Below, piece by piece: positions 1-64,000 of a stretch of DNA of 64,000 nt; positions within the stretch are counted from its first letter, which is position 1; every line of letters starts with the position of its first letter. The notes beneath the pieces are model-generated. The model was not told the DNA's origin, made no database searches, and saw nothing but the letters and a program-made list of their open reading frames with translations. The DNA is from Myxococcota bacterium (GTDB taxonomy: Bacteria > Myxococcota_A > UBA796 > CAJQPC01). A program made the translations under genes and the position numbers. Location of the stretch: positions 160,001 through 224,000 of the forward strand of contig DASCPX010000129.1 in assembly GCA_036012755.1 (NCBI GenBank). The letters run 5' to 3'.

Positions 1-210
1 AACCCGTCGCCCGAAGACCCCAAGGGCGAGCACGTGACCGGCGAGGTTCAAGCGTGCGCGGTTGGTAACAGCGATGAACGCGAGCGCGGCGATGGCCGGG
101 ATCGGGTCTACGACCCAGTGGCCCGCGGGTTCGTAGAGGAAGCAGCCGCCGGGACGGCTGACGATCGCGAGTGAGTCTGTCCACTCCCACCAAAGGTATG
201 AGGGTCCCAT
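1..210 (-). CDS. possible hypothetical protein, runs off the window start
   Basis: ATG at 210, open to base 1 (MGPSYLWWEWTDSLAIV...PIPAIAALAFIAV); no recognisable family. Confidence 0.25.
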   Translation of the reverse strand, partial: MGPSYLWWEWTDSLAIVSRPGGCFLYEPAGHWVVDPIPAIAALAFIAVTNRARLNLAGHVLALGVFGRRV

Positions 211-272
211 GTGCCGATCGACCGCCGGTCTACGATCGGGTTCGACAAGAACGTGTAGAGTCGCCTGGGCCG

Positions 273-1796
273 CTACCCCTGGAACTCCTGCGAGGCCGCC
301 CTGTCCTTGGCCCGCTGGTTCTTCTGCATCGCGTCCGCGAAGCCCTTCACCATCGAGAGCGAGGGCTTCTCCATGTTGTAGAAGAGGAAGCTGAACAGGT
401 TGGAAGCTTGTATGTACTTGTAGACGTGACGCCAGTGCTCGATACCCTCGAGGTGCCGGGCGAGGGTCACCGGCCGGAAGTAGAACTCCCGGTAGAACTG
501 CCGGTGGTACTCGATGATGTCTTCACTCTCGAGGCCCCAGGGCACGAAGGTCGGCTCCCAGAAGCTGTTCTCAGAGGTCGTCTCGCTGATGACCCGACCC
601 CACTTGCTGCCTTCGCGCAGCCAGACCTCCATCTGTGGGGTCTGGGGCAACAGCGTGTTGATCTGGACCGTCACGTCGTGGAGAGGGATCGACTTGGCGA
701 ACTCTATCGTCTCGCGGATCGTGTCATGTGTGTCCGGCATGTGGCCGACCATGAAGAAGGCCTTGGGGCGCAGGCCGACCTCGTGAGCCCAGGTGATGGC
801 GTTGCGGATCTTCTCCTTCGTGATGCCCTTGGAGATGAACTCGAGGACCTCGTCGGAGCCGCTCTCGATGCCGAAGCGGGTGCGCCAGCAGCCGGCGTCC
901 TTCATCCGCTGGAGCATCTCCCTGTCGACGACCTCGACTCGGGAGGAGCAGGTCCAGCTGACCCTCACCCCGCGCCGGATGATCTCGTCACAGATCTTCA
1001 ACACGCGGCGCTTGTTGGCGCAGAAGAGCGAGTCGACGAAGGCGATGTCCTGGACGCCGAAGTCCCGGACCAGGTGCTCGATCTCGTCCACGATGGCCCT
1101 GGGATCCCTGGAGCGGTATCCGCTTCGGGACTTTTGGCAGAAGGCGCAGGCGTGCGGGCAGCCGCGTGAGGTGACCATCGCGAACTTGGGCATCGCGTGC
1201 TCGTCGACGGGCACGGGTTTGTAGAGATTTGGCGGGAGCAGGTGGCGGGACGGAAAGGGAAACTCGTCCAGCTTTCGGAAGGTCTTTCTGTGTGGCGTGT
1301 GGTGGATGGTGCCGTCATCGAGTCTGTAGACAATGCCTTCGATGCTGTCGGCTGTCCGTAGACCCTTGTAGAAGTCCACGACGTCACACATCGTGTGCTC
1401 GCCCTCGTGGATGACCCCGATGTCGAAGCACTCGTGCTCCATCGCCTCGTCGGGGAGCAGCGTGACGTGGTAGCCACCGAGCACGATCGGCACCTCGGGC
1501 AGGGCCTGCTTCAGCTTCTCGGCGAGCTCTATGGCGCCGTCGAAGACCACCGTGGTGCTGCCGATTCCGATGACGTCGGGCCTGAAGTCCCTGATGCGCC
1601 GGACGGTGGCGGGGATGTCGAGCTTCTCTGCAGCGGCGTCGATGCAGGCGAGGGTCTCTCCGCGGCGCTCCAGCACGGCGGCGATGTAGAGCAGGCCCAG
1701 GGGCGCCGAGTTGTAGAACAGGTAGGAGGTGACGGGGTCGACGTTCCCGTCGCGCAGCACCGAATCGAGCGGCGGGTTGATCAGGATGATGCGCAA
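273..1796 (-). CDS. B12-binding radical SAM protein
   Basis: IILINPP, APLGLLYIAA and LGGYHVT cobalamin-binding domain; SRGCPHACAFC (CxxxCxxC); FGIESG. TTG start chosen at 1796 from the upstream GGAGG; ATG 1823 is an alternative. Confidence 0.9.
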   Translation of the reverse strand: MRIILINPPLDSVLRDGNVDPVTSYLFYNSAPLGLLYIAAVLERRGETLACIDAAAEKLDIPATVRRIRDFRPDVIGIGSTTVVFDGAIELAEKLKQALPEVPIVLGGYHVTLLPDEAMEHECFDIGVIHEGEHTMCDVVDFYKGLRTADSIEGIVYRLDDGTIHHTPHRKTFRKLDEFPFPSRHLLPPNLYKPVPVDEHAMPKFAMVTSRGCPHACAFCQKSRSGYRSRDPRAIVDEIEHLVRDFGVQDIAFVDSLFCANKRRVLKICDEIIRRGVRVSWTCSSRVEVVDREMLQRMKDAGCWRTRFGIESGSDEVLEFISKGITKEKIRNAITWAHEVGLRPKAFFMVGHMPDTHDTIRETIEFAKSIPLHDVTVQINTLLPQTPQMEVWLREGSKWGRVISETTSENSFWEPTFVPWGLESEDIIEYHRQFYREFYFRPVTLARHLEGIEHWRHVYKYIQASNLFSFLFYNMEKPSLSMVKGFADAMQKNQRAKDRAASQEFQG

Positions 1797-1863
1797 CGGG
1801 GGGCCTCCGAGGGAGCTGAGCATAGCGCTCGCCACCGAGTGTTAGGGTCCCCCACCACGGAGG

Positions 1864-2406
1864 TTGCAGCTGGCCGGGCCCGACGTCTTCAGCGACATGT
1901 TGGTTGGGACTGAGCGGATCGTCGCCGTGCTCGGTGCTCCGGGTACCACCCGCGACAAGAAGGTCACCTGGTGGCAGGTCGCGCTCACCGAGTACCGCGT
2001 CCTGGTCGTGCGCATGTCCAGCGAGGAGGGCAAGACCTGGCACACGGAGGTGCGGTGGGCAAAGGACCGGCCCGCCATCGGTGTCGCCCAGTACCCCCGG
2101 GCGGGCGAGGCTCGCGCACGCCTGGCGATCAGCGGCTTCCCAGAGCCCGTCGTGCTCATGGAGATCGACCAGCCGGACATCCACCCCCACCTCGCGCCCT
2201 TCCTGGTCGCGTGGGGCGCCGAGATCGAGGGTGTTCCAGAGGTCCCCGTGTCGATGGACGCTCCGAAGACAGAGGACGGCAAGACCGACCAGCAGCGGCT
2301 GATGGTCGCGGTCATCGGCGGGCTGGCGTTCATCGTGCTCTGCTGTGGCTGCGGTGGCGTGATGGTCTTCCTCAGAGACAGCATCGTGGCCTTCGTCAGC
2401 GGATGA
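1864..2406 (+). CDS. hypothetical membrane protein with C-terminal TM helix and CCGCGG
   Basis: Good GC3 codon usage; stop overlaps the next ATG (ATGA at 2403-2406); start uncertain. Confidence 0.65.
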   Translation: MQLAGPDVFSDMLVGTERIVAVLGAPGTTRDKKVTWWQVALTEYRVLVVRMSSEEGKTWHTEVRWAKDRPAIGVAQYPRAGEARARLAISGFPEPVVLMEIDQPDIHPHLAPFLVAWGAEIEGVPEVPVSMDAPKTEDGKTDQQRLMVAVIGGLAFIVLCCGCGGVMVFLRDSIVAFVSG

Positions 2407-3356
2407 AGGACCTGGCGCGCTGGGCCTTCTGGGTGCCCTTCCGCGAACTCCTCGATCCCCACCGTCCCGAGCAGCTTGCTCGGCTCTACCCCCTCTGGCG
2501 CCTGCAATATCGGAGCGGCGGCGCTCAGCGTCAGCTCATGCGCGAGGAGCTCCAGCGCTGCTTCGGGGTCGGCGAGGAGACCGTGCGCGAGGCCTACCGC
2601 GTCGCCTTCCGGGTGCACCTCGAGGAGCTCCTGCTGGGCAAGCTGGACCCCGACACGGTGGGCCTCTACATGCGCTGGGAGGGGCGCGAGAACCTGGACG
2701 CCGCGATGGAGCGCGGGCGCGGGGCGGTCCTCGCGCTGCCCCACGCCGGCAACGTCATGATGATGATCGCGCTGCTGGCGCTGTCCGGCTACCGCTACAC
2801 CCAGTACGCGGCGCGGGGACTGGCGCCAGAGGACGTCGCGCGGGCCAACCCTCGCGAGTTCGGCCACAACCGCTGGCGCACCGCCGTCAGGCAGGCCCGA
2901 GAGGACAACGAGGACCGCCTGCCAGCCTCCTTCCTCACCCTCGATGTCTCGGTGCGCGAGCTCTACCGCCGCCTCGGGCGGAACGAGACCGTCGGGATCG
3001 CGTACGACGGGCGCATCGGGAACAAGTTCGTCCTCTTCGACTACCTCGGCCGGCGGGCGCTGTTGAACCCCGGCCCCTTCCGCATGGCGGCCTCCACTGG
3101 CGCGGCGCTCGTGCCCATGTTCAACGCCTGTCCTGCCGGCGGCCCCAACGTCTGCCACGTCGCCGAGCCGCTGTATGGCAAGGACTGGCGCGACCTCGCC
3201 GAGCGCTTCCTCGCAGTGGCCCAGGCGTGGCTGCGAGCCCACCCAGCCGAGTACGGCATCTGGCTGGCCCACGCCCGCGAGCGCCGAGCGGTGGACGACC
3301 ACCCCTTCTTCGTCGACTACGCCCCTGACGCCCGCTGGCAGAAGTGGCAGGAGTAG
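2403..3356 (+). CDS. lipid A / lysophospholipid acyltransferase family (LpxL/HtrB-like)
   Basis: EGRENLDAAMERGRGAVLALPHAGN, YDGR, GPFRMAASTGAALVP, HPAEYGIW match the family pattern; ATGA-coupled start. Confidence 0.8.
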   Translation: MKDLARWAFWVPFRELLDPHRPEQLARLYPLWRLQYRSGGAQRQLMREELQRCFGVGEETVREAYRVAFRVHLEELLLGKLDPDTVGLYMRWEGRENLDAAMERGRGAVLALPHAGNVMMMIALLALSGYRYTQYAARGLAPEDVARANPREFGHNRWRTAVRQAREDNEDRLPASFLTLDVSVRELYRRLGRNETVGIAYDGRIGNKFVLFDYLGRRALLNPGPFRMAASTGAALVPMFNACPAGGPNVCHVAEPLYGKDWRDLAERFLAVAQAWLRAHPAEYGIWLAHARERRAVDDHPFFVDYAPDARWQKWQE

Positions 3357-3421
3357 GGGTCGGCGAGGTCGACAGCCCCGAGCCAGACGGGACACACTGA
3401 GCCCTTCGAGAGGTAGGACAG

Positions 3422-4959
3422 ATGTGGATCCTCCTGATGGCCTGCAGCCCAGAGTCACAGCCCGAGGTGCTCGGACCCTAGGTCCACCTCGAGCCGGCCG
3501 CAGTGGACTTCGGCTCGTTCTCGGCTGGCACCACCGCCTCCGAGGTCGTCACGCTGCGGAACCTCGGTGACGAGGACCTCGCCATTCTCGATCTTCGCGT
3601 CGACGACCTCGACGCCGGCGTGGACCTCGGCCCGCTCGGCCAGGTCCTGTTGGGGCCAGGCGAGGACACCGACTTCGTCCTCTCCTTCTCTCCGCAGACC
3701 GCCCAGGGGCTCGAGACGCGCCTGTGGGTCGACTCGAACGACCCCGAACGGCCCTCGGTCGAGGTGCCCATCGAGGGTGTCGGCGTCGCACCGATCCTCG
3801 ACGTGGAACCGCTGGAGTACGACTTCGGGACCGTCTACCTGGGCTGCGACCTCAGCCAGATCCTGAGCCTCTCGAACGTCGGCAACGAGGCGCTCTCGAT
3901 CGAGGAGCTCGCCTATGACGGCTCGGAGTTCTCCCTCGCCGAGGTCGAGGAGCTCCCCTGGACGCTGGAGCCCGAACAGCGCGTCGTCGTCGTCGTCGAG
4001 TACTCACCCGAGGAAGTGGGCGAGGCCACCGGCACCCTCACCATCGACAGCAGCGACCCGGCGAGCCCGCTCGAGGCCGTCCAGATGGGCGAGGGCGTTC
4101 TCTACGACGAGAGGACGGACACCTTCCAGCAGGTCCAGGCCACGGAGACCGACATCCTCCTCGCGGTGGACACCACCGGCGGCATGCTGGCGCACCTCTC
4201 CGACATGCGGGATCACTTCGCGGACTTCGTGGGCGCCCTGGAGGGGGTCGACTACCACATCGCCGTCGTGACGAGGGACGACGGCTGCGTGGCCGGCGAC
4301 CAGCCCTACATCGACAGCAGTATGTCCCTGGACGAGCAGGAGACGGTCTTTGCCGCGATGCTCTGCGCTGATGGCTCCGAGGTGGCGTGTGGAGGGGGAG
4401 ACGACGCCGAGCGCGGCTTCATGCTCCTGGAGTCCGCCCTGGACGACTCGAACCTCTCGGGCTGCAACGCCGGCTTCTACCGCGAGGACGCCACGCTCGA
4501 CCTCGTCGGTGTCGCCGATGACCCCGATCAGTCCGACAACGACTACAGCTACTACGTCTCGCTCTTCCAGAGCATGAAGTCGGACCCTGACGACGTCGTC
4601 ATTCACGCCATCGGGGGGGACTACCCGGCCGGTTGTGGGAAGGTGCCCCCTACAGCGGGTTCTTCGAGGCGACGGTCGCCACCGGCGGCCAGCTCCTGAG
4701 CATCTGCACGCCCGACTACGCCGAGCTGATGGACTCCCTGGGTGTCGCCGTTGCCGCGACGGTGTTCACGGACAGCTTCTACCTGACCGGGATCCCGGTG
4801 CCGGCCACCATCGAGGTCGTCGTCGACGACGTCACGGTGACGACCGGCTGGAGCTACGACAGCGACGACAACACAATCGTCTTCGAAGAGCCCCATGTGC
4901 CCGATGCCAACTCCACGATCGAGGTCTCCTACGGGCGCTACGGGGACTGCGACGACTAA
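3422..4959 (+). pseudogene. interrupted lipoprotein: two Ig-like (choice-of-anchor D type) domains plus a vWA-like domain
   Basis: MWILLMAC start; in-frame TAG at 3479-3481; VDFG and YDFG Ig-like repeats; DILLAVDTTGGM; frame switch near 4637-4642 into the 4633-4959 ORF (..EGAPYSGFFEATVATGG..). Confidence 0.7.
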
Positions 4960-4963
4960 GGCA

Positions 4964-6160
4964 TCAGTCGAGGTATCCGGCAGCCCGGAGCAGCTCTTCG
5001 ACCTCGAACTCGATGTCGCCATCGTCCCGACCATCCTCGAGCAGTCGGGCCCCGTGCGCGGCGAGGTCCTTGTCCTGCACCGGCGTGCGCACACCGGCGA
5101 CCTCTGAGTAGGTGACTCCCTCTGACCAGACCCTCTTGTCGTCGCCCCACCGGGCGACCTCGGTCGAGCAGAAGGCCTCGCCGTGGGTGCGTGCGCAGCG
5201 GCGGAGGTGGGGCCAGGCCTCGCTGATCGGAGCGTGGCGTTTTCTGGACTCGAGCAAGAGCGCGTGGGCGTCCATCGCCGACAGCCAGCCCTCCGGCAGG
5301 GTCCCAGTCGAGGTGTACAGCGGCACCACCGCGTTCTCGTCCCAGACGTTCTGGCCGTGGTCGAGGAGCCCGTGCTCGCCGAGCAGCTCGCCGTGATCGG
5401 AGGTGATGACGACCCGGCAGTTTTCTCCACAGTGGGCGCTCAGGATGGCGCCGAGCGAGGCATCCGCTCGCCGGACCGCGTTGTCGTAGAGCAGGTCGAT
5501 GCGTGCCTTCAGCGGCAGCCACTGCGTCTCGGGCAGCTCGCCTCGCATGTAGCGCGCCCACTCCCTGTTCTCGTCCGTCTTGTTCCAGCGGAGCCCGACC
5601 GCGCCTGGGACGCTCGGCCAGGGCTGGTGAGCGTCCCCGATGTTCACGAACAAGAACGTCGATCGTTCAGGATCCAGCTGGCTGACCAGGGCGTCGACCC
5701 GCGCCGGCAGCTCGGGCCCGAAGTAGAGCCCCCAGGCGGGCGCCACGTCGACGGTGTCGAAGCCGCGCAGCAGGCCCATCTGCTCGCTGACGACCGGGTT
5801 TCCGGAGACCGCCACGGTCTGGTAGCCCTTGTCCGCGAAGTGCTCGGCAAGGGTCGGCAGCGCCTCGTTCAGCGGCCGGCTCCGCGCACCGGTGCCAGAG
5901 AGATCGTCGACGCCGCTGGTGATGCAGTGGGCGTGGTGGTCGACTGGCATCGTGCCTGTCATGAAGGAGGCGTGGGAGGGCAGGGTCCACGAGCCCGGGG
6001 CCACCGCCGTGCAGGAGAGGCTGCCCTCGAGCGCCTCGAGGTTCGGCGAGGTCTCGGTGTCGTACCCGCAGGCGCTGAGCCGATCGGCGCGGACGGTGTC
6101 CAGGACGATGAAGATCACCGTCTCGGGCGGAGACGAGCAGGCCAGGAGGAGCCAGAACAC
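4964..6160 (-). CDS. sulfatase-like hydrolase, lipoprotein
   Basis: GTG start MFWLLLAC; IVLDTVRADRL, SWTLPSHASFMTG, ITSDHGE, HG. Confidence 0.85.
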   Translation of the reverse strand: MFWLLLACSSPPETVIFIVLDTVRADRLSACGYDTETSPNLEALEGSLSCTAVAPGSWTLPSHASFMTGTMPVDHHAHCITSGVDDLSGTGARSRPLNEALPTLAEHFADKGYQTVAVSGNPVVSEQMGLLRGFDTVDVAPAWGLYFGPELPARVDALVSQLDPERSTFLFVNIGDAHQPWPSVPGAVGLRWNKTDENREWARYMRGELPETQWLPLKARIDLLYDNAVRRADASLGAILSAHCGENCRVVITSDHGELLGEHGLLDHGQNVWDENAVVPLYTSTGTLPEGWLSAMDAHALLLESRKRHAPISEAWPHLRRCARTHGEAFCSTEVARWGDDKRVWSEGVTYSEVAGVRTPVQDKDLAAHGARLLEDGRDDGDIEFEVEELLRAAGYLD

Positions 6161-6226
6161 GCCCTCTTGTAAGGTGTGGCGGTCGAAAGTGTGAAGCTGA
6201 TCTAAAGGCGAGGTTCCACGGGCCGT

Positions 6227-7075
6227 ATGGGGTGTGTGCACCTCGAGGAACGACTCCGAAGAACGATCGGCCCCGCCCGCCTCGCCTGGGCTGACCTCCC
6301 TCCGCCCATCGAGCTGGTCCGTGTCCGCCGCACCCTCGGGCGCACCGACCTGGATGTCGCCACCGTCGGTCGCATCGTCGCCGGTGACCGTGTCCTGGCC
6401 CGCAGGCTCGTCCGGATCGCCAACTCCGGCTTCTTCGGGCTCCCGCGACGGGTGAGCGATCCGCGGCACGCGGTGGCCTTCCTCGGGCTCGACGCCGTCC
6501 GGCGGATCGCCTCCACCCTCGCGATCCTGAACGCCTTCCCAGGCAACACCTCCCATGGCGGACGGCGCCTGCGGCGGCACGCACAGACCACCACGCTGGT
6601 CACCCGCAGCTTCGCCGCCCGCTTCGAGCCGCTGCTCGACGCACGCGAGCTCTGGGCTCCCGCCATGCTCCACGAGCTCGGCAGCCTGGTCCTGTTGGCG
6701 AGCGCCCCGGACCGCTGGCAGCAGCTCAACCTCCATGCGGAGCGGCATGGCTGCACCCTGGACGAGTCAGAGCGCCTGCTGCGCCTTCCTCGGCGCCGAG
6801 ACCTGGCCGCCCTGGTCGCCGGTCGCTGGGGGCTCGACCTCGATGGTCTGTGGCACGACACCACCGGGCCCACCGAGCGGGCGACTCGCCGCATCGTCGA
6901 GTCCGCGAGCGAGGTGACGATGCTCGCCTTCCGGACACTGCGCCAGAGCTCGCGGGAGTACCTGCAGGTGAGGGTCTGCACCCGCCTCGGGATCCCCCTG
7001 GAGGCCTTCGTTGCGTTGATGGCGGGTGTCTACAGGCTCGGAGCCGAGGTGGAGGAGCACGCATTCGCCGGATAG
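6227..7075 (+). CDS. HDOD domain protein
   Basis: D..LARRLVRIANSGFFG, AVAFLGLDAVR, MLHELGSLVL. Confidence 0.8.
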   Translation: MGCVHLEERLRRTIGPARLAWADLPPPIELVRVRRTLGRTDLDVATVGRIVAGDRVLARRLVRIANSGFFGLPRRVSDPRHAVAFLGLDAVRRIASTLAILNAFPGNTSHGGRRLRRHAQTTTLVTRSFAARFEPLLDARELWAPAMLHELGSLVLLASAPDRWQQLNLHAERHGCTLDESERLLRLPRRRDLAALVAGRWGLDLDGLWHDTTGPTERATRRIVESASEVTMLAFRTLRQSSREYLQVRVCTRLGIPLEAFVALMAGVYRLGAEVEEHAFAG

Positions 7076-7084
7076 AGGGCGTGG

Positions 7085-9316
7085 ATGCTGCTCTTGTTCC
7101 TGGCATGCAAGCCCGCCAGCACCGGCGCCTGGTCGCTCCTCTACGGCGACGACGGGTCCTTCGATCTCCTCCACGAGCGCCACGGGCCGGTGTTGGAGGA
7201 CGTCCACCTTGCCAGCGGGCTCGGAGAGGTGGACGTCCTCTTCGCCGTCGGCAGCTATCGCTTCACCGAGCAGACGGAGGATCTCGTAGCAGCCGGGCGC
7301 ATCCGCAAGGTCCGCGAGATCGCAGGCGGTCTGCACCTGGAGCTCCAAGACGCGGACAAGGAGCCGCTCGGAACGCTCGTCGTCACGGCGGCTGGGGACA
7401 CGGCGGTCCTGTTCACCTGGGTCGCCGACGTCGACGCCAACCGGGCCGAGCTCAGCTTCGCCTGTGGCGACGAGCCGCTCATGGGCCTGGGCTCGCACGC
7501 CTTCGACGTAGAACACTCGGGCGAGGACTTCGCGCTGTGGACCTCTGAGCCGGGCATCGGCAAGTCCGACAGCGACGAGTACCCGGCTGACTGGTACCTG
7601 ACCGGGACACGGCACGCGACCTCGTTCCCCATGCCCTGGGTGCTGCGACCCGATCACAACAGCGGTGTCCTCGCCGACACCACGGCGAGGGTCGAGGCCA
7701 GGCTCTGTACCGACGGGCGGATCGCCCTCAGGAGCTGGGAGGCGGACAGTCGGTGGGTCGTGTTCGCCTCGGACGACACACTCGACACGATTCGAGCACT
7801 GGGCCTGGCCAGTGGCCCATACGAGCTGCCGGAGCCCTGGGTCTTTGCCCCGTGGAACGACGCCATCCGGGGCGAGGAGCGGGTTCGCGAGGTCCTTTCG
7901 TCCATCCGGCAGAGCGGCGCCGCCTCCACCGTCATCTGGACAGAGGACTGGAAGGGCGCGGAGGAAGGCCCCACCGGCTACCACCTGAAGGGCGAGTGGT
8001 TCCTCGACCGGGAGTTCTATCCCAACGCCGAGGACGTCGCGCAGGAGCTCAGGGACTCGGGGATCTACTGGTTTGCGTACTTCTCTCCGTTCCTCTACGA
8101 AGACACACAGACCTACGAGGACGCGGCGGGGCTGACCATCGAGACAGAGGACGGCGAGCCATACCTGTTCACCGGTCCGACCTTTGGCGAGATGACGATG
8201 ATCGACCTCACCTTGCCAGAGGCTCGGGAGTTCGCCCTCGAGCACATGGAGGACGCCATCGAGGTCGGCTTCAGGGGGTGGATGGCGGACTACGCCGAGT
8301 GGCTCCCGACGGACGCCGTGCTCGCGGGTGGCGACGCCTGGATCGAACACAATCGCTGGCCGCTGGCGTGGCAGGCGCTGAACCGCGAGGCCTTCGACGG
8401 TGTCGACGGGTCCTTCTTCGTGCGCTCCGGCTGGACCGGAACCACCGGGCTCGCGCCGGTGGTCTGGCTGGGTGATCAGCGCACCAGCTTCGACACTGAC
8501 GACGGCTTCCCCACGATCGTGCCCCTGGCGCTCGGACTCAGCGCCGGAGGCGTGCCGGTCGTGACCCATGACGTCGCCGGATACCAGTCGATCGGCAATG
8601 AACCGACCACGGAGGAGCTCTGGTACCGATGGACCGCCCTGGGGGCCTTCTCTCCGATCATGCGGACCCACCACGGCGCCTTCGAGGACGAGAACTTCCA
8701 GTTCGACCACGACGAGGACAGCCTCGCATTCTGGGCCGAGATGACGCACGAGCACATGCGCATCTGGCCCTACCGCTACGGGCTCGCGGCCAAGGCAGCG
8801 ACGGACGGCACGCCGATGTTGCTCCACCCCGCCTGGGTGTACGAGGGCGAGGACCACGCCCGGATCGACGCCTGGCTCATGGGTGAGGGGATGCTCGTTC
8901 GACCGGTCGTGGAGGAGGGCGCCGCGAGCGTCCAGGTCGACCTCCCAGCCGGCCGCTGGTGGGACTGGTGGACCATGGAAGAGGCCAACAGTGGCCCCTA
9001 CGAGGTGCCACTCGATACGATCCCGGTCTTCGTCGCCGAGGGCAGCATCGTCCCCACCTTCGACGTCATCCCGGAGACCCTGCTCGACGGAACGGATCTC
9101 GTCGACTTCGACGACGCCGACGTATCACGTACGATCTACGTGTTCGGTGACGGGGGCCACTTCGTCGAGGCCGACGGCACGATCTACGCCGCGGATGGTG
9201 CAGCGACCGGCACGGCCACAGAGACCCTGAAGAGCGGCACGATCAGCGTGGGTGGCCTGGAGTTGATGGTCTCGGGCTCGGTCGAGCGCGTCTACACGGT
9301 GGTCGCGGTCGACTGA
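7085..9316 (+). CDS. glycoside hydrolase family 31, lipoprotein
   Basis: GWMADYAEW nucleophile motif, WLGDQ acid/base motif, HDVAGY, FSPIMRTH; MLLLFLAC. Confidence 0.88.
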   Translation: MLLLFLACKPASTGAWSLLYGDDGSFDLLHERHGPVLEDVHLASGLGEVDVLFAVGSYRFTEQTEDLVAAGRIRKVREIAGGLHLELQDADKEPLGTLVVTAAGDTAVLFTWVADVDANRAELSFACGDEPLMGLGSHAFDVEHSGEDFALWTSEPGIGKSDSDEYPADWYLTGTRHATSFPMPWVLRPDHNSGVLADTTARVEARLCTDGRIALRSWEADSRWVVFASDDTLDTIRALGLASGPYELPEPWVFAPWNDAIRGEERVREVLSSIRQSGAASTVIWTEDWKGAEEGPTGYHLKGEWFLDREFYPNAEDVAQELRDSGIYWFAYFSPFLYEDTQTYEDAAGLTIETEDGEPYLFTGPTFGEMTMIDLTLPEAREFALEHMEDAIEVGFRGWMADYAEWLPTDAVLAGGDAWIEHNRWPLAWQALNREAFDGVDGSFFVRSGWTGTTGLAPVVWLGDQRTSFDTDDGFPTIVPLALGLSAGGVPVVTHDVAGYQSIGNEPTTEELWYRWTALGAFSPIMRTHHGAFEDENFQFDHDEDSLAFWAEMTHEHMRIWPYRYGLAAKAATDGTPMLLHPAWVYEGEDHARIDAWLMGEGMLVRPVVEEGAASVQVDLPAGRWWDWWTMEEANSGPYEVPLDTIPVFVAEGSIVPTFDVIPETLLDGTDLVDFDDADVSRTIYVFGDGGHFVEADGTIYAADGAATGTATETLKSGTISVGGLELMVSGSVERVYTVVAVD

Positions 9317-9317
9317 A

Positions 9318-10439
9318 TCAGATCTCGTAGACCCGCAGGATGTAGTTCCCGTCGATCATGATCTCGAACTCGCGGTCGGCGTCGAGGTCGATCGGGAAGG
9401 CCTCCTCCAGGGGCGCGACGACGTCCTCGTCGATGAGGGCGCCGACGTCTTCGAGCCAGATGACTCCGCCCTCGTCGCAGTACCGGAGAGCGTAGACGTC
9501 CTGGTAGTCGCCGTTCTGTACTCCCACGATCGGGTCGCTCACGTAGTCCCCGTCCAGGTCTGACCAGCCCATCGGGATCGTGTCGTTTCCGCTCTTCGAC
9601 ACGAGCGAGAACACGGCGTCGTTCAGGTCGGGCCCGGTCCACTCGGGGGCGCCGCGAACCACGCCGGTCTTGCCGCCGTAGCCGATCATGATGTCGCTGT
9701 AGCCGTCTCCGTCCATGTCGCCTGCGTGGAGCGCCCGTTCGTAGGCCGTGCCCTCTCCGAGCACCATGACGTCCTCTCCGGCGACGTTGCCCTCGAGCTT
9801 CGTGCCACCGTAGAGGATGCCCAGCCCCGTGCCGTCCCAGAGGTGTGACTGGTCCAGCACGCCGTCTCCGTTCCAGTCCCCCTCGCCGATGCCCCAGTAG
9901 ATGTAGGTCCCCGGCACGGTCAGGTGGGCCTCTGTGCCGTCGCCGTAGGTGACGTTCCAGGCCGTCCAGTCGTCGCCGTCACGATCGAAGACGTCGTCGA
10001 CGCCGTCACCGTCGTAGTCGTCCTCTGAGGCGGCGTAGAAGGTGTGGTCGACGTCCATCAGGTCGGGCTCTTCGCCGGGCACGAGCTCGTACATGCCGTC
10101 GTAGCACCCGGCGATCGCCTGTGGCTCGGCGCCGGTGTAGTGGTTCGTGATGAAAACCACGCAGTAGTAGGAGGTGTCCCAGGTGCCGATCTCCTCGTAG
10201 CCGTCGCTGAGCAGGGTGACGACACCCCCCGTGACGTGGGGGCCCGTCCACACCGGGTAGTGCATCAAGAGCTCCGCCGAGCCGTAGCCGAGGCGCCCGT
10301 AGTCCTCTCGCCCTCCGTCGAGCACGACGGGGTCGCCCATGGAGGGCTCGAGCGGCTCCTGGTCTGCGCAGGGCGGGTCCGCCGCGCCGGAGTAGCGGGG
10401 TTCCTCGGTTTCGCAGGCGAGCAGGATCAGGGCGGTCAT
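9318..10439 (-). CDS. lipoprotein with FG-GAP/integrin-like DxDGDG repeats
   Basis: MTALILLAC; DYDGDGVDD, DWNGDGVLD, DMDGDGYSD, DLDGDYVSD. Confidence 0.7.
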   Translation of the reverse strand: MTALILLACETEEPRYSGAADPPCADQEPLEPSMGDPVVLDGGREDYGRLGYGSAELLMHYPVWTGPHVTGGVVTLLSDGYEEIGTWDTSYYCVVFITNHYTGAEPQAIAGCYDGMYELVPGEEPDLMDVDHTFYAASEDDYDGDGVDDVFDRDGDDWTAWNVTYGDGTEAHLTVPGTYIYWGIGEGDWNGDGVLDQSHLWDGTGLGILYGGTKLEGNVAGEDVMVLGEGTAYERALHAGDMDGDGYSDIMIGYGGKTGVVRGAPEWTGPDLNDAVFSLVSKSGNDTIPMGWSDLDGDYVSDPIVGVQNGDYQDVYALRYCDEGGVIWLEDVGALIDEDVVAPLEEAFPIDLDADREFEIMIDGNYILRVYEI

Positions 10440-10570
10440 GCTCGGATCCTACGGGGAGCCCAGGCCATTGTTGCTTCGGGGCGGGCTTCTCTGCCCACTG
10501 CAGGCGTGGCGGAATCGGGCGGAAGGTCGCGGAGTTGGTAACATCCGTCCTCGCTCCGATGGGATCTGGT

Positions 10571-12328
10571 GTGCTGTCCTCGCTGCTGCTGAACGTCGCC
10601 CTGGCTGCCGAGCCTCCCAGCGTCGACTCCCCCGAGCGCAGCGGCGTGCGCAGCTGGCGTGACGCCATGGTCGTCATCGGCGTCGAGGACTACGAGCACC
10701 TGCCGGACATCCCCCACGCCGCCAACGACGCCGCGGCCATGGATGCCTGGTTCCGGCTCGTCCGCGGGCCGTCGACCCGGCGCATCTTCACGGTCCAGAA
10801 CCCGAGCACCCAGGAAATGGACACGGCGCTGAAGCGCGGCGTCGCCCGGGTGCGCAGCCGAGGCACGCTCTGGATCTACTTCTCGGGGGCTGGCTGGATC
10901 GGTGACGATGGGGTGCCACGCCTGTTGCCGGCGGACGCAGCGCCCAACGGGCTGGAGGACGCGTTCTCGCTCGCGGAGGTCGAGCAGATGGCCGCCCGGT
11001 CGCGGGCCGAGCGCGTGGTCATCCTGATCGACGCGCCCTTCGACGAGTCCCTCCGGGCCGAGATGGAGCCTGGCAAGGAGCTCGACAGCGTCGCCTGGAG
11101 CACCGAAGTGAGCGACAAGGTCGTCGTCTGGGTCGCCGACACCGGGGGCTCGGGGGATGTCTATGGGCCCTCCTCCCACGGCCTCTTCACGTGGCTCTTC
11201 CTCGCCGGAGTGCAGGGGTGGGCCGATCTCGACGGTGATGGGGTCGTGAAGCTCTGGGAGGCCCAGGAGTTCGTCCACTCGGGCAGCGCCCTGCTCGGTC
11301 GCTCCCAGACCTCGAGCGTGGATCTGCGGGAGGAACCCCGGAACTGGGCGCTGTCGATCGGCGCCCTGCGAGAGGACCAGCTCCTGCCAGCCGACTGGAC
11401 GACGCTATCGGTGGAAGATCGCGACCGCCGCATGCAGCTCGCCGTGAGCGAAGCGGAGGAGTCAGCGGTCGAGGACATGCTCGCTCGCATGGCCAGCATC
11501 AAGCAGGGCGAGGCCGGCCCGGAGCTGCTCGAAGACTTCGTCTCCGACTGGGAGCACCGCGAGATCGTGGTGCGCTGGGTCCCTCCGATAGAGGCGGTAG
11601 ACGAGGCCAAGATGCTCCTGGAGAACCCAGAGGCCCTGATGCCCGAGACCGTCGTGACCACCGAGGAGGGGGACACCGGGGACACGGCAGTGACTGCGCC
11701 GGTCGCGCCGATCGGGCCCACGCTCTCCGACGACACCTGCGACGACCTCATCACGATGGAGCCCGACGCGCTGATGGGCATCTTCGGCCCTGGGCGGATC
11801 GAGTGTGTCGAGGCGCGCATCTCGGAGGCGCCGCAGACAGAGAAGGACAAGCTGTCGCGCCTGTTGTTGGCCGACGCCGACTCCAAGGGCGACATGGCGG
11901 AGTGGGAGCGACTGATGGCCCGCCACCTCAACGAGATCGACCGCTCCGACCCCGACATGTGCTTCCTCTACGCGCGTCACACGCACAACAAGGGTGTCGC
12001 CTGGGGCGAAGAGGCCATCCAGTTCGCCGACTACGCGCTGGAGAACAAGCAGAAGTGGGCGGGCGAGACCTACACCTCTCGCCTCTATGGTCTGTATCGA
12101 TTGCGCGCCGAGGCTGCGAACGAGCTGTGGAAGGACGCCGAACAGAACCTCATCGCAGACCCCACTGACGAGAACGACGCAATCACGCAGAAGTGGCGCG
12201 GCAAGTCGAAGAACTACGCTCGTGAGTGGTACGACTACGCCAAGGCAAGCGACCAGAACCCTGACCGGGCGCTCATGATCTGTGTCTCTGCAGCTGGGAC
12301 CAAGGCCGCCTGTGTAGCGCGCGACTGA
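10571..12328 (+). CDS. exported caspase-family (C14-like) domain protein, catalytically degenerate, with C-terminal helical domain
   Basis: DAMVVIGVEDY..PHAANDA; YFSGAG in place of YFSGHG; IDAP in place of DAC; HGLFTW; ADLDGDGVV; signal peptide ending VALA. Confidence 0.75.
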   Translation: MLSSLLLNVALAAEPPSVDSPERSGVRSWRDAMVVIGVEDYEHLPDIPHAANDAAAMDAWFRLVRGPSTRRIFTVQNPSTQEMDTALKRGVARVRSRGTLWIYFSGAGWIGDDGVPRLLPADAAPNGLEDAFSLAEVEQMAARSRAERVVILIDAPFDESLRAEMEPGKELDSVAWSTEVSDKVVVWVADTGGSGDVYGPSSHGLFTWLFLAGVQGWADLDGDGVVKLWEAQEFVHSGSALLGRSQTSSVDLREEPRNWALSIGALREDQLLPADWTTLSVEDRDRRMQLAVSEAEESAVEDMLARMASIKQGEAGPELLEDFVSDWEHREIVVRWVPPIEAVDEAKMLLENPEALMPETVVTTEEGDTGDTAVTAPVAPIGPTLSDDTCDDLITMEPDALMGIFGPGRIECVEARISEAPQTEKDKLSRLLLADADSKGDMAEWERLMARHLNEIDRSDPDMCFLYARHTHNKGVAWGEEAIQFADYALENKQKWAGETYTSRLYGLYRLRAEAANELWKDAEQNLIADPTDENDAITQKWRGKSKNYAREWYDYAKASDQNPDRALMICVSAAGTKAACVARD

Positions 12329-12329
12329 C

Positions 12330-13625
12330 TCAGTACATGTAGCCCAGCGCCTTGAGTCTGTTCGCGTCGAGCATTCGACGTTCGTCCTCTTCCTCTGGCG
12401 CCGGCTCGACCAGCTGGTCCCGGTAGAACTGGACCGCCTCCAGCTCGTCGTCGAGGTCCCCCTCGATCATCACCTCCGAGAACTCGATCAGCGTCTCCTC
12501 CAGGACCTGGGCGGCCTCCTCGGCCTGACCTTGGGCCTGCAGGTCCACCGCCCGCTCCAGGGCCTTGCCCGCGGAGGCCTGGGCTGCCTTCGAGCGGCGG
12601 CGCGCGCTGGCGGCAGATGCTGGGGCCGGTTGCACATCCTCGGTGGCGATGCGCGTCGTGATCTTGCCCTCCTTGCCGTCCTTTTCGCCCGTCGCCGGGT
12701 CCCGCCAGCGGATGTCGACCGCCGCGACGTCGATCTCGCCGCGGAGGTGGCCAGGGACGCGCACCTTCGCGACCACCTTGCGGGGCTCTCCAGCCTGCAT
12801 GTCGCCCAGCAGGATCCGCCACCCGCCGTCGATTGCGTAGCCGTCGTACTCCTCGTAGCCAAGGACCTCGACGAGCTCGACGCCGTCGCCGAGCTGCAGC
12901 TCGACCGTCGTAGAGAGCGCCGCGACCTGCTGCATGCGCTCCAGCTCCTCGTCGAACAGCGCCACGACCTCTTCCGGGTCGTTGCCGTAGCGGTAGATGC
13001 CGCCGCCGGCGTCGGCGATGGCGATGAGCGTGGGCGCATCGAACTCGAGGCCGAGCCCCACTGTGCTGACCGTGACCCCCGCCTGCTGGGCGTCGGTGGC
13101 CAGGCCAGCGAGGGTGCGGCGATCGGTGGGACCTGCGGTGGCCTCGCCGTCGGACAAGAGCAGCACGCGCCGTCGCGGGTTGTCCAGGAAGCGCTGGAGC
13201 TGGTCCAGCCCCTGCTGCAGACCCCCGTAGATGTTCGTACCGCCCTGGGGTGTGAGCAGACCGATCGCATAGACGACCTCTGCGGGGTTGAGGATGCGGC
13301 CCTGGCGGCGCACGACCTTGGGCTCGCTGCCGAAGCCGATCAGCGACAGGGTGTCCCCGGGACGCAGGCGATCCACCAGCTTCGAGGCGGCCGCGCGCGC
13401 GTACTCCAGCTTGCCGCGGTCCTTCATCGAGCCAGAGGTGTCCAGCACCAGGGACTGGTGGGTGGGTCGTTCGGCCGCATCGGGATCGATCTCGGGCGCC
13501 TGGACCTCGACCACGAGCCACTGCGTGAAAGCACTCTCGTTGGTGGGGACGAGGACATCGACGTCGAGACCGGCGTCGAACGACATGGTGTCCTGCGCGA
13601 GGCAGAGGGAGACGAGCGCGAGCAT
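12330..13625 (-). CDS. exported vWA domain protein (YfbK-like)
   Basis: MIDAS motif DTSGSM, GGTNI, LLSDG, STVGLG. Confidence 0.85.
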   Translation of the reverse strand: MLALVSLCLAQDTMSFDAGLDVDVLVPTNESAFTQWLVVEVQAPEIDPDAAERPTHQSLVLDTSGSMKDRGKLEYARAAASKLVDRLRPGDTLSLIGFGSEPKVVRRQGRILNPAEVVYAIGLLTPQGGTNIYGGLQQGLDQLQRFLDNPRRRVLLLSDGEATAGPTDRRTLAGLATDAQQAGVTVSTVGLGLEFDAPTLIAIADAGGGIYRYGNDPEEVVALFDEELERMQQVAALSTTVELQLGDGVELVEVLGYEEYDGYAIDGGWRILLGDMQAGEPRKVVAKVRVPGHLRGEIDVAAVDIRWRDPATGEKDGKEGKITTRIATEDVQPAPASAASARRRSKAAQASAGKALERAVDLQAQGQAEEAAQVLEETLIEFSEVMIEGDLDDELEAVQFYRDQLVEPAPEEEDERRMLDANRLKALGYMY

Positions 13626-13676
13626 GACGGGACCTTAGACGCGTGCGCTGCAGAGACGGTGCCGAGATACCGTCGC

Positions 13677-15473
13677 TTACAGGTGTTTTGCCCGCGGGAA
13701 GGGCCTTTCCTTCCTCCTCCGGACCAGCGCTGGCAGCAGGAACATGCCGAGCCAACCCCCGGCGGCCCCGGCCGATGCGCATCCGCGGGTCTCGGCGCGC
13801 GGGGTGGCTTCCTCGTCGAGCTCCTCCCAGAGGCAGACCCCCGCCTCGTCGTCGCAGGTGCTCAGGTAGCCCTCGCGCTCTCCGCAGTCGCGCAGGACAC
13901 CGCCGCACACCCCGGCGCCGCAGGTGTCGCTCTCCGTGCACCAGGCGCCGTCGTCGCAGGGCGCGCCGTCGAAGCGGGGCTCGGCCGTGCAGCCGCCCGT
14001 CTGGGGGTCGCAGACTCCCACGCTGCACTCGCTGTCGAGCTCCGCGCAGTCGGGAGCGTCCTGGTGGATGCAGAAGCCATCCTGGCAAGCCTCGGTCCCC
14101 GTGCAGAGGCTGTCGTCCAGGCAGTCGCTGTCTTGTTGGCAGAGCTCCAGCGAGCGCGTGGGGTCGCCGTAGAGATTGAACATGGCCCGCGTCGCCCAGG
14201 CGAAGCCGGTCGTGTCCACCCACGCGTAGACCTCGGTCCAGCCGTCGCCGGGGAGCTCGGACTTGGTCCGCGCCAGCGCCTCTCCAGAGGTCGCTCCGTC
14301 AGTGAGCGCCAGCGCGTAGTAGTACGAGGCGGTCGTCCCGCCGGCCAGCTCGGGGCGCGGCTCCCAGGTCTCGCCGAAGTCGGGGGTGCTGCCGTACGAG
14401 ACGCGCGTCGCAGCCACCGTGCCGGCTGCTCCTCCCGAGAGCAGTGCGGTCGCCAGGTTGTCCTCGCTCTCCGGCCAGGCGTTGTCGCAGGAGACGTGCC
14501 AGGTGAAGGCCCCGCCCGCCGAGACCAGCTCCGCCTCGTCTCCGGACTCGATGAAGCTGGGAGAGATGACCTCGTCGTCGTCGCCGATCCCGTCTTCGTC
14601 GAGGTCCGCCACCCAGACCACGCGATGGGTGGAGTCCTTCCATCCGTGTCCCGCCCAGACGACCACCCCCGCACCCTGTGCCCAGGTCTCCAGCAGCTGG
14701 TCACGGCTCAGATCGAGGTCGCGTTCGTAGGCGCTCTCCAGCAGGCCCTCGCCTTCGAAGAGGCGCACGCTCTCGAACACGGCTGGGAGATCCCGGTGGA
14801 TGGTCGCCAGGATGCCGCCGCCGTCGCTGTGCCCCTGGTAGATGCCCCCCGACACGGTCGAGGTGCCGTCGATGCCGAAGAGCGCTCCCGGCAGCAGCAC
14901 CGTGTGGCGGTAGGACTTGTCGGTCTCCAGGTCGCGCTCCAGGGCGCGCTCCAACAAGGCGTCCATCGTCCCGACGTCCCCGTCGTACACAGGCAGCCGC
15001 CCGACGTAGAGCTCGGGCATCATGTCCATGCACCCCTCTCCGATGTCCCTGGGGTAGTGCCACGGCCGCCCGTCGCCGTCGCAGTCCCATTCGCCGGTCA
15101 GCTCGGCGTAGTAGAAGTCCGTGGGGATCGGGCTCATGTTGGTCTGGAGCTCGGGCGGGTAGTAGTGCAGGAGGCTGGCGATCGGGTAGGTCTCGAGCAT
15201 GGGGATGTCGCCCGTCGCCGGGTCGGGATCGCCGATCAAGAGCAGGAAAGCGCCGGGGTCCTCTGCGTACCGCTCCTTCAGCCACGCCCGGATGCGGTCC
15301 TGGCGGCTGTCCGCGCTGGTCTGTGCTGGATGGTCCCAGTCGGTCTCTGTGGCCAGGGTGACCTCCCAGCCCTCCGCTTCTCGAAAGGCGACGAAGCGGG
15401 GTAGCTCACGGCTGCCGGCGGCGAGCTCCGATGTGGTCAGGACGATCAGCTCCATGCGGGGTTCCGGGGCCAT
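13677..15473 (-). CDS. C25 (gingipain-like) cysteine peptidase with Cys-rich repeats and MYXO-CTERM-like tail; no signal peptide
   Basis: LLLIGD, TDFYYA, PELYVGRLP, AGHG, HVSC, NLYGDP; tail GCAS..GWLGMFLLPALVRRR. Confidence 0.8.
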   Translation of the reverse strand: MAPEPRMELIVLTTSELAAGSRELPRFVAFREAEGWEVTLATETDWDHPAQTSADSRQDRIRAWLKERYAEDPGAFLLLIGDPDPATGDIPMLETYPIASLLHYYPPELQTNMSPIPTDFYYAELTGEWDCDGDGRPWHYPRDIGEGCMDMMPELYVGRLPVYDGDVGTMDALLERALERDLETDKSYRHTVLLPGALFGIDGTSTVSGGIYQGHSDGGGILATIHRDLPAVFESVRLFEGEGLLESAYERDLDLSRDQLLETWAQGAGVVVWAGHGWKDSTHRVVWVADLDEDGIGDDDEVISPSFIESGDEAELVSAGGAFTWHVSCDNAWPESEDNLATALLSGGAAGTVAATRVSYGSTPDFGETWEPRPELAGGTTASYYYALALTDGATSGEALARTKSELPGDGWTEVYAWVDTTGFAWATRAMFNLYGDPTRSLELCQQDSDCLDDSLCTGTEACQDGFCIHQDAPDCAELDSECSVGVCDPQTGGCTAEPRFDGAPCDDGAWCTESDTCGAGVCGGVLRDCGEREGYLSTCDDEAGVCLWEELDEEATPRAETRGCASAGAAGGWLGMFLLPALVRRRKERPFPRAKHL

Positions 15474-16212
15474 AGCCCACGTCCACGAGGAAGCCGCCGT
15501 CGTCGTCCTCGCAGCCGCGGTTGTAGCCGCTCCAGGTGCTCATGCTCTCGCCCAGGTGCGCGATGGCGATGCTGTTGCAGAAGTCGGGATCCAGGTGGTC
15601 GAGGAGCTCGCCATCCAGGCTCGGGGCGTTGGTCGTGACGGCCAGGTCGACGAGGGCTTCAGGGTCCATCTCGAGGGCCACGACCTCGGTCCCTCCCCAG
15701 GTCACCGTGCTGAACTCGAAGCTCGCCTCCTCCTCCCCCACCGCTCGTGTGTATGCGAGGTAGCTGTCCTCGCTGGGGGCGTCGGTCGGGCCGAAGAAGA
15801 GGACGTAGCTGCCCGAGGGCGCGCCGGTGACGGTGCCGGTGACGGTCATCGACTCCGTCGCGTAGCCGTCGAGGCTGCGCTGGTGGGTCCGGAGGTCCAG
15901 CGGCATCGTCACCTCCGACAACACGACCCCGGAGTAGGTGACAGCCATGTGGTCCTCGGCTGCGACCGTGATGCTGACGGGCACATCGCCGGGCAGTCCA
16001 GGCATGGAGAAGGAGCCGTCGGCGCCGGTGCGGATGCTCAGCTGCTCGTCTGTGGTGTCGATCAGCACCCAGGCCCCGTCGACGGGCAGCAGGTCGAGGT
16101 AGGGATCGGTGACGGTCCCGCTGAGCTCGACGGTCGGCTCGGACTCGGCTGAGTCGTTGTCGGCGGGGCCTCGACCACAGGCGAGGATTGGGGCGAGGAG
16201 GAAGGTCTTCAT
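15406..16212 (-). CDS. lipoprotein with carboxypeptidase-regulatory-like domain; C-terminus probably truncated or frameshifted
   Basis: MKTFLLAPILAC; LSGTVTD...TGADGSF; the last ~20 codons overlap the C25 ORF out of frame. Confidence 0.6.
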   Translation of the reverse strand: MKTFLLAPILACGRGPADNDSAESEPTVELSGTVTDPYLDLLPVDGAWVLIDTTDEQLSIRTGADGSFSMPGLPGDVPVSITVAAEDHMAVTYSGVVLSEVTMPLDLRTHQRSLDGYATESMTVTGTVTGAPSGSYVLFFGPTDAPSEDSYLAYTRAVGEEEASFEFSTVTWGGTEVVALEMDPEALVDLAVTTNAPSLDGELLDHLDPDFCNSIAIAHLGESMSTWSGYNRGCEDDDGGFLVDVGYGPGTPHGADRPDHIGARRRQP

Positions 16213-16330
16213 CGAATCCTTCCGGGGTGCAGTGACGACGACGGGAGCAGGATAGCGGCACTTGTGGGTGTCGGGACAGGGCGAGTTCGTCAACACGGGC
16301 TAGTAGGGTGGACCAGCCTGAGAGGTCCCA

Positions 16331-19300
16331 ATGTTGTTGCTGCTGGCCTGCACCGGGCCCGGTCCCGAGCCGACGGTCATCGAGTCCGTCGAGGAGACCG
16401 ACAGCTTCATGCTGCACGGCCTCGAGTGCCGGGCACATGTCGTGCGCACCGAGCTCGATGTGCCCCACATCTATGCCTACACGCGCGAGGACGCCGCGAG
16501 GGTCTTCGGCTTCACCATCGCGCGCGACCGCTACTTCGAGATGGAGCTGGCCCGTCGACTGGCCACGGGAGAGATCAGCAACCTGCTCGGCGACGCCGCC
16601 CTGGAGACCGACATCGAGTCCCGCGGGCAGGGCAGTCGGCACGTCGCCGATCGCCTCTTTGCATCGCTCACCACCGAGCAGGAGCTGGAGATGGCGGCCT
16701 TCGCAGAGGGCGTCAACAGCTACATCGCCCTGGTGGCGCTGGAGCAGCACGCCGCTCCGAGCGAGCTGGACTTCGCCTTCGCCCTGCTCGGGGGGGACTC
16801 CCCAGCGGCGCTCATGGAGCCCTGGACCAGCTACGACGTCGCCGCGGTCGGGGCGACCATCATCTACAACCTCGGCTACGAGACCGGTGACGTCGGCCGC
16901 GCCTACACCGAGTCGGTCCTGCCCGATCTCTTCGCGGGCGCCGCCCTGGAGGACCTGCGTCAGGCCGGTGTCTATGACGATCTGTGGCGGCCCGTGGCTC
17001 CGCCGGCGCCCTACGCCTCCGCGCCTGGCTGGGGCCTCAACGAGGGCTACCGCGACGCCATCCCACAGCGAGAGCGGCGCATCGACGCGCCCCAGAGCTT
17101 GCTGAAGCGCACCTCCGAGCGCCTCGCCCGCCGCCAGGCGGCGATGGGCCGCGACTGGGACATGGGCTTCGGCTCCAACGTCTGGGCTGTCGACGCGGAC
17201 CACTCGGCGGACGGTCGCGCGCTGCTCGCGGGTGACGGGCACCTACCGCTCGACATCCCCTCGCTCTTCTACAGCTTCGGCGTCGACACCAAGCTCCTGG
17301 GCGGCGGGGACATGCGCCAGGTCGGCGTCACGATCCCGGGCTTCCCGATCATGGCGGTCGGCACAAACGGTGACATCGCCTGGGGCCAGACCCAGCTGAT
17401 GGGCGACATCACCGACTGGTACACGGAGGAGGTCCAGCTCGACGCCTCCGGCGAGCCCTCCGCGGTGTTCCACGACGGCCAGTGGAAGGACCTCGTCAGG
17501 ATCGAAGAGGTCTACGAGGTGGCGGACGTGCCCTCCCTCGGCTCGACCGGGCGGACCGAGACCTGGGCCCGCTGGGAGACATGGGACGGCCGCTGGCTCG
17601 CCGACATCGAAGGCGCCAGCGTGGAGAAGGAGGAGGCCGTCGTCACGATGCAGGGGGACTGGCTCGTGCCCGGAGACACGGACGGGGACGGGGTCATCAC
17701 CGGCATCACCTTCGACTACGCAGGCCTGGATGACGCCAACATCCTCCTCGCCAGCCAGCGCATGGGCGAGTCCAGGAGCGTCGACGAGTACCGGGACGCG
17801 ACCCGAGGTCTGGTGGCCTACTCGCAGAACCTCATCGCCGCAGACTCCGCCGGCGACATCTTCTACACCGGGTACCAGGCCGTTCCCTGCCGGGAGTACC
17901 TCGATCGCAACGGAGACGGAAGCTGGACAGAGGGCAGCGACCCCTCCCAGCTCCTCGACGGGACCAGGTACGGTGGGTTCTCCATCGAGGTCGACTCGGA
18001 CGGCTACGTCGTCGAGGACGGCGAGCACTGCGTGGTTCCATTCGACGAGTATCCGCAGGCCAAGAACCCCGCGAGCGGGTACCTGCTCAACGCCAACAAC
18101 GACCCGGGCAACATCAGCCTCGACGACGATTTGTTGAACGATCCGTGGTATATCGGCGGTTCCTGGATCGAGGGATACAGGGCCGTCCGCATCGACACCT
18201 TCCTCGCCGATGCCACACAGAATGACTGGGCTGACGTCGACGGGATGAGCGCCATCCAAGGGGACACGCGGAGCTCCCTCGGCGCGCAGTTCTCTCCGGT
18301 GCTGATCGAGGCCATCGAGCTGGCAGCAGCGCTCTCTGAGGTCGATCGTGAGCTCACGGATGACGAGCAGCGTCTCTTCGATCTGTACGAGTCCGACGCC
18401 CCGGCCATCGACGAGGTCCACCAGAGGCTGCTCGACTGGGCCGCAGAGGATCACCCGACGCCAGCCGGCGTCGACGCCTTCTACCACCCGCTGCTCGACG
18501 GCGAGGAGGACCAGGCGGTCGCGACCATGCTCCACAACGCCTGGTTTGGTCGTTTCGTGTCAGGAGTCTTCTCGGACGAGGGCCTCCCGGACGTCTGGGA
18601 GCCCACCGGCGGGACCGGACAGACACGCGCGCTCACCAAGCTGATCGACGGGCGCGGGCCGGACAACCCCGAAGGGCTCTCCTCCTGGAACGCTGACACA
18701 GAGGAGAGCGCCTTCTTCGACGTGCTCGGGACCGACGAGGTCGAGACCAGCCACGAGGTGGCCCTGAGCGCCCTGCTCGACGCCCTCGTCTTCCTGCGCT
18801 CGGCGCCAGAGGACGACTCGCTCGGCGGCTTCGGCACAGAAGAGATGAGCGAGTGGATCTGGGGGTACAAGCACGTCGTGCGCTTCGAGTCCATCCTCGC
18901 CGGCTTCCTCGGCGACGACCCGACCTACTCGGTCATCACCGACCAGTTCTCGATCACCACGGAGACCCTGCCGCTGGCCAGCGGGATGGCGCCGACGGAT
19001 CCACGCGCTGACCTCGTCGGCTTCCCGCGCCCCGGTGACACCTTCAGCGTCGACGCGGCGAACAACGGCTTCTCGCACAGTGACTTCGACCACGGGAGCG
19101 GTCCGGTCTTCCGAATGGTCATCGCGGTCGGCGGCGAGGACGATACCGTCGGCGTGAACATCATCCCAGGTGGCCAGTCGGGCATGACGGACTCAGCGCA
19201 CTTCTCCGACCAGGCGGCGCTCTGGCTCGCCAACGAGACCCTCCCCATGCGCCTGTCTCCAGAACAGGTGGTCGACGGCGCCACGGGACGCGAGGCCTAC

Positions 19301-19336
19301 CATCCCGGCCGCGGCGGAAATCTGTGTGGCTTCTGA
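16331..19336 (+). CDS. penicillin acylase family Ntn-hydrolase, lipoprotein
   Basis: VPHIYA, ARDRYFEMEL.RR.ATG, GFG|SNVW (Ser nucleophile), NANN, PGGQSG. Confidence 0.9.
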   Translation: MLLLLACTGPGPEPTVIESVEETDSFMLHGLECRAHVVRTELDVPHIYAYTREDAARVFGFTIARDRYFEMELARRLATGEISNLLGDAALETDIESRGQGSRHVADRLFASLTTEQELEMAAFAEGVNSYIALVALEQHAAPSELDFAFALLGGDSPAALMEPWTSYDVAAVGATIIYNLGYETGDVGRAYTESVLPDLFAGAALEDLRQAGVYDDLWRPVAPPAPYASAPGWGLNEGYRDAIPQRERRIDAPQSLLKRTSERLARRQAAMGRDWDMGFGSNVWAVDADHSADGRALLAGDGHLPLDIPSLFYSFGVDTKLLGGGDMRQVGVTIPGFPIMAVGTNGDIAWGQTQLMGDITDWYTEEVQLDASGEPSAVFHDGQWKDLVRIEEVYEVADVPSLGSTGRTETWARWETWDGRWLADIEGASVEKEEAVVTMQGDWLVPGDTDGDGVITGITFDYAGLDDANILLASQRMGESRSVDEYRDATRGLVAYSQNLIAADSAGDIFYTGYQAVPCREYLDRNGDGSWTEGSDPSQLLDGTRYGGFSIEVDSDGYVVEDGEHCVVPFDEYPQAKNPASGYLLNANNDPGNISLDDDLLNDPWYIGGSWIEGYRAVRIDTFLADATQNDWADVDGMSAIQGDTRSSLGAQFSPVLIEAIELAAALSEVDRELTDDEQRLFDLYESDAPAIDEVHQRLLDWAAEDHPTPAGVDAFYHPLLDGEEDQAVATMLHNAWFGRFVSGVFSDEGLPDVWEPTGGTGQTRALTKLIDGRGPDNPEGLSSWNADTEESAFFDVLGTDEVETSHEVALSALLDALVFLRSAPEDDSLGGFGTEEMSEWIWGYKHVVRFESILAGFLGDDPTYSVITDQFSITTETLPLASGMAPTDPRADLVGFPRPGDTFSVDAANNGFSHSDFDHGSGPVFRMVIAVGGEDDTVGVNIIPGGQSGMTDSAHFSDQAALWLANETLPMRLSPEQVVDGATGREAYHPGRGGNLCGF

Positions 19337-20859
19337 TCCTGGGTTGCGGAGGCTCCCCGGTCGGTCCAGAGGTCGACTCCCAGGAGCCCGAACGTGCCCA
19401 GAACGTGCTGGTGGTGGTGTTCGACGATGTCGGCGTCGACAAGGTCTCGAGCTACGCCGACGACTTCCCGGAGTATGAGCCCGAGTACCTTCCCAACACA
19501 CAGACCTTCGACCAGGTCGGCGCGGCGGGTGTGCGCTTCACGGAGGTGTGGTCCGCTCCGTTGTGCTCGCCGACGCGAGCCAGCATCCTCACCGGTGTGC
19601 ACCCGTATCGGCACGGGGTCGGGACCGTCGTTCCGCAGGGCCCGCCGCTCTCGACAGACGCCGTCACCCTCCCTGAGTTGGTGCCCGAGACCCACACCAC
19701 CGGACTCTTCGGCAAGTGGCACCTGGGCATCAGCGGGTTGGACACCGACGCGGTGCCGCACCCGGAGTGGGACGCGGAGGCGGACGGGCACACCCGTGAA
19801 GACCCAGGCTCGATCAAGCACACACTCAATCCCATCCAGCAGGGCTGGGACCACTACGCGGGGGGTTTGTCCGGCACGGTCTGCACGATGGTCCTCGATG
19901 GTGACTGTGTGGGCGGGTACGACCACTGGATCCTCACCCGGGGTTCGGCCGAGACTCCCGGGGTCACGAAGCTCTGGTGGGAGGATGGCTACGCCACCGA
20001 GGTGGAGGTGGACGACGCCCTCGCATGGATCCGGGAGCAGGAGGGACCATGGGTCACGATGCTCGCGTTCCACGCGCCCCACCAGCCCTCTCACGGGACC
20101 GCGCGTTTTGGTTGCCAGCGGACGACCGTCCTCCCCTCTCCGAGGCCCAATCGCGTCGCGCTGTACGTCGGCATGTTGGAGTGCGCTGACACCCACCTGG
20201 AGCGCATGCTCTGGGAGCTCGATGCCATGGGCGAGCTCGACGACACGCTGCTGGTCGTCGCGGGGGACAACGGAGTCGAGACCTTCCTGCGCGAGTCGAT
20301 CATGGGAGCCGACAGGACGATCAAGGGGACCGCCTACGAGAGCAGCGTGCACGTACCGCTGGCGATCTCGACTGGAGCCTCCTGGGCCTCGGTCGCCAGC
20401 GGGGGCGAGCCCCTCGAGAGTGACCATGTCGCCCTGCCGGGCCGCACGGTCGACCAGATGGTGCACACCACCGATCTCTTCGCGACGGTGCTGGAGTGGG
20501 TCGGCGGTGACCGCTCGGGGGGTGTGGACTCCCTGAGCCTGGCGCCCCTGCTCCGGGGTCCCTCGGTGGAGATGCCCCGGGACTTCCTCTACACCGAGCG
20601 CTTCATCCCCTCGGATGACTTCGGGCTCTTAGGTCTGGCTGCCATCCGGGACCCGGAGGGCAACAAGCTGGTCGCGGACGTGCATCCAGAGGAGGAGGCG
20701 CTCTGCCGGGAGCTCCAGCTCTTCGAGGACGGCCCGGTCGATTTGCTCGATCGCTATGGCGATGCCGAGCTGGCAGAGGTCCAGGAGACCCTGGAGGGCG
20801 AGCTCGCTGCGCGCATCGAAGACGGCGCCGCGTGGCTCGACCACCCTCCCTGCCCCTGA
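19324..20859 (+). CDS. Cys-type sulfatase, lipoprotein
   Basis: VVFDDVG, CSPTRAS, GKWHLG, HAPH, GDNG; MWLLILGC. Confidence 0.88.
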   Translation: MWLLILGCGGSPVGPEVDSQEPERAQNVLVVVFDDVGVDKVSSYADDFPEYEPEYLPNTQTFDQVGAAGVRFTEVWSAPLCSPTRASILTGVHPYRHGVGTVVPQGPPLSTDAVTLPELVPETHTTGLFGKWHLGISGLDTDAVPHPEWDAEADGHTREDPGSIKHTLNPIQQGWDHYAGGLSGTVCTMVLDGDCVGGYDHWILTRGSAETPGVTKLWWEDGYATEVEVDDALAWIREQEGPWVTMLAFHAPHQPSHGTARFGCQRTTVLPSPRPNRVALYVGMLECADTHLERMLWELDAMGELDDTLLVVAGDNGVETFLRESIMGADRTIKGTAYESSVHVPLAISTGASWASVASGGEPLESDHVALPGRTVDQMVHTTDLFATVLEWVGGDRSGGVDSLSLAPLLRGPSVEMPRDFLYTERFIPSDDFGLLGLAAIRDPEGNKLVADVHPEEEALCRELQLFEDGPVDLLDRYGDAELAEVQETLEGELAARIEDGAAWLDHPPCP

Positions 20860-20998
20860 GGGCTGGAGATGCTGTCAAGGCGGTGTGAGGGAATTCCGGA
20901 ACCCTCTCCGGATCCCGCGGTCTGAGCGCTCGATCCTGCTCTCGATGGCGGCCTGGCCGCCAGCTGGAGGAGTGCGTGTCGAATCCCGGAGACCAGCC

Positions 20999-23900
20999 AT
21001 GACCCTTCTACTTTCCCTGGTGTTGTCGTCTGCGCTCGCCGAAGACGACGGTGACGTACGCCGAGCACGCCGCACTGTCGACGTCGAGATGGCGGAGCGC
21101 GCCGCCCAGACCGAGCTCGCCAAGGCCGAGGCCACCCGGAAGCGCCACCTCGAGATGGAAGCCGCCGAGCGGTTGCTGTCCGAGAACCGCAGCCTGTCCT
21201 CCGACCAGCGGGCCGATCTGATGCTGCGCCTGGCAGACCTCTACTTCCGCGAGGGGCGGGCGTCCTACCTGGACGAGATGCTCCCCTACACCGAAGCGGT
21301 GGATGCGTGCTTCGACGACCCGGACTGCCCGGACACCTCCAACATCGTGCCGGACCACACGGAGTCCTCCGGGTGGCACGCGAAGAGCATCCGACTGTAT
21401 CGGATCATCCTGGACAACTACCCTCACTACCCCCGCGCGGACGAGGCCCAGTTCTACCTGGCGAGCGCGCTGGATGACCTCGACCGCGACGACGAAGCCC
21501 TGAAGGAGTACGTGCGGCTGGTCCGGTCCTACCCGGAGTCGACCTACGCCCCGAACGCCTACATGATGATTGGGGAGATCCAGTTCGAGGAGGGCGAGGT
21601 CTATCGGGCGCTGCTCGCCTACAAGAAGACGACCGCCTATCGCCACCACCAGTACTACAGCCTGGCTCTCTACAAGCTGGCCTGGTGCTACTACAACGTC
21701 GGCGAGTACGGGCTCGCCCTCGACACGCTCAAGAGGGTCATCACGTGGTCCGACGACACCCTCGAGGGCAAGGACAACCGAGGCGCCTTCGATCTGCGCG
21801 AGGACGCCTACCGCGACCTCGTGCGTTTCTGTGCCGACGGTGGCGACCTCGACGAGTGCGTGCACTTCATCAAGGCCCGCGGGCGCGACGACCTCGTGCG
21901 AGACACCATGGTCAGGCTGGGCTCGACCTACTTGGAGCAGGGCAAGAACGAAGAGGCCATGCGGCTCTACAAGCGTCTCATCGCCTCTGACCCGACACAC
22001 CTCGACGCTGCCGGATATCAGGGGGAGATCGTTCAGATATCTGTGAGGATGGGGCGCGTAGAGGAGACCGTCGACGAGCTGAACCGGCTGCGGCGCGACT
22101 ACGGAGGTACGTCCTCGTGGGCTCAGGCCAACGCGGTGGAGCCCGAGGAGGTCCAGGAGGTCCAGGACCAGACCGCGAGGCGCATCGCGAAGACGGCGAT
22201 CGAGTGGCAGAAGGAGGCCCGGAGGCTGGGAACGGGTCCTCGAGCCAAGCGTCTCTACGAAGCCTCTGACTCGCTCTACGCGGTCTATCGAAGGGACTTC
22301 CCGGAGGGCGAGCACCTCTACGACGTGACCTTCGCTCATGCCGAGCTCCAGTACGTCACCGGGCAGAAGGAGCTGGCCTTCTTCAGCTACATGGCGGTGC
22401 TCGAGATGGACCACCGGGGCAAGAGCTCGCTGTTCGCGGCGGAGGCTGCCATCAAGACCGCCGGAGTGCTCGCGGGCACACCCGGCGCCCCAGATGGCAG
22501 GGACGTCATTGCCCTCGACGAGTGGGAGGCGAACTATCTCAGGGCCTTGGATCGCTACGCCGAGCTCTATCCGGAGGGGGAGAAGCGCCAGTTCGCTCTC
22601 TACAAGGCCGCCTGGCTGCTCTATCACCACAACGACTTCGTCAAGGCCGCCGAGCGCTTCCGCGTCGTCATCGCGCTGGATCCCAGGTCCAAGGAGGCCG
22701 AGTACGCCGCCAACCTGATCCTCGACGGCCTCGCGCTGGTGGAGGACTGGGGGACGCTGCGGGAGACGGCGCTCTACTTCTTCGAGATGGATGGTCTCGG
22801 GGGCACGACCTTCAAGCAGACCTGCGCCAACGTCTACGAGCGGGCCAGCTTCAAGCTCATCGAGGTCGACCGGGAGCAGAGTGGAGACGACGTGGCAGCG
22901 GCGGACGCGCTGGTCGCCTTTGCGGGCGAGTTTCCGCAGAGCGACGTCGCGGACCTCGCCCTGAACAACGCCGCGGTCTGGTTCACCGAGGGCGGCCGGA
23001 GAGCCGATGCGATGCGGACCCGGCGGCTGCTCCTCGACGGCTATCCGACGACCCGCTTCGCCGCGGACACCATCGTGGCGCTGGCCTTCGACCACGAGGC
23101 CATCGGGCGCTTCGAGCGCTCCGCGGAGCTCTACGAGGCCCTGGCCGCGGAATACCCCAAGCACGACAGCGCCACCACCGCCCTCTACTCCGCGGCCTTG
23201 TTCCGCAAGGCGCTTGGCCAGAACGAGCAGGCCCTCGACGACACGCGCAGGCTCCTCGCGATGGACCCGGACCGGGATGACGCTCGGATCCTGGAGCTGC
23301 AGGTCGCGCGGCTCCACCGGGCCCTCGGAGACGAGCGGGCGGCGGAGGGGACCCTGCGGGTGATGCTCGCGGCCGATCCGGACCCCGAGCTGCGCATGGT
23401 CGCCTACCTGGAGCTCTCAGAGGTCGCTGGTGACCCGGCGGCCGTCCGCGCAGAGGCGCTGGCCTATGTGGTCGAGGAAGGGCTCGATTCGCCACAAGTC
23501 AAGGAGATCGCGGGACGTCTGCGCTTCGAGCAGGGTGCGGACGACTGGAAGGCGTACACAGAGCTGCGCATCCCCGGTCCCTCCACCATCGGCTCGCCGA
23601 AGCAGCAGAACATCGTCCTCGCGGACCAGCTCCTGCGCAAGACGGAGTCGCTCGCGACGATCGAGGCGCACTCCGCGGCTGTCATCGAGACCGGCTCGGG
23701 CCCCTGGGGTGTGGCCGCGCTGGTCCGTCTCGGCGCTGCATACGAGGACTACGCGGTGACCATCGAGGAGAGCTGGATTCCCGACTACCTCACCGAGGAG
23801 CAGAAGGGGATGTACCGGCAGGACCTCGCCGACCGGTCCGCGTTGATCCGACTGAAGAGCCAGGCAGCCTACGAAGCGGCGATGGCCGAGGCGATCCGAC

Positions 23901-24049
23901 TCGACGTCTACGACGACTCGGCCGAGACCGCGCGGCTCAGGCTGCAGGAGCTGGATCCCGACAGTCACCAGCCCACCTACGAGGTGCTTCCGGAGAAGAC
24001 CTGGACCAGCGGCGTCACCGTGCGCGCCGGCTTCGAGGAGGAGCTGTGA
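20999..24049 (+). CDS. large exported TPR protein, GltD/AgmU-like
   Basis: About 1000 aa, signal peptide; YPRADEAQFYLA, YPESTYAPNAYMMIGE, ALYKLAWCYYN TPR repeats resemble myxobacterial GltD-type proteins. Confidence 0.65.
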   Translation: MTLLLSLVLSSALAEDDGDVRRARRTVDVEMAERAAQTELAKAEATRKRHLEMEAAERLLSENRSLSSDQRADLMLRLADLYFREGRASYLDEMLPYTEAVDACFDDPDCPDTSNIVPDHTESSGWHAKSIRLYRIILDNYPHYPRADEAQFYLASALDDLDRDDEALKEYVRLVRSYPESTYAPNAYMMIGEIQFEEGEVYRALLAYKKTTAYRHHQYYSLALYKLAWCYYNVGEYGLALDTLKRVITWSDDTLEGKDNRGAFDLREDAYRDLVRFCADGGDLDECVHFIKARGRDDLVRDTMVRLGSTYLEQGKNEEAMRLYKRLIASDPTHLDAAGYQGEIVQISVRMGRVEETVDELNRLRRDYGGTSSWAQANAVEPEEVQEVQDQTARRIAKTAIEWQKEARRLGTGPRAKRLYEASDSLYAVYRRDFPEGEHLYDVTFAHAELQYVTGQKELAFFSYMAVLEMDHRGKSSLFAAEAAIKTAGVLAGTPGAPDGRDVIALDEWEANYLRALDRYAELYPEGEKRQFALYKAAWLLYHHNDFVKAAERFRVVIALDPRSKEAEYAANLILDGLALVEDWGTLRETALYFFEMDGLGGTTFKQTCANVYERASFKLIEVDREQSGDDVAAADALVAFAGEFPQSDVADLALNNAAVWFTEGGRRADAMRTRRLLLDGYPTTRFAADTIVALAFDHEAIGRFERSAELYEALAAEYPKHDSATTALYSAALFRKALGQNEQALDDTRRLLAMDPDRDDARILELQVARLHRALGDERAAEGTLRVMLAADPDPELRMVAYLELSEVAGDPAAVRAEALAYVVEEGLDSPQVKEIAGRLRFEQGADDWKAYTELRIPGPSTIGSPKQQNIVLADQLLRKTESLATIEAHSAAVIETGSGPWGVAALVRLGAAYEDYAVTIEESWIPDYLTEEQKGMYRQDLADRSALIRLKSQAAYEAAMAEAIRLDVYDDSAETARLRLQELDPDSHQPTYEVLPEKTWTSGVTVRAGFEEEL

Positions 24050-24879
24050 TGTTGTTGCTGCTGGCCTGTGTCAAGCTCACCGTCATCGAACCGTTGGCCG
24101 CGCCGCACCTCGAAGAGGTCGCTGAAGTGGTCGAGATCGTTACCGTCGAGGTCACCGATCCAGCGACCCTCTACTCTCGGATCGCAGCTGATGGCGCTGA
24201 TGGAGAGGCCTGGATGGCCCTGGCGCGGTGGCACTTCCAAGAGGGCAAGATCGACGTCGCCGAGATCTGCGCCAGCCGGGCGGCCGCGCTCGGCGTCACC
24301 GACCCATCGCTGGACAACGACCGTGGCGTCGCCGCGCTGGAGGCGGGTGACACCCCGCGGGCGCTGCGGTCCTTCCGAGATGCCCTCGAGGCGGACCCTG
24401 GGCACGTCGACGCGAACCTGAACATCGCGGCGCTGGCTCTGCGCGCCGCCGACTTCGACGAGGCGCGCTCGCGCTTCTCGGTCGTCTTGAGGCAAGACCC
24501 GACACACGAGGAGGCCATGATAGGCCTGGGCGCTGCCCTTGCTGGTCTAGGCGAGATCGACGCGGCCATCGCCGAGATCGACGGCTACCTGGTCGCCGCC
24601 CACGCGCCGGACCCGGACGCCTACCGCCTGCGGGACTCGCTGGTGCTGGCTCGGGATGCGGAAGTGCAGGCCCTGGTCGTCAAGCGCATGGCCGAGAAGC
24701 AGGCCGAGGCGGACGCCTCCTTCCTGGCTGGCTACCTCGAGGGGCTCGAGGGCTGTGACCCCCTGATCCTCGACCACTTTCGAGAGGTCGTCGCCAAGGG
24801 GGACCCTGCCGAGCTAGCCAGCACCGTCGCCTACGTCAACGAGGATCCGGACGGGCTGAGGTCGATGATCTGTCCATGA
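24049..24879 (+). CDS. TPR lipoprotein, possibly GltE/AglT-like
   Basis: MLLLLAC; NDRGVAAL, ANLNIAAL, AMIGLGAAL TPR motifs; coupled to the upstream TPR gene. Confidence 0.65.
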   Translation: MLLLLACVKLTVIEPLAAPHLEEVAEVVEIVTVEVTDPATLYSRIAADGADGEAWMALARWHFQEGKIDVAEICASRAAALGVTDPSLDNDRGVAALEAGDTPRALRSFRDALEADPGHVDANLNIAALALRAADFDEARSRFSVVLRQDPTHEEAMIGLGAALAGLGEIDAAIAEIDGYLVAAHAPDPDAYRLRDSLVLARDAEVQALVVKRMAEKQAEADASFLAGYLEGLEGCDPLILDHFREVVAKGDPAELASTVAYVNEDPDGLRSMICP

Positions 24880-24895
24880 GTTAGCTCTGGCGGCG

Positions 24896-25306
24896 ATGCC
24901 GTACGTCCACCCCGTCCAGATCTACTATGAGGACACCGATCACTCGGGCGTCGTCTACCACGCCAACTATCTCAAGTACTTCGAGCGAGCGCGGGAGCAC
25001 TTGCTGGGTGTGGACGAGCTCGTCCGGCTCTGGGAGGAAGAGGGCATCGGCTTCGTCGTCTACCAGGTCCGGGTCAAGTTCCGCGAAGGCGCTCGTCACG
25101 GCCGGACCTACGAGATCCGCACATCCCTGAAGCAAGGGAGCCCCTTCCGGGCGATCTTCACGCAGCAGGTGTGGGAGCCCGGGGGCAGCTCGTGGATGGT
25201 CGATGGCGAGGTGGAGCTCTGCTGCGTCGACCGCGAGGGCAAGCTGGTGCAACTGCCCGGCTCTGTTCAGACCCTCATCGCGACGGTGCTGTCAGAGCCT
25301 GCTTGA
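24896..25306 (+). CDS. ybgC: YbgC/FadM family acyl-CoA thioesterase
   Basis: YYEDTDHSGVVYHANYLKYFERAR signature. Confidence 0.85.
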   Translation: MPYVHPVQIYYEDTDHSGVVYHANYLKYFERAREHLLGVDELVRLWEEEGIGFVVYQVRVKFREGARHGRTYEIRTSLKQGSPFRAIFTQQVWEPGGSSWMVDGEVELCCVDREGKLVQLPGSVQTLIATVLSEPA

Positions 25307-25418
25307 GCTCGACGATGGCGGGCTCGAAGTCGACGCCGGTCACCTTCCAGCCTTCCTCGGTCTTCTCCATGTCTGCCACCAGGAAGGTCTCGGTCTCGTA
25401 GGCGACGATCGGCAGCAT
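25275..25418 (-). pseudogene. 3' remnant of an unknown gene
   Basis: Strong coding-like codon usage (MLPIVAYETETFLVADMEKTEEGWKVTGVDFEPAIVELKQAL) that stops at the start of the opposite-strand TPR fragment. Confidence 0.4.
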
Positions 25419-25433
25419 CAGCGTCGTGGCCAG

Positions 25434-26414
25434 GTGCTGCGCAACAGGACCGAGGCGCTCCTCGAGCGCAGTCGATACGAGGAGGCCATCGCGGTCGCCG
25501 ACCGGGTGCTGCAGCATCGAGAGCGCCCGGGCTGGGGCTACCTGGCCGCGAAGGCCATCGCCTGCCGGGGCCGCGGCCATCGAGCGATGGGGAGCTACGA
25601 CGAGGCGGCAGAGGACCTGGAGCTTGCGGTGGGTCTCTTCCGCGAGTTGGGCGAGCAGCACGCCGCGGCCCATGCACTTCATGGCCTTGGTCTCGTAGAC
25701 AAGATCCAGGGTCGCCTGGAGCTGGCCGAGGAGCGGGTCGCGGAGGCTCTCGAGATCCTGATTCGCCACGGCGCCGCCGAAAACCCGATCGGGAGCGCCT
25801 GGATGTCGAGGGGCAGCATCGCCCTGGTCGCGGGTCAGCTCGATCTCGCCGAGCGCTGTGTGACCGAGGCACTCCGCATCGGCCGGGAGCTCGGCATGGA
25901 CATCCTGACCGCTTCTGCGTTGGCGGGACTGGCCGAGATCGACCGGGAGCTGGGACGTCTGGACCAGGCCGAGACGAGGTACGAAGAAGCCTGGCGGATG
26001 CTGAGGGAGGCCGGGCTCGGTCGAGCTCTCGTCGTACGGCTCAACCTCGGCATCGTGTACGGACTGCGCGGTGACCATGGACGGTCCCGGTCCACGCTCC
26101 TGGAGATCCAGCGGGCTGTGCGTCGCCAGGGGAGGAAGGGCCTGGACGGGGTCTGCGCCGGGTTGGTGCTGCCTGCCTGTGTGGGGCTCGGCCGCCTGGA
26201 CGAAGCGGCGGAGCAGCTGGCGCTGGCCCGGGAGATCCTGGATGTGCTCGGGGTAGCGGAGCCCGACGTCGCGCGAGCAGCGGAGATGGCGGCGGCCGCC
26301 TGCTCCGGTGAGCTGTCCCAGGGCTGTCTGGAGCTCGCCGAGAGCCAGTGGGGCCGGGCTCGGCGAGAGGATGACCGGGCGCGGGTCGCGGCGGCTCTGG
26401 CTCTGGTTCGCTAG
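25434..26414 (+). CDS. TPR protein (MalT-like TPRs), probably 5'-truncated
   Basis: AHALHGLGLVD..QGRL, ASALAGLAEIDR.LGRL, LNLGIV; no RBS or intergenic space upstream. Confidence 0.6.
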   Translation: MLRNRTEALLERSRYEEAIAVADRVLQHRERPGWGYLAAKAIACRGRGHRAMGSYDEAAEDLELAVGLFRELGEQHAAAHALHGLGLVDKIQGRLELAEERVAEALEILIRHGAAENPIGSAWMSRGSIALVAGQLDLAERCVTEALRIGRELGMDILTASALAGLAEIDRELGRLDQAETRYEEAWRMLREAGLGRALVVRLNLGIVYGLRGDHGRSRSTLLEIQRAVRRQGRKGLDGVCAGLVLPACVGLGRLDEAAEQLALAREILDVLGVAEPDVARAAEMAAAACSGELSQGCLELAESQWGRARREDDRARVAAALALVR

Positions 26415-26821
26415 GGTCTGCCCTGGCCGTGCATCAGCACGGAGATCTTCGAGAGCTGTGCCGTCCAGACCTCCTCCAGCTCTGGGGACCAGCCCGAGTC
26501 CCCCAGCTGCGAGAGGGCGTCGACGAGGCACCCGCACACCTGGTCGTACATCTCCGGCGTGACCTTCCAGTCGACGTGGGCGCGACCGAGCGCGCGGAGC
26601 TGGAGCGCGACCCACTCGGCGTCCTCGACGTACATGGAGTCGTGCACTCCAGCGAGGATCTGGGTCAGCATCTGGGTCCGCTGGGTGGACTCCGGGCCGA
26701 AGCTGTCCATCAAGCTCGGGTGGCGGGTCTCGAGCAAGCCGTAGAAGACCACCCCGAGCTCGTCGGTGCGATCGGCGATGTTCTCGAGATGGCGCATGAG
26801 GATGGGCTGGGAGTCGGTCAT
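26411..26821 (-). CDS. single-domain globin
   Basis: FY..L..RHPSL...F (B10 Tyr, CD1 Phe); LRALGRAH (F8 His); VTPEMYDQV; WSPELEEVW. Confidence 0.8.
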   Translation of the reverse strand: MTDSQPILMRHLENIADRTDELGVVFYGLLETRHPSLMDSFGPESTQRTQMLTQILAGVHDSMYVEDAEWVALQLRALGRAHVDWKVTPEMYDQVCGCLVDALSQLGDSGWSPELEEVWTAQLSKISVLMHGQGRP

Positions 26822-26881
26822 GGTGCCCCCATAACGAGGCGGTCCCGAGCCGACCGTCTGCCCGCGACGTATGCTCCCGCG

Positions 26882-27823
26882 ATGATCCTGTGGACCCTCG
26901 CCTGCACCGCTTCTTCAGATGAGCGGACCCCCGTGCCCGACACGGACGCCGCCGTCGACTCCCAGCCCCTGCCGGACCCGATGGAGCTGGGCAGCCGGGT
27001 CTCCGAGGACAACCTCACTGCCACCATCGGGGCTCTTCAGGACATGGGGACGCGGTACACGGCGACGCAGGGAAACAGCGACGCCCGGGACTGGCTGACC
27101 ATGCAGCTCGAGGACTACGGTTACCTGGTCGAAGAGGACCCCTTCTCCTTCGACGGGACCGACGCGGTCAATCTCGTCGCGCGCAAGGAGGGCTCCGCCT
27201 CTCCGGACGCGGTCTGGATCCTCTCGGCCCATTACGACTCGACCTCCACCCAAGCCGCGACCAACGCTCCTGGCGCCGACGACAACGCCTCCGGTGTCGC
27301 CGTGGTCCTGGAAGCGGCGCGGATCCTCGCAGAGGTGGAGCTCGAAGACAGCGTGTGGTTCGTCCTCACCGGTGCCGAGGAGCAAGGGAGCAAGGGCTCC
27401 GCCCACATGGTCGACTGGCTCGACGCGCAGGGGGTCGAGGTCCAGGGCGTGATGGCCCCCGACATGGTCGGCTACTGGCCGTTGGGCGAAGGTGACGCGA
27501 TGGACATCCTCGGTGACTCCGACTCTCAGTTCCTCGTGGACCACATGGCCGCGATGGCCGACGCGATGGGGGTGGCCAACAAGACGTGGATCCGACACGG
27601 TTACTGCTACGGCGATGATCACACGAACTTCCAGGAGGCCGGCTACCCGGCGATCTCGCCCATGGACTGCGTCGAGGCTCACAACGTCCCCTCGTCCGGT
27701 GAGGAGCTACCTCACTACCACCAGACCACTGACAGCCTGGACACGCTGCACATGCCCTTCACGACCCGGGTCGCGCAGGTGATGGTCGCTACCGTCGCGG
27801 ACTGGGCGGAGCCCATGCGCTGA
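26882..27823 (+). CDS. M28 family metallopeptidase, lipoprotein
   Basis: SAHYDS, GADDNASG, AEEQG, YH..TD; MILWTLAC. Confidence 0.9.
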   Translation: MILWTLACTASSDERTPVPDTDAAVDSQPLPDPMELGSRVSEDNLTATIGALQDMGTRYTATQGNSDARDWLTMQLEDYGYLVEEDPFSFDGTDAVNLVARKEGSASPDAVWILSAHYDSTSTQAATNAPGADDNASGVAVVLEAARILAEVELEDSVWFVLTGAEEQGSKGSAHMVDWLDAQGVEVQGVMAPDMVGYWPLGEGDAMDILGDSDSQFLVDHMAAMADAMGVANKTWIRHGYCYGDDHTNFQEAGYPAISPMDCVEAHNVPSSGEELPHYHQTTDSLDTLHMPFTTRVAQVMVATVADWAEPMR

Positions 27824-27839
27824 GCTTCACCTTCGTGGG

Positions 27840-29930
27840 TCAGGGCCCGACGTGGATGCGCGACCTCCCGACGGTGAGGCCGTCGACTTCCAACACGATC
27901 TCGTGAGCCCCCGCCTCGGGAACCCACCGCGCCGCTGCATCCTCGGCCACGACGACACCGTCGATGGACCACCGGACGTCAGAGCCCCGCGGTGCTGTCG
28001 CCCTGAGCGCGATGGCCTGCTGCTCCCTGGGACGGTCGGCTTCGACGTACCAGGTCGTGCCGTCCTCTGGGCTGATCAGGGCAGGTCCTGGACCAGCCCC
28101 GTGTTCGCAGGTCTCGGTGGGCGCGGTGCCCGGAAGGAAGCGCTCCAGGATGGCGTTGTCACAGTCCGGGCCTCGCCGCTCTCCGGTCTCCGGGCAGATG
28201 GGTCCCTCGACCAGGCTGGGATGCCCAAACTCCTCGTTCCGTCCTGTGTGAACGATCTCAGCTACCTGCCGTAGGATCGGTCCGGCCCCGCTGATGCCGC
28301 TCACGTTCACCATCGGCGAGCCGTCGAAGTTGCCGACCCAGACCCCGACCACCACCTCCGAGGTGACGCCCACGGCCCAGTTGTCGCGCCAACCGACGCT
28401 AGTTCCCGTCTTGGCGGCCATCGGGAAGTCCGGCTCCAGGACGGAGTCCACTCCAAAAGCGGCAGCCCTGGCGTCGGGGTCGTCGAGGACGTCCAGGACC
28501 AGGGCTGCTGCAGCTGGGTCTCCTACCGTCCGGGCTCGGGACCGTGGGTCCCCGGGCTGCCGGCGAAGGGGTCGCACGCGGCCTCCGTTCGCCAGGGCGA
28601 CGTATGCGGCGACCAGTTCGTCCAGCCTGACCTCGCCATCACCCAGCGCGAGGGCCAGGCCGTAGTGGTCGGCCCGCTCCGACAAGGTGCTGAGCCCGAG
28701 GTCCTGCAGGCGCCGGTGGAGCTCCGCCACGCCGACCATCTCCAGGACCCGCACCGCCGGCAGGTTGCGGCTGCTGGCGAGGGCTACGCGGGCGCGTACG
28801 GGCCCGTAGAAGGTCTCGTCGTAGTTCGTCGGTGACCACGTTCCGTGGGTCGTCGACCAGCTCCCCGGGAGGTCATCTACCAGTGAAGCCATCGTGATCG
28901 TTCTGGTTTCCAGTCCAAGCCAGTAGACGAAGGGCTTCAGCGCGGAGCCCGGGGAGCGCTCCGCCATGACGCCGTCCACCTGACCGTCATCGGCCTCCCA
29001 GTCCGCGGAGCCGACATAGGCCAGGATCTCCGCCGTCTCGCGGTCGACGACGATGACAGCGGCGTGGTCGACGTTGCGGTCCTCGAGGTCACGAAGAGCC
29101 GCGGCGATGATGGCCTCGACGTCCTCTTGGAGGTCGAGGTCGAGGGTCGTAGGGTTGTCCCCCGGCGAGAGCTCCAGGGTGCGAACGAAGTGCGGCGCGT
29201 GGCCGTATGGAAGCTCCGTGCGGAGCGCGAGTGGCTCCGACCGTGCCACCGCCAGATCTTCGATCGAGGCCCACCCGAGCGTCTCGACGCGCTCCAGCAC
29301 CCGGTCCCGCGCCGCGAGGGCCTCCAGGGGGGCCTTCCACGGATCGAGCTCGCTGGGGCGGCGAGGGAGGGCGGCGAGCACAGCAGCCTCTGCCAGCGAG
29401 AGGTGAGCCGGTTCCTTGTCGAAGTAGGTCTGCGATGCAGCCTCGACTCCCCAGGCGAGGTGACCGAAGTAGACCCGGTTCGCGTAGGCCTCGAGGAGCT
29501 CGTCCTTGGAGAGCCGAAGCTCCAGGCGAAGCGCTGTCCCGGCCTCCCAGAGCTTGCCGCGCAGACCTGGTGGACGCGTCCACGCCGTGCGCACGAGCTG
29601 CTGGGTGATCGTGCTGCCACCCTGTACGATCTCAGCACCTTGGAGGTTGACCACCGTCGCGCGAGCGATTCCGATGGGATCGATGCCGGGGTGGTAGCGA
29701 AAGCGATGGTCCTCTGCAGCCAACAGGGCGATCTCGAGCACCTCCGGCAAGGAGGACACTGGCCCGCCCGCCCGAGCACCGGGCCCGGGCAGCTCGGCGA
29801 TGGTCTGGTCGTTTCGGTCCAGCACCCGCGGTGACTCCGGAGCTTCAGGCAGGGGGTCCATCGGCCAGCCGAGGAACACCAGGACGGCCGCGGCCCCGGC
29901 GGCAATGCCGATGCGAAGGCCTCGCTTCAC
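27840..29930 (-). CDS. pbpC: penicillin-binding protein 1C
   Basis: EDHRF and GGSTITQQ (glycosyltransferase); SALK, SRN, KTG (transpeptidase); PBP1C-type C-terminal domain; GTGA coupling to the upstream gene. Confidence 0.85.
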   Translation of the reverse strand: MKRGLRIGIAAGAAAVLVFLGWPMDPLPEAPESPRVLDRNDQTIAELPGPGARAGGPVSSLPEVLEIALLAAEDHRFRYHPGIDPIGIARATVVNLQGAEIVQGGSTITQQLVRTAWTRPPGLRGKLWEAGTALRLELRLSKDELLEAYANRVYFGHLAWGVEAASQTYFDKEPAHLSLAEAAVLAALPRRPSELDPWKAPLEALAARDRVLERVETLGWASIEDLAVARSEPLALRTELPYGHAPHFVRTLELSPGDNPTTLDLDLQEDVEAIIAAALRDLEDRNVDHAAVIVVDRETAEILAYVGSADWEADDGQVDGVMAERSPGSALKPFVYWLGLETRTITMASLVDDLPGSWSTTHGTWSPTNYDETFYGPVRARVALASSRNLPAVRVLEMVGVAELHRRLQDLGLSTLSERADHYGLALALGDGEVRLDELVAAYVALANGGRVRPLRRQPGDPRSRARTVGDPAAAALVLDVLDDPDARAAAFGVDSVLEPDFPMAAKTGTSVGWRDNWAVGVTSEVVVGVWVGNFDGSPMVNVSGISGAGPILRQVAEIVHTGRNEEFGHPSLVEGPICPETGERRGPDCDNAILERFLPGTAPTETCEHGAGPGPALISPEDGTTWYVEADRPREQQAIALRATAPRGSDVRWSIDGVVVAEDAAARWVPEAGAHEIVLEVDGLTVGRSRIHVGP

Positions 29931-31921
29931 GTCTCGCGGCGGCGGAGTGCCGCCGCCAGGATCACGCCGAGGCCCATTCCAGCCGGGAGGAAGAGACCGA
30001 TGCCCACCACCACCCCGGCGCCGAGTCCAATTGCGAAGGGCCACTGCTGCGGCCAGCCGAGCTCCGTCTCACGGGTCAGCGTGTAGCCCGACCACGTCCA
30101 GATCTCGTCCACGTCCGCCTGGTAGGCGGCGAGGTCGTGGACGTCGACGCGGTCTTTCAAGACGACGAGATCGTAGCGTTCCTCGACCCGGGCCTTCGAG
30201 ATCTCGGTGGTCACCGTGAAGCGGAACCACTCGTTGTCCACGCTGCCTGTGCGGTCCTCGAAGACCCAGTCGTCCGGCACGTCGAGCACCAGCGTGTCCA
30301 CCTCGTGGAGGCCGAGGGGGAGCGCCAGCTGGGTAGTGCGGTGCTGCTCCGGGTATGGCAGCGCGTCGAAGAGGGTGAGCTCGAAGAGCGGGAAGGACTC
30401 GCCCCCGGCCGGGTCCGGCTGCCAGGCACCGACGACACGGTAGGCCTCGCTCAGCTCGATGACGTTGGCGTCCCGATCGTCCTGGATGCCCGCGGCCTCC
30501 AGGCTGATCAGGCTCTCTCCGGTTCGCTCGAGCTGGCTTCGGAGCTGATCCTGGAGGACATCGTGGCTCGTGGACGCGAACCAGGCGCGGAGGTTGTCGG
30601 CCCGCATGCCCTCGGCACGAGTCACGGTCCGCAGCGTCGGTGAGAGCATGGCGTCGACGGTGTAGTGCCAGCGGACTTCTGAGAAGCCGACCCTGGCCGG
30701 CCCCATGTCGACCAGCTCGGTGGTCCCTGGTCGGACGAGCAGGGCCTGGCCATAGGCCGGCGTGTAGCGCTCGGCGGCGGCACCCCCCTGGAGCCGGTAG
30801 GTCGGGTCGACCCAATGACCACCGTTGTCGTCCTCGACATGGACGATGAGGTGGTCGAAGGCGCCGGGGCTCGGCGCCCAGGTCTCCACCGGGCGGGCCT
30901 CTGAGGAGACCAGGGCCGGCCAGGCATCGATGCCCACCTCGCGCAACAGCGCCACCAACAGCAGGGTCTTGTCCTTGCAGTCGCCGTAGCGGTTCTCCAG
31001 CACCACGCCGGGTTGCCGGGGGACGTGGCTCCCCTCACCGAGCTCCAGTCCGAGGTAGCGGACATCGTCCTGGACCCAGTCGAGCGCGGCGGTCTCGTAG
31101 TCTGCGCCAGAGGTCCGGAGCTGCTCGACGAGCTCGTCGAGTCCCCCCCTGTCCTCGATCTCGTAGAGGGGAAGCGCCCACTGGACGACCTCTGCCCAGG
31201 ACTGGAACTCGGAGGCCTGGACGAAGGGCGCGCTCAGGACATCAGGTGGAGCGCCCCAGAGGGTCGGCCAGGCCGGCACGCCCCCTATCCACCACACCCA
31301 CTCGTGCTCCCCCTTCACCAGGCCGGAGCTGATGCCGTGGGCCTTGACGTCGAGCGGGCGGTCCTCTGCGGCCCGGATGTGGAGGTAGCGCTGGGAGACA
31401 GGCTCTGACCAGCCCATCGAGAAGGAGTCGAACCAGCGGCCCTGGAAGACCGGGTCGTGGCTCTCGATGCTGTAGCTGTAGCGGAGCACGTCTCCGACAG
31501 AGAGCTGGGGGACCAGGGCGACGAAGCTCCTCCGGCCCGACAGCAGGCCGAGCCAGAGCTCGTCCTCTGGCTGGATCAGCGCCGTGTGGGCGTCTTCGAT
31601 GCGGTCGCTCCAGCTCCCGTCCCGGTAGACGGAGATGTCGTGGAGGTGGATGAGCTCCGTGTCCGGATCGAAGTCGATCTCGACACGCCCGCCGTTGTCC
31701 AGGCCCTCGTGCGTCACGATCCGGTAGGCGCGCTGTACGAAGCGCGTGGCGCCGCCGTCGGCCTCGAAGCGCGTCTGGTCGTCGCAGAGGAGGTACTGGG
31801 TGGAGGCGAGGCTCTCCCCGCTCGGCACCGGGAGGTCGACAGCCACCTCGATCGGGACGACCCAGTCCGGGATCGGATCCTCGACCACCTCTGCACGAGC
31901 CAGTGTCAACAGTGCGAACAC
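29927..31921 (-). CDS. DUF3857 + transglutaminase-like domain protein with C-terminal TM
   Basis: P.WV, VGDVLRYSY, VQDDVRY, GDCKDK, FDH, WVDPT. Confidence 0.85.
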   Translation of the reverse strand: MFALLTLARAEVVEDPIPDWVVPIEVAVDLPVPSGESLASTQYLLCDDQTRFEADGGATRFVQRAYRIVTHEGLDNGGRVEIDFDPDTELIHLHDISVYRDGSWSDRIEDAHTALIQPEDELWLGLLSGRRSFVALVPQLSVGDVLRYSYSIESHDPVFQGRWFDSFSMGWSEPVSQRYLHIRAAEDRPLDVKAHGISSGLVKGEHEWVWWIGGVPAWPTLWGAPPDVLSAPFVQASEFQSWAEVVQWALPLYEIEDRGGLDELVEQLRTSGADYETAALDWVQDDVRYLGLELGEGSHVPRQPGVVLENRYGDCKDKTLLLVALLREVGIDAWPALVSSEARPVETWAPSPGAFDHLIVHVEDDNGGHWVDPTYRLQGGAAAERYTPAYGQALLVRPGTTELVDMGPARVGFSEVRWHYTVDAMLSPTLRTVTRAEGMRADNLRAWFASTSHDVLQDQLRSQLERTGESLISLEAAGIQDDRDANVIELSEAYRVVGAWQPDPAGGESFPLFELTLFDALPYPEQHRTTQLALPLGLHEVDTLVLDVPDDWVFEDRTGSVDNEWFRFTVTTEISKARVEERYDLVVLKDRVDVHDLAAYQADVDEIWTWSGYTLTRETELGWPQQWPFAIGLGAGVVVGIGLFLPAGMGLGVILAAALRRRET

Positions 31922-32002
31922 GGCGCATCGTAGAGTACGCGGAGCGCTTCGACGATGGCGAGGCGCCGTTCCAGCTCTTCGCGCGGTTGTACGGCTTCAG
32001 CC

Positions 32003-33373
32003 TCACATTCCCTGGCTGCGCGGAAGGTACAGGCTCCCCCGCGGATCCGTAGCGAAGGTCTCTGGAAGCTGGGCCACGCCGAGGACTGCCGCCGGTCCAT
32101 CCGCCAGCGCGTTGATGCCGGGGAGCTCCGCGATCAGCACCTCGGTGTCCCATGCCACTGGGACCTGGCCGACGTGGAGCTCGGCGATGGTGATCGCGTA
32201 GGCCGGAACAGGGCGCCCCTCCAGGCCGGCGAGGCTTCCGCTGTGGACGAGGCGCGGGTCGTCCGGGCGGATCCCGAGCGCCGCCGCCGCGGCCCTGTTG
32301 AGCACGGTCACCTCCGCGCCGGTGTCCAGGAGCGCCGGGAAGTGGACCTGGCCGTCGCCGATCTGGACCAGCCACTGGCCGTCCCGGTTGATCGACAGAG
32401 GCGTGGCCACCATGTCGGTCTCGAAGTCGTCGAAGGGGACGAGGCGGAGACCCTCTTCCGAGAAGACGGCTACCCCTCGACCGAGCACGTCCTGACCGAG
32501 CAGGGAAAACGGCGAGTGCTCGATGATGGCGACGCCGCCGAGCGGAACTGGCTGAGATCGTTCGACGTCCACCTGGCGGAAGGCTGTGCTTCCTCCAGGT
32601 GTCGAGGCCAGCTCGGTCAGACCGCCCGGTGGTCCGGATGGCAGCAGGGTCAGGGACGAGCCGGTGTCCACGTGCACCTCGAGCCAGTCGTCGCCTACCT
32701 GGATGACGGACTGCATGTCGTTGAGCGGGAACTCGACCGTGTCGGTGAGGAGGACCTCGGCTGGCAGGCTCGGGGGCGTCGCCTCTGCGTCGCGGTCGAG
32801 GAGCTCGGTCTCGAAGACCAGCGGGGGCGAGCCGGACAGCGTGCGCGAGGGCAGGCCCTGGTCCCAGGTCCCGATGACTGTGACGTGTGGGTCGAGCATG
32901 GGATGACGCTCCTCTGCCCGGCTCAACAGACCCGTCTGCGGGTCGATCCACCAGTGCTCCTCGAGTCCCCAACGCCAGCGGATGCGCAGGTGCCACCCGG
33001 GGTCCTCCGCTCCGAGGTGGACGACCTCGTCGATGTGCTCGCGCCACGCGATCAGCTGGCTCGGGTCGGCGTTGAAGGCCAACTCCTCCAGGCGAGGTCC
33101 CCAGACGCGGCTCCACGTGGGGCGCTTCTCCCAGCCGACACCATCGACGAGCCCCCAGCCCATGCGCAGCCCGCTGAGCTCGAGCCAGGCTTCGTAGTCT
33201 CCGTCGACCCAGGTCTCGGTGAGGGTGCCCTGGAGGTCCTGGACGCGCACGGAGGAGCGCAGGCTCCTGGTCGTGCGGCTGTCGACCTGGGCGGCGTAGG
33301 CGTCGAGGAGAGCCTCTGCCGATGGCGGCTCGATGGGGACGACTGGGGGGCGGCAGGCAAGTAGCAGGATCAT
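32003..33373 (-). CDS. two-domain retropepsin-like aspartic protease, lipoprotein
   Basis: VDTGSS..LLGQDVL and LDTGAE..VLG; MILLLAC. Confidence 0.75.
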   Translation of the reverse strand: MILLLACRPPVVPIEPPSAEALLDAYAAQVDSRTTRSLRSSVRVQDLQGTLTETWVDGDYEAWLELSGLRMGWGLVDGVGWEKRPTWSRVWGPRLEELAFNADPSQLIAWREHIDEVVHLGAEDPGWHLRIRWRWGLEEHWWIDPQTGLLSRAEERHPMLDPHVTVIGTWDQGLPSRTLSGSPPLVFETELLDRDAEATPPSLPAEVLLTDTVEFPLNDMQSVIQVGDDWLEVHVDTGSSLTLLPSGPPGGLTELASTPGGSTAFRQVDVERSQPVPLGGVAIIEHSPFSLLGQDVLGRGVAVFSEEGLRLVPFDDFETDMVATPLSINRDGQWLVQIGDGQVHFPALLDTGAEVTVLNRAAAAALGIRPDDPRLVHSGSLAGLEGRPVPAYAITIAELHVGQVPVAWDTEVLIAELPGINALADGPAAVLGVAQLPETFATDPRGSLYLPRSQGM

Positions 33374-33496
33374 GGTGCTCATCGTAGACAGCTGTCGTCA
33401 ACCGGCGACGTGGGGGCTGCGCAAGTGTTCGAGATCGCGTGTTGGACCACATGGCACGAGTCGTGAACCGTAGCTTCGCGAAGCCCTGGAGAAACC

Positions 33497-34234
33497 ATGA
33501 TCCTGCTCTCGTTCTTCCTCCTCTCAGACCCCCTCGTTTCGGCGGCTCACGCCGAGGATGTCGCCGCCTTCGAGTCCAAGGAGATGAACACCCTCTGGGT
33601 CCAGCGGGACTGGGGCGGACACACGGACGAGGCCATCGGGATCCTCGAGGCTGCGAAGGCCGCGAACCCCGACGACTACGAGATCCGCTGGCAGCTCGCC
33701 CGCTTCTACTACTGGAAGGCTGGTACGAAGACCGGCGCCAAGCAGGCGGAATTGGGCAAGAAGGCATGGGATGAAGCCGAGGTCGCGAAGGACCTGGAGC
33801 CCGGCTCGGTCGAGGGTTGGTACTGGGCCGCCGCCTCGATCGGCGCATACAGCCAGGGAGCCGGCATCATGAACGCCGTGAAGGAGGGGCTCGCCGACGA
33901 GTTCAAGGTCAACGCCAAGAAGGCGATCGCCATCGACGGCGGCCATGACCACGGGGGCCCCTACCGTGCCCTCGGGCGCTTCTACACGACCCTGCCCTGG
34001 CCGCTCCAGGACCTCGAGGAAGCCGAGAAGATGTCGGAGAAGGCCCTCGCCGCGGACGACGACTTCGCGATCAACCTCTACTACCTGGCCGATGTCTACA
34101 AGCAGGACGGCGACGAGACCAAGGCGCGCCAGTACGCCACGAAGGCCGCGGCGCAAGACCCGGCGTCCAGCGGAGATCCGCCATCGACCCGCAAGCATGT
34201 CAAGCTGGCCGAAGCCATGCTCGAGGAGTTGTAG
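33497..34234 (+). CDS. exported TPR/helical protein
   Basis: Signal peptide; WQLARFYY, GWYWAA, YRALGRFY..LPWP, YYLADVY. Confidence 0.7.
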   Translation: MILLSFFLLSDPLVSAAHAEDVAAFESKEMNTLWVQRDWGGHTDEAIGILEAAKAANPDDYEIRWQLARFYYWKAGTKTGAKQAELGKKAWDEAEVAKDLEPGSVEGWYWAAASIGAYSQGAGIMNAVKEGLADEFKVNAKKAIAIDGGHDHGGPYRALGRFYTTLPWPLQDLEEAEKMSEKALAADDDFAINLYYLADVYKQDGDETKARQYATKAAAQDPASSGDPPSTRKHVKLAEAMLEEL

Positions 34235-35604
34235 TGGCCTTCTGGGAAAGCGGGCTCGTCTTCGACGCCCTGATCGTCGCTGCCTTGCTCTTCGTCGCAG
34301 CGACGCTCCGCAAGATCATCCCGCCGATGCGCGCCCTGGGGGTGCCCGACTCGATGGTGGCCGGCTTCATCGGCCTCGTCTGCGGGCCCACGGCGCTGGC
34401 GCTCTTGCCCTTTGATCCGGAGACGCTGGCGAGCTTCGTCTACCACGGCCTCGCGCTGGTCTTCATCGCCGTCAGCCTGCAGTCCCCTGCAAAGGGCAAG
34501 GGCGGCGGCGGGGCGACCTCCGTGGCCTTCGCCATTCCTTTCTTGGCTGTGCTGCAGGGTCTGGTCGGGCTCCTGGCGGTGCTCGCCTTCTCCGCTTTTG
34601 CCGTCGAGAAGATGCACCCGGGCATGGGACTCATGCTCCCCTTGGGCTTCAACCAGGGACCCGGCCAGGCCCTGTCACTCGGGCGCAGCTGGGAGGCATC
34701 GGGCTTCGCCAGCGGCGGCGAGATCGGCCTCATCGTGGCTTCGATGGGCTTCGCGTGGGCGGTGTTCATCGGCGTCCCGCTGGTCGCGTGGGGTCGCAAG
34801 AAGGGCTGGGCCGCCGATCCAGGATCTGGAGCCGAGTCCACCGAGGTCGACCAGGTGGAGCGCGTGGTGCCCCCACCGGGTGCTGGCGCGCTGGAGCTCC
34901 TCTCGACCCAGGCGGTGTGGATCGGGCTGGTCTACCTCGCCACCTACGGCATCCTCTACGGGCTGGCGTCGCTGCTGGCGGACAAGCCCCAGTTCGCGGC
35001 CATGGTCTGGGGCTTCCACTTCATCATCGGGACCTTCCTCGCCCTCGGGGCGCGCCGCCTGCTGGATCGGCTCGTGCCGAGACACCAGCTGGAGGACCGG
35101 CTGCTGGGCCGCATCTCTGGAACCACCGTCGACGTGATCACCTGTTCGGCGATCGCCGCGGTGAGCCTGACCGTCTTTCGGGCCAACCTCGTGCCCATCC
35201 TCGTACTCACCTCGCTGGGCGGTCTGGCCACGCTGTTGTCCTGCATCTGGCTGGCTCGTCGGGCCTTCCCCTCGGCGCCCTTCCAGCACGCGGTGGTCAT
35301 GTTCGGCGCCGCCACCGGCACGCTCCCGACTGGACTCGCGCTGTTGCGCATCATGGACCCCGAGATGAAGGGGCCGGTGCCCGCGAACGTCGTGCTCGGC
35401 GCCGCTGGCGCGCTGGTCCTCAGCATCCCGTTGCTCATCGTGGTGCTGCCCATTCCGATCGCCGGCTTCGAGCACGACTACTGGGGCTCCATCTGGCTGG
35501 CAGTGGGCATCTTGTGTGTGTACATCGGGCTGTTGCTGGTGGGCTGGCGTCTCCTCGGTCCGCTACGCTTCGCGCGACCGTGGAGGCGCTTCTGGCCGGA
35601 CTGA
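34234..35604 (+). CDS. sodium:glutamate symporter family (GltS-like)
   Basis: About 12 TM segments; P.SMVAG, GFNQGPGQA, FGAATGTLPTGLALLRIMDP. Confidence 0.8.
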   Translation: MAFWESGLVFDALIVAALLFVAATLRKIIPPMRALGVPDSMVAGFIGLVCGPTALALLPFDPETLASFVYHGLALVFIAVSLQSPAKGKGGGGATSVAFAIPFLAVLQGLVGLLAVLAFSAFAVEKMHPGMGLMLPLGFNQGPGQALSLGRSWEASGFASGGEIGLIVASMGFAWAVFIGVPLVAWGRKKGWAADPGSGAESTEVDQVERVVPPPGAGALELLSTQAVWIGLVYLATYGILYGLASLLADKPQFAAMVWGFHFIIGTFLALGARRLLDRLVPRHQLEDRLLGRISGTTVDVITCSAIAAVSLTVFRANLVPILVLTSLGGLATLLSCIWLARRAFPSAPFQHAVVMFGAATGTLPTGLALLRIMDPEMKGPVPANVVLGAAGALVLSIPLLIVVLPIPIAGFEHDYWGSIWLAVGILCVYIGLLLVGWRLLGPLRFARPWRRFWPD

Positions 35605-36317
35605 TCCAGCGGGTCTCGCTCGGTGATCGCGCGGCGGTCATCGGCGACATCCACGGCTCGGCCGATCTGCTCCGGCGCTTGCTGGGGCAACTCGAGGGGC
35701 TGCCCATCGTCGTCGCCGGCGATCTCTGTGACCGGGGCTCCGACACGCGGGGCGTGCTCGATCAGCTCGTCGCTGTCGGTGCGATCGGAGTCCTGGGCAA
35801 CCACGACCTGTGGCTGCGTGACTGGGCAAACGGCCGCGGCTTCGACGACTTCGCGCTGCACCGGGCGATGGGTGGACGAGCGACGCTGGCGAGCTACGGC
35901 GTGGACCCCGAGAGCTCCGTCGCCCAGATCGAAGCGGCCTCCTGGCGCGTTCCGGAGTCCCACGGTCGATTCCTGGACGGCCTCCCCCTTGCCCTGTCGG
36001 TCGGTGTCGGCGGCGAGGACTTCTGGGTGGTGCACGCGGGGCTGCTGCGCCAGCTGGAGTTTCCTCCGGAGCCTCGCCGGCGCGTGGACTGGCTCGTCCG
36101 GACCCACGGGGAGCGAATGTGCTGGGGCAAGTGCCACCCTGTGCAGTGCGTCGAGGCCGACGTGCCGGTTGTGATGGGGCACGTGCCGCTGTCCGCCCCA
36201 GAGGACAACGGCCACTGCGTCGCGATCGACACCGGAGCGGGGACATGGGGAGAGGCGGGCTGCCTGACGGCCTTGATCCTGCCCGAGCGGCGCTTCCTCA
36301 GCGTGTCAGGGCTGTGA
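35580..36317 (+). CDS. PPP-type Ser/Thr protein phosphatase (metallophosphoesterase)
   Basis: GDIHG, GDLCDRG, GNHD, HAG, GH, IDTG; start uncertain. Confidence 0.85.
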   Translation: MEALLAGLIQRVSLGDRAAVIGDIHGSADLLRRLLGQLEGLPIVVAGDLCDRGSDTRGVLDQLVAVGAIGVLGNHDLWLRDWANGRGFDDFALHRAMGGRATLASYGVDPESSVAQIEAASWRVPESHGRFLDGLPLALSVGVGGEDFWVVHAGLLRQLEFPPEPRRRVDWLVRTHGERMCWGKCHPVQCVEADVPVVMGHVPLSAPEDNGHCVAIDTGAGTWGEAGCLTALILPERRFLSVSGL

Positions 36318-37005
36318 GCGTGAAGAGTTCGTCGTCGAGGCCGGCGTCGAAAGCGACCTCGTTGACGGTCGCCTCCGTGGAGGTGCCCTTGTCGTTGTCG
36401 AGGACGTGGAGGGTGTGGGCGAGGTTGCGCGGCCCGACGTCGCGGTAGTCCGTCAGCGTCACCGTCCGGATCCTGACGTTGTCCTCGTCCGAGTACTCGA
36501 TCACCGAGGGGAGGTGGTCGTCCGGCCGGACCCACATGCGCACGTGGTGGTGCTCGTGCTGCTTGGGGTCGTTCGGGGTCAACAGCAGGGTCGTCATCTC
36601 GCCGTCGGTGCCCTCGACGATCGCGCTGTACTCCTCCGACCAGGACAGGCGCGAGAGGTCGTCGATGCTGAAGTCGGTGCCCATGAAGGCGTCGCTGCGC
36701 TGGTCGCCGACCACGCGCTTCGGTCGTCCGTAGGCGGGCAGGTAGACGTAGACCGTCTCGCCGTCGGGCACGAGCAAGCCGATGCCAGCGAGCCTCGCCG
36801 GCTCCGTGTAGCGAACGAGGCGCTTGTCGTCGCCCTTCTGCCAGATCTCGAGCGTGCGCTGGGCGCTCTCACCCTTGTCGTCGGTGACGACGACGTCGAG
36901 CACCAGGTGGGCGTCGTCTCCGGCGTTGTTGGCGGCGTCGACCTTTGCGAGCAGGGCGTCGCCAGCTTCGTCGGCGAGAGCGAGCGCGAGGAGCGTGTGG
37001 AGCAT
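36298..37005 (-). CDS. outer membrane lipoprotein-sorting protein (LolA-like)
   Basis: P..LAG.GLL, YLPAY, FMGTDFS.DDL, LDDELFT. Confidence 0.8.
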   Translation of the reverse strand: MLHTLLALALADEAGDALLAKVDAANNAGDDAHLVLDVVVTDDKGESAQRTLEIWQKGDDKRLVRYTEPARLAGIGLLVPDGETVYVYLPAYGRPKRVVGDQRSDAFMGTDFSIDDLSRLSWSEEYSAIVEGTDGEMTTLLLTPNDPKQHEHHHVRMWVRPDDHLPSVIEYSDEDNVRIRTVTLTDYRDVGPRNLAHTLHVLDNDKGTSTEATVNEVAFDAGLDDELFTLTALTR

Positions 37006-37052
37006 GGCGCCTGGATATCGCGCCCTGGTAGCCTTGCCGCGCGAGGGCACAG

Positions 37053-37158
37053 ATGGTCTGGCTGTTGGCGTGCATCGGCAAGTGGGGCCTGTTCTCCGAT
37101 GACAGCGGGCGGCGACTGCGCGATGGGGGACGTCGCTGGCTTCCTCAGAGCTCTGTGA
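37053..37158 (+). pseudogene. collapsed lipoprotein gene remnant
   Basis: MVWLLAC signal, then a shift into another frame ending GDCAMGDVAGFLRAL*. Confidence 0.35.
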
Positions 37159-37168
37159 CCCCAACGAG

Positions 37169-37194
37169 TACGGGCCGCCCGAAGGCGACCCGCA
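37169..37194 (-). terminator. GC hairpin with UUCG loop downstream of the 37216-37907 gene
   Basis: Minus strand GCGGGTCGCC-TTCG-GGCGGCCCGT; no clear U-tract. Confidence 0.4.
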
Positions 37195-37215
37195 TCGGTT
37201 CCAGCGGGGCTGGAC

Positions 37216-37907
37216 TCAGATGGCGTGCTCGTTCTCCGGCTCGTCCGGGTCGACCTCTGCGCCCTCGTCGTCGATGGGCTCCTCGGGCGTGACGCTCGAG
37301 ATGTCGTAGTCGCCCGCGCGGCTCGCGTCGTAGTCCGTCTCCAGACGCAGGCTGGCGCCGATGCTCACGTCGCCGACCTGGCAGCCGCCGGCCCACTCGT
37401 AGATGATGACGCCGTCGTCGATGGTGCTGTTGTCCTCTGCGAAGGCTCCCTCGACCGTGCCGACGCCGATCGCGGCGCAGTTGCCGTTGGCGCCCAGGCC
37501 CAGGCCCAAGAGCATCACGAAGCTGCCATCGGGAGCGAGCGTGCCGCCCATGCGCTGGCCGGGGGTGCCGCGGTCTTCCGAGAGGTTCACGAAGTTGAGC
37601 AGGTCGTAGTCGGTGCCCCAGGGCTGGTCGACGGCGACCTCGTTCCAGAAGTTCTCGCTCGGGCACTCGACGCCCTCATCAGAGCAGAGCTGGCTGATCT
37701 CGAAGAACTCGCCGTTGTACTCGACGGTGGCCTCTTCCCGGAGATGACCTCGGCGACGAGCTCGTCGTTGATGTAGACGCGCATGTTGTCGACATACTCG
37801 ACGTCGTAGTTGCCCATGCGGTCCTGGGGCTCTTCGAGCTCACCACAGGCGGTCAGGGCTGTGACGGCGACGGCGATGCAACAGAGGCGAAGGATGTTGG
37901 TACGCAT
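37216..37907 (-). pseudogene. frameshifted lipoprotein of unknown function
   Basis: MRTNILRLCCIAVAVTALTAC; the frame changes at TCC GGG AAG (~37735-37742) and adding one G joins it to the 37216-37590 ORF. Confidence 0.65.
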
Positions 37908-38018
37908 TGTGTGTGTCTCCATAGAGGCAGCGGGTTCGTCTGCGTGCCTCGGCAAGTGAGACCCACGGCTCCACGACAGAGAAAACGATTTCTCTTACGT
38001 CTCCCTCACCCTGATCCC

Positions 38019-39881
38019 TCAGTAGAGGTAGATCTCCAGGTTCGTGCTGCCTTCTGAGCCGTCAGCGCTCCCCACGACGAAGACCCTGGAGTCCCCCACG
38101 CCGAGGTACTCGTAGGTCCAGGCGTCGTCTCCCCAGTCGTCGTTGCTGCAGCTCGTGATGGCGCCCCCGCACTCCTCCAGCGCGTAGAGGATCGTGTCTC
38201 CCTCCGAGCCGTTGGTGTGGAAGATCCACCAGCCGGGGGCGTTGGCGTTCCAGGTGAAGGTCTCGGCGTCGTGGAGCACGCCGCAGGTCCCCGTGATGCC
38301 CTCGCCGTTTCCGGCGCGTTCCCAGGAGGTCGAGACCCCTCCGCCGCCGAGGTCGACATCGGCACAGGAGGGCGGGCCCAGGATCTCGAGCTCCGAGCTC
38401 TCCACGAGCAGCGTCACCTCCTGGCTCTCTGCGAGGGTCGCCGAGACCGAGCCGGTCCCACAGGCCAGCTCCTCGCCGAGGCAGTCCCCGTCGAGCACCG
38501 CGACGGTCTCGCCGACGAAGACGTAGTCCCCATCGCTGGGAGCGGCCCAGCCGAGCAGGACCTCGTCTCCGGCCTCTCCGCAGCTGGCCTCGAGCCAGTC
38601 GTGCCACGCCTCGGGGAGCTCGACTTCACCGGTGCCCTCGACGTCTGTGTCGGGGCACTCGTTGCACTCGATCGTACCCGCGCAGTCGGAGTCGTCGCAG
38701 TCGGTGACGCCATCGCCGTCGTCGTCGAGGGTGTTGGTGCAGTCGCGCTCGAATCCCCACCAGTCCGTGCCGGAGAAGTCGATCGGATCGACACCGAGGA
38801 AGGCCCGCATCGTCGGCGCCACGTCCAGGTGTGAGGCGCCGTCGAGCTCGGTGGCGAGGAGCGAGGGGCCGGCCAACAACAGCGGCACCGCCTGGTAGTC
38901 CTCGCTCATGGTGCCGTGGGTGCCCCAGGCGTCCCCGCCGTGATCGGAGGTCATGACGATCAGCCACTCCTCGCTGGCGATCTCCGGCCGCTCCAGCAAG
39001 ACGTCCACGAGCTGGCCGAGGTCCTCGTCGAGGTCTTCGAGGGCAGCGACGTACTCGGGATTGTCGGCCGAGAAGCCGCCGGAGTGTCCGGCGGTGTCCA
39101 GCGCGTGCAGCTCGACGAGGTAGACCTGCGAGAGCCCTCCACGCAGTGCCCCGAGAGCCTCCTCGAGCACATCCTCGTCGGCGTCGACGGCGATGAGATC
39201 CGAGAACCCCACCCACTCTGCCCCAGCCCAGATCCGCTCGTCGAGGTCCTCGAAGGGGTCCATCGTCAGGGGGATGCCGTCGGTCCAGACGCCGTGGCTC
39301 TCTGTGCCGGTGAGCACGCTCGCCCAGCCCGGTCCGCAGGTCGTCAGGTCGGTGGTCTGGGTGGTAGCGGTCGCGATGACCCCCCAGGCCGCGAGCCGGT
39401 CGATGTTCGGTGTGTCCACCAGGGGCAGGACCTCTGCGTCGAGGCCGTCCGCGGCGACCAGCAGGACGTCTCGGGAGCTGGCCTCCTCCGGAGATCTCAG
39501 CATCTCGAGGCTGACATCGATCCGCGCAAGGACCTCTGCAGAGTCGCTGTCGTGGAGGGTGATGTGAGCTTCGTGCCGACCGCTCGCGGCGGCCCAGGGA
39601 TCCGCGGTGAGAGTCAGGACTCCGTCTTCGATCGAGGCCCCCAGCCAGGTCTCGGAGGACAGGGCGACGAAGGCATCGCAGGGCTCGGCGAGGACCTCGA
39701 GGTCCCGCTCCACCGAGGGTGTGTCCTCTCCCTGCCACCAGGACCAGAGGACCGGATCCGTGTCGATCGACAGACTTCCGGAGCGCTCGCAGGTGGCCGT
39801 GTCCTCGAGGATCACGGTCTCGGTGGCGCCCGGTGGCGTGATGTGCGTCTCTTCGACGACGCAGGCGAGGAGCCAGATCAT
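38019..39881 (-). CDS. alkaline phosphatase superfamily (phosphodiesterase-like) lipoprotein with Cys-rich C-terminal domains
   Basis: ADGL, TCGPGW, LDTAGH, TSDHGG, HG; MIWLLAC; ATGA-coupled. Confidence 0.8.
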   Translation of the reverse strand: MIWLLACVVEETHITPPGATETVILEDTATCERSGSLSIDTDPVLWSWWQGEDTPSVERDLEVLAEPCDAFVALSSETWLGASIEDGVLTLTADPWAAASGRHEAHITLHDSDSAEVLARIDVSLEMLRSPEEASSRDVLLVAADGLDAEVLPLVDTPNIDRLAAWGVIATATTQTTDLTTCGPGWASVLTGTESHGVWTDGIPLTMDPFEDLDERIWAGAEWVGFSDLIAVDADEDVLEEALGALRGGLSQVYLVELHALDTAGHSGGFSADNPEYVAALEDLDEDLGQLVDVLLERPEIASEEWLIVMTSDHGGDAWGTHGTMSEDYQAVPLLLAGPSLLATELDGASHLDVAPTMRAFLGVDPIDFSGTDWWGFERDCTNTLDDDGDGVTDCDDSDCAGTIECNECPDTDVEGTGEVELPEAWHDWLEASCGEAGDEVLLGWAAPSDGDYVFVGETVAVLDGDCLGEELACGTGSVSATLAESQEVTLLVESSELEILGPPSCADVDLGGGGVSTSWERAGNGEGITGTCGVLHDAETFTWNANAPGWWIFHTNGSEGDTILYALEECGGAITSCSNDDWGDDAWTYEYLGVGDSRVFVVGSADGSEGSTNLEIYLY

Positions 39882-41434
39882 CGGCGCCTCCTGATCACCA
39901 GCAACGCCAACAACCAGGGAGCCAGCGCCACGCCGCCACCGCAGCCGCAGCGCGGTTCGGGTTCGAAGGGTGGTGGTGTGGCGGCCGGCGGCGTGCTGTC
40001 TGCCACCGGATCTGAGTCCACCACGGATGTGTCGATGGGTGGGTCGGACTCCTGGGGTCCTGTGTCGATGGGGCCCTCTGCTTCGATGCAGGTCAGGGTC
40101 CAGGTGTGGGTGTCCGTCAGCGCTCCGTCGGTGTCCAGTCGCACGATGGCGGTCGGATCCGACACGGACAGGATGATCTCGTGGCTGACGAGGTCCTCGC
40201 AGGTCACACTCAGCTCCGAGTCGCTCCCGGCGTCCGCCCCGTCGAGGGTCCAGGACAGCACCATCGAGTCGTCGTCCGGACCCAACACAGTTGCTGTGAA
40301 GACCTGCTCCTCGCCGATCTCCAAGGTAGCCTCGTCCTCTGGGATCGTGTCGACCACCAGCTCCGAGAGGTGCTCGTACATCACGACGAGTCCGTGCTCT
40401 TTGCACACCGGACAGAAGTCCTTGTAGAGCGTGTACATCAGGCAGTCCCCGTTCGTGGGACTGTGCCAGTCGGTGTAGGAGCAGGGGGTGAAGGCGCCGA
40501 TCCCCTCGACGTCCAGCCACTGGCTCCAGGTGGAGCCATCTGACTCCGAGCTGCAGTTCGCGCCGGCCCCAGAGCCCCCGTAGGCGTAGCCGTAGCTGTA
40601 CTCGTCCCACAGCTCCATGAAGTGGTGGCCCAGCTCGTGTACCTGCACCTCGTCGGAGTAGGTCCCCGTGTAGGTGGTGCAGTAGGTCGGGCTGCCCATG
40701 CCGCCGTAGGTGCTGTCGTTGACGAGCACCACGGTCATGTCAGCTGCCGGCAGGGAGCTGTCGATGGCCGCGACGACGGCGTCATCGTCGCAACAGACCA
40801 GGCGATCGGTGCCCGAACAGCCGTAGTAGCAGCCGTACGCCGTGTCCTTTTCGATGTCCTGGCCTGCGTCGTAGTGAGAGGCCCCGGACTCGGCGGAGGC
40901 GGCGTCCACCCGCCAGACGCTGACGAGGCCGCTGTAGCTGGCGTAGGGCTCGCGAGTCAGCAGGTCCGTCGAGAGTCGGTCCACGTCGGAGCGCCAGAGC
41001 TCGAGCTCGTCGATGGTGTAGCCGTCGCCGAGGTAGAGGATGTCGATGCGCTCGTCCAGCGGGCCGTCGACGTCGACCGCCACGACGGGATCTGAGGGCG
41101 GGGCGACGCTCAGGCCCACCCGGGCCGAACCCAGCCGGAGGCTGCGGGCGCCGTCAGGCCACTCGATGGCGACCCGGGCGTATGCGGCGTCCAGTTCGAC
41201 GTGGGCGCCTCCTCCTTCCGGGTGGATGATGCCTGCGCGCCGAACATCCATGGGCACCGCGGCGGTGGCGAGGATGCTGCCGTCGGCGGCCAGGATCTCC
41301 AGGTCCCCGGCGGTACGGGACACGACCTTGCCAGGGGCCGCGACGACGCGGACGAGCGCCACACCGGTGTCGTCCACGCGGAGGGTCGCGATCGCGCTGT
41401 CGGCCTGCGCGAGGCCCATCCAGATCAGAAGCAT
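39878..41434 (-). CDS. M64 (IgA peptidase-like) metallopeptidase with MYXO-CTERM-like tail
   Basis: IDILYLGDGYT, EPY, HELGH...L.DEY, CLM, FCPVC; tail CGCGGG..PWLLALLVIRRRR. Confidence 0.85.
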   Translation of the reverse strand: MLLIWMGLAQADSAIATLRVDDTGVALVRVVAAPGKVVSRTAGDLEILAADGSILATAAVPMDVRRAGIIHPEGGGAHVELDAAYARVAIEWPDGARSLRLGSARVGLSVAPPSDPVVAVDVDGPLDERIDILYLGDGYTIDELELWRSDVDRLSTDLLTREPYASYSGLVSVWRVDAASAESGASHYDAGQDIEKDTAYGCYYGCSGTDRLVCCDDDAVVAAIDSSLPAADMTVVLVNDSTYGGMGSPTYCTTYTGTYSDEVQVHELGHHFMELWDEYSYGYAYGGSGAGANCSSESDGSTWSQWLDVEGIGAFTPCSYTDWHSPTNGDCLMYTLYKDFCPVCKEHGLVVMYEHLSELVVDTIPEDEATLEIGEEQVFTATVLGPDDDSMVLSWTLDGADAGSDSELSVTCEDLVSHEIILSVSDPTAIVRLDTDGALTDTHTWTLTCIEAEGPIDTGPQESDPPIDTSVVDSDPVADSTPPAATPPPFEPEPRCGCGGGVALAPWLLALLVIRRRR

Positions 41435-41514
41435 GGCGCAGTCTGGCATGGAGCTTGCGCGCGCCAAAGCGGGAGGCTGGAGCTCGGCGGGCTACCTCCG
41501 CGCGGAGGTCCCCC

Positions 41515-42219
41515 ATGTTCATGATGCTCATCGCCTGCACCGGTCGCGAACCCCAGGACGGTCAGGGGCGTCCGCCGCTCGGGGGTGACGACAGCGCCGA
41601 CACCGGCCCCGATGTGCCTCTGGACGGCCAGGGTGAGATCACGGGGGACTGTGGGTTCCTCGCCCACCAGCAGTGGACGAGCAGCGAGAGCTGGCTCTTC
41701 CGCAACAGCATCGACCTCGGTGACGCTGGCCTCGACGTCGAGGATCTCTCGGAGGGGGGCGCGAAGGTCTACACAGACGGGAACCTCGGAGGATCCTCGC
41801 TGTTGTCCGAGGTGCTGGCCTTCGAGCTGCTCTACCGCTGTGAGCTCGCGGACCTCGTCAAGACGGAGGCCGAGATCGAGTACGCCACAGAGGGCAAGAA
41901 GACCGACCTGCTGGTTCAGATCGACAGCCGCAGCGTCGGCGTGAGCGTCACCCGGGCATACCACTGGCCTCCAGAGGACCTCTTCACAGTCGAGGAGGCC
42001 GACGCGCTCTTGACCGACAAGCTCGCCGACGCCAGCGAGGCCGACGACAACGTCGCCGCGGCGGACGCCTGGGAGCGGACGATCCTCCACGTCATCGCCT
42101 ACGACTCACAGTACGCGGACATGGTCGAAGAGGCCTACGGGGCTCTCGGTGCCGGTGTCACAGAGGACCACATCCTCGTCGTCTCGGTGACCGAGGGGGA
42201 CGACGAAGAGGTCTATTGA
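41515..42219 (+). CDS. lipoprotein resembling the AAC4-like protein family
   Basis: N.GGSS..SEVL.FELL, KTE.EI.Y, KTD, GVSVTRA. Confidence 0.55.
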   Translation: MFMMLIACTGREPQDGQGRPPLGGDDSADTGPDVPLDGQGEITGDCGFLAHQQWTSSESWLFRNSIDLGDAGLDVEDLSEGGAKVYTDGNLGGSSLLSEVLAFELLYRCELADLVKTEAEIEYATEGKKTDLLVQIDSRSVGVSVTRAYHWPPEDLFTVEEADALLTDKLADASEADDNVAAADAWERTILHVIAYDSQYADMVEEAYGALGAGVTEDHILVVSVTEGDDEEVY

Positions 42220-42295
42220 GACGCCGCGACCAGCCCGGGGAACATCGCGTCATCCTCGTCGGTTATGGTTCGCCCCCCAACAGGAGGAGGCCACG

Positions 42296-42859
42296 ATGTT
42301 CGCCCCAGTGATCGGAGCCGCCCTGGCCCTCAACACGGCTCATGCCGAGCGCTATTCCTTCTCCAACGACAGTTCGGATGTGGGCTTCCACATGGTGGCC
42401 ACGATGCACGAGGTCGACGGCGACTGCGCCAACTTCCAGGGCGAGCTCGACGTCGGCAGGAAGGCCACCCACACGGGCAAGGTCACGGTCCAGACCAGCG
42501 CGGTCACCACGTTCATCGATGTCCGCGACGAGCGCATGCACAACTACGTGCTCGAGATCGAGAAGTACCCGACCATGGAGCTCGACATCAAGGCCATCGA
42601 GGGCGACGTGGAGGGCCTCGACTCCAAGAAGGGCAGCGGCGAGATCTTGCTGAAGGGCCAGCTGACGATCCGCACGGTGAGCAAGGACGTCGAGTTCCCC
42701 GTCACCTACAGCTGGAGCGAGTCCGGCGACCTCAGCCTGAAGGGCGGCTACGAGACGAAGTGGACGAACTGGAACCTGCCGGATCCGAGCATCCTGATCT
42801 CGACGCTGTACCCGGAGCTGGACGTCCGGGTGGACGTGACGGCGAAGAAGTCGCCCTGA
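42296..42859 (+). CDS. YceI family protein
   Basis: GGAGG RBS; signal peptide; S.VGF, RDERM..L..EKYP, G.LTIR..K. Confidence 0.85.
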   Translation: MFAPVIGAALALNTAHAERYSFSNDSSDVGFHMVATMHEVDGDCANFQGELDVGRKATHTGKVTVQTSAVTTFIDVRDERMHNYVLEIEKYPTMELDIKAIEGDVEGLDSKKGSGEILLKGQLTIRTVSKDVEFPVTYSWSESGDLSLKGGYETKWTNWNLPDPSILISTLYPELDVRVDVTAKKSP

Positions 42860-42860
42860 G

Positions 42861-44387
42861 CTACGGGCTCGCGACGCGATCCGGGTAGGGAACGAGCTCG
42901 TCCATGCGCTGGATCTTGTGGAAGTCGACGACCTTGAGGATGTCGGCGCGAGAGAGCTGGTCCGCAGAGTCGTAGCCACAGGATGCCAGGACCATCGCGA
43001 ACTCCTTGAGCACCGCGTGCTGGTAGTTCGAAGCCCGTGGGCCCTGGACCCTGGGCACCAGCCCCCGCTGCAGCCACGAGCTGTGCGTGGCGATTCCGCT
43101 CGGACAGAAGTTCGTGTTGCAGTGGAGCGCCTGGATGCAACCGATCGACAGCATGAACCCTCGGGCGCTGCAGGCCCAGTCGGCGCCGGCCGCCAGCGCG
43201 ATGGCCAGGGCGCCGCCAGTGAAGACCTTGCCTGACGCGGCGATCTTGATCCGCTCGCGAAGTCCGTATTCGAGCAGCTTGTTCTCGGTCATCATGACCG
43301 CATCCAGCATCGGGTACCCGAGGATGTTCGTGTGTGCGAGTGGCGCCGCTCCGGTGCCGCCCTCTGCCCCGTCGACGGCGATGTAGTCCGGGCCGACGCC
43401 CACATCTACGATCGCCTGGAAGATCTGGTCGAGGAACCTGGGGTCACCCAGGCAGTACTTGATGCCTACGGGCTTCCGGCTGAGCTTCTGGACACGCTCC
43501 ACGAAGCGCAACAGACCCTCGGCGTCTTCCCACTCGGAGTGGCGCGGCGGGGAGATGACGTCGCGACCTTGCTCGACGTTTCGGATCTTCGCGATCTCGG
43601 GGGTGATCTTCTCCTTCGGCAGGATCCCGCCCTTGCCTGGCTTGGCACCCTGACTGAGCTTGATCTCGATCATTCGCACCTGGGCCAGGGCGGCTTTCTT
43701 CGCGAAGGTCTCCTCGTCGAAGCTGCCGTCGGCGTTCCGGGCGCCGAACTTGGCGGTGCCCAGCTGCCAGACGAGGTCGCCGCCGGGCTCGCGGTGGTAG
43801 GGGCTGATGCCGCCTTCACCGGTGTTGTGGTAGTAGCCGCCTTCCTTGGCGCCCCTGTTCAGCGAGAGGATGGCCCGCTTTCCGAGGCTTCCGAAGCTCA
43901 TCGCCGAGGTGTTGAACAGGGCGGCATCGTAGGGGTGCTCGCAGTGCGGGTTGTGCTCTCCGACGTGTGTGCGTCCCGGCTCCTCGTGCTTCAGCTTCGG
44001 ATAGGAACTGTGTGCCATGAGGATCGTGCCGGGCGAATCCAGATCGAGCTGGGTGCCAAATGGCACGGTGGCGTCCTCGTTCAGCGCGCTGGCCTCGATC
44101 CACTTGCGCACGTAGCGCGGCACGGGGCGCTCCTCGCGGTCGTTGGAGATGAGGTACTGTCGCAGGGGCGGCCCGACTGACGACAGGGCATGGCGGCCCA
44201 TGGCCATCAGCGGGAAGTTGCGCTTGATGCTGTTCTTGGACTGTAGGAAGTCGCGCAGCGCCATGGCCAGGAAGATGAAGACCAGGAGCAGGAACAGGGT
44301 GCCGCCCGGGTGCTCTACCACCCAGAAGATGGGCGTGAAGATGACTTCGATGAGTGTGTTCAAGAGGGTCTCCTCATTGGGAGACAT
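42861..44387 (-). CDS. FMN-binding glutamate synthase family protein
   Basis: SAMSFG, NTGEGG, EIKLSQGAKPGKGG, DGAEGGTGAAP, GCIQALHC....CPSG. Confidence 0.92.
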   Translation of the reverse strand: MSPNEETLLNTLIEVIFTPIFWVVEHPGGTLFLLLVFIFLAMALRDFLQSKNSIKRNFPLMAMGRHALSSVGPPLRQYLISNDREERPVPRYVRKWIEASALNEDATVPFGTQLDLDSPGTILMAHSSYPKLKHEEPGRTHVGEHNPHCEHPYDAALFNTSAMSFGSLGKRAILSLNRGAKEGGYYHNTGEGGISPYHREPGGDLVWQLGTAKFGARNADGSFDEETFAKKAALAQVRMIEIKLSQGAKPGKGGILPKEKITPEIAKIRNVEQGRDVISPPRHSEWEDAEGLLRFVERVQKLSRKPVGIKYCLGDPRFLDQIFQAIVDVGVGPDYIAVDGAEGGTGAAPLAHTNILGYPMLDAVMMTENKLLEYGLRERIKIAASGKVFTGGALAIALAAGADWACSARGFMLSIGCIQALHCNTNFCPSGIATHSSWLQRGLVPRVQGPRASNYQHAVLKEFAMVLASCGYDSADQLSRADILKVVDFHKIQRMDELVPYPDRVASP

Positions 44388-45303
44388 CGTAGCGGTAGAG
44401 CGCCTCCTCCTGTCCAATCCCGTAGAACTCGAAACTGAGCGTCTCGGATGTGGCGCGAACGACGCTGTAGCCGAAGCTGCTCGAGATGAAGTGCTGCCCC
44501 TCCGAGCCGACCTTGGCGCAGCGCCCCTTGAGGGCACCGGGGTCGGTGCACAGGGGGCGGCTCTTGCTGCCGGAGCCGGCGATGAGCTGGTCGAAGGTGG
44601 GGCCGTCGATGTGCTCGAGGTGGTGGTCGTGTCCGGCCAGGGCGAGGTCCACTCCACAGCGCTCGAAGATCGGCTCGACGGCGTCCTGGAGCGGGATGAG
44701 CTCTGTCGGGTGGAGACCGTGCAGTCCGCTGGAGTGCAGGGGATGGTGGGCGAAGGCGACCTTCCAGCCCTCTGCCGCGCAGAACTCCTCCTCCATCTCC
44801 TTCAGCATCGCGGCGCTGCCGGCTGTGTCGGTCCAGCGTCTCAAGAGCTGGCTGTCCCAGCCATAGAGCGTGAACCACTCGGGCAGGCCCGGCACGCGGT
44901 AGTGGAGGTCCGGCATGCGCCAGCGCTCGGAGCGGTTCGTGTAGTCGATCTGCGCCTGGGCCGAGCGGAGCCAGTCGTGGTTGCCCATGACCACCCAGGT
45001 CTCGAGCGCTCCGTGGCTGGCATAGGGCTTCTCGTAGAGCGCCACGAACTTGCGCGAGATGGAGCTCTCCGCCCCGGTCTCGTAGATGTTGTCGCCGACC
45101 ATCACGGCGAGGTCGCAGCCCAGGGCCGCGCAGGTCCTGGCGGAGTGCTCGGCGACCTGCCGCTGGGGAGGGCCCTTCTTGCCTGTGTCCCCGAGCACGA
45201 GCAGCACGATCTCTTCGTCGGACTGTCGCTCGGTGAACGGAACGGTTGCCAAGGGGGTGGGATCCTGGAGATCGAAGCCCGCGCAAGCGATGAGGTGCCA
45301 CAT
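44374..45303 (-). CDS. purple acid phosphatase-like metallophosphoesterase, lipoprotein
   Basis: GDTG, GDNIY, GNHD, HHP, GHDH; MWHLIAC. Confidence 0.88.
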   Translation of the reverse strand: MWHLIACAGFDLQDPTPLATVPFTERQSDEEIVLLVLGDTGKKGPPQRQVAEHSARTCAALGCDLAVMVGDNIYETGAESSISRKFVALYEKPYASHGALETWVVMGNHDWLRSAQAQIDYTNRSERWRMPDLHYRVPGLPEWFTLYGWDSQLLRRWTDTAGSAAMLKEMEEEFCAAEGWKVAFAHHPLHSSGLHGLHPTELIPLQDAVEPIFERCGVDLALAGHDHHLEHIDGPTFDQLIAGSGSKSRPLCTDPGALKGRCAKVGSEGQHFISSSFGYSVVRATSETLSFEFYGIGQEEALYRYDVSQ

Positions 45304-45334
45304 GCGGGGTCACTATCGCGATAGTCCACCGGGC

Positions 45335-46237
45335 ATGGAACTCCATGAGCGACTCTCCCGACACACGGGCCTCGAGGTCCGGGAGGCGGTCCGCCAGGGG
45401 CGCCAGGGGAGCTTCCGCGTCACCGCGATCGAAGATGGACGACCGCGCCGCTTCGTGCTTCGCGGCGACGCGCCACAGAGTCCGCCCGGGAGCATCTCCT
45501 GCGAGGTCGAGTTCCATGTGATCGCCGCTGCGGTCGAGGTCGGGACGCCGACGCCCCGGGCTCGCTTCCCGGGCGAGGGGCTCGTGCGGGACGGCGCCTT
45601 CGCCTACCTCGCCGATTGGGTCGATGGGGAAGTCACCGGGTCCAGCGTCGTGAGCCACCCGGCGCGGGACGAGCTGCCCGAACAGCTGGCCCGAGCGCTC
45701 TCGGCGATCCACCGGATCACCCCGGAGACCCACGAGCTGCCCCTGTCAGGTCGTGAGCGGGACCCGGGCGAGGCGGCGCTGGAGGCCGCCCGAGAGCTGC
45801 TGGACGCGCTGCCAGAGCCCCACGCCGGCCTCGAGCTGGCATATGTCTGGGCGACGGAGCACGTCCCGGAGCCTGGCCCGATCACGCTGGTCCACGGTGA
45901 CTTCCGGACGGGCAACTTCGTGGTCGGCGAAGGGGGCCTCGCGGCAGTGCTCGACTGGGAGTTCGCCCACTGGGGCGATCCCCTGGAAGACATCGGGCGG
46001 CTCTGTGTGCGCTCCTGGCGTTTTGGCCAGGTTGCGCTGCCAGCCGGTGGCCTCGCGACCCGCGCGCGCTTCTACCCTGCCTACGGCGAGCTCAGCGGGC
46101 ACGACATCGACCCGGAGGTCATCCATTTCTGGGAGGTCCTCGGGAACCTGCGCCGTGGTGCCACTCACCTGGGCGAGCGCTGCCAGGTGGCCTTCGAGGC
46201 CCTCCGGCTCATCGAACTCGGTCCGCCGGAGCTCTGA
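45335..46237 (+). CDS. phosphotransferase family protein (APH/ACAD10-like)
   Basis: VLR, HGDFRTGN, LDWEFAH.GDP.ED. Confidence 0.85.
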   Translation: MELHERLSRHTGLEVREAVRQGRQGSFRVTAIEDGRPRRFVLRGDAPQSPPGSISCEVEFHVIAAAVEVGTPTPRARFPGEGLVRDGAFAYLADWVDGEVTGSSVVSHPARDELPEQLARALSAIHRITPETHELPLSGRERDPGEAALEAARELLDALPEPHAGLELAYVWATEHVPEPGPITLVHGDFRTGNFVVGEGGLAAVLDWEFAHWGDPLEDIGRLCVRSWRFGQVALPAGGLATRARFYPAYGELSGHDIDPEVIHFWEVLGNLRRGATHLGERCQVAFEALRLIELGPPEL

Positions 46238-46461
46238 TGGAGGAGACCGCCGAGCTGCGTCGCCTGTGCGAGCTCTTCGGAGTGGACCCGCCGGAGGTGG
46301 ACACCTCCATGCACCGGATCTCGGAGCTCAACGCTCGGCTGATCGAGCGCATTCGCAGCGGCGATGTCGACGAGGCGCTGTTCGACCACGTCGCCCAGAC
46401 CCTGAAGGAGGAGCTGGCGGTCGCGCGGCCGGGCTTCGACACCCGGCTGGACGTGGAGTGA
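46237..46461 (+). CDS. small DUF6285-like protein
   Basis: L.ERIRSG, LAVARPG; coupled to the phosphotransferase gene. Confidence 0.55.
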   Translation: MEETAELRRLCELFGVDPPEVDTSMHRISELNARLIERIRSGDVDEALFDHVAQTLKEELAVARPGFDTRLDVE

Positions 46462-46495
46462 CCGACACGAGGCAGTGATTTGACCATATTCGGCT

Positions 46496-46744
46496 ATGGA
46501 TGCTCGCTTCGGGCGATCCGATGATCTGATCAGGAAGGGCGGTCAGGAGCCACCTGTGAGAGTTCCGGTCGAAGTTCGAGTGCTCATCGAAGAGGCAGAG
46601 GCCCTTCGCGCCGCCGAACCGGAGCCCGGCTTCGAGATCACCGCGACCCAGCTGTTCGAGGGTCTGCTCTGGGTCACCCTGGCCCTGTGCGTCATAGGCA
46701 CCGTCATCAGCCTCTGGGGCGCGCTCGACGCGCTCTACTTGTAG
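46496..46744 (+). CDS. small hypothetical membrane protein
   Basis: One C-terminal TM helix; fills the intergenic space. Confidence 0.45.
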   Translation: MDARFGRSDDLIRKGGQEPPVRVPVEVRVLIEEAEALRAAEPEPGFEITATQLFEGLLWVTLALCVIGTVISLWGALDALYL

Positions 46745-46746
46745 TC

Positions 46747-48536
<1,790 letters not shown>

Positions 48537-48540
<4 letters not shown>

Positions 48541-49064
48541 TCGATCCAGGTCCCTCGGCCCTGCCAGGCGTTGTCGCAGGGCAGGGGCCACACGATGAGG
48601 TCACAGGCGTCCGGGGAGAGCTCCTCGTAGGCGATGAAGGTCGCCTCGATCTTGTAGTCCATCGTCTTGTCGTCGAGCAGGGTGCCGTCGAGGAGCGCGG
48701 TCACCTGGCTGACGCAGGTGCCGAAGGGGATCTCCAGCGAGCCAGTGAGCGCCACGGTGGTGCCGTCGCTGGTTCCGCTCCAAGGCATCTCCTGCTCGGA
48801 GCCGGGGTCGCTGATCATGTCGATGCAGCTGCCGTCGGTGGTCCACTCGGTCAGCGTGTCCTCGCCCACGTGGATGTGGATTCCCTGGCCCTCGTCGTTC
48901 TCGCAGTCGTTGACCAGGGCCTCCGCGATGTTCAGCGCCCAGGTGCCGTTGGCGAGGTAGCCGTCCTCGACCCCCGTGCAGTCGGGGGACACGCTGTCGT
49001 CGGTGGCCCCGCTGTCCTTCGGGTCGGGGTTTCCCTTCGTGCAAGCCAACAGGAGCCAGGTCAT
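48537..49064 (-). CDS. hypothetical lipoprotein
   Basis: MTWLLLAC; ATGA coupling to the downstream gene. Confidence 0.7.
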
Positions 49065-49128
49065 GGGGGCAGCGTACCCTGACATCGGCTTCACGTTCGG
49101 CGCGGATGGGCCCTTTACATTCACGCCC

Positions 49129-50097
49129 ATGCTGAACTTGACGCTTTCCCTGAGTTTCGCGACCGCAGCCGGCAGCGCAGACCCCAAGATCGTGAACGGC
49201 TCGGCCTCGTCCGACTTCCCGAGCACGGTGGCCCTCGGGGCCGACATGGGCGATGACGTGTTCTCCGCCTGCACCGGCAACGTCATCACGCCGCGGATCG
49301 TGCTCACTGCGGCCCACTGCGGCGCGGACGTGCCGCTGGATGTGATCGTCGCCCTTGGCCAGGCCTTCTTCGGGGCCGAGGCCAGCGACGCGGACTACGC
49401 GGTGTCCTTCTCGGACATGGCGGTCCACCCCGACTACACCGACATCGACTCCGGCGGCGGCATGCCTCGAAACGATGTCGCAGTCCTGGTGCTCGCCGAG
49501 GACGCTCCGGTGGCGGCGACCTGGATCCGGTTGGAGAAGCTCGGCGACGATGAGCTCGGCGCCCAGGTCACGAGCGTCGGCTTCGGCGCGACCTCTTCGG
49601 CTGGCAATGGCTCTGGCACGAAGCGCCAGGCCGATCTGACCGTGGATGACTACGAGCAGGGCTTCATCATCAGCTACAGCGACACCAACCCCGACGGCGG
49701 GCAGATCTGCTCGGGTGACTCGGGCGGGCCGATGTTCCACCTCGACGACGACGGCGAGTGGGTCCAGTGGGGCATCCACAGCTGGGGTGACCAGGACTGC
49801 ACGCAGGTCTCCGGCAGCACGCGGGTCGGCAAGCAGGTCGACTTCATCCTGGAGCAGGTCGAGTTCGTCCACGGCACCACCGACCTCTGCGAGATCAACG
49901 GGCGCTATGGCGACGGAGTCTGCGACGAGCGCTGCGATCTGGAAGACAGCGACTGCGTGATCGAGGAGATCGACTCGGGCCTCGATACGGATCTCGATCC
50001 AGACGAGCCACGCCGCTTCGGCAACTGCGCGACGGCGCCCGGGGCTCCGTGGCTGATGGGGCTCGCCGGGCTCCTGTTCCTCCGGCGACGCGACTGA
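49129..50097 (+). CDS. trypsin-like (S1) serine protease with MYXO-CTERM-like tail
   Basis: IVNG, TAAHC, NDVAVL, GDSGGP; tail GNCA..PWLMGLAGLLFLRRRD. Confidence 0.92.
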   Translation: MLNLTLSLSFATAAGSADPKIVNGSASSDFPSTVALGADMGDDVFSACTGNVITPRIVLTAAHCGADVPLDVIVALGQAFFGAEASDADYAVSFSDMAVHPDYTDIDSGGGMPRNDVAVLVLAEDAPVAATWIRLEKLGDDELGAQVTSVGFGATSSAGNGSGTKRQADLTVDDYEQGFIISYSDTNPDGGQICSGDSGGPMFHLDDDGEWVQWGIHSWGDQDCTQVSGSTRVGKQVDFILEQVEFVHGTTDLCEINGRYGDGVCDERCDLEDSDCVIEEIDSGLDTDLDPDEPRRFGNCATAPGAPWLMGLAGLLFLRRRD

Positions 50098-50138
50098 AGC
50101 TCGGGCGGGACGGTCCTGGCGAGAGTTACATTGCCTTC

Positions 50139-51086
50139 ATGCTGATGCTGCTCCTGCTGTCCGCGCTCGCGTGGGCGGTGCCGACGAAGACGCTCGAGGC
50201 GGGGATCGATCGAAGGGTCATCCTCGTCGACATGGACGGCCGCCAGATCGACTGCAGCCTCGTCGCCGTCGAGGACACCCGGCTCGTCGTTCGCTTGGAT
50301 GACGGCTCTCTCGCGGAGGTGGAGCGCTCAGCGGTGGTGAACCTCGTCGACCTCGGCCCGGCGCCTCCTCCTCCTGTCGAGGAGGAGCCAGAGGACGACT
50401 TCGGCGAGGACCCGCTGGATGAGGAGACGCTCGACGACTTCGACGTCGAAGAGGTCCTCGAGGAGATCCTCGAGGAGGGAGTCGTCGAGGACCCGGTCGT
50501 CGAGGACCCGGTCGTCGAGGAGGCCGCCATCGAGGAGGCCATCACCGAGGAGGCCCCGGTCCTCGAGGAGCGGGCGGAGCTGCCGGAGGATGACCTCGCG
50601 CTGCCGGAGAGTGATGGCGTCTCGACCGAAGGCGATGTCGCGGAGAGCGAGGCCTGGGAGGAGCCCTCCGACCCCGTCGCCACCGACCCCGTCGCCACGG
50701 ACGCCGTGGCGGACGTCCAGCCCGAGCCTGCCGTCGAGCCCGAGCGTGACCCGGAGGCCGACTCCGAGCTCTACTACCGGGGGCGCGCGGATGGGGCAGC
50801 GGCGGCAAAGGGAGCGGTGACCGCGATGCCCCAGGGCTTGGGCTTCCTCGGCGGCTGTGTCGGTAGCTGCGCCGGGTGCACGGCGGCCACCCTGACCTTC
50901 GCCTTGATGGAGCCGACGGTCCCGACTGGAGACTGGCAGGATCGAGAGGGCCTGTACCAGCAGGGCTACGTCCAGGCCTATCGCGACACCTACCAGCGCG
51001 AGGCGGCCCGGCGAGCCTTCGCGGGCGGTGCCCTCGGCGCTGCGACGACCACCGTGGTGGCCATCGCACTCATCGCCCAGCTCTGA
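50139..51086 (+). CDS. exported protein with acidic low-complexity linker and hydrophobic C-terminal helices
   Basis: Signal MLMLLLLSALAWA; E/D/P-rich centre; C-terminal hydrophobic segments. Confidence 0.65.
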   Translation: MLMLLLLSALAWAVPTKTLEAGIDRRVILVDMDGRQIDCSLVAVEDTRLVVRLDDGSLAEVERSAVVNLVDLGPAPPPPVEEEPEDDFGEDPLDEETLDDFDVEEVLEEILEEGVVEDPVVEDPVVEEAAIEEAITEEAPVLEERAELPEDDLALPESDGVSTEGDVAESEAWEEPSDPVATDPVATDAVADVQPEPAVEPERDPEADSELYYRGRADGAAAAKGAVTAMPQGLGFLGGCVGSCAGCTAATLTFALMEPTVPTGDWQDREGLYQQGYVQAYRDTYQREAARRAFAGGALGAATTTVVAIALIAQL

Positions 51087-51131
51087 CAAAAGAGGACAGG
51101 TACCAGCGGCGGCCTGTGCTAGAAACGCCCA

Positions 51132-51488
51132 ATGGTCCACCGGCCTCGACAGCCGCGGCTTCGCTTGAGGGCCCGCGTTCACCGCGACGGGCCGGACCGC
51201 TTCTACATGGGGCTGTCCGAGAACATCTCCTCGGGCGGAGTGTTCATCGCCAGCGAGTGTCCGCCCTCACTCGGCGAGGAGGTCCAGCTCGTCGTCGGTC
51301 CCGAAGCGAGGCCCATCCAGGTGAACGGCGTCGTGCGCTGGCTTCGCGTGGACGAGGACGGCAACCCGACCGGCTGCGGTGTGCAGTTCATCCGGCTCGA
51401 CGACGCCCGCAAGACCACCATCGCCGCATTCCTGCGCGACGCGCCGAACGACCCGTTGCTGCACATGACGCTCGACGAGTCGATGTAA
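51132..51488 (+). CDS. PilZ domain protein (myxobacterial type)
   Basis: RQPRLR, NISSGGVFI, GVVRW, GVQF. Confidence 0.85.
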   Translation: MVHRPRQPRLRLRARVHRDGPDRFYMGLSENISSGGVFIASECPPSLGEEVQLVVGPEARPIQVNGVVRWLRVDEDGNPTGCGVQFIRLDDARKTTIAAFLRDAPNDPLLHMTLDESM

Positions 51489-51498
51489 CAATCCCAGA

Positions 51499-52314
51499 AT
51501 GTTCGCCCTCATCCTGGCTTGTGGTCCCAAGAACGTCTCGGAGCTCGACACCGGTCCGACCGCTGGCTGGCACGTCGAGGAGGGCTGGGGCGGGAGCTGC
51601 TTCCTGCCCCCCGACTTCGAGACCATCGAAGACGCGGAGCTGCGCCAGAAGATGCAGCGCGACACCCTCGCGGCGATGTCGCTCCAGTGGGAGGGGAGTC
51701 GCCGCGACGGCATCCGCTTCGACCCGGATCTGTCGGACGAGGTCGCCGCCTACCTCGAGCCGCACCTCGACCGGGTCCAGGGGGTCGCGGACCAGAACCA
51801 CGCTCACTGCGTGGAGGTGATGGACCAGGGCGCGACGACCTCGGCGTGGGGGCTGTGGCTGGAGGAGCTGCACGAAGACCTCTCGGAAGAGGCTTGCCCG
51901 ACGCCGCTGTCCGACAACTTCCACACGCTCGACATCCGCACCGGCTGGCAGGCCGACGTCGAGATCTGCGCGGGCACCTCCTATGTCGTGCGGGGAGCGG
52001 TCGGTGAGCAGTTTCGGCTCTCGGCGGAGGGGGCGCTCATCACGCTCGCTGGCGACCCGGACAACCTCCCACCGGAGGGCGCCTTCTGCCGCGAGGTCGC
52101 CGGCTGTGCCTGGGGAATGCTCGTCGGCCGCTTCGAGGGAGAGGACGGGAGCGTAGAGGTCTTCCCGATCGGCACGGAGAAGACCCGCACGGCGGCGGTC
52201 GCCGGGACGCTGTCCATCGCGATCAACGACGACGATCACCACGACAACGCCTGGCAGATCGTCGATGGAGTGCAAGACGGGGTGACGCTGGAGATCCGCC
52301 CGGCTCGGGACTGA
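51499..52314 (+). CDS. lipoprotein, possible PA-IL-like lectin domain
   Basis: MFALILAC; GWQ, G.LVGR, GTL..AIND....DN. Confidence 0.55.
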   Translation: MFALILACGPKNVSELDTGPTAGWHVEEGWGGSCFLPPDFETIEDAELRQKMQRDTLAAMSLQWEGSRRDGIRFDPDLSDEVAAYLEPHLDRVQGVADQNHAHCVEVMDQGATTSAWGLWLEELHEDLSEEACPTPLSDNFHTLDIRTGWQADVEICAGTSYVVRGAVGEQFRLSAEGALITLAGDPDNLPPEGAFCREVAGCAWGMLVGRFEGEDGSVEVFPIGTEKTRTAAVAGTLSIAINDDDHHDNAWQIVDGVQDGVTLEIRPARD

Positions 52315-52315
52315 G

Positions 52316-53388
52316 TCAGCCGAGAAGCCCCAGCGCTCCAGGCCGCGGATGACCAGCCAGTTCAGGTTGATCCAGGTCGGACCTCGCCAGTAGAGGTGCT
52401 CCCTGTAGGCCTCGTCCTCCAGCGGAACCGTGGGGATGGGCCACTCGGCGGTGTAGACCGACTCCAGGAGCGCGGCGCACGCAGAGGCCTGCTCGCGACG
52501 GATGCCAGAGCAGAACAGCGGCACGAGCTCCCAGGCTCCTCGCACGGGGACCGAGGCCCCAGCGCGCACGTCGAAGTCCCGGAAGCCCTCCGAGGTCCAC
52601 AGGACCGATGCGAGTGCTCCCTCCATCGACTCCATGCGCGACGCCGCGGAGGTTTCGAAGCCGAGCTCCGCTGCCAGCCAGAGGAGGTCCTCGTCGGCTC
52701 TGTGCAGGATGGCCGTCATCGCGACGTCGGCGACGAGGAAGGGGCTGTCCGCCACCATTGCCGCCTCGTCGAAGTCCCGGTCGCGGATCATCTGGACGAG
52801 GTGGGCGTAGCGCGCGTACTCGTCGTCCGAAGGCCGGGTCGCCGGATCCGCTCGCTCGATGTCCACACGCTCGAAGCGAACCCCAGAGGGCTGCCACCGA
52901 CAGAGGGCCGCGTCCCAGCGGGGCGCGTTGTCCATGCCGGACTCCCAGGGGTGCGTGATGCAGACGGCTCCGCGGTGGCCCCGCACTCCGAGCAGCCAGC
53001 TGTGCCAGCGCTCGAGGGTCGGCATCATGCCGCGAATCGTCGACGCCCGGGCTCCCGCCTCGAAGAGCTGGCGCGCCGCCGTCGCCGCGACCGGAGGCTG
53101 GGTGATCGAGGATCTAGGAGGCTTCATGCCCTCTGTGCCCCAGAAGTCCGGCCCGGGCGCATAGTCCCCCTCGGAGGCGAAGCGGATGTGCGGCACGCGC
53201 CCGTCTGGCCACGCGGCCTCCAGCAACCGGTCGAGCTCGGCGGCCCCTCTCGGGACGTCGATGTGCGACCAGCCGATGGCGGAGAAGGCCGAGTCCCAGT
53301 TCCACTGGTGGGGGTACAGGTGCGGGGAGGGCAGGCAGTGACGACCTCGGTCGTTCGCCCGCAGGAGCGCCTCTGCCCGCGCCCTCAT
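52316..53388 (-). pseudogene. GH63/MGH1-like glycoside hydrolase, 3'-truncated
   Basis: LYPHQWNWDSAF, ITQPP, HPWESGMDNAPRW, YWRGPTWIN; similarity ends near 52316 without the final EY../FSW segment, and the frame runs on antisense to 51388. Confidence 0.7.
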
Positions 53389-53849
53389 CCGAAGAGGGCG
53401 GGCACCGCGGCGGCGACGCCGAGGATCAGCAGGAAGTACACGGCGAGCACTCCGTGGACCTTCATCCAGGGCCGCTCCTGCTCCATGAGCCCGCCGAGGC
53501 TGAGCACGAGGTCCTCGCGCACGGGCCGCTCGCGGGTGGCCAGGGACACTGCGACGCCGACCACGAGCGAGACGACGAGGCCGATCGCGTTCCACCACAT
53601 CCAGTGCATCTCGGGGACGGCGAGCCAGAAGACGATGTTCAACCCGACACCAGCGACACAGCCGGTGATGATGCCCGGCCCGGTCGCTCGCTTCCAGACG
53701 AGGCCCGCCGCGAAGCCGATGCACGTGATCAGGCCGCCGATGAGCACCGCCATCTGGATGACGTCCGACTGACCTCGGCCCAGCCAAGCCGACAGCGCGA
53801 CCATGCCGACGAGGTAGGCGACGATGAGGGCCCAGTCGAGAGCGTTCAC
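53385..53849 (-). pseudogene. sodium:solute symporter collapsed by internal in-frame deletions
   Basis: SSS-type N-terminus (LDW.LIVAYL..GRGQ), a DVIQM segment and a WKRA..G C-terminus in only 154 aa. Confidence 0.65.
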
Positions 53850-53856
53850 TCAGGGC

Positions 53857-55515
53857 TCAGGGCGAGAGTTCCAGGTCTTCGACCGAGGTGTCCTCGCGCG
53901 GGACGGAGATGACCTCGGCCGTGAAGCGCGACGATCTCACCACAGTGAGGATCCCGTAGGTCGCGATCATCCAGTCCCCCATGTCCTGGAAGCGTGTCTC
54001 GTCCCCCATGCCGAGCGGGCCGTCCCGCACGACGACATAGGGGATGGCCCCCGCCCCGGCGCAGCTGTCGCGGATGATCTCGACGCACTGGCTGAAGTGG
54101 AGCTCGGTCTCCCCGAAGGGGCAGTTGTCCTTCGGACAGAACTCCCGGCCCGCGTATGCGACGGCCTCGCGGATCGGCACGGCGGCTCCGCCCCCTCCCG
54201 GGAAGTGCTCGGACAGCACCATGCCGAGGTGGCGCGCCGCCAGGGCGTACTGATCGGTCGGGCGTGGCTGAGCGCGGAGGTAGGTCGCCGAGTCCCACGC
54301 CAGCGTGCCGATCCAGGCTGCCAGCGGGAGCGCCAGGACCCCCCTGGGGAACCACGCCCACCGCTCGCGCAAGCCCAGCTCCAGCAGGCCCGGCAGCGAG
54401 CACAGACCTCGGCCGATGAGCACCGCGACGAAGGCCAGGAGGTTCGCGGAGTACCGGGGCTCGGCGCCTGCAGCATGGAGCACCGGGAGGGGGGCCAGGC
54501 AACACAGCAGCGCCAGTCCGTAGCCGGCGTCCTGCCAGCGGAGATAGCGCCAGCGCCCGGCTCCCTTGGCTACCCCCAGTCCCAGGCCGAGTACCCCGAG
54601 CCAGGGAAGCGCCAGCAACAGGGTCCAGGACAGGCGAGGAAACCAGTACTTCTGGAGCCCCGCGCGGAGCGACGCCGTGGCGGCCTCGGCCCAGTCTGTC
54701 TCGAGCTTCGACGCGGCCTCCGTCGAGAGCTCCGGTCGGCGGTTCCCGATGTCGCCGTGTTGTGGGTCGATGCCCTCGCTGACGACCCGCTGGATGTCGT
54801 CGAGGTCCACCAGCCCGAAGACCTTGGCCATGAGCCAGAGGATCAGCCCGACTCCCACCGCGTAGAGCCCGAGCGCGGCCAGGCGATGCCACCAGGCCCG
54901 AGTCGGACCGCGCACGGCGATGACCAGTGCCGCCGGCAGTATGTAGGGCAGGGCCGTGATGTGTGACGAGGCGGCCAGCCCGGCCACGACCCCGGACAAC
55001 GGAGCCAGGAACCACCAGCGCCGCAGCGGCAGGGCGCAGAGCACCGACAGGGGCAACACGAAGGCCACGAGCGGGTCACAGCCGTAGCGGCGGCTCGCTT
55101 CTATCAGCGGGGTGCAGCCCAGGATGACGAGCCCGGAGGCCAGGCCCGCCGCCGGCCCGCCGTCCGCGCGGCCGAGCCCGTAGGCCACCAGCGGGAGCCC
55201 GAGGAAGGTGAGGTGGTTCACGAGGTGGCCCGCCATCGCGATGTCCGGCGTGACCTGCAGCGCCAGCGCGGTCGCGATCAACCACAGCGGCGGACGGTGG
55301 ACGTCGACGGCGTCGAAGTCCCCCCAGCTCACGCGCAGCGTGTTGATCGCCCACTCGCCGGCGTCCGGTCCCTCCATCAACACGTCGGCCGACCTCGCCC
55401 AGAAGGGGAGTGACCCCTCTCCTGTGTAAGCCAGCATCACGACGAGCCCGAGCGCGAACAGGACAGCGACCGCTGCCACGTCGAGGGTCAGCGGGAGGTG
55501 CTTCTTCCAGCTCAC
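53857..55515 (-). CDS. polytopic membrane protein, GT-C (ArnT/PMT-like) glycosyltransferase candidate
   Basis: GPD..EW, HRPPL, multiple TM segments, EPRY. Confidence 0.55.
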   Translation of the reverse strand: MSWKKHLPLTLDVAAVAVLFALGLVVMLAYTGEGSLPFWARSADVLMEGPDAGEWAINTLRVSWGDFDAVDVHRPPLWLIATALALQVTPDIAMAGHLVNHLTFLGLPLVAYGLGRADGGPAAGLASGLVILGCTPLIEASRRYGCDPLVAFVLPLSVLCALPLRRWWFLAPLSGVVAGLAASSHITALPYILPAALVIAVRGPTRAWWHRLAALGLYAVGVGLILWLMAKVFGLVDLDDIQRVVSEGIDPQHGDIGNRRPELSTEAASKLETDWAEAATASLRAGLQKYWFPRLSWTLLLALPWLGVLGLGLGVAKGAGRWRYLRWQDAGYGLALLCCLAPLPVLHAAGAEPRYSANLLAFVAVLIGRGLCSLPGLLELGLRERWAWFPRGVLALPLAAWIGTLAWDSATYLRAQPRPTDQYALAARHLGMVLSEHFPGGGGAAVPIREAVAYAGREFCPKDNCPFGETELHFSQCVEIIRDSCAGAGAIPYVVVRDGPLGMGDETRFQDMGDWMIATYGILTVVRSSRFTAEVISVPREDTSVEDLELSP

Positions 55516-55570
55516 GGAGGCGAGAGTTTACTCCGCAACTCCGGTATAGTCGCTGTCCGAAGGGCCCATC

Positions 55571-57400
55571 ATGAGCGACCAGCAGGATCCTGCCCTCGAA
55601 GAAGAGGAAGAAGAGACCAATCTCGTCAGCCACGAGGACTACATCCTCAGGGCGGAACGCAGCGTTGGTACCTCCAAGGCGGGCAAGGCGGCGAACGGTG
55701 CGGTCCTGGCGCTGGCGCGGGCCGCGCGGAGCTTCCTGCTCTACGACGCCAGGAACGCCGCCATTCGCGCCTTCCTCGACGACTTCCAGAAGCGCATGGA
55801 CCATTTCTTCGCCCACCACGGCGAGATGTCCCTTCAGATCCGCCCTTTCGAGATGGTGCTCGAAGGAGGCGAGGTCATCTACGTCGAGCGTGACCGCACC
55901 CGCAGCCTTGCCTTCCGGCTCTTCCGCGACGGTGTCCGCAACCTCGTCATCGAGGCGACGGTCAACTGGGACGAGCTGCTTCGCCTGCTGGAGATCCTGT
56001 CCATTCGCTACACGGGGATCCGCTCCCAGGAGGACGACATCGTCACGCTCCTGTGGAAGGCCGCGTTCCAGAACATCCGGATCCAGGCGGTCGAGGGCGT
56101 CATGCTCGACGAGGAGGAAGAGCGCGTGGCCGAGGGGGGCTACGGCGGCTACGGCGGCGCCTACGCTGGCGACGGAGACGCGGAGGCCCAGGACGGTGAG
56201 TACACGGGCCCTGCTCGCCGGATCAGCGCCCAGTTCGACGCCCCCCGCGACAGGGACCGACCGCTCCCCCGACTCGGGGAGTCCAGGGAGCTGCGGTATG
56301 CGCCGCTGACCCGCGGCCAGGTCGACATGCTCAGGGCGGAGCTCGACACGCAGGACCTCGCATTCGCCAGCCTCACGCTGGTCGAGCGCCTGCTGCACCT
56401 CGTCAACGACCCCGTCGACCCGATGGTGTTCGAGGACGTCCGCCACTTCGTCATCGAGCTCCGAGTCTTCCTCATGGCCGAGGAGCAGCTCGGCTCGCTC
56501 GTGACGCTCATCGACCTCGTCGCCTCCGTCGAGGACGCAGACCCGGACGCCATCCGACCGATCCTCGCCGGCTTCGTCGACGCCCACGCCATCCGCCGCA
56601 TCCTGAAGTCGATCCAGCACACGCACTCCCAGCCGCCCGACGAGCTCCTCCACCTCCTGGACCTCGTCGAGGGCAACCACCTCGACACCTTCATCGAGCT
56701 CGTCGAGGTCGAACGCGGCGCGGCCCCTCGGCGCATCGCTCGCCAGCTGGTCGAGCGCTACATCCCCGGGAACGAGGACTACGCCATCCAGCGCATGCTC
56801 GCAGCCAGCGACCCGGGCGTCATGCGCGACCTGCTGCGCGCCTGCGCCCACGCGGTGCCGGAGCGAACCCTGGAAGCGGCAGAGGCCCTCGCCGCCACCG
56901 GCGAGCCGGACGTGCTCCGCGAGCTCCTCTATTTCCTGCAGCACATCCCCTCGAGCCACGACGCCTCCGCCGCGCTGTTGAACCTGCTGAACTGCGGCGT
57001 CAGCGAGGTCCGCACCGCCGCCATCGACGAGCTCGGTCAGCGCGAGCACACCCAGGTGCGCCCGCTCATCACCCACCTGACCGAGCACAGGCCGCTACCG
57101 AACGAGGAAGCGGAGGCCTTGGGCCTGGCCATCGCCCGCCTCGATCCGCGCCTCGCCCAGGTCCGCTTCCGCGAGTGGATCCGTCCGGGCGGCTTCTTCG
57201 CCCGCTTCTTCGCCGGCTCGGGTGACGTGACGCTCCAGTTCGCTGCCGCCGCGGGGCTCGAGCTCCTCGACGAAGAGGGGGACGACGCCCTGCTCGAGTG
57301 GCTTGGCAAGCGAGCTGGAGACGATCTCTACCGTCGCTGCAAGGCGAGCATCGTTCGTCGCAGGCAGCGGCGCCGCGGAGGGGCCGCAGCCCATGTCTGA
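55571..57400 (+). CDS. HEAT-repeat-like protein
   Basis: LARAARSFLLYD..N, LFRDGVR.L, helical repeats; overlaps the next gene. Confidence 0.65.
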   Translation: MSDQQDPALEEEEEETNLVSHEDYILRAERSVGTSKAGKAANGAVLALARAARSFLLYDARNAAIRAFLDDFQKRMDHFFAHHGEMSLQIRPFEMVLEGGEVIYVERDRTRSLAFRLFRDGVRNLVIEATVNWDELLRLLEILSIRYTGIRSQEDDIVTLLWKAAFQNIRIQAVEGVMLDEEEERVAEGGYGGYGGAYAGDGDAEAQDGEYTGPARRISAQFDAPRDRDRPLPRLGESRELRYAPLTRGQVDMLRAELDTQDLAFASLTLVERLLHLVNDPVDPMVFEDVRHFVIELRVFLMAEEQLGSLVTLIDLVASVEDADPDAIRPILAGFVDAHAIRRILKSIQHTHSQPPDELLHLLDLVEGNHLDTFIELVEVERGAAPRRIARQLVERYIPGNEDYAIQRMLAASDPGVMRDLLRACAHAVPERTLEAAEALAATGEPDVLRELLYFLQHIPSSHDASAALLNLLNCGVSEVRTAAIDELGQREHTQVRPLITHLTEHRPLPNEEAEALGLAIARLDPRLAQVRFREWIRPGGFFARFFAGSGDVTLQFAAAAGLELLDEEGDDALLEWLGKRAGDDLYRRCKASIVRRRQRRRGGAAAHV

Positions 57401-58769
57401 CGACCAGATCGCCAAGGCGCAGGAGCGCCTCGGCAAGACGATGCACAAGGCCCGGGCCGGAGAAGACCGCGAGATCGCGCGTTGGATCCGGGAGGACGGA
57501 CTGCGCTTCGCCCAGGTGCTGACGGGCCTGCTCCGCCTCATCCGCATCCACGACCTGAAGAACGCCGCCTTCGACACCCCGGTCAAGCAGTTCATCGGCG
57601 CCAATCGCATGATCTACGAGCGCCTCGGGGCCATCCACCTCGTCGCGGTCGAGGACCAGGTCTACATCAACGACATCCGCCTCCGCTTCGAGGATCGTGG
57701 CGAGGGCCCCTCGCTCGCCCAGCTCATGCGTGTCCACGCGGTCGGCGGCATCTCCTGCCACTCCGTGCTGACCGACGCAGAGGTCCGGGAGTTCGTCTGG
57801 TGCTTCGCTCAGAAGCCCGCAGAGGACTTCCCACGCCAGGCGATGAGCAAGCTCCTGGAAGAGAGGGGGCTCAGCACGGTGCAGGTCTTCGGTGTCTTCC
57901 GCTTCAGGTTGGCCGGAGAGGACCACCAGGTCCGCCAGGTGTCTGGCGAAGTCATCCTGGAGCGCACGCGGGGCGCCGTTGCAGAGGCCTGGAACAACAT
58001 GGGCCACGGGCGGCTCCCCAACCCCCTGCCCTTGCGCCGCGCCGTCACCGAGATCCTAGAGCGCGGTGTCGCGGGCGAGGACCTCTGGGAGGAGGCCAAG
58101 ACCGCGGACCGTCATGGCGCCCACAGCACCCGTGTCTCCCGCCTGGCGCTGCTCATCGGCACGGGGCTCGGCCTCTCCGAGGCTCAGCTGCAGGACCTTG
58201 GAGTCGCGGCGATCTTCCACGACATCGGCTACGCCGCGCGAGAGGGCGTCGACGAGGCCAACAACGAGCCGGGCTATGCACCGCCCTTCGAGCGCCACGG
58301 CTCGGCGGGGGCTCGCCTCCTGCTGAGGCAACGAGGCTTCCACGAGGCCCGGATCCACCGCCTCCTCGCGGTCCTGGAGCACCACGAGGACTACGACAGT
58401 CGGGCAGGAAAGCCCTCGCTGTTCGGCCGTATCCTCCGCGTCGCAGAAGACTACGACAACCTCACCTACAGCGAGGAGTGCCGCTACTGTCCAGCCATGG
58501 CGCTGGCGTACATGGCGGGCAAGTCCGGGCGTGACTACGACCCCTTGCTGCTCCAGATGCTCATCAACGCGGTGGGCTGCTACCCGCCGGGCACGCTGTT
58601 GCGACTCGCCGATGGACGCGAGGTTCGCAGCGACAGCCTCGTGCGAAGCCCCGCCAGCTTCAACAAGCCTCTGTGCGTCGTGACCCGACTGGCCTCCGGA
58701 CAGGAGGCCGCCGGACGCCTCGAGGTCGACCTCGCCAACGAGGGCGAAGTCCTCCACGTCGTCGTCTGA
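57393..58769 (+). CDS. HD-GYP-like domain protein, degenerate
   Basis: HSTRV, FHDIG, HHE, RILRVAEDYD, YDP, YPPGT; no GYP loop. Confidence 0.75.
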   Translation: MSDDQIAKAQERLGKTMHKARAGEDREIARWIREDGLRFAQVLTGLLRLIRIHDLKNAAFDTPVKQFIGANRMIYERLGAIHLVAVEDQVYINDIRLRFEDRGEGPSLAQLMRVHAVGGISCHSVLTDAEVREFVWCFAQKPAEDFPRQAMSKLLEERGLSTVQVFGVFRFRLAGEDHQVRQVSGEVILERTRGAVAEAWNNMGHGRLPNPLPLRRAVTEILERGVAGEDLWEEAKTADRHGAHSTRVSRLALLIGTGLGLSEAQLQDLGVAAIFHDIGYAAREGVDEANNEPGYAPPFERHGSAGARLLLRQRGFHEARIHRLLAVLEHHEDYDSRAGKPSLFGRILRVAEDYDNLTYSEECRYCPAMALAYMAGKSGRDYDPLLLQMLINAVGCYPPGTLLRLADGREVRSDSLVRSPASFNKPLCVVTRLASGQEAAGRLEVDLANEGEVLHVVV

Positions 58770-58779
58770 GGTCCGCTCC

Positions 58780-59046
58780 TCAGAAGCCCGGGTCGCAGTC
58801 GTCGCAGCGGCTGCCGCAGGAGTCGTCGTAGAGCTGGTCGCTCACCTGGAGTCCGCCGCCTGCGCAGTTGTCCTCTGCCAACACGCGGCACTCGTTGTCG
58901 CTGGCAGCCACGACCCAGCCACTGGTCTCCCCGTCGTCGCAGGCGTAGTAGCAGCAGCCGCTCGCGCCGGAATCGCCGCTGTCGAGCGGGGGAACGGGGC
59001 AGGCCGCAAGCCCCAGGAGCGCAGTTGTCGCAAGGCAGATCCGCAT
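58780..59046 (-). CDS. small Cys-rich lipoprotein
   Basis: MRICLATTALLGLAAC lipobox; 8 further Cys. Confidence 0.7.
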   Translation of the reverse strand: MRICLATTALLGLAACPVPPLDSGDSGASGCCYYACDDGETSGWVVAASDNECRVLAEDNCAGGGLQVSDQLYDDSCGSRCDDCDPGF

Positions 59047-59128
59047 CGAGTCCTCCAACCACAGCTATAGCTTTGACGGCTGCGCCCCGCAGCGGGTAGC
59101 GTCCGGCGGGAAGCAGAGGAGTACCCCG

Positions 59129-59431
59129 ATGCGGTGGATTGCAGTGCTGTGGACGCTGTGCTTTCTCGCGTTGGGAACACCCGCCTTCGCCTCCGTGTCC
59201 GGGACGCCTTCGAGCGTGCTGTACACCCCGCTGGTCGTGGAGGCTCCGCTGGTCTCCGAGGACGAGTTGCCTGACGACACGCCGATCCCTGGCGAGCGGG
59301 ACCCGGTGACGCGTCAGGACAACATGAACAAGGCCATCATCATCGCGATCATCATCGCGGAGTTCGCGCTGGTGGCCAGCTTCGGCGCTCTCATCTGCTG
59401 CTGCTGTCTCTACATGGGCTATTACTACTGA
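59129..59431 (+). CDS. small signal-TM-CCCC-YYY protein, paralog 1
   Basis: GAGGAG RBS; AFA signal; ends ICCCCLYMGYYY*. Confidence 0.8.
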   Translation: MRWIAVLWTLCFLALGTPAFASVSGTPSSVLYTPLVVEAPLVSEDELPDDTPIPGERDPVTRQDNMNKAIIIAIIIAEFALVASFGALICCCCLYMGYYY

Positions 59432-59757
59432 TGATCTACGCAATTCGCGCTGTCGCTCTCGCTCTCGCGTTCCTTGCTCTCGTGCCGGTGACCGCGTCGG
59501 CGAGCATCGCCGCTACAGAGGTCGCCGCAACAGGGGTCGCCAGCGTCGAGGCCACGCTGGTCGTGGACGCCCCCATGCTCGAGGACGGAGAGGTCCCGGG
59601 CGAGGAAGAGCCCCTCCCGGGCGAGGAAGGCAGCTCCTGGTTCAAGGACCACAAGGTCCTCGTCATCGTCCTGGGGATCTCGGCCGGCGTCCTGCTCATC
59701 GGCACGACGCTGCTCTGCTGTTGCTGCCTTGGCGGCGGCACGTCGTACTACTACTGA
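59431..59757 (+). CDS. small signal-TM-CCCC-YYY protein, paralog 2
   Basis: TGATG coupling; ASA signal; ends LCCCCLGGGTSYYY*. Confidence 0.8.
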   Translation: MIYAIRAVALALAFLALVPVTASASIAATEVAATGVASVEATLVVDAPMLEDGEVPGEEEPLPGEEGSSWFKDHKVLVIVLGISAGVLLIGTTLLCCCCLGGGTSYYY

Positions 59758-60053
59758 TGAGCCGCGCCCTCCGGCTGTTGGTCCTGGCGCTGGCCTGCCT
59801 GCTGCTGGTCCCCGCCACCGCCTCGGCCAGCTTCGACCGCGCAGAGGTCGTGAGCCAGGACGCTTCGCTGGTCGTCGAGGCGCCGGTGCTCGAAGACGAC
59901 GAGCTCCCGGGCGAGAACGAGCCCCTCCCCGACGGGGAGAGCTCGAACAAGACCCTGATCATCGTGCTCGTGCTCGTCGGAGCGGCGCTCGTGTTGGCGG
60001 CCGGGGCGGTCGTGATCTGCTGCTGTTGCTTCGGCAGCTACTACTACTACTGA
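59757..60053 (+). CDS. small signal-TM-CCCC-YYY protein, paralog 3
   Basis: TGATG coupling; ASA signal; ends ICCCCFGSYYYY*. Confidence 0.8.
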   Translation: MSRALRLLVLALACLLLVPATASASFDRAEVVSQDASLVVEAPVLEDDELPGENEPLPDGESSNKTLIIVLVLVGAALVLAAGAVVICCCCFGSYYYY

Positions 60054-60854
60054 GTGCTGCTGCTCGCGCTTCCGTTGGGCTGGCAATGGCTCGGCGAGGG
60101 TCAGCTGGAAGACCTCGTGCCGGGTCAGACGGGCGCCGCCGCGAGGTCCGCCGAGATGGCGCTGGTGACCAGGGAGGAGCCAGCCGCGCCCCACATCGCA
60201 GCCGTGGACCCGTTCACCGCTCAGCAGGTCCAGGACGTCGACGGCTTCATCAGCGGCGAGACGCTCCTGTCCCGGCAACGCCAGAAGGCTGGCGACACCG
60301 TGAAGACGCTCTACCAGGGGGCTTCTGACCACCCCAGCGTCTCACGCTGGGTCCACATCACGCCCAGCACCGGGCTGGTCTGGTGGCGGCTGGCCTGGCG
60401 GCAGGGCGACCAGCTGCAGCAGGTGATGGCCTGGGCACCTGCGGATGAGCTCGACGTCCTCGCGGCGGCGATGATGGAGCTCGAGGAGGGCACTGCCTGG
60501 AGCCCCAGTCCCCCGATGCTGCTGGTCGCCGCCGGCACCTGCGACGAGACCGCGACCGTCTCCCGCAACAGCATGATCGAGGCCAGCGCCCGGCACGAAG
60601 ACGCCCTGGCGGCCATCGCGCGGCGAGAGGGCGACATGCGCCTCCACCTCGCCGGGCGGGCGATCCTCAGCCGCTCCGCCGAGTCCTGCCTCACAGAGGT
60701 GGCCCCGAAGATGGGGGTCTGCCGCGTCTACGCGGGCGAGGCGATCACCGAGCGCGACCGGGACATCGAGGGCGAGGTGGCGCGCTGCATGGACAAGCGA
60801 GAGAAGCTCCCCGTGAAGCTCGCCGAGCGCCTCGACACGGTCGCCGCGTGGTGA
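60054..60854 (+). CDS. hypothetical protein
   Basis: GTG immediately after the previous stop; good codon usage; stop overlaps the next ATG. Confidence 0.65.
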   Translation: MLLLALPLGWQWLGEGQLEDLVPGQTGAAARSAEMALVTREEPAAPHIAAVDPFTAQQVQDVDGFISGETLLSRQRQKAGDTVKTLYQGASDHPSVSRWVHITPSTGLVWWRLAWRQGDQLQQVMAWAPADELDVLAAAMMELEEGTAWSPSPPMLLVAAGTCDETATVSRNSMIEASARHEDALAAIARREGDMRLHLAGRAILSRSAESCLTEVAPKMGVCRVYAGEAITERDRDIEGEVARCMDKREKLPVKLAERLDTVAAW

Positions 60855-61207
60855 TGTGGCTGCTGACCGGGCTCGCTTTCGCAGAGGTGCCCCAGTGCAC
60901 CGAGCTCTCCAGGCCCTACCCCTCTCGCCAGTCCGAGCGGGTCGGCACGGCCCGCAACGCGGCCTACCTGGCGCTTCGTGCCTGGCAGATCATCGTCGCC
61001 CCTGCAGACGGGGCGGGCTGCACGATGTACCCGAGCTGCTCTCGCTACGCGATGTTCGCCGTCGCTCAGGAGGGACCCGTTCGCGGGACCTTCATGGCCA
61101 CGGCTCGGGTCGTCCGGCACCACAAGGACCCCGGCTACCCGCGCTGCCGGGTCGGCGAGCGGGTCTATGTCTATGCACCGGTCGAGGCGGACAGCTGGTG
61201 GGACTGA
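60854..61207 (+). CDS. YidD-like (membrane protein insertion efficiency factor family) protein with N-terminal signal-like segment
   Basis: LRAWQIIVAP....CTMYPSCSRYA..A....G...G..MATARVVR. Confidence 0.75.
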   Translation: MWLLTGLAFAEVPQCTELSRPYPSRQSERVGTARNAAYLALRAWQIIVAPADGAGCTMYPSCSRYAMFAVAQEGPVRGTFMATARVVRHHKDPGYPRCRVGERVYVYAPVEADSWWD

Positions 61208-61950
61208 CCGCGCTGATCTGGGTCGGCGGGGCTTCCGCTGGCGAGCTCGACGAGCGCCTCGTGGACATGGGCATGGTCGAGCAGGCATACGCCGGCGCCC
61301 TCCTCGACGCCGCGGCGGCCCCGCCAGAGGAGCGTCTCGCCGCGGAGCTCCACGCAGGCAGCCTGTTGTGGGAGGCCGAGCGCTGGGACCTCGCGGCGAT
61401 CCACTTCCGCGCGGTCCCCGACGCGCGGCTGGCCTACGGCTACTCGCTCTACAAGGAGGGTCAGCACGGCGCGGCGCTGCTCGCCGTAGAGGGTCTGGAC
61501 GAGGGCCACGAGCTGGCGGGCTTCGCGGCCCTGCACCTCGACGACGTAGAAGGCGCCTTGCAGCACTGGCAGCTCGCAGGAGCCACCTCCGCGATGACCG
61601 AGGTCCAGGGGTGGGGTGAGCTCCCTCACCGTCGACCCGGTGTCGCGGCTGGTCTCAGCGCTGTGTTGCCCGGGGCTGGCCAGGCCTACGTCGGCCGCTG
61701 GGGCGAGGCGGGCAGCGCCTTGATCGTGAACACCATGCTCATCGGGAGCACGGCAGCTCTGTTGCGCCGAGAGGAGTACTTCGCCGGTGTCAGCGTCGGG
61801 CTGTTGGCCCTGTCCTTCTACGGCGGCAACATCATGAGCGCCCGCTGGGGCGCACACCGCTTCAACCGCCGGGCCCGGGAGGAGCGGCTGGAGGCCCTGG
61901 GCGGTCTCGAGCCCCGCTATCGCATCGAGGACGGCGAGCTCATCCGCTGA
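61198..61950 (+). CDS. helical/TPR-like protein with TM2-like C-terminal membrane domain
   Basis: RRPGVAAGLSAVLPGAGQAYVGRW, FYGGNI.SA...A..FN. Confidence 0.7.
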   Translation: MGLTALIWVGGASAGELDERLVDMGMVEQAYAGALLDAAAAPPEERLAAELHAGSLLWEAERWDLAAIHFRAVPDARLAYGYSLYKEGQHGAALLAVEGLDEGHELAGFAALHLDDVEGALQHWQLAGATSAMTEVQGWGELPHRRPGVAAGLSAVLPGAGQAYVGRWGEAGSALIVNTMLIGSTAALLRREEYFAGVSVGLLALSFYGGNIMSARWGAHRFNRRAREERLEALGGLEPRYRIEDGELIR

Positions 61951-62001
61951 GGGGATCAGAGGCTCACTCCAGTCGCAAACGCCTCCACTTCACCGCCACC
62001 C

Positions 62002-64000
62002 TCAGTCCTCCCAGGCCGACGAGTGTCCAGCATCGGGCTCGGTGACCGTCGTGTCTCCGCTCGGGTAGGCCGTGCCATCCAGCTCGTCGTAGTCGAGCCG
62101 GATGCGCCCGTCGCCGCCGTCGCCGCCGTATGCCGAGCCGTAGGGGCAGCCGCTGTGCCAGCAGCTCGTGCCTCCCGAGCCGCCGATCGCCGAGATGGTC
62201 CCGCCGAGGCTCAGATCCGGTGAAGCCAGCCAGACCTGGCCGCCGCTTCCGGCACCTCCTCCTCCGACCTCGCCCTCCAGCGAGGTGGCGTCCCCGCCGT
62301 CGGCGCCGTCCGCCAGGATCGAGCCCGAGACGTCCAGCGACGTGCCCGCCCAGATCGCCACGAGTCCGCCTCCGTCGCCGCCGTCCCCGGTCACGTTGGT
62401 GCTCGAGGTCCCGTCGCTTTCGGTGTCCGGGGAGCCGCCGCCACCGCCGGAGCCGAGGTACCACTCGGACAGCTCGGTGTCGCCGTAGGTGTCGCCAGGG
62501 TCGCAGACCTCTGAGCCGGAGTAGCTCGTGCCTGCGGTTCCGGAGTCGCCGTAGCTGCCGCCTCCCCCGGAGTCACCGTTGTCGCCTCGCCGGGGGTAGC
62601 TGCCGCCGCCACCCTCGTTCGCGGTGGTGGTTCCAGAGGATCCCTCTGCGTTCCAGCTCTCGCCCTGGTCCGGGTCGGAGCTGTTGCTCGTGACGCCATC
62701 GCCGCCTCGATAGCCCCGCTCGCCGAGGTCGATCGTGCCGGTGATGTCGACGTCTCCGGTAGCCCGAAAGACCACGACACCGCCGCCGCCCCCGGCCCAG
62801 TCGTCGGCGTCGATCGTCGCCCCGGAGGACAAGGTGAAGTCGTCGTAGTGGGGCACGCGCTGCACCAGGACCACGCTCGAGCTGGAGTAGTCGTCCTCCA
62901 GCGCCGGCTCGATGGTCAGGGTGTTCGAGCTGACGCTGTCCACGTAGACGAACTGCCGGGTGCCGGCGTCCTCGCCCTGCTGGCTCAGGACCAGGACCTC
63001 GTCGCCGCTGGCGAAGGGCGTGCCGTCATCGACCTCGATCGAGGTGTCCTCGGCCGTCGCGCCACCGTCGAGCAGGGCCCAGTCCGCCCAGGTCTCATCG
63101 GAGGTGACCGAGCCGGTGCCGTCGCCGCCGAGTCCCTCGTTCGGACCGCGAACCACGCTGTCGTCGTACTCGTCGGCGTCCCAGTCGTTGCGCAGCCCGT
63201 CCCCGTCGATGTCGTCGTCGTCGCAGTCCTGGGTCCCGTCGGAGTCCGTGTCGGTGGCGTCCGTGTCGTCGCAGTCGTCCGAGTTCTCCACGTAGCCGCT
63301 GGGCTGCTCGCAGGTCTCGACCGAGGAGTCGGGGTCGCCCAGACCGTCGCCGTCGGTGTCCGCGTAGTACGTCGCGCTCGAGGGCCCGTCGCTGTCGTCG
63401 TCGTCGATGTCCCCGTCGCAGTCGTCGTCGATGTCGTTGCAGATCTCCTCTGCGTCCGGGTTCACGTCCTCGTCGAGGTCGTCGCAGTCGTCGCTGTCCG
63501 AGATGTAGCCGCTGGGCTGCTCGCAGCTGGCGATGGTCCAGTCCGCGTCGCCGAAGCCGTCGCTGTCGTGGTCGAGGTACCAGGTCGTGTCGGGGTTCAG
63601 CGATGCGTCTGTGTCGTCGCAGTCGTCGTCGTTGTCGACCGTGCCGCTCGGTTGGGAGCAGCTCTCGGTGCTCGAGTCCGGGTCGCCGTAGCCGTCGGTG
63701 TCCGCGTCCGTGTACCAGGTCCCGGCGTCGACGGCGTCGTCCTCGTCGACCGCGTCGTCGCAGTCGTCGTCGATCTCGTTGCAGACCTCCGTCGCGTTTG
63801 GCGAGACCTGGGCGTCTGTGTCGTCGCAGTCGTTGTCGTTGTCCGAGTAGCCGGTGGGGAGATCACAGCCCTCTGTGCTGCTGTCAGGGTCGCCGTGCCC
63901 GTCTCCGTCGGTGTCGGCCCAGTAGATGGACTGGACACCCTCGTCGACCTCGCCGTTGCAGTCGTTGTCCGCCTCGTCGCAGACCTCTTCGGCGCCCGGG
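62002..64000 (-). CDS. large surface protein with MopE-like repeats and Gly-rich adhesin-like C-terminus; 5' end outside the window
   Basis: Frame open from 63999 to 62002; DCDD..NP...E.CN..DDDC repeats; QRVPHY; GGGGG..GG.GGG repeats. Confidence 0.85.
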   Translation of the reverse strand, partial: PGAEEVCDEADNDCNGEVDEGVQSIYWADTDGDGHGDPDSSTEGCDLPTGYSDNDNDCDDTDAQVSPNATEVCNEIDDDCDDAVDEDDAVDAGTWYTDADTDGYGDPDSSTESCSQPSGTVDNDDDCDDTDASLNPDTTWYLDHDSDGFGDADWTIASCEQPSGYISDSDDCDDLDEDVNPDAEEICNDIDDDCDGDIDDDDSDGPSSATYYADTDGDGLGDPDSSVETCEQPSGYVENSDDCDDTDATDTDSDGTQDCDDDDIDGDGLRNDWDADEYDDSVVRGPNEGLGGDGTGSVTSDETWADWALLDGGATAEDTSIEVDDGTPFASGDEVLVLSQQGEDAGTRQFVYVDSVSSNTLTIEPALEDDYSSSSVVLVQRVPHYDDFTLSSGATIDADDWAGGGGGVVVFRATGDVDITGTIDLGERGYRGGDGVTSNSSDPDQGESWNAEGSSGTTTANEGGGGSYPRRGDNGDSGGGGSYGDSGTAGTSYSGSEVCDPGDTYGDTELSEWYLGSGGGGGSPDTESDGTSSTNVTGDGGDGGGLVAIWAGTSLDVSGSILADGADGGDATSLEGEVGGGGAGSGGQVWLASPDLSLGGTISAIGGSGGTSCWHSGCPYGSAYGGDGGDGRIRLDYDELDGTAYPSGDTTVTEPDAGHSSAWED

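Follow-up and report, generated by a model that had tools for sequence, protein, structure and literature searches.

The window, the whole stretch of 64,000 nucleotides analysed here, carries a six-gene operon on the forward strand that begins with three genes for small tail proteins of 100 aa (59129..59431), 108 aa (59431..59757) and 98 aa (59757..60053). All three share one layout: a putative signal peptide with an Arg near its start and an A-x-A end before S, an acidic Pro-rich linker with the motifs LVV[ED]AP (LVVEAP in tail protein 1) and [ED]xE[LV]P, a C-terminal helix of about 33 residues that is uncharged apart from a Glu within the helix of tail protein 1 (ORF1), four consecutive Cys (59396-59407, 59716-59727 and 60018-60029) and a terminal run of three, three and four Tyr, respectively. 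ORF4 (60054..60854, 266 aa) starts with a GTG codon immediately after the stop of tail gene 3. It is followed by the abutting genes for a YidD-like protein, ORF5 (60854..61207, 117 aa), and a TPR/DUF5683-like protein, ORF6 (61198..61950, about 250 aa, with an inferred start codon), which both have putative signal peptides; signal peptides of the operon proteins were assigned by eye. An earlier note on this DNA had described the three paralogues of about 100 residues with their TGATG overlaps, motifs, Cys codons and Tyr ends, followed by downstream genes without gaps, and all of this was found as described.

A search for a sigma-70 promoter for the operon found none. A Cys-rich putative small lipoprotein of 92 aa is encoded divergently on the reverse strand (58780..59058); it has 78%, 72% and 47% identity to counterparts in the loci of three relatives and is kept next to the operon in the source genus only, and its membership of the operon is uncertain. 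An assembly artefact as the origin of the locus was ruled out, as a contig from a separate sequencing run covers 58700-60577 with a single, synonymous difference.

The three tail genes share 52-66% pairwise nucleotide identity; in each pair 38-56 residues are identical, and different codons encode 16-30 of these. The low identity and the differing codons indicate old paralogues and rule out triplet slippage, against which the earlier note had argued, as the origin of the Cys runs. Stop-to-stop frames ending in CC..YY number only five among the 96,382 of the genome and all five belong to the tail family, so these ends are not due to chance. Across the family, the tail comprises an uncharged helix of 31-40 residues with Cys-Cys close to the Tyr end, preceded by a (P)LVxx(A/E)P linker motif. 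In all 23 tails the final 13 residues include at least two Cys and the end is Tyr, which upholds the expected conservation among relatives. Of the proposed CCCC/YYY tail, the Cys pair and the Tyr end therefore stand, whereas CCCC itself is present in just 6/23; the conserved form is Cys-Cys about 10 residues before the Tyr end, and a run of exactly four Cys marks the source genus, not the whole family. The Cys lie at positions -13 to -7, after the helix, and none of the 23 tails has basic residues there. On a rough hydrophobicity scale, the helix scores below 0 in 20/23.

Each genome holds between one and five tail copies. Two unrelated domains also end in the tail, their own relatives having no tail or another anchor; judged from these sequences, the tail is a swappable membrane anchor. 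Cys-less relatives retain the linker motif and not the Cys/Tyr. The tail proteins matched no Pfam or NCBIfam family above cut-off, in keeping with the note's failure to recognise a described family. Outside the family, a tail profile matched no more than parts of the helix, at E above 1e-5, and the one match examined had no Tyr end. In five genomes with stand-alone YidD-like/TPR-TM2 pairs, the CC..YY-stop pattern gave four matches, fewer than a reversed control, with no tail gene as far as these were read (one in a single frame only). ESM Atlas yielded no usable feature match for tail protein 3 or ORF4.

ORF4 belongs to a small new family (16 clusters among 1.84 billion representatives) without a Pfam match. 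It has a short hydrophobic N-terminus, a putative export signal, and its predicted model (pLDDT 94.5) shows an N-domain of PsbP/Mog1/DcrB fold (residues 1-151) followed by a helical C-domain with four invariant Cys (C163, C212, C223 and C245). The model matches PsbP in Foldseek (E 8e-5); superposition gave VIA Z 12.5 (rmsd 2.6, 125 aligned), with DcrB at Z 10.9 (rmsd 2.9, 113 aligned) and SciW at Z 10.4 (rmsd 2.8, 107 aligned); Z overall ranges from 10.9 to 12.5 for PsbP/DcrB, and the EagT6-Tse6 complex is among the Foldseek matches. The fold alone shows no function for ORF4. Comparison with ORF6 showed that the two are not homologous, and complex prediction of ORF4 with tail protein 3 (score 0.01, mark 0.32) gave no answer either way.

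ORF4, rather than the YidD-like gene, is the strict partner of the tails: a Cys/Tyr-tail gene lies directly upstream in 17/20 ORF4 loci (two others have a Cys-less counterpart and one has none), and 22 of the 23 tails precede an ORF4 gene. Among 21 genomes of the family, tail and ORF4 genes have an identical distribution, each being present in 14. Metagenome scans with a distant ORF4 query found nothing; close queries found one locus, which carries two tail genes. The pair is narrowly distributed, in 18/154 genomes of one order, and so carries limited weight by itself. The suggested linkage to downstream genes was confirmed, as a YidD-like gene follows ORF4 in 12/15 genomes with tails, an order that spans four genera. 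A second, non-canonical YidD is found in all 15 genomes with Cys tails; the three ORF4 genomes lacking it have a Cys-less tail (two) or no tail gene (one), a correlation that amounts to one phylogenetic contrast only.

The YidD-like identity of ORF5 holds, with 47.1 bits against PF01809 (cut-off 27) and 44 bits against TIGR00278 (cut-off 40). ORF5 keeps the amphipathic helix and the CxxxPxC motif, both Cys of which are invariant in 12/12 aligned YidD-like copies; the third canonical Cys is absent, there are two extra flanking Cys, and two divergent copies elsewhere have lost part of the motif. Phylogeny sets ORF5 apart from the canonical YidD clade (100/98). A canonical orthologue would be short, free of an export signal and placed in the order rpmH-rnpA-yidD-yidC; ORF5 instead has an N-terminal extension with a putative signal peptide and lies outside that order, and the genome has its canonical yidD elsewhere in exactly that arrangement. 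YidD-like proteins paired with TPR-TM2 have N-terminal hydrophobic extensions, and ORF5 itself appears to be exported. What E. coli YidD does with YidC on the cytoplasmic side can therefore not simply be assumed for ORF5.

ORF6 had been called TM2-like. Its membrane region (61609-61923, with an LSAxLPGAGQ motif) matches DUF5683 below cut-off (E 0.0068, first ~25 positions only), with no TM2 (PF05154) match in the Pfam search; among 79 membrane regions of its family, DUF5683 is matched by all (E up to 1, best 8e-8) and TM2 by 11, weakly. Borrelia P13 (PF05628) was absent among the matches listed, the best 25 of 32 families. PDB sequence searches with YidD-like and membrane-region profiles gave nothing meaningful, and tblastn against plasmids gave chance matches only. 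A model of a natural YidD-TPR-TM2 fusion (pLDDT 87) retrieved only TPR proteins in fold searches, which barely covered the YidD and membrane parts.

In loci from many phyla, YidD-like and TPR-TM2 genes are adjacent in 49/80 and fused in 6/80, and they adjoin in 18/20 further loci of the source order. In other lineages the position ahead of YidD is taken by a PEGA lipoprotein whose hydrophobic segment bears Cys (12/80 loci) or, in two loci of other phyla, by a LolA-like protein; one of these two loci has no detected YidD. Across phyla the pair mostly occurs without tail genes and is accordingly not dedicated to tail proteins, contrary to the idea of a dedicated insertion/modification module.

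The operon looks like an undescribed cell-envelope assembly module. The explanation we tentatively prefer, at somewhat less than an even chance, is that the tail proteins are cargo, ORF4 their cognate periplasmic carrier, and the YidD/TPR-TM2 proteins a periplasm-facing unit for Cys-bearing hydrophobic helices. The cargo would be defined by features seen directly in sequence, namely a cleavable-type signal peptide, short linker motif, C-terminal helix and Cys-Cys near the Tyr end. Strict linkage and fold suggest that ORF4 may bind the linker motif and/or shield the helix, as the same-fold Eag chaperones shield effector transmembrane helices. The fusions point to the exported YidD-like and TPR-TM2-like proteins forming one unit, and gene neighbours across phyla suggest that this might take Cys-bearing hydrophobic helices and help to place or assemble them in a membrane; three tail copies would provide more dose or variety of cargo. 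Several observations count against this explanation. Most structural neighbours of the PsbP-fold ORF4 are not chaperones. ORF5 groups (99/98) with stand-alone copies of five genomes, none of which yielded an ORF4 or a tail, and at the threshold applied YidD goes undetected in 22/80 TPR-TM2 loci. Three genomes of one genus have tail and ORF4 with no YidD/TM2 in the operon, and a second operon of the source genome lacks YidD. The tail helices are, moreover, hydrophobic enough for inner-membrane retention, which would leave the Cys on the cytoplasmic face, away from an exported YidD.

That hydrophobicity fits a rather unlikely rival in which nothing is trafficked: the tails would be bitopic anchors inserted via Sec/YidC that tether ORF4 by the LVVxAP linker in a stable inner-membrane complex, with the YidD-like and TPR-TM2 proteins as further scaffold or sensor subunits. 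An N-out/C-in anchor without basic residues after the helix is unusual, yet all 23 tails lack them. Copy number varies from one to three and other domains also carry the tail as a graft, so cargo fits better than a fixed subunit; the persistence of the linker motif beyond the Cys/Tyr in Cys-less relatives argues for tethering, and PMC11589881 reports, for multispanning proteins, that YidC can post-translationally insert C-terminal helices with short tails. It is decidedly doubtful that tail/ORF4 and YidD-like/TPR-TM2 are independent modules sharing the operon for co-regulation only. Either is found without the other, and the TPR gene of one second operon has lost its former membrane region; against this, the order is conserved in those 12/15 genomes, stop and start codons overlap, and several genomes with the conserved order keep the operon YidD-like copy beside a separate groEL-type copy.

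Thiol chemistry, in which the exported YidD-like domain would use CxxxPxC to acylate, oxidise or cross-link the cargo Cys pair with TPR-TM2 as membrane scaffold, seems improbable to us; it takes up the lipidation that the earlier note had put forward beside metal binding and cross-linking as candidate roles of the tail. It would account for Cys in 23/23 tails and in the PEGA-lipoprotein neighbours, for their loss where no second YidD was found and for the invariant CxxxPxC pair. However, canonical YidD has the same motif and the accessible literature on it describes no catalytic role, the two divergent copies have partly lost it, the likely topology separates enzyme from site, and the correlation is that single contrast. 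A sortase-type sorting signal, cleaved by a protease and then re-anchored, is very unlikely indeed despite the C-terminal location, signal peptides, invariant Cys and grafting onto unrelated domains: the Cys follow the helix, copies are few, and no operon gene belongs to a peptidase family (Pfam/NCBIfam). It is disfavoured because tripartite sorting signals need a basic C-terminal cluster (Haft, 10.1101/2023.06.07.544157), which the tails lack.

Beyond the preferred cargo and carrier scheme lies a wider proposal that we consider unlikely as a whole, namely that exported YidD/TPR-TM2 might act as a widespread but so far undescribed machinery by which alpha-helical anchors with Cys are inserted or matured past the inner membrane, a BAM/Lol-like counterpart for alpha-helices with interchangeable carriers (LolA-like elsewhere, PsbP/Eag-fold ORF4 here), and that the CC..Y tail might serve it as the smallest targeting signal that can be transplanted, perhaps with its Cys modified by the YidD domain. 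How bacteria deliver alpha-helical anchors past the inner membrane, and whether they themselves modify Cys in such anchors, are open questions in the field. YidD, present almost universally, is poorly understood, and an exported, fusion-linked subfamily with identifiable candidate clients offers a route to testing the role of its domain. The locus supplies the simplest candidate client seen, a protein of ~75 residues with little beyond the 33-residue tail, together with natural grafts on two other domains and natural Cys-less controls. In the mostly open-access literature covered, no publication was found to report an exported YidD or a tail/ORF4/YidD operon. What is new is an undescribed gene set, not a demonstrated mechanism.

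Known systems resemble parts of this operon. The ORF6 family matches DUF5683 (PF18935)/TM2 (PF05154), but ORF6 has an added N-terminal TPR; the accessible literature gave no function for DUF5683. Compared with the Lol pathway, the operon lacks a LolA-fold carrier and has the PsbP-fold ORF4. Eukaryotic CYSTM-type or plant cysteine-rich tail anchors likewise have a Cys run ending a C-terminal helix; the tail proteins differ by their bacterial signal peptide and score far below the PF22812 cut-off (E 0.11-0.29, 13 versus 34 bits). MYXO-CTERM shares with the tails a C-terminal hydrophobic helix, a conserved Cys, an N-terminal signal peptide and modular use, but its Cys precedes the helix and it ends in an Arg cluster instead of Tyr; the tails are few per genome and their operon has no protease gene. 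Canonical YidD, which the accessible literature describes as assisting YidC-dependent membrane insertion, shares the amphipathic helix, CxxxPxC and scores above both family cut-offs with ORF5, which differs by its putative signal peptide, missing third Cys, separate clade, position outside rnpA-yidD-yidC and its family's pairing or fusion with TPR-TM2. According to PMC7773334, Eag chaperones bind transmembrane helices. The ORF4 N-domain has the fold of these Eag/DUF1795 proteins (DcrB, SciW, EagT6) and is also encoded beside a hydrophobic-helix protein; in contrast, it has 6-16% identity to them without a Pfam DcrB/DUF1795 match, adds the Cys-containing helical domain and a putative export signal, and, in place of type VI secretion genes or a prePAAR effector, has tail and YidD-like genes as its neighbours.

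The three tandem genes at 59129-59431, 59431-59757 and 59757-60053 (+), with every feature that the earlier note ascribed to their products (signal peptide, acidic linker, helix, four Cys and a Tyr-rich end), were confirmed in the window sequence. The three tail proteins have 43-59% of aligned residues in common pairwise, and their genes are only 52-66% identical, with numerous synonymous differences. Among 96,382 stop-to-stop frames of the source genome there are 119 CCCC runs, nearly all in non-coding frames; only five frames end in CC..YY (the window's three plus one each on contigs C14 and C138), and all five are members of the tail family. A contig of a run not flagged as a possible source spans 58700-60577 with a single change, which is synonymous. 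Downstream, without gaps, lie ORF4 (60054-60854, +), a YidD-family gene (60854-61207, +) and ORF6 (61198-61950, +), which is TPR-like, matches DUF5683 weakly and is here called TPR-TM2. A divergent gene flanks the operon (58780-59058, -); its product is a small putative lipoprotein that is rich in Cys and contains CCYY. This gene is single-copy in the source genome and also adjoins the operon in three relatives within the genus. HEAT-repeat and HD-GYP-like proteins are encoded upstream (55571-58769, +), the HD gene being syntenic in relatives of the genus, and a large acidic protein follows (62002-64000, -), which has MopE-like repeats (PF11617) and a region weakly matching gliding protein AgmC, under the cut-off.

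Twenty-three tails were compared. All have at least two Cys and Tyr as the last residue, 22 have adjacent CC, 21 close on an uncharged end of 31-40 residues, and in none does a basic residue follow the helix. CCCC, proposed as the tail motif, occurs in only 6/23 and cannot define the family. Tail genes and ORF4 co-occur in the same 14/21 other genomes of the family, to which full tail matches were confined in a 401-genome sample of the phylum; NCBIfam models gave no match to 22 tail proteins, and a relative's tail protein is annotated only as hypothetical. Two genes of relatives, a tail gene and a YidD-like gene, are frameshifted in their assemblies. The tail also occurs on larger proteins: in one genus it ends a 270-aa protein whose source-genome paralogue bears a different, hairpin-like anchor, and on C138 linker and CCCC..YY tail close a protein of 268 aa that matches YajG/Lipoprotein_16 weakly (E 0.003), a domain with a tail-less relative in another genome. 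Four source-genome proteins (L230 on C240, and one each on C9, C70 and C127) have a weakly hydrophobic C-terminal helical hairpin and an aromatic last residue; one is a paralogue of the domain bearing the tail in another genus. A second operon, on C14, comprises a tail gene (CC..YYY), an ORF4 paralogue (29% identity, E 4e-22) and a TPR-DUF5683 gene, with no YidD. Three YidD genes are present in the genome: the window's own, a canonical copy flanked by rnpA and yidC, and a third on C67, 5' of a second TPR-DUF5683 gene.

ORF4 was found in 18/154 genomes of the order, with a Cys/Tyr tail gene immediately 5' at 17/20 loci. At two others (L157:5314-5859 and L158:4048-4473) the upstream protein has a signal peptide, PLxxxxxP linker and helix but no Cys or Tyr; these counterparts are very hydrophobic with an acidic FDLFP end, and their genomes hold canonical YidD only. 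The remaining locus has no tail gene. YidD-like lies 3' of ORF4 in 12/15 tail genomes and TPR-TM2 follows in 11/15, one contig ending there; in three genomes of one genus the pair sits elsewhere, after groEL. A second YidD is present in 15/15 Cys-tail genomes, whereas the three ORF4 genomes that belong to another family contain canonical YidD only and lack Cys tails; this single contrast is suggestive of the Cys tail going with a second YidD. The ORF4 structure model (pLDDT 94.5, pTM 0.91; Foldseek E 8e-5) places its N-domain in the PsbP/Mog1/DcrB fold (best Z 12.5, rmsd 2.6, 125 aligned; SciW, Z 10.4). The helical C-domain has four invariant Cys and resembles Skp/OmpH weakly (Z 6-7.6, no more than widespread helical arrangements give). 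With 16 clusters in a set of 1.84 billion representatives, this is a tiny family. According to PMC7773334, Eag chaperones, which share the fold, wrap the secretion effectors' transmembrane helices. Linkage suggests that ORF4 is the cognate partner of the tail proteins and, taken with the modelled fold, which by itself shows no function, makes it a candidate chaperone.

An ORF6-profile search of a species-level genome set gave at least 124 confirmed loci, of which the best 80 were analysed; they fall in Nitrospirota, Verrucomicrobiota, Desulfobacterota, Spirochaetota, WOR-3, Myxococcota and others. Among these 80, YidD-like is directly 5' of TPR-TM2 at 49, fused to it at 6, on the opposite strand at 2 and undetected at 22 (a divergent copy being visible by eye in two of these); one locus was too short to judge. 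TPR-TM2-paired YidD-like proteins have hydrophobic N-terminal extensions and keep CxxxPxC, the third Cys being mostly absent. The fusions (L102, L107, L127, L131, L133, L135) come from Planctomycetota, WOR-3 and unnamed lineages, some with a second TPR-TM2 gene next. Six family genomes (L164, L167-L171) carry an exported-YidD clade with TPR-TM2 right after groES-groEL, and six Desulfuromonadales loci (L074, L094, L097, L114, L119, L126) have TPR-TM2 without adjoining YidD and ketopantoate reductase next. ORF4 and a tail accompany only 5 of the best 80, all in this family, and the idea of a pair dedicated to CCCC tails was abandoned. In a 46-row YidD tree whose bootstrap had not settled, canonical YidD is set apart (100/98), the groEL-linked clade is recovered (98/99) and the window's YidD-like groups with stand-alone copies from genomes without detectable ORF4 or tails (99/98). 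Because the pair is widespread, mostly without ORF4 or tails, and because of this grouping, it is an older, general module recruited at this locus. A LolA-like gene occurs at two of the 80 loci. At 12 the upstream gene encodes a PEGA lipoprotein whose hydrophobic segment contains Cys, a candidate second client family. These loci (L077, L084, L088, L096, L101, L108-L110, L112, L113, L117, L122; Myxococcota, Bdellovibrionota and unnamed lineages) conserve the segment, often xACxGGVFLLVPFLW, followed by a YidD-like lipoprotein and TPR-TM2.

Building on the observed anatomy, linkage, fusions and fold, we tentatively favour, at somewhat less than even chances, a cargo-carrier-assembly reading of the operon. 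The tail proteins would be cargo and ORF4 their carrier, while YidD-like and TPR-TM2 would act as one unit on Cys-bearing hydrophobic clients. Signal peptides, judged by eye, suggest that ORF4, YidD-like and ORF6 are exported. Topology poses the main difficulty for this reading. By a rough hydrophobicity scale, the tail helices score as inner-membrane type (under 0 in 20/23), as a static inner-membrane complex, which we consider doubtful, would have it; on the same scale ORF6-family helices are weak (under 0 in 0/79), and because several YidC helices score alike, ORF6 is not placeable in a membrane by this score. An N-out/C-in tail would put its Cys on the cytoplasmic side; full export could nevertheless occur, since no basic residues follow the helix at the very chain end.

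Less probable than a static complex is that two modules are merely co-located, the pair being common elsewhere and yet adjoining ORF4 in most tail genomes. Slightly lower again we place thiol chemistry by YidD-like as the main point. A sortase-type C-terminal signal is very improbable. A bolder proposal, unlikely as it stands, is that exported YidD/TPR-TM2 would be an undescribed machine inserting or maturing Cys-bearing alpha-helical anchors beyond the inner membrane, with the CC..Y tail as targeting signal.

Passages of PMC8082313 and PMC3573977 treat YidD solely as a helper of insertion connected with YidC/SecYEG, and a term search of a 2026 review of insertion (PMC13261788) found no mention of it. 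C-terminal helices with short tails require a post-translational insertase, according to PMC11589881. Tripartite sorting signals, as set out in 10.1101/2023.06.07.544157, have two defining features missing from the tail. P13 (PF05628), which PMC4827864 lists as an outer-membrane pore family, was not among the matches listed for the ORF6 membrane region (25 of 32 families), and that link was not confirmed. We found no description of the operon or of an exported YidD in a search mainly of open-access papers. The operon is real, conserved and undescribed in the literature searched, and the earlier note was partly right. The locus adds a candidate carrier of a fold other than LolA, a tail-only candidate client, natural tail grafts and Cys-less controls.
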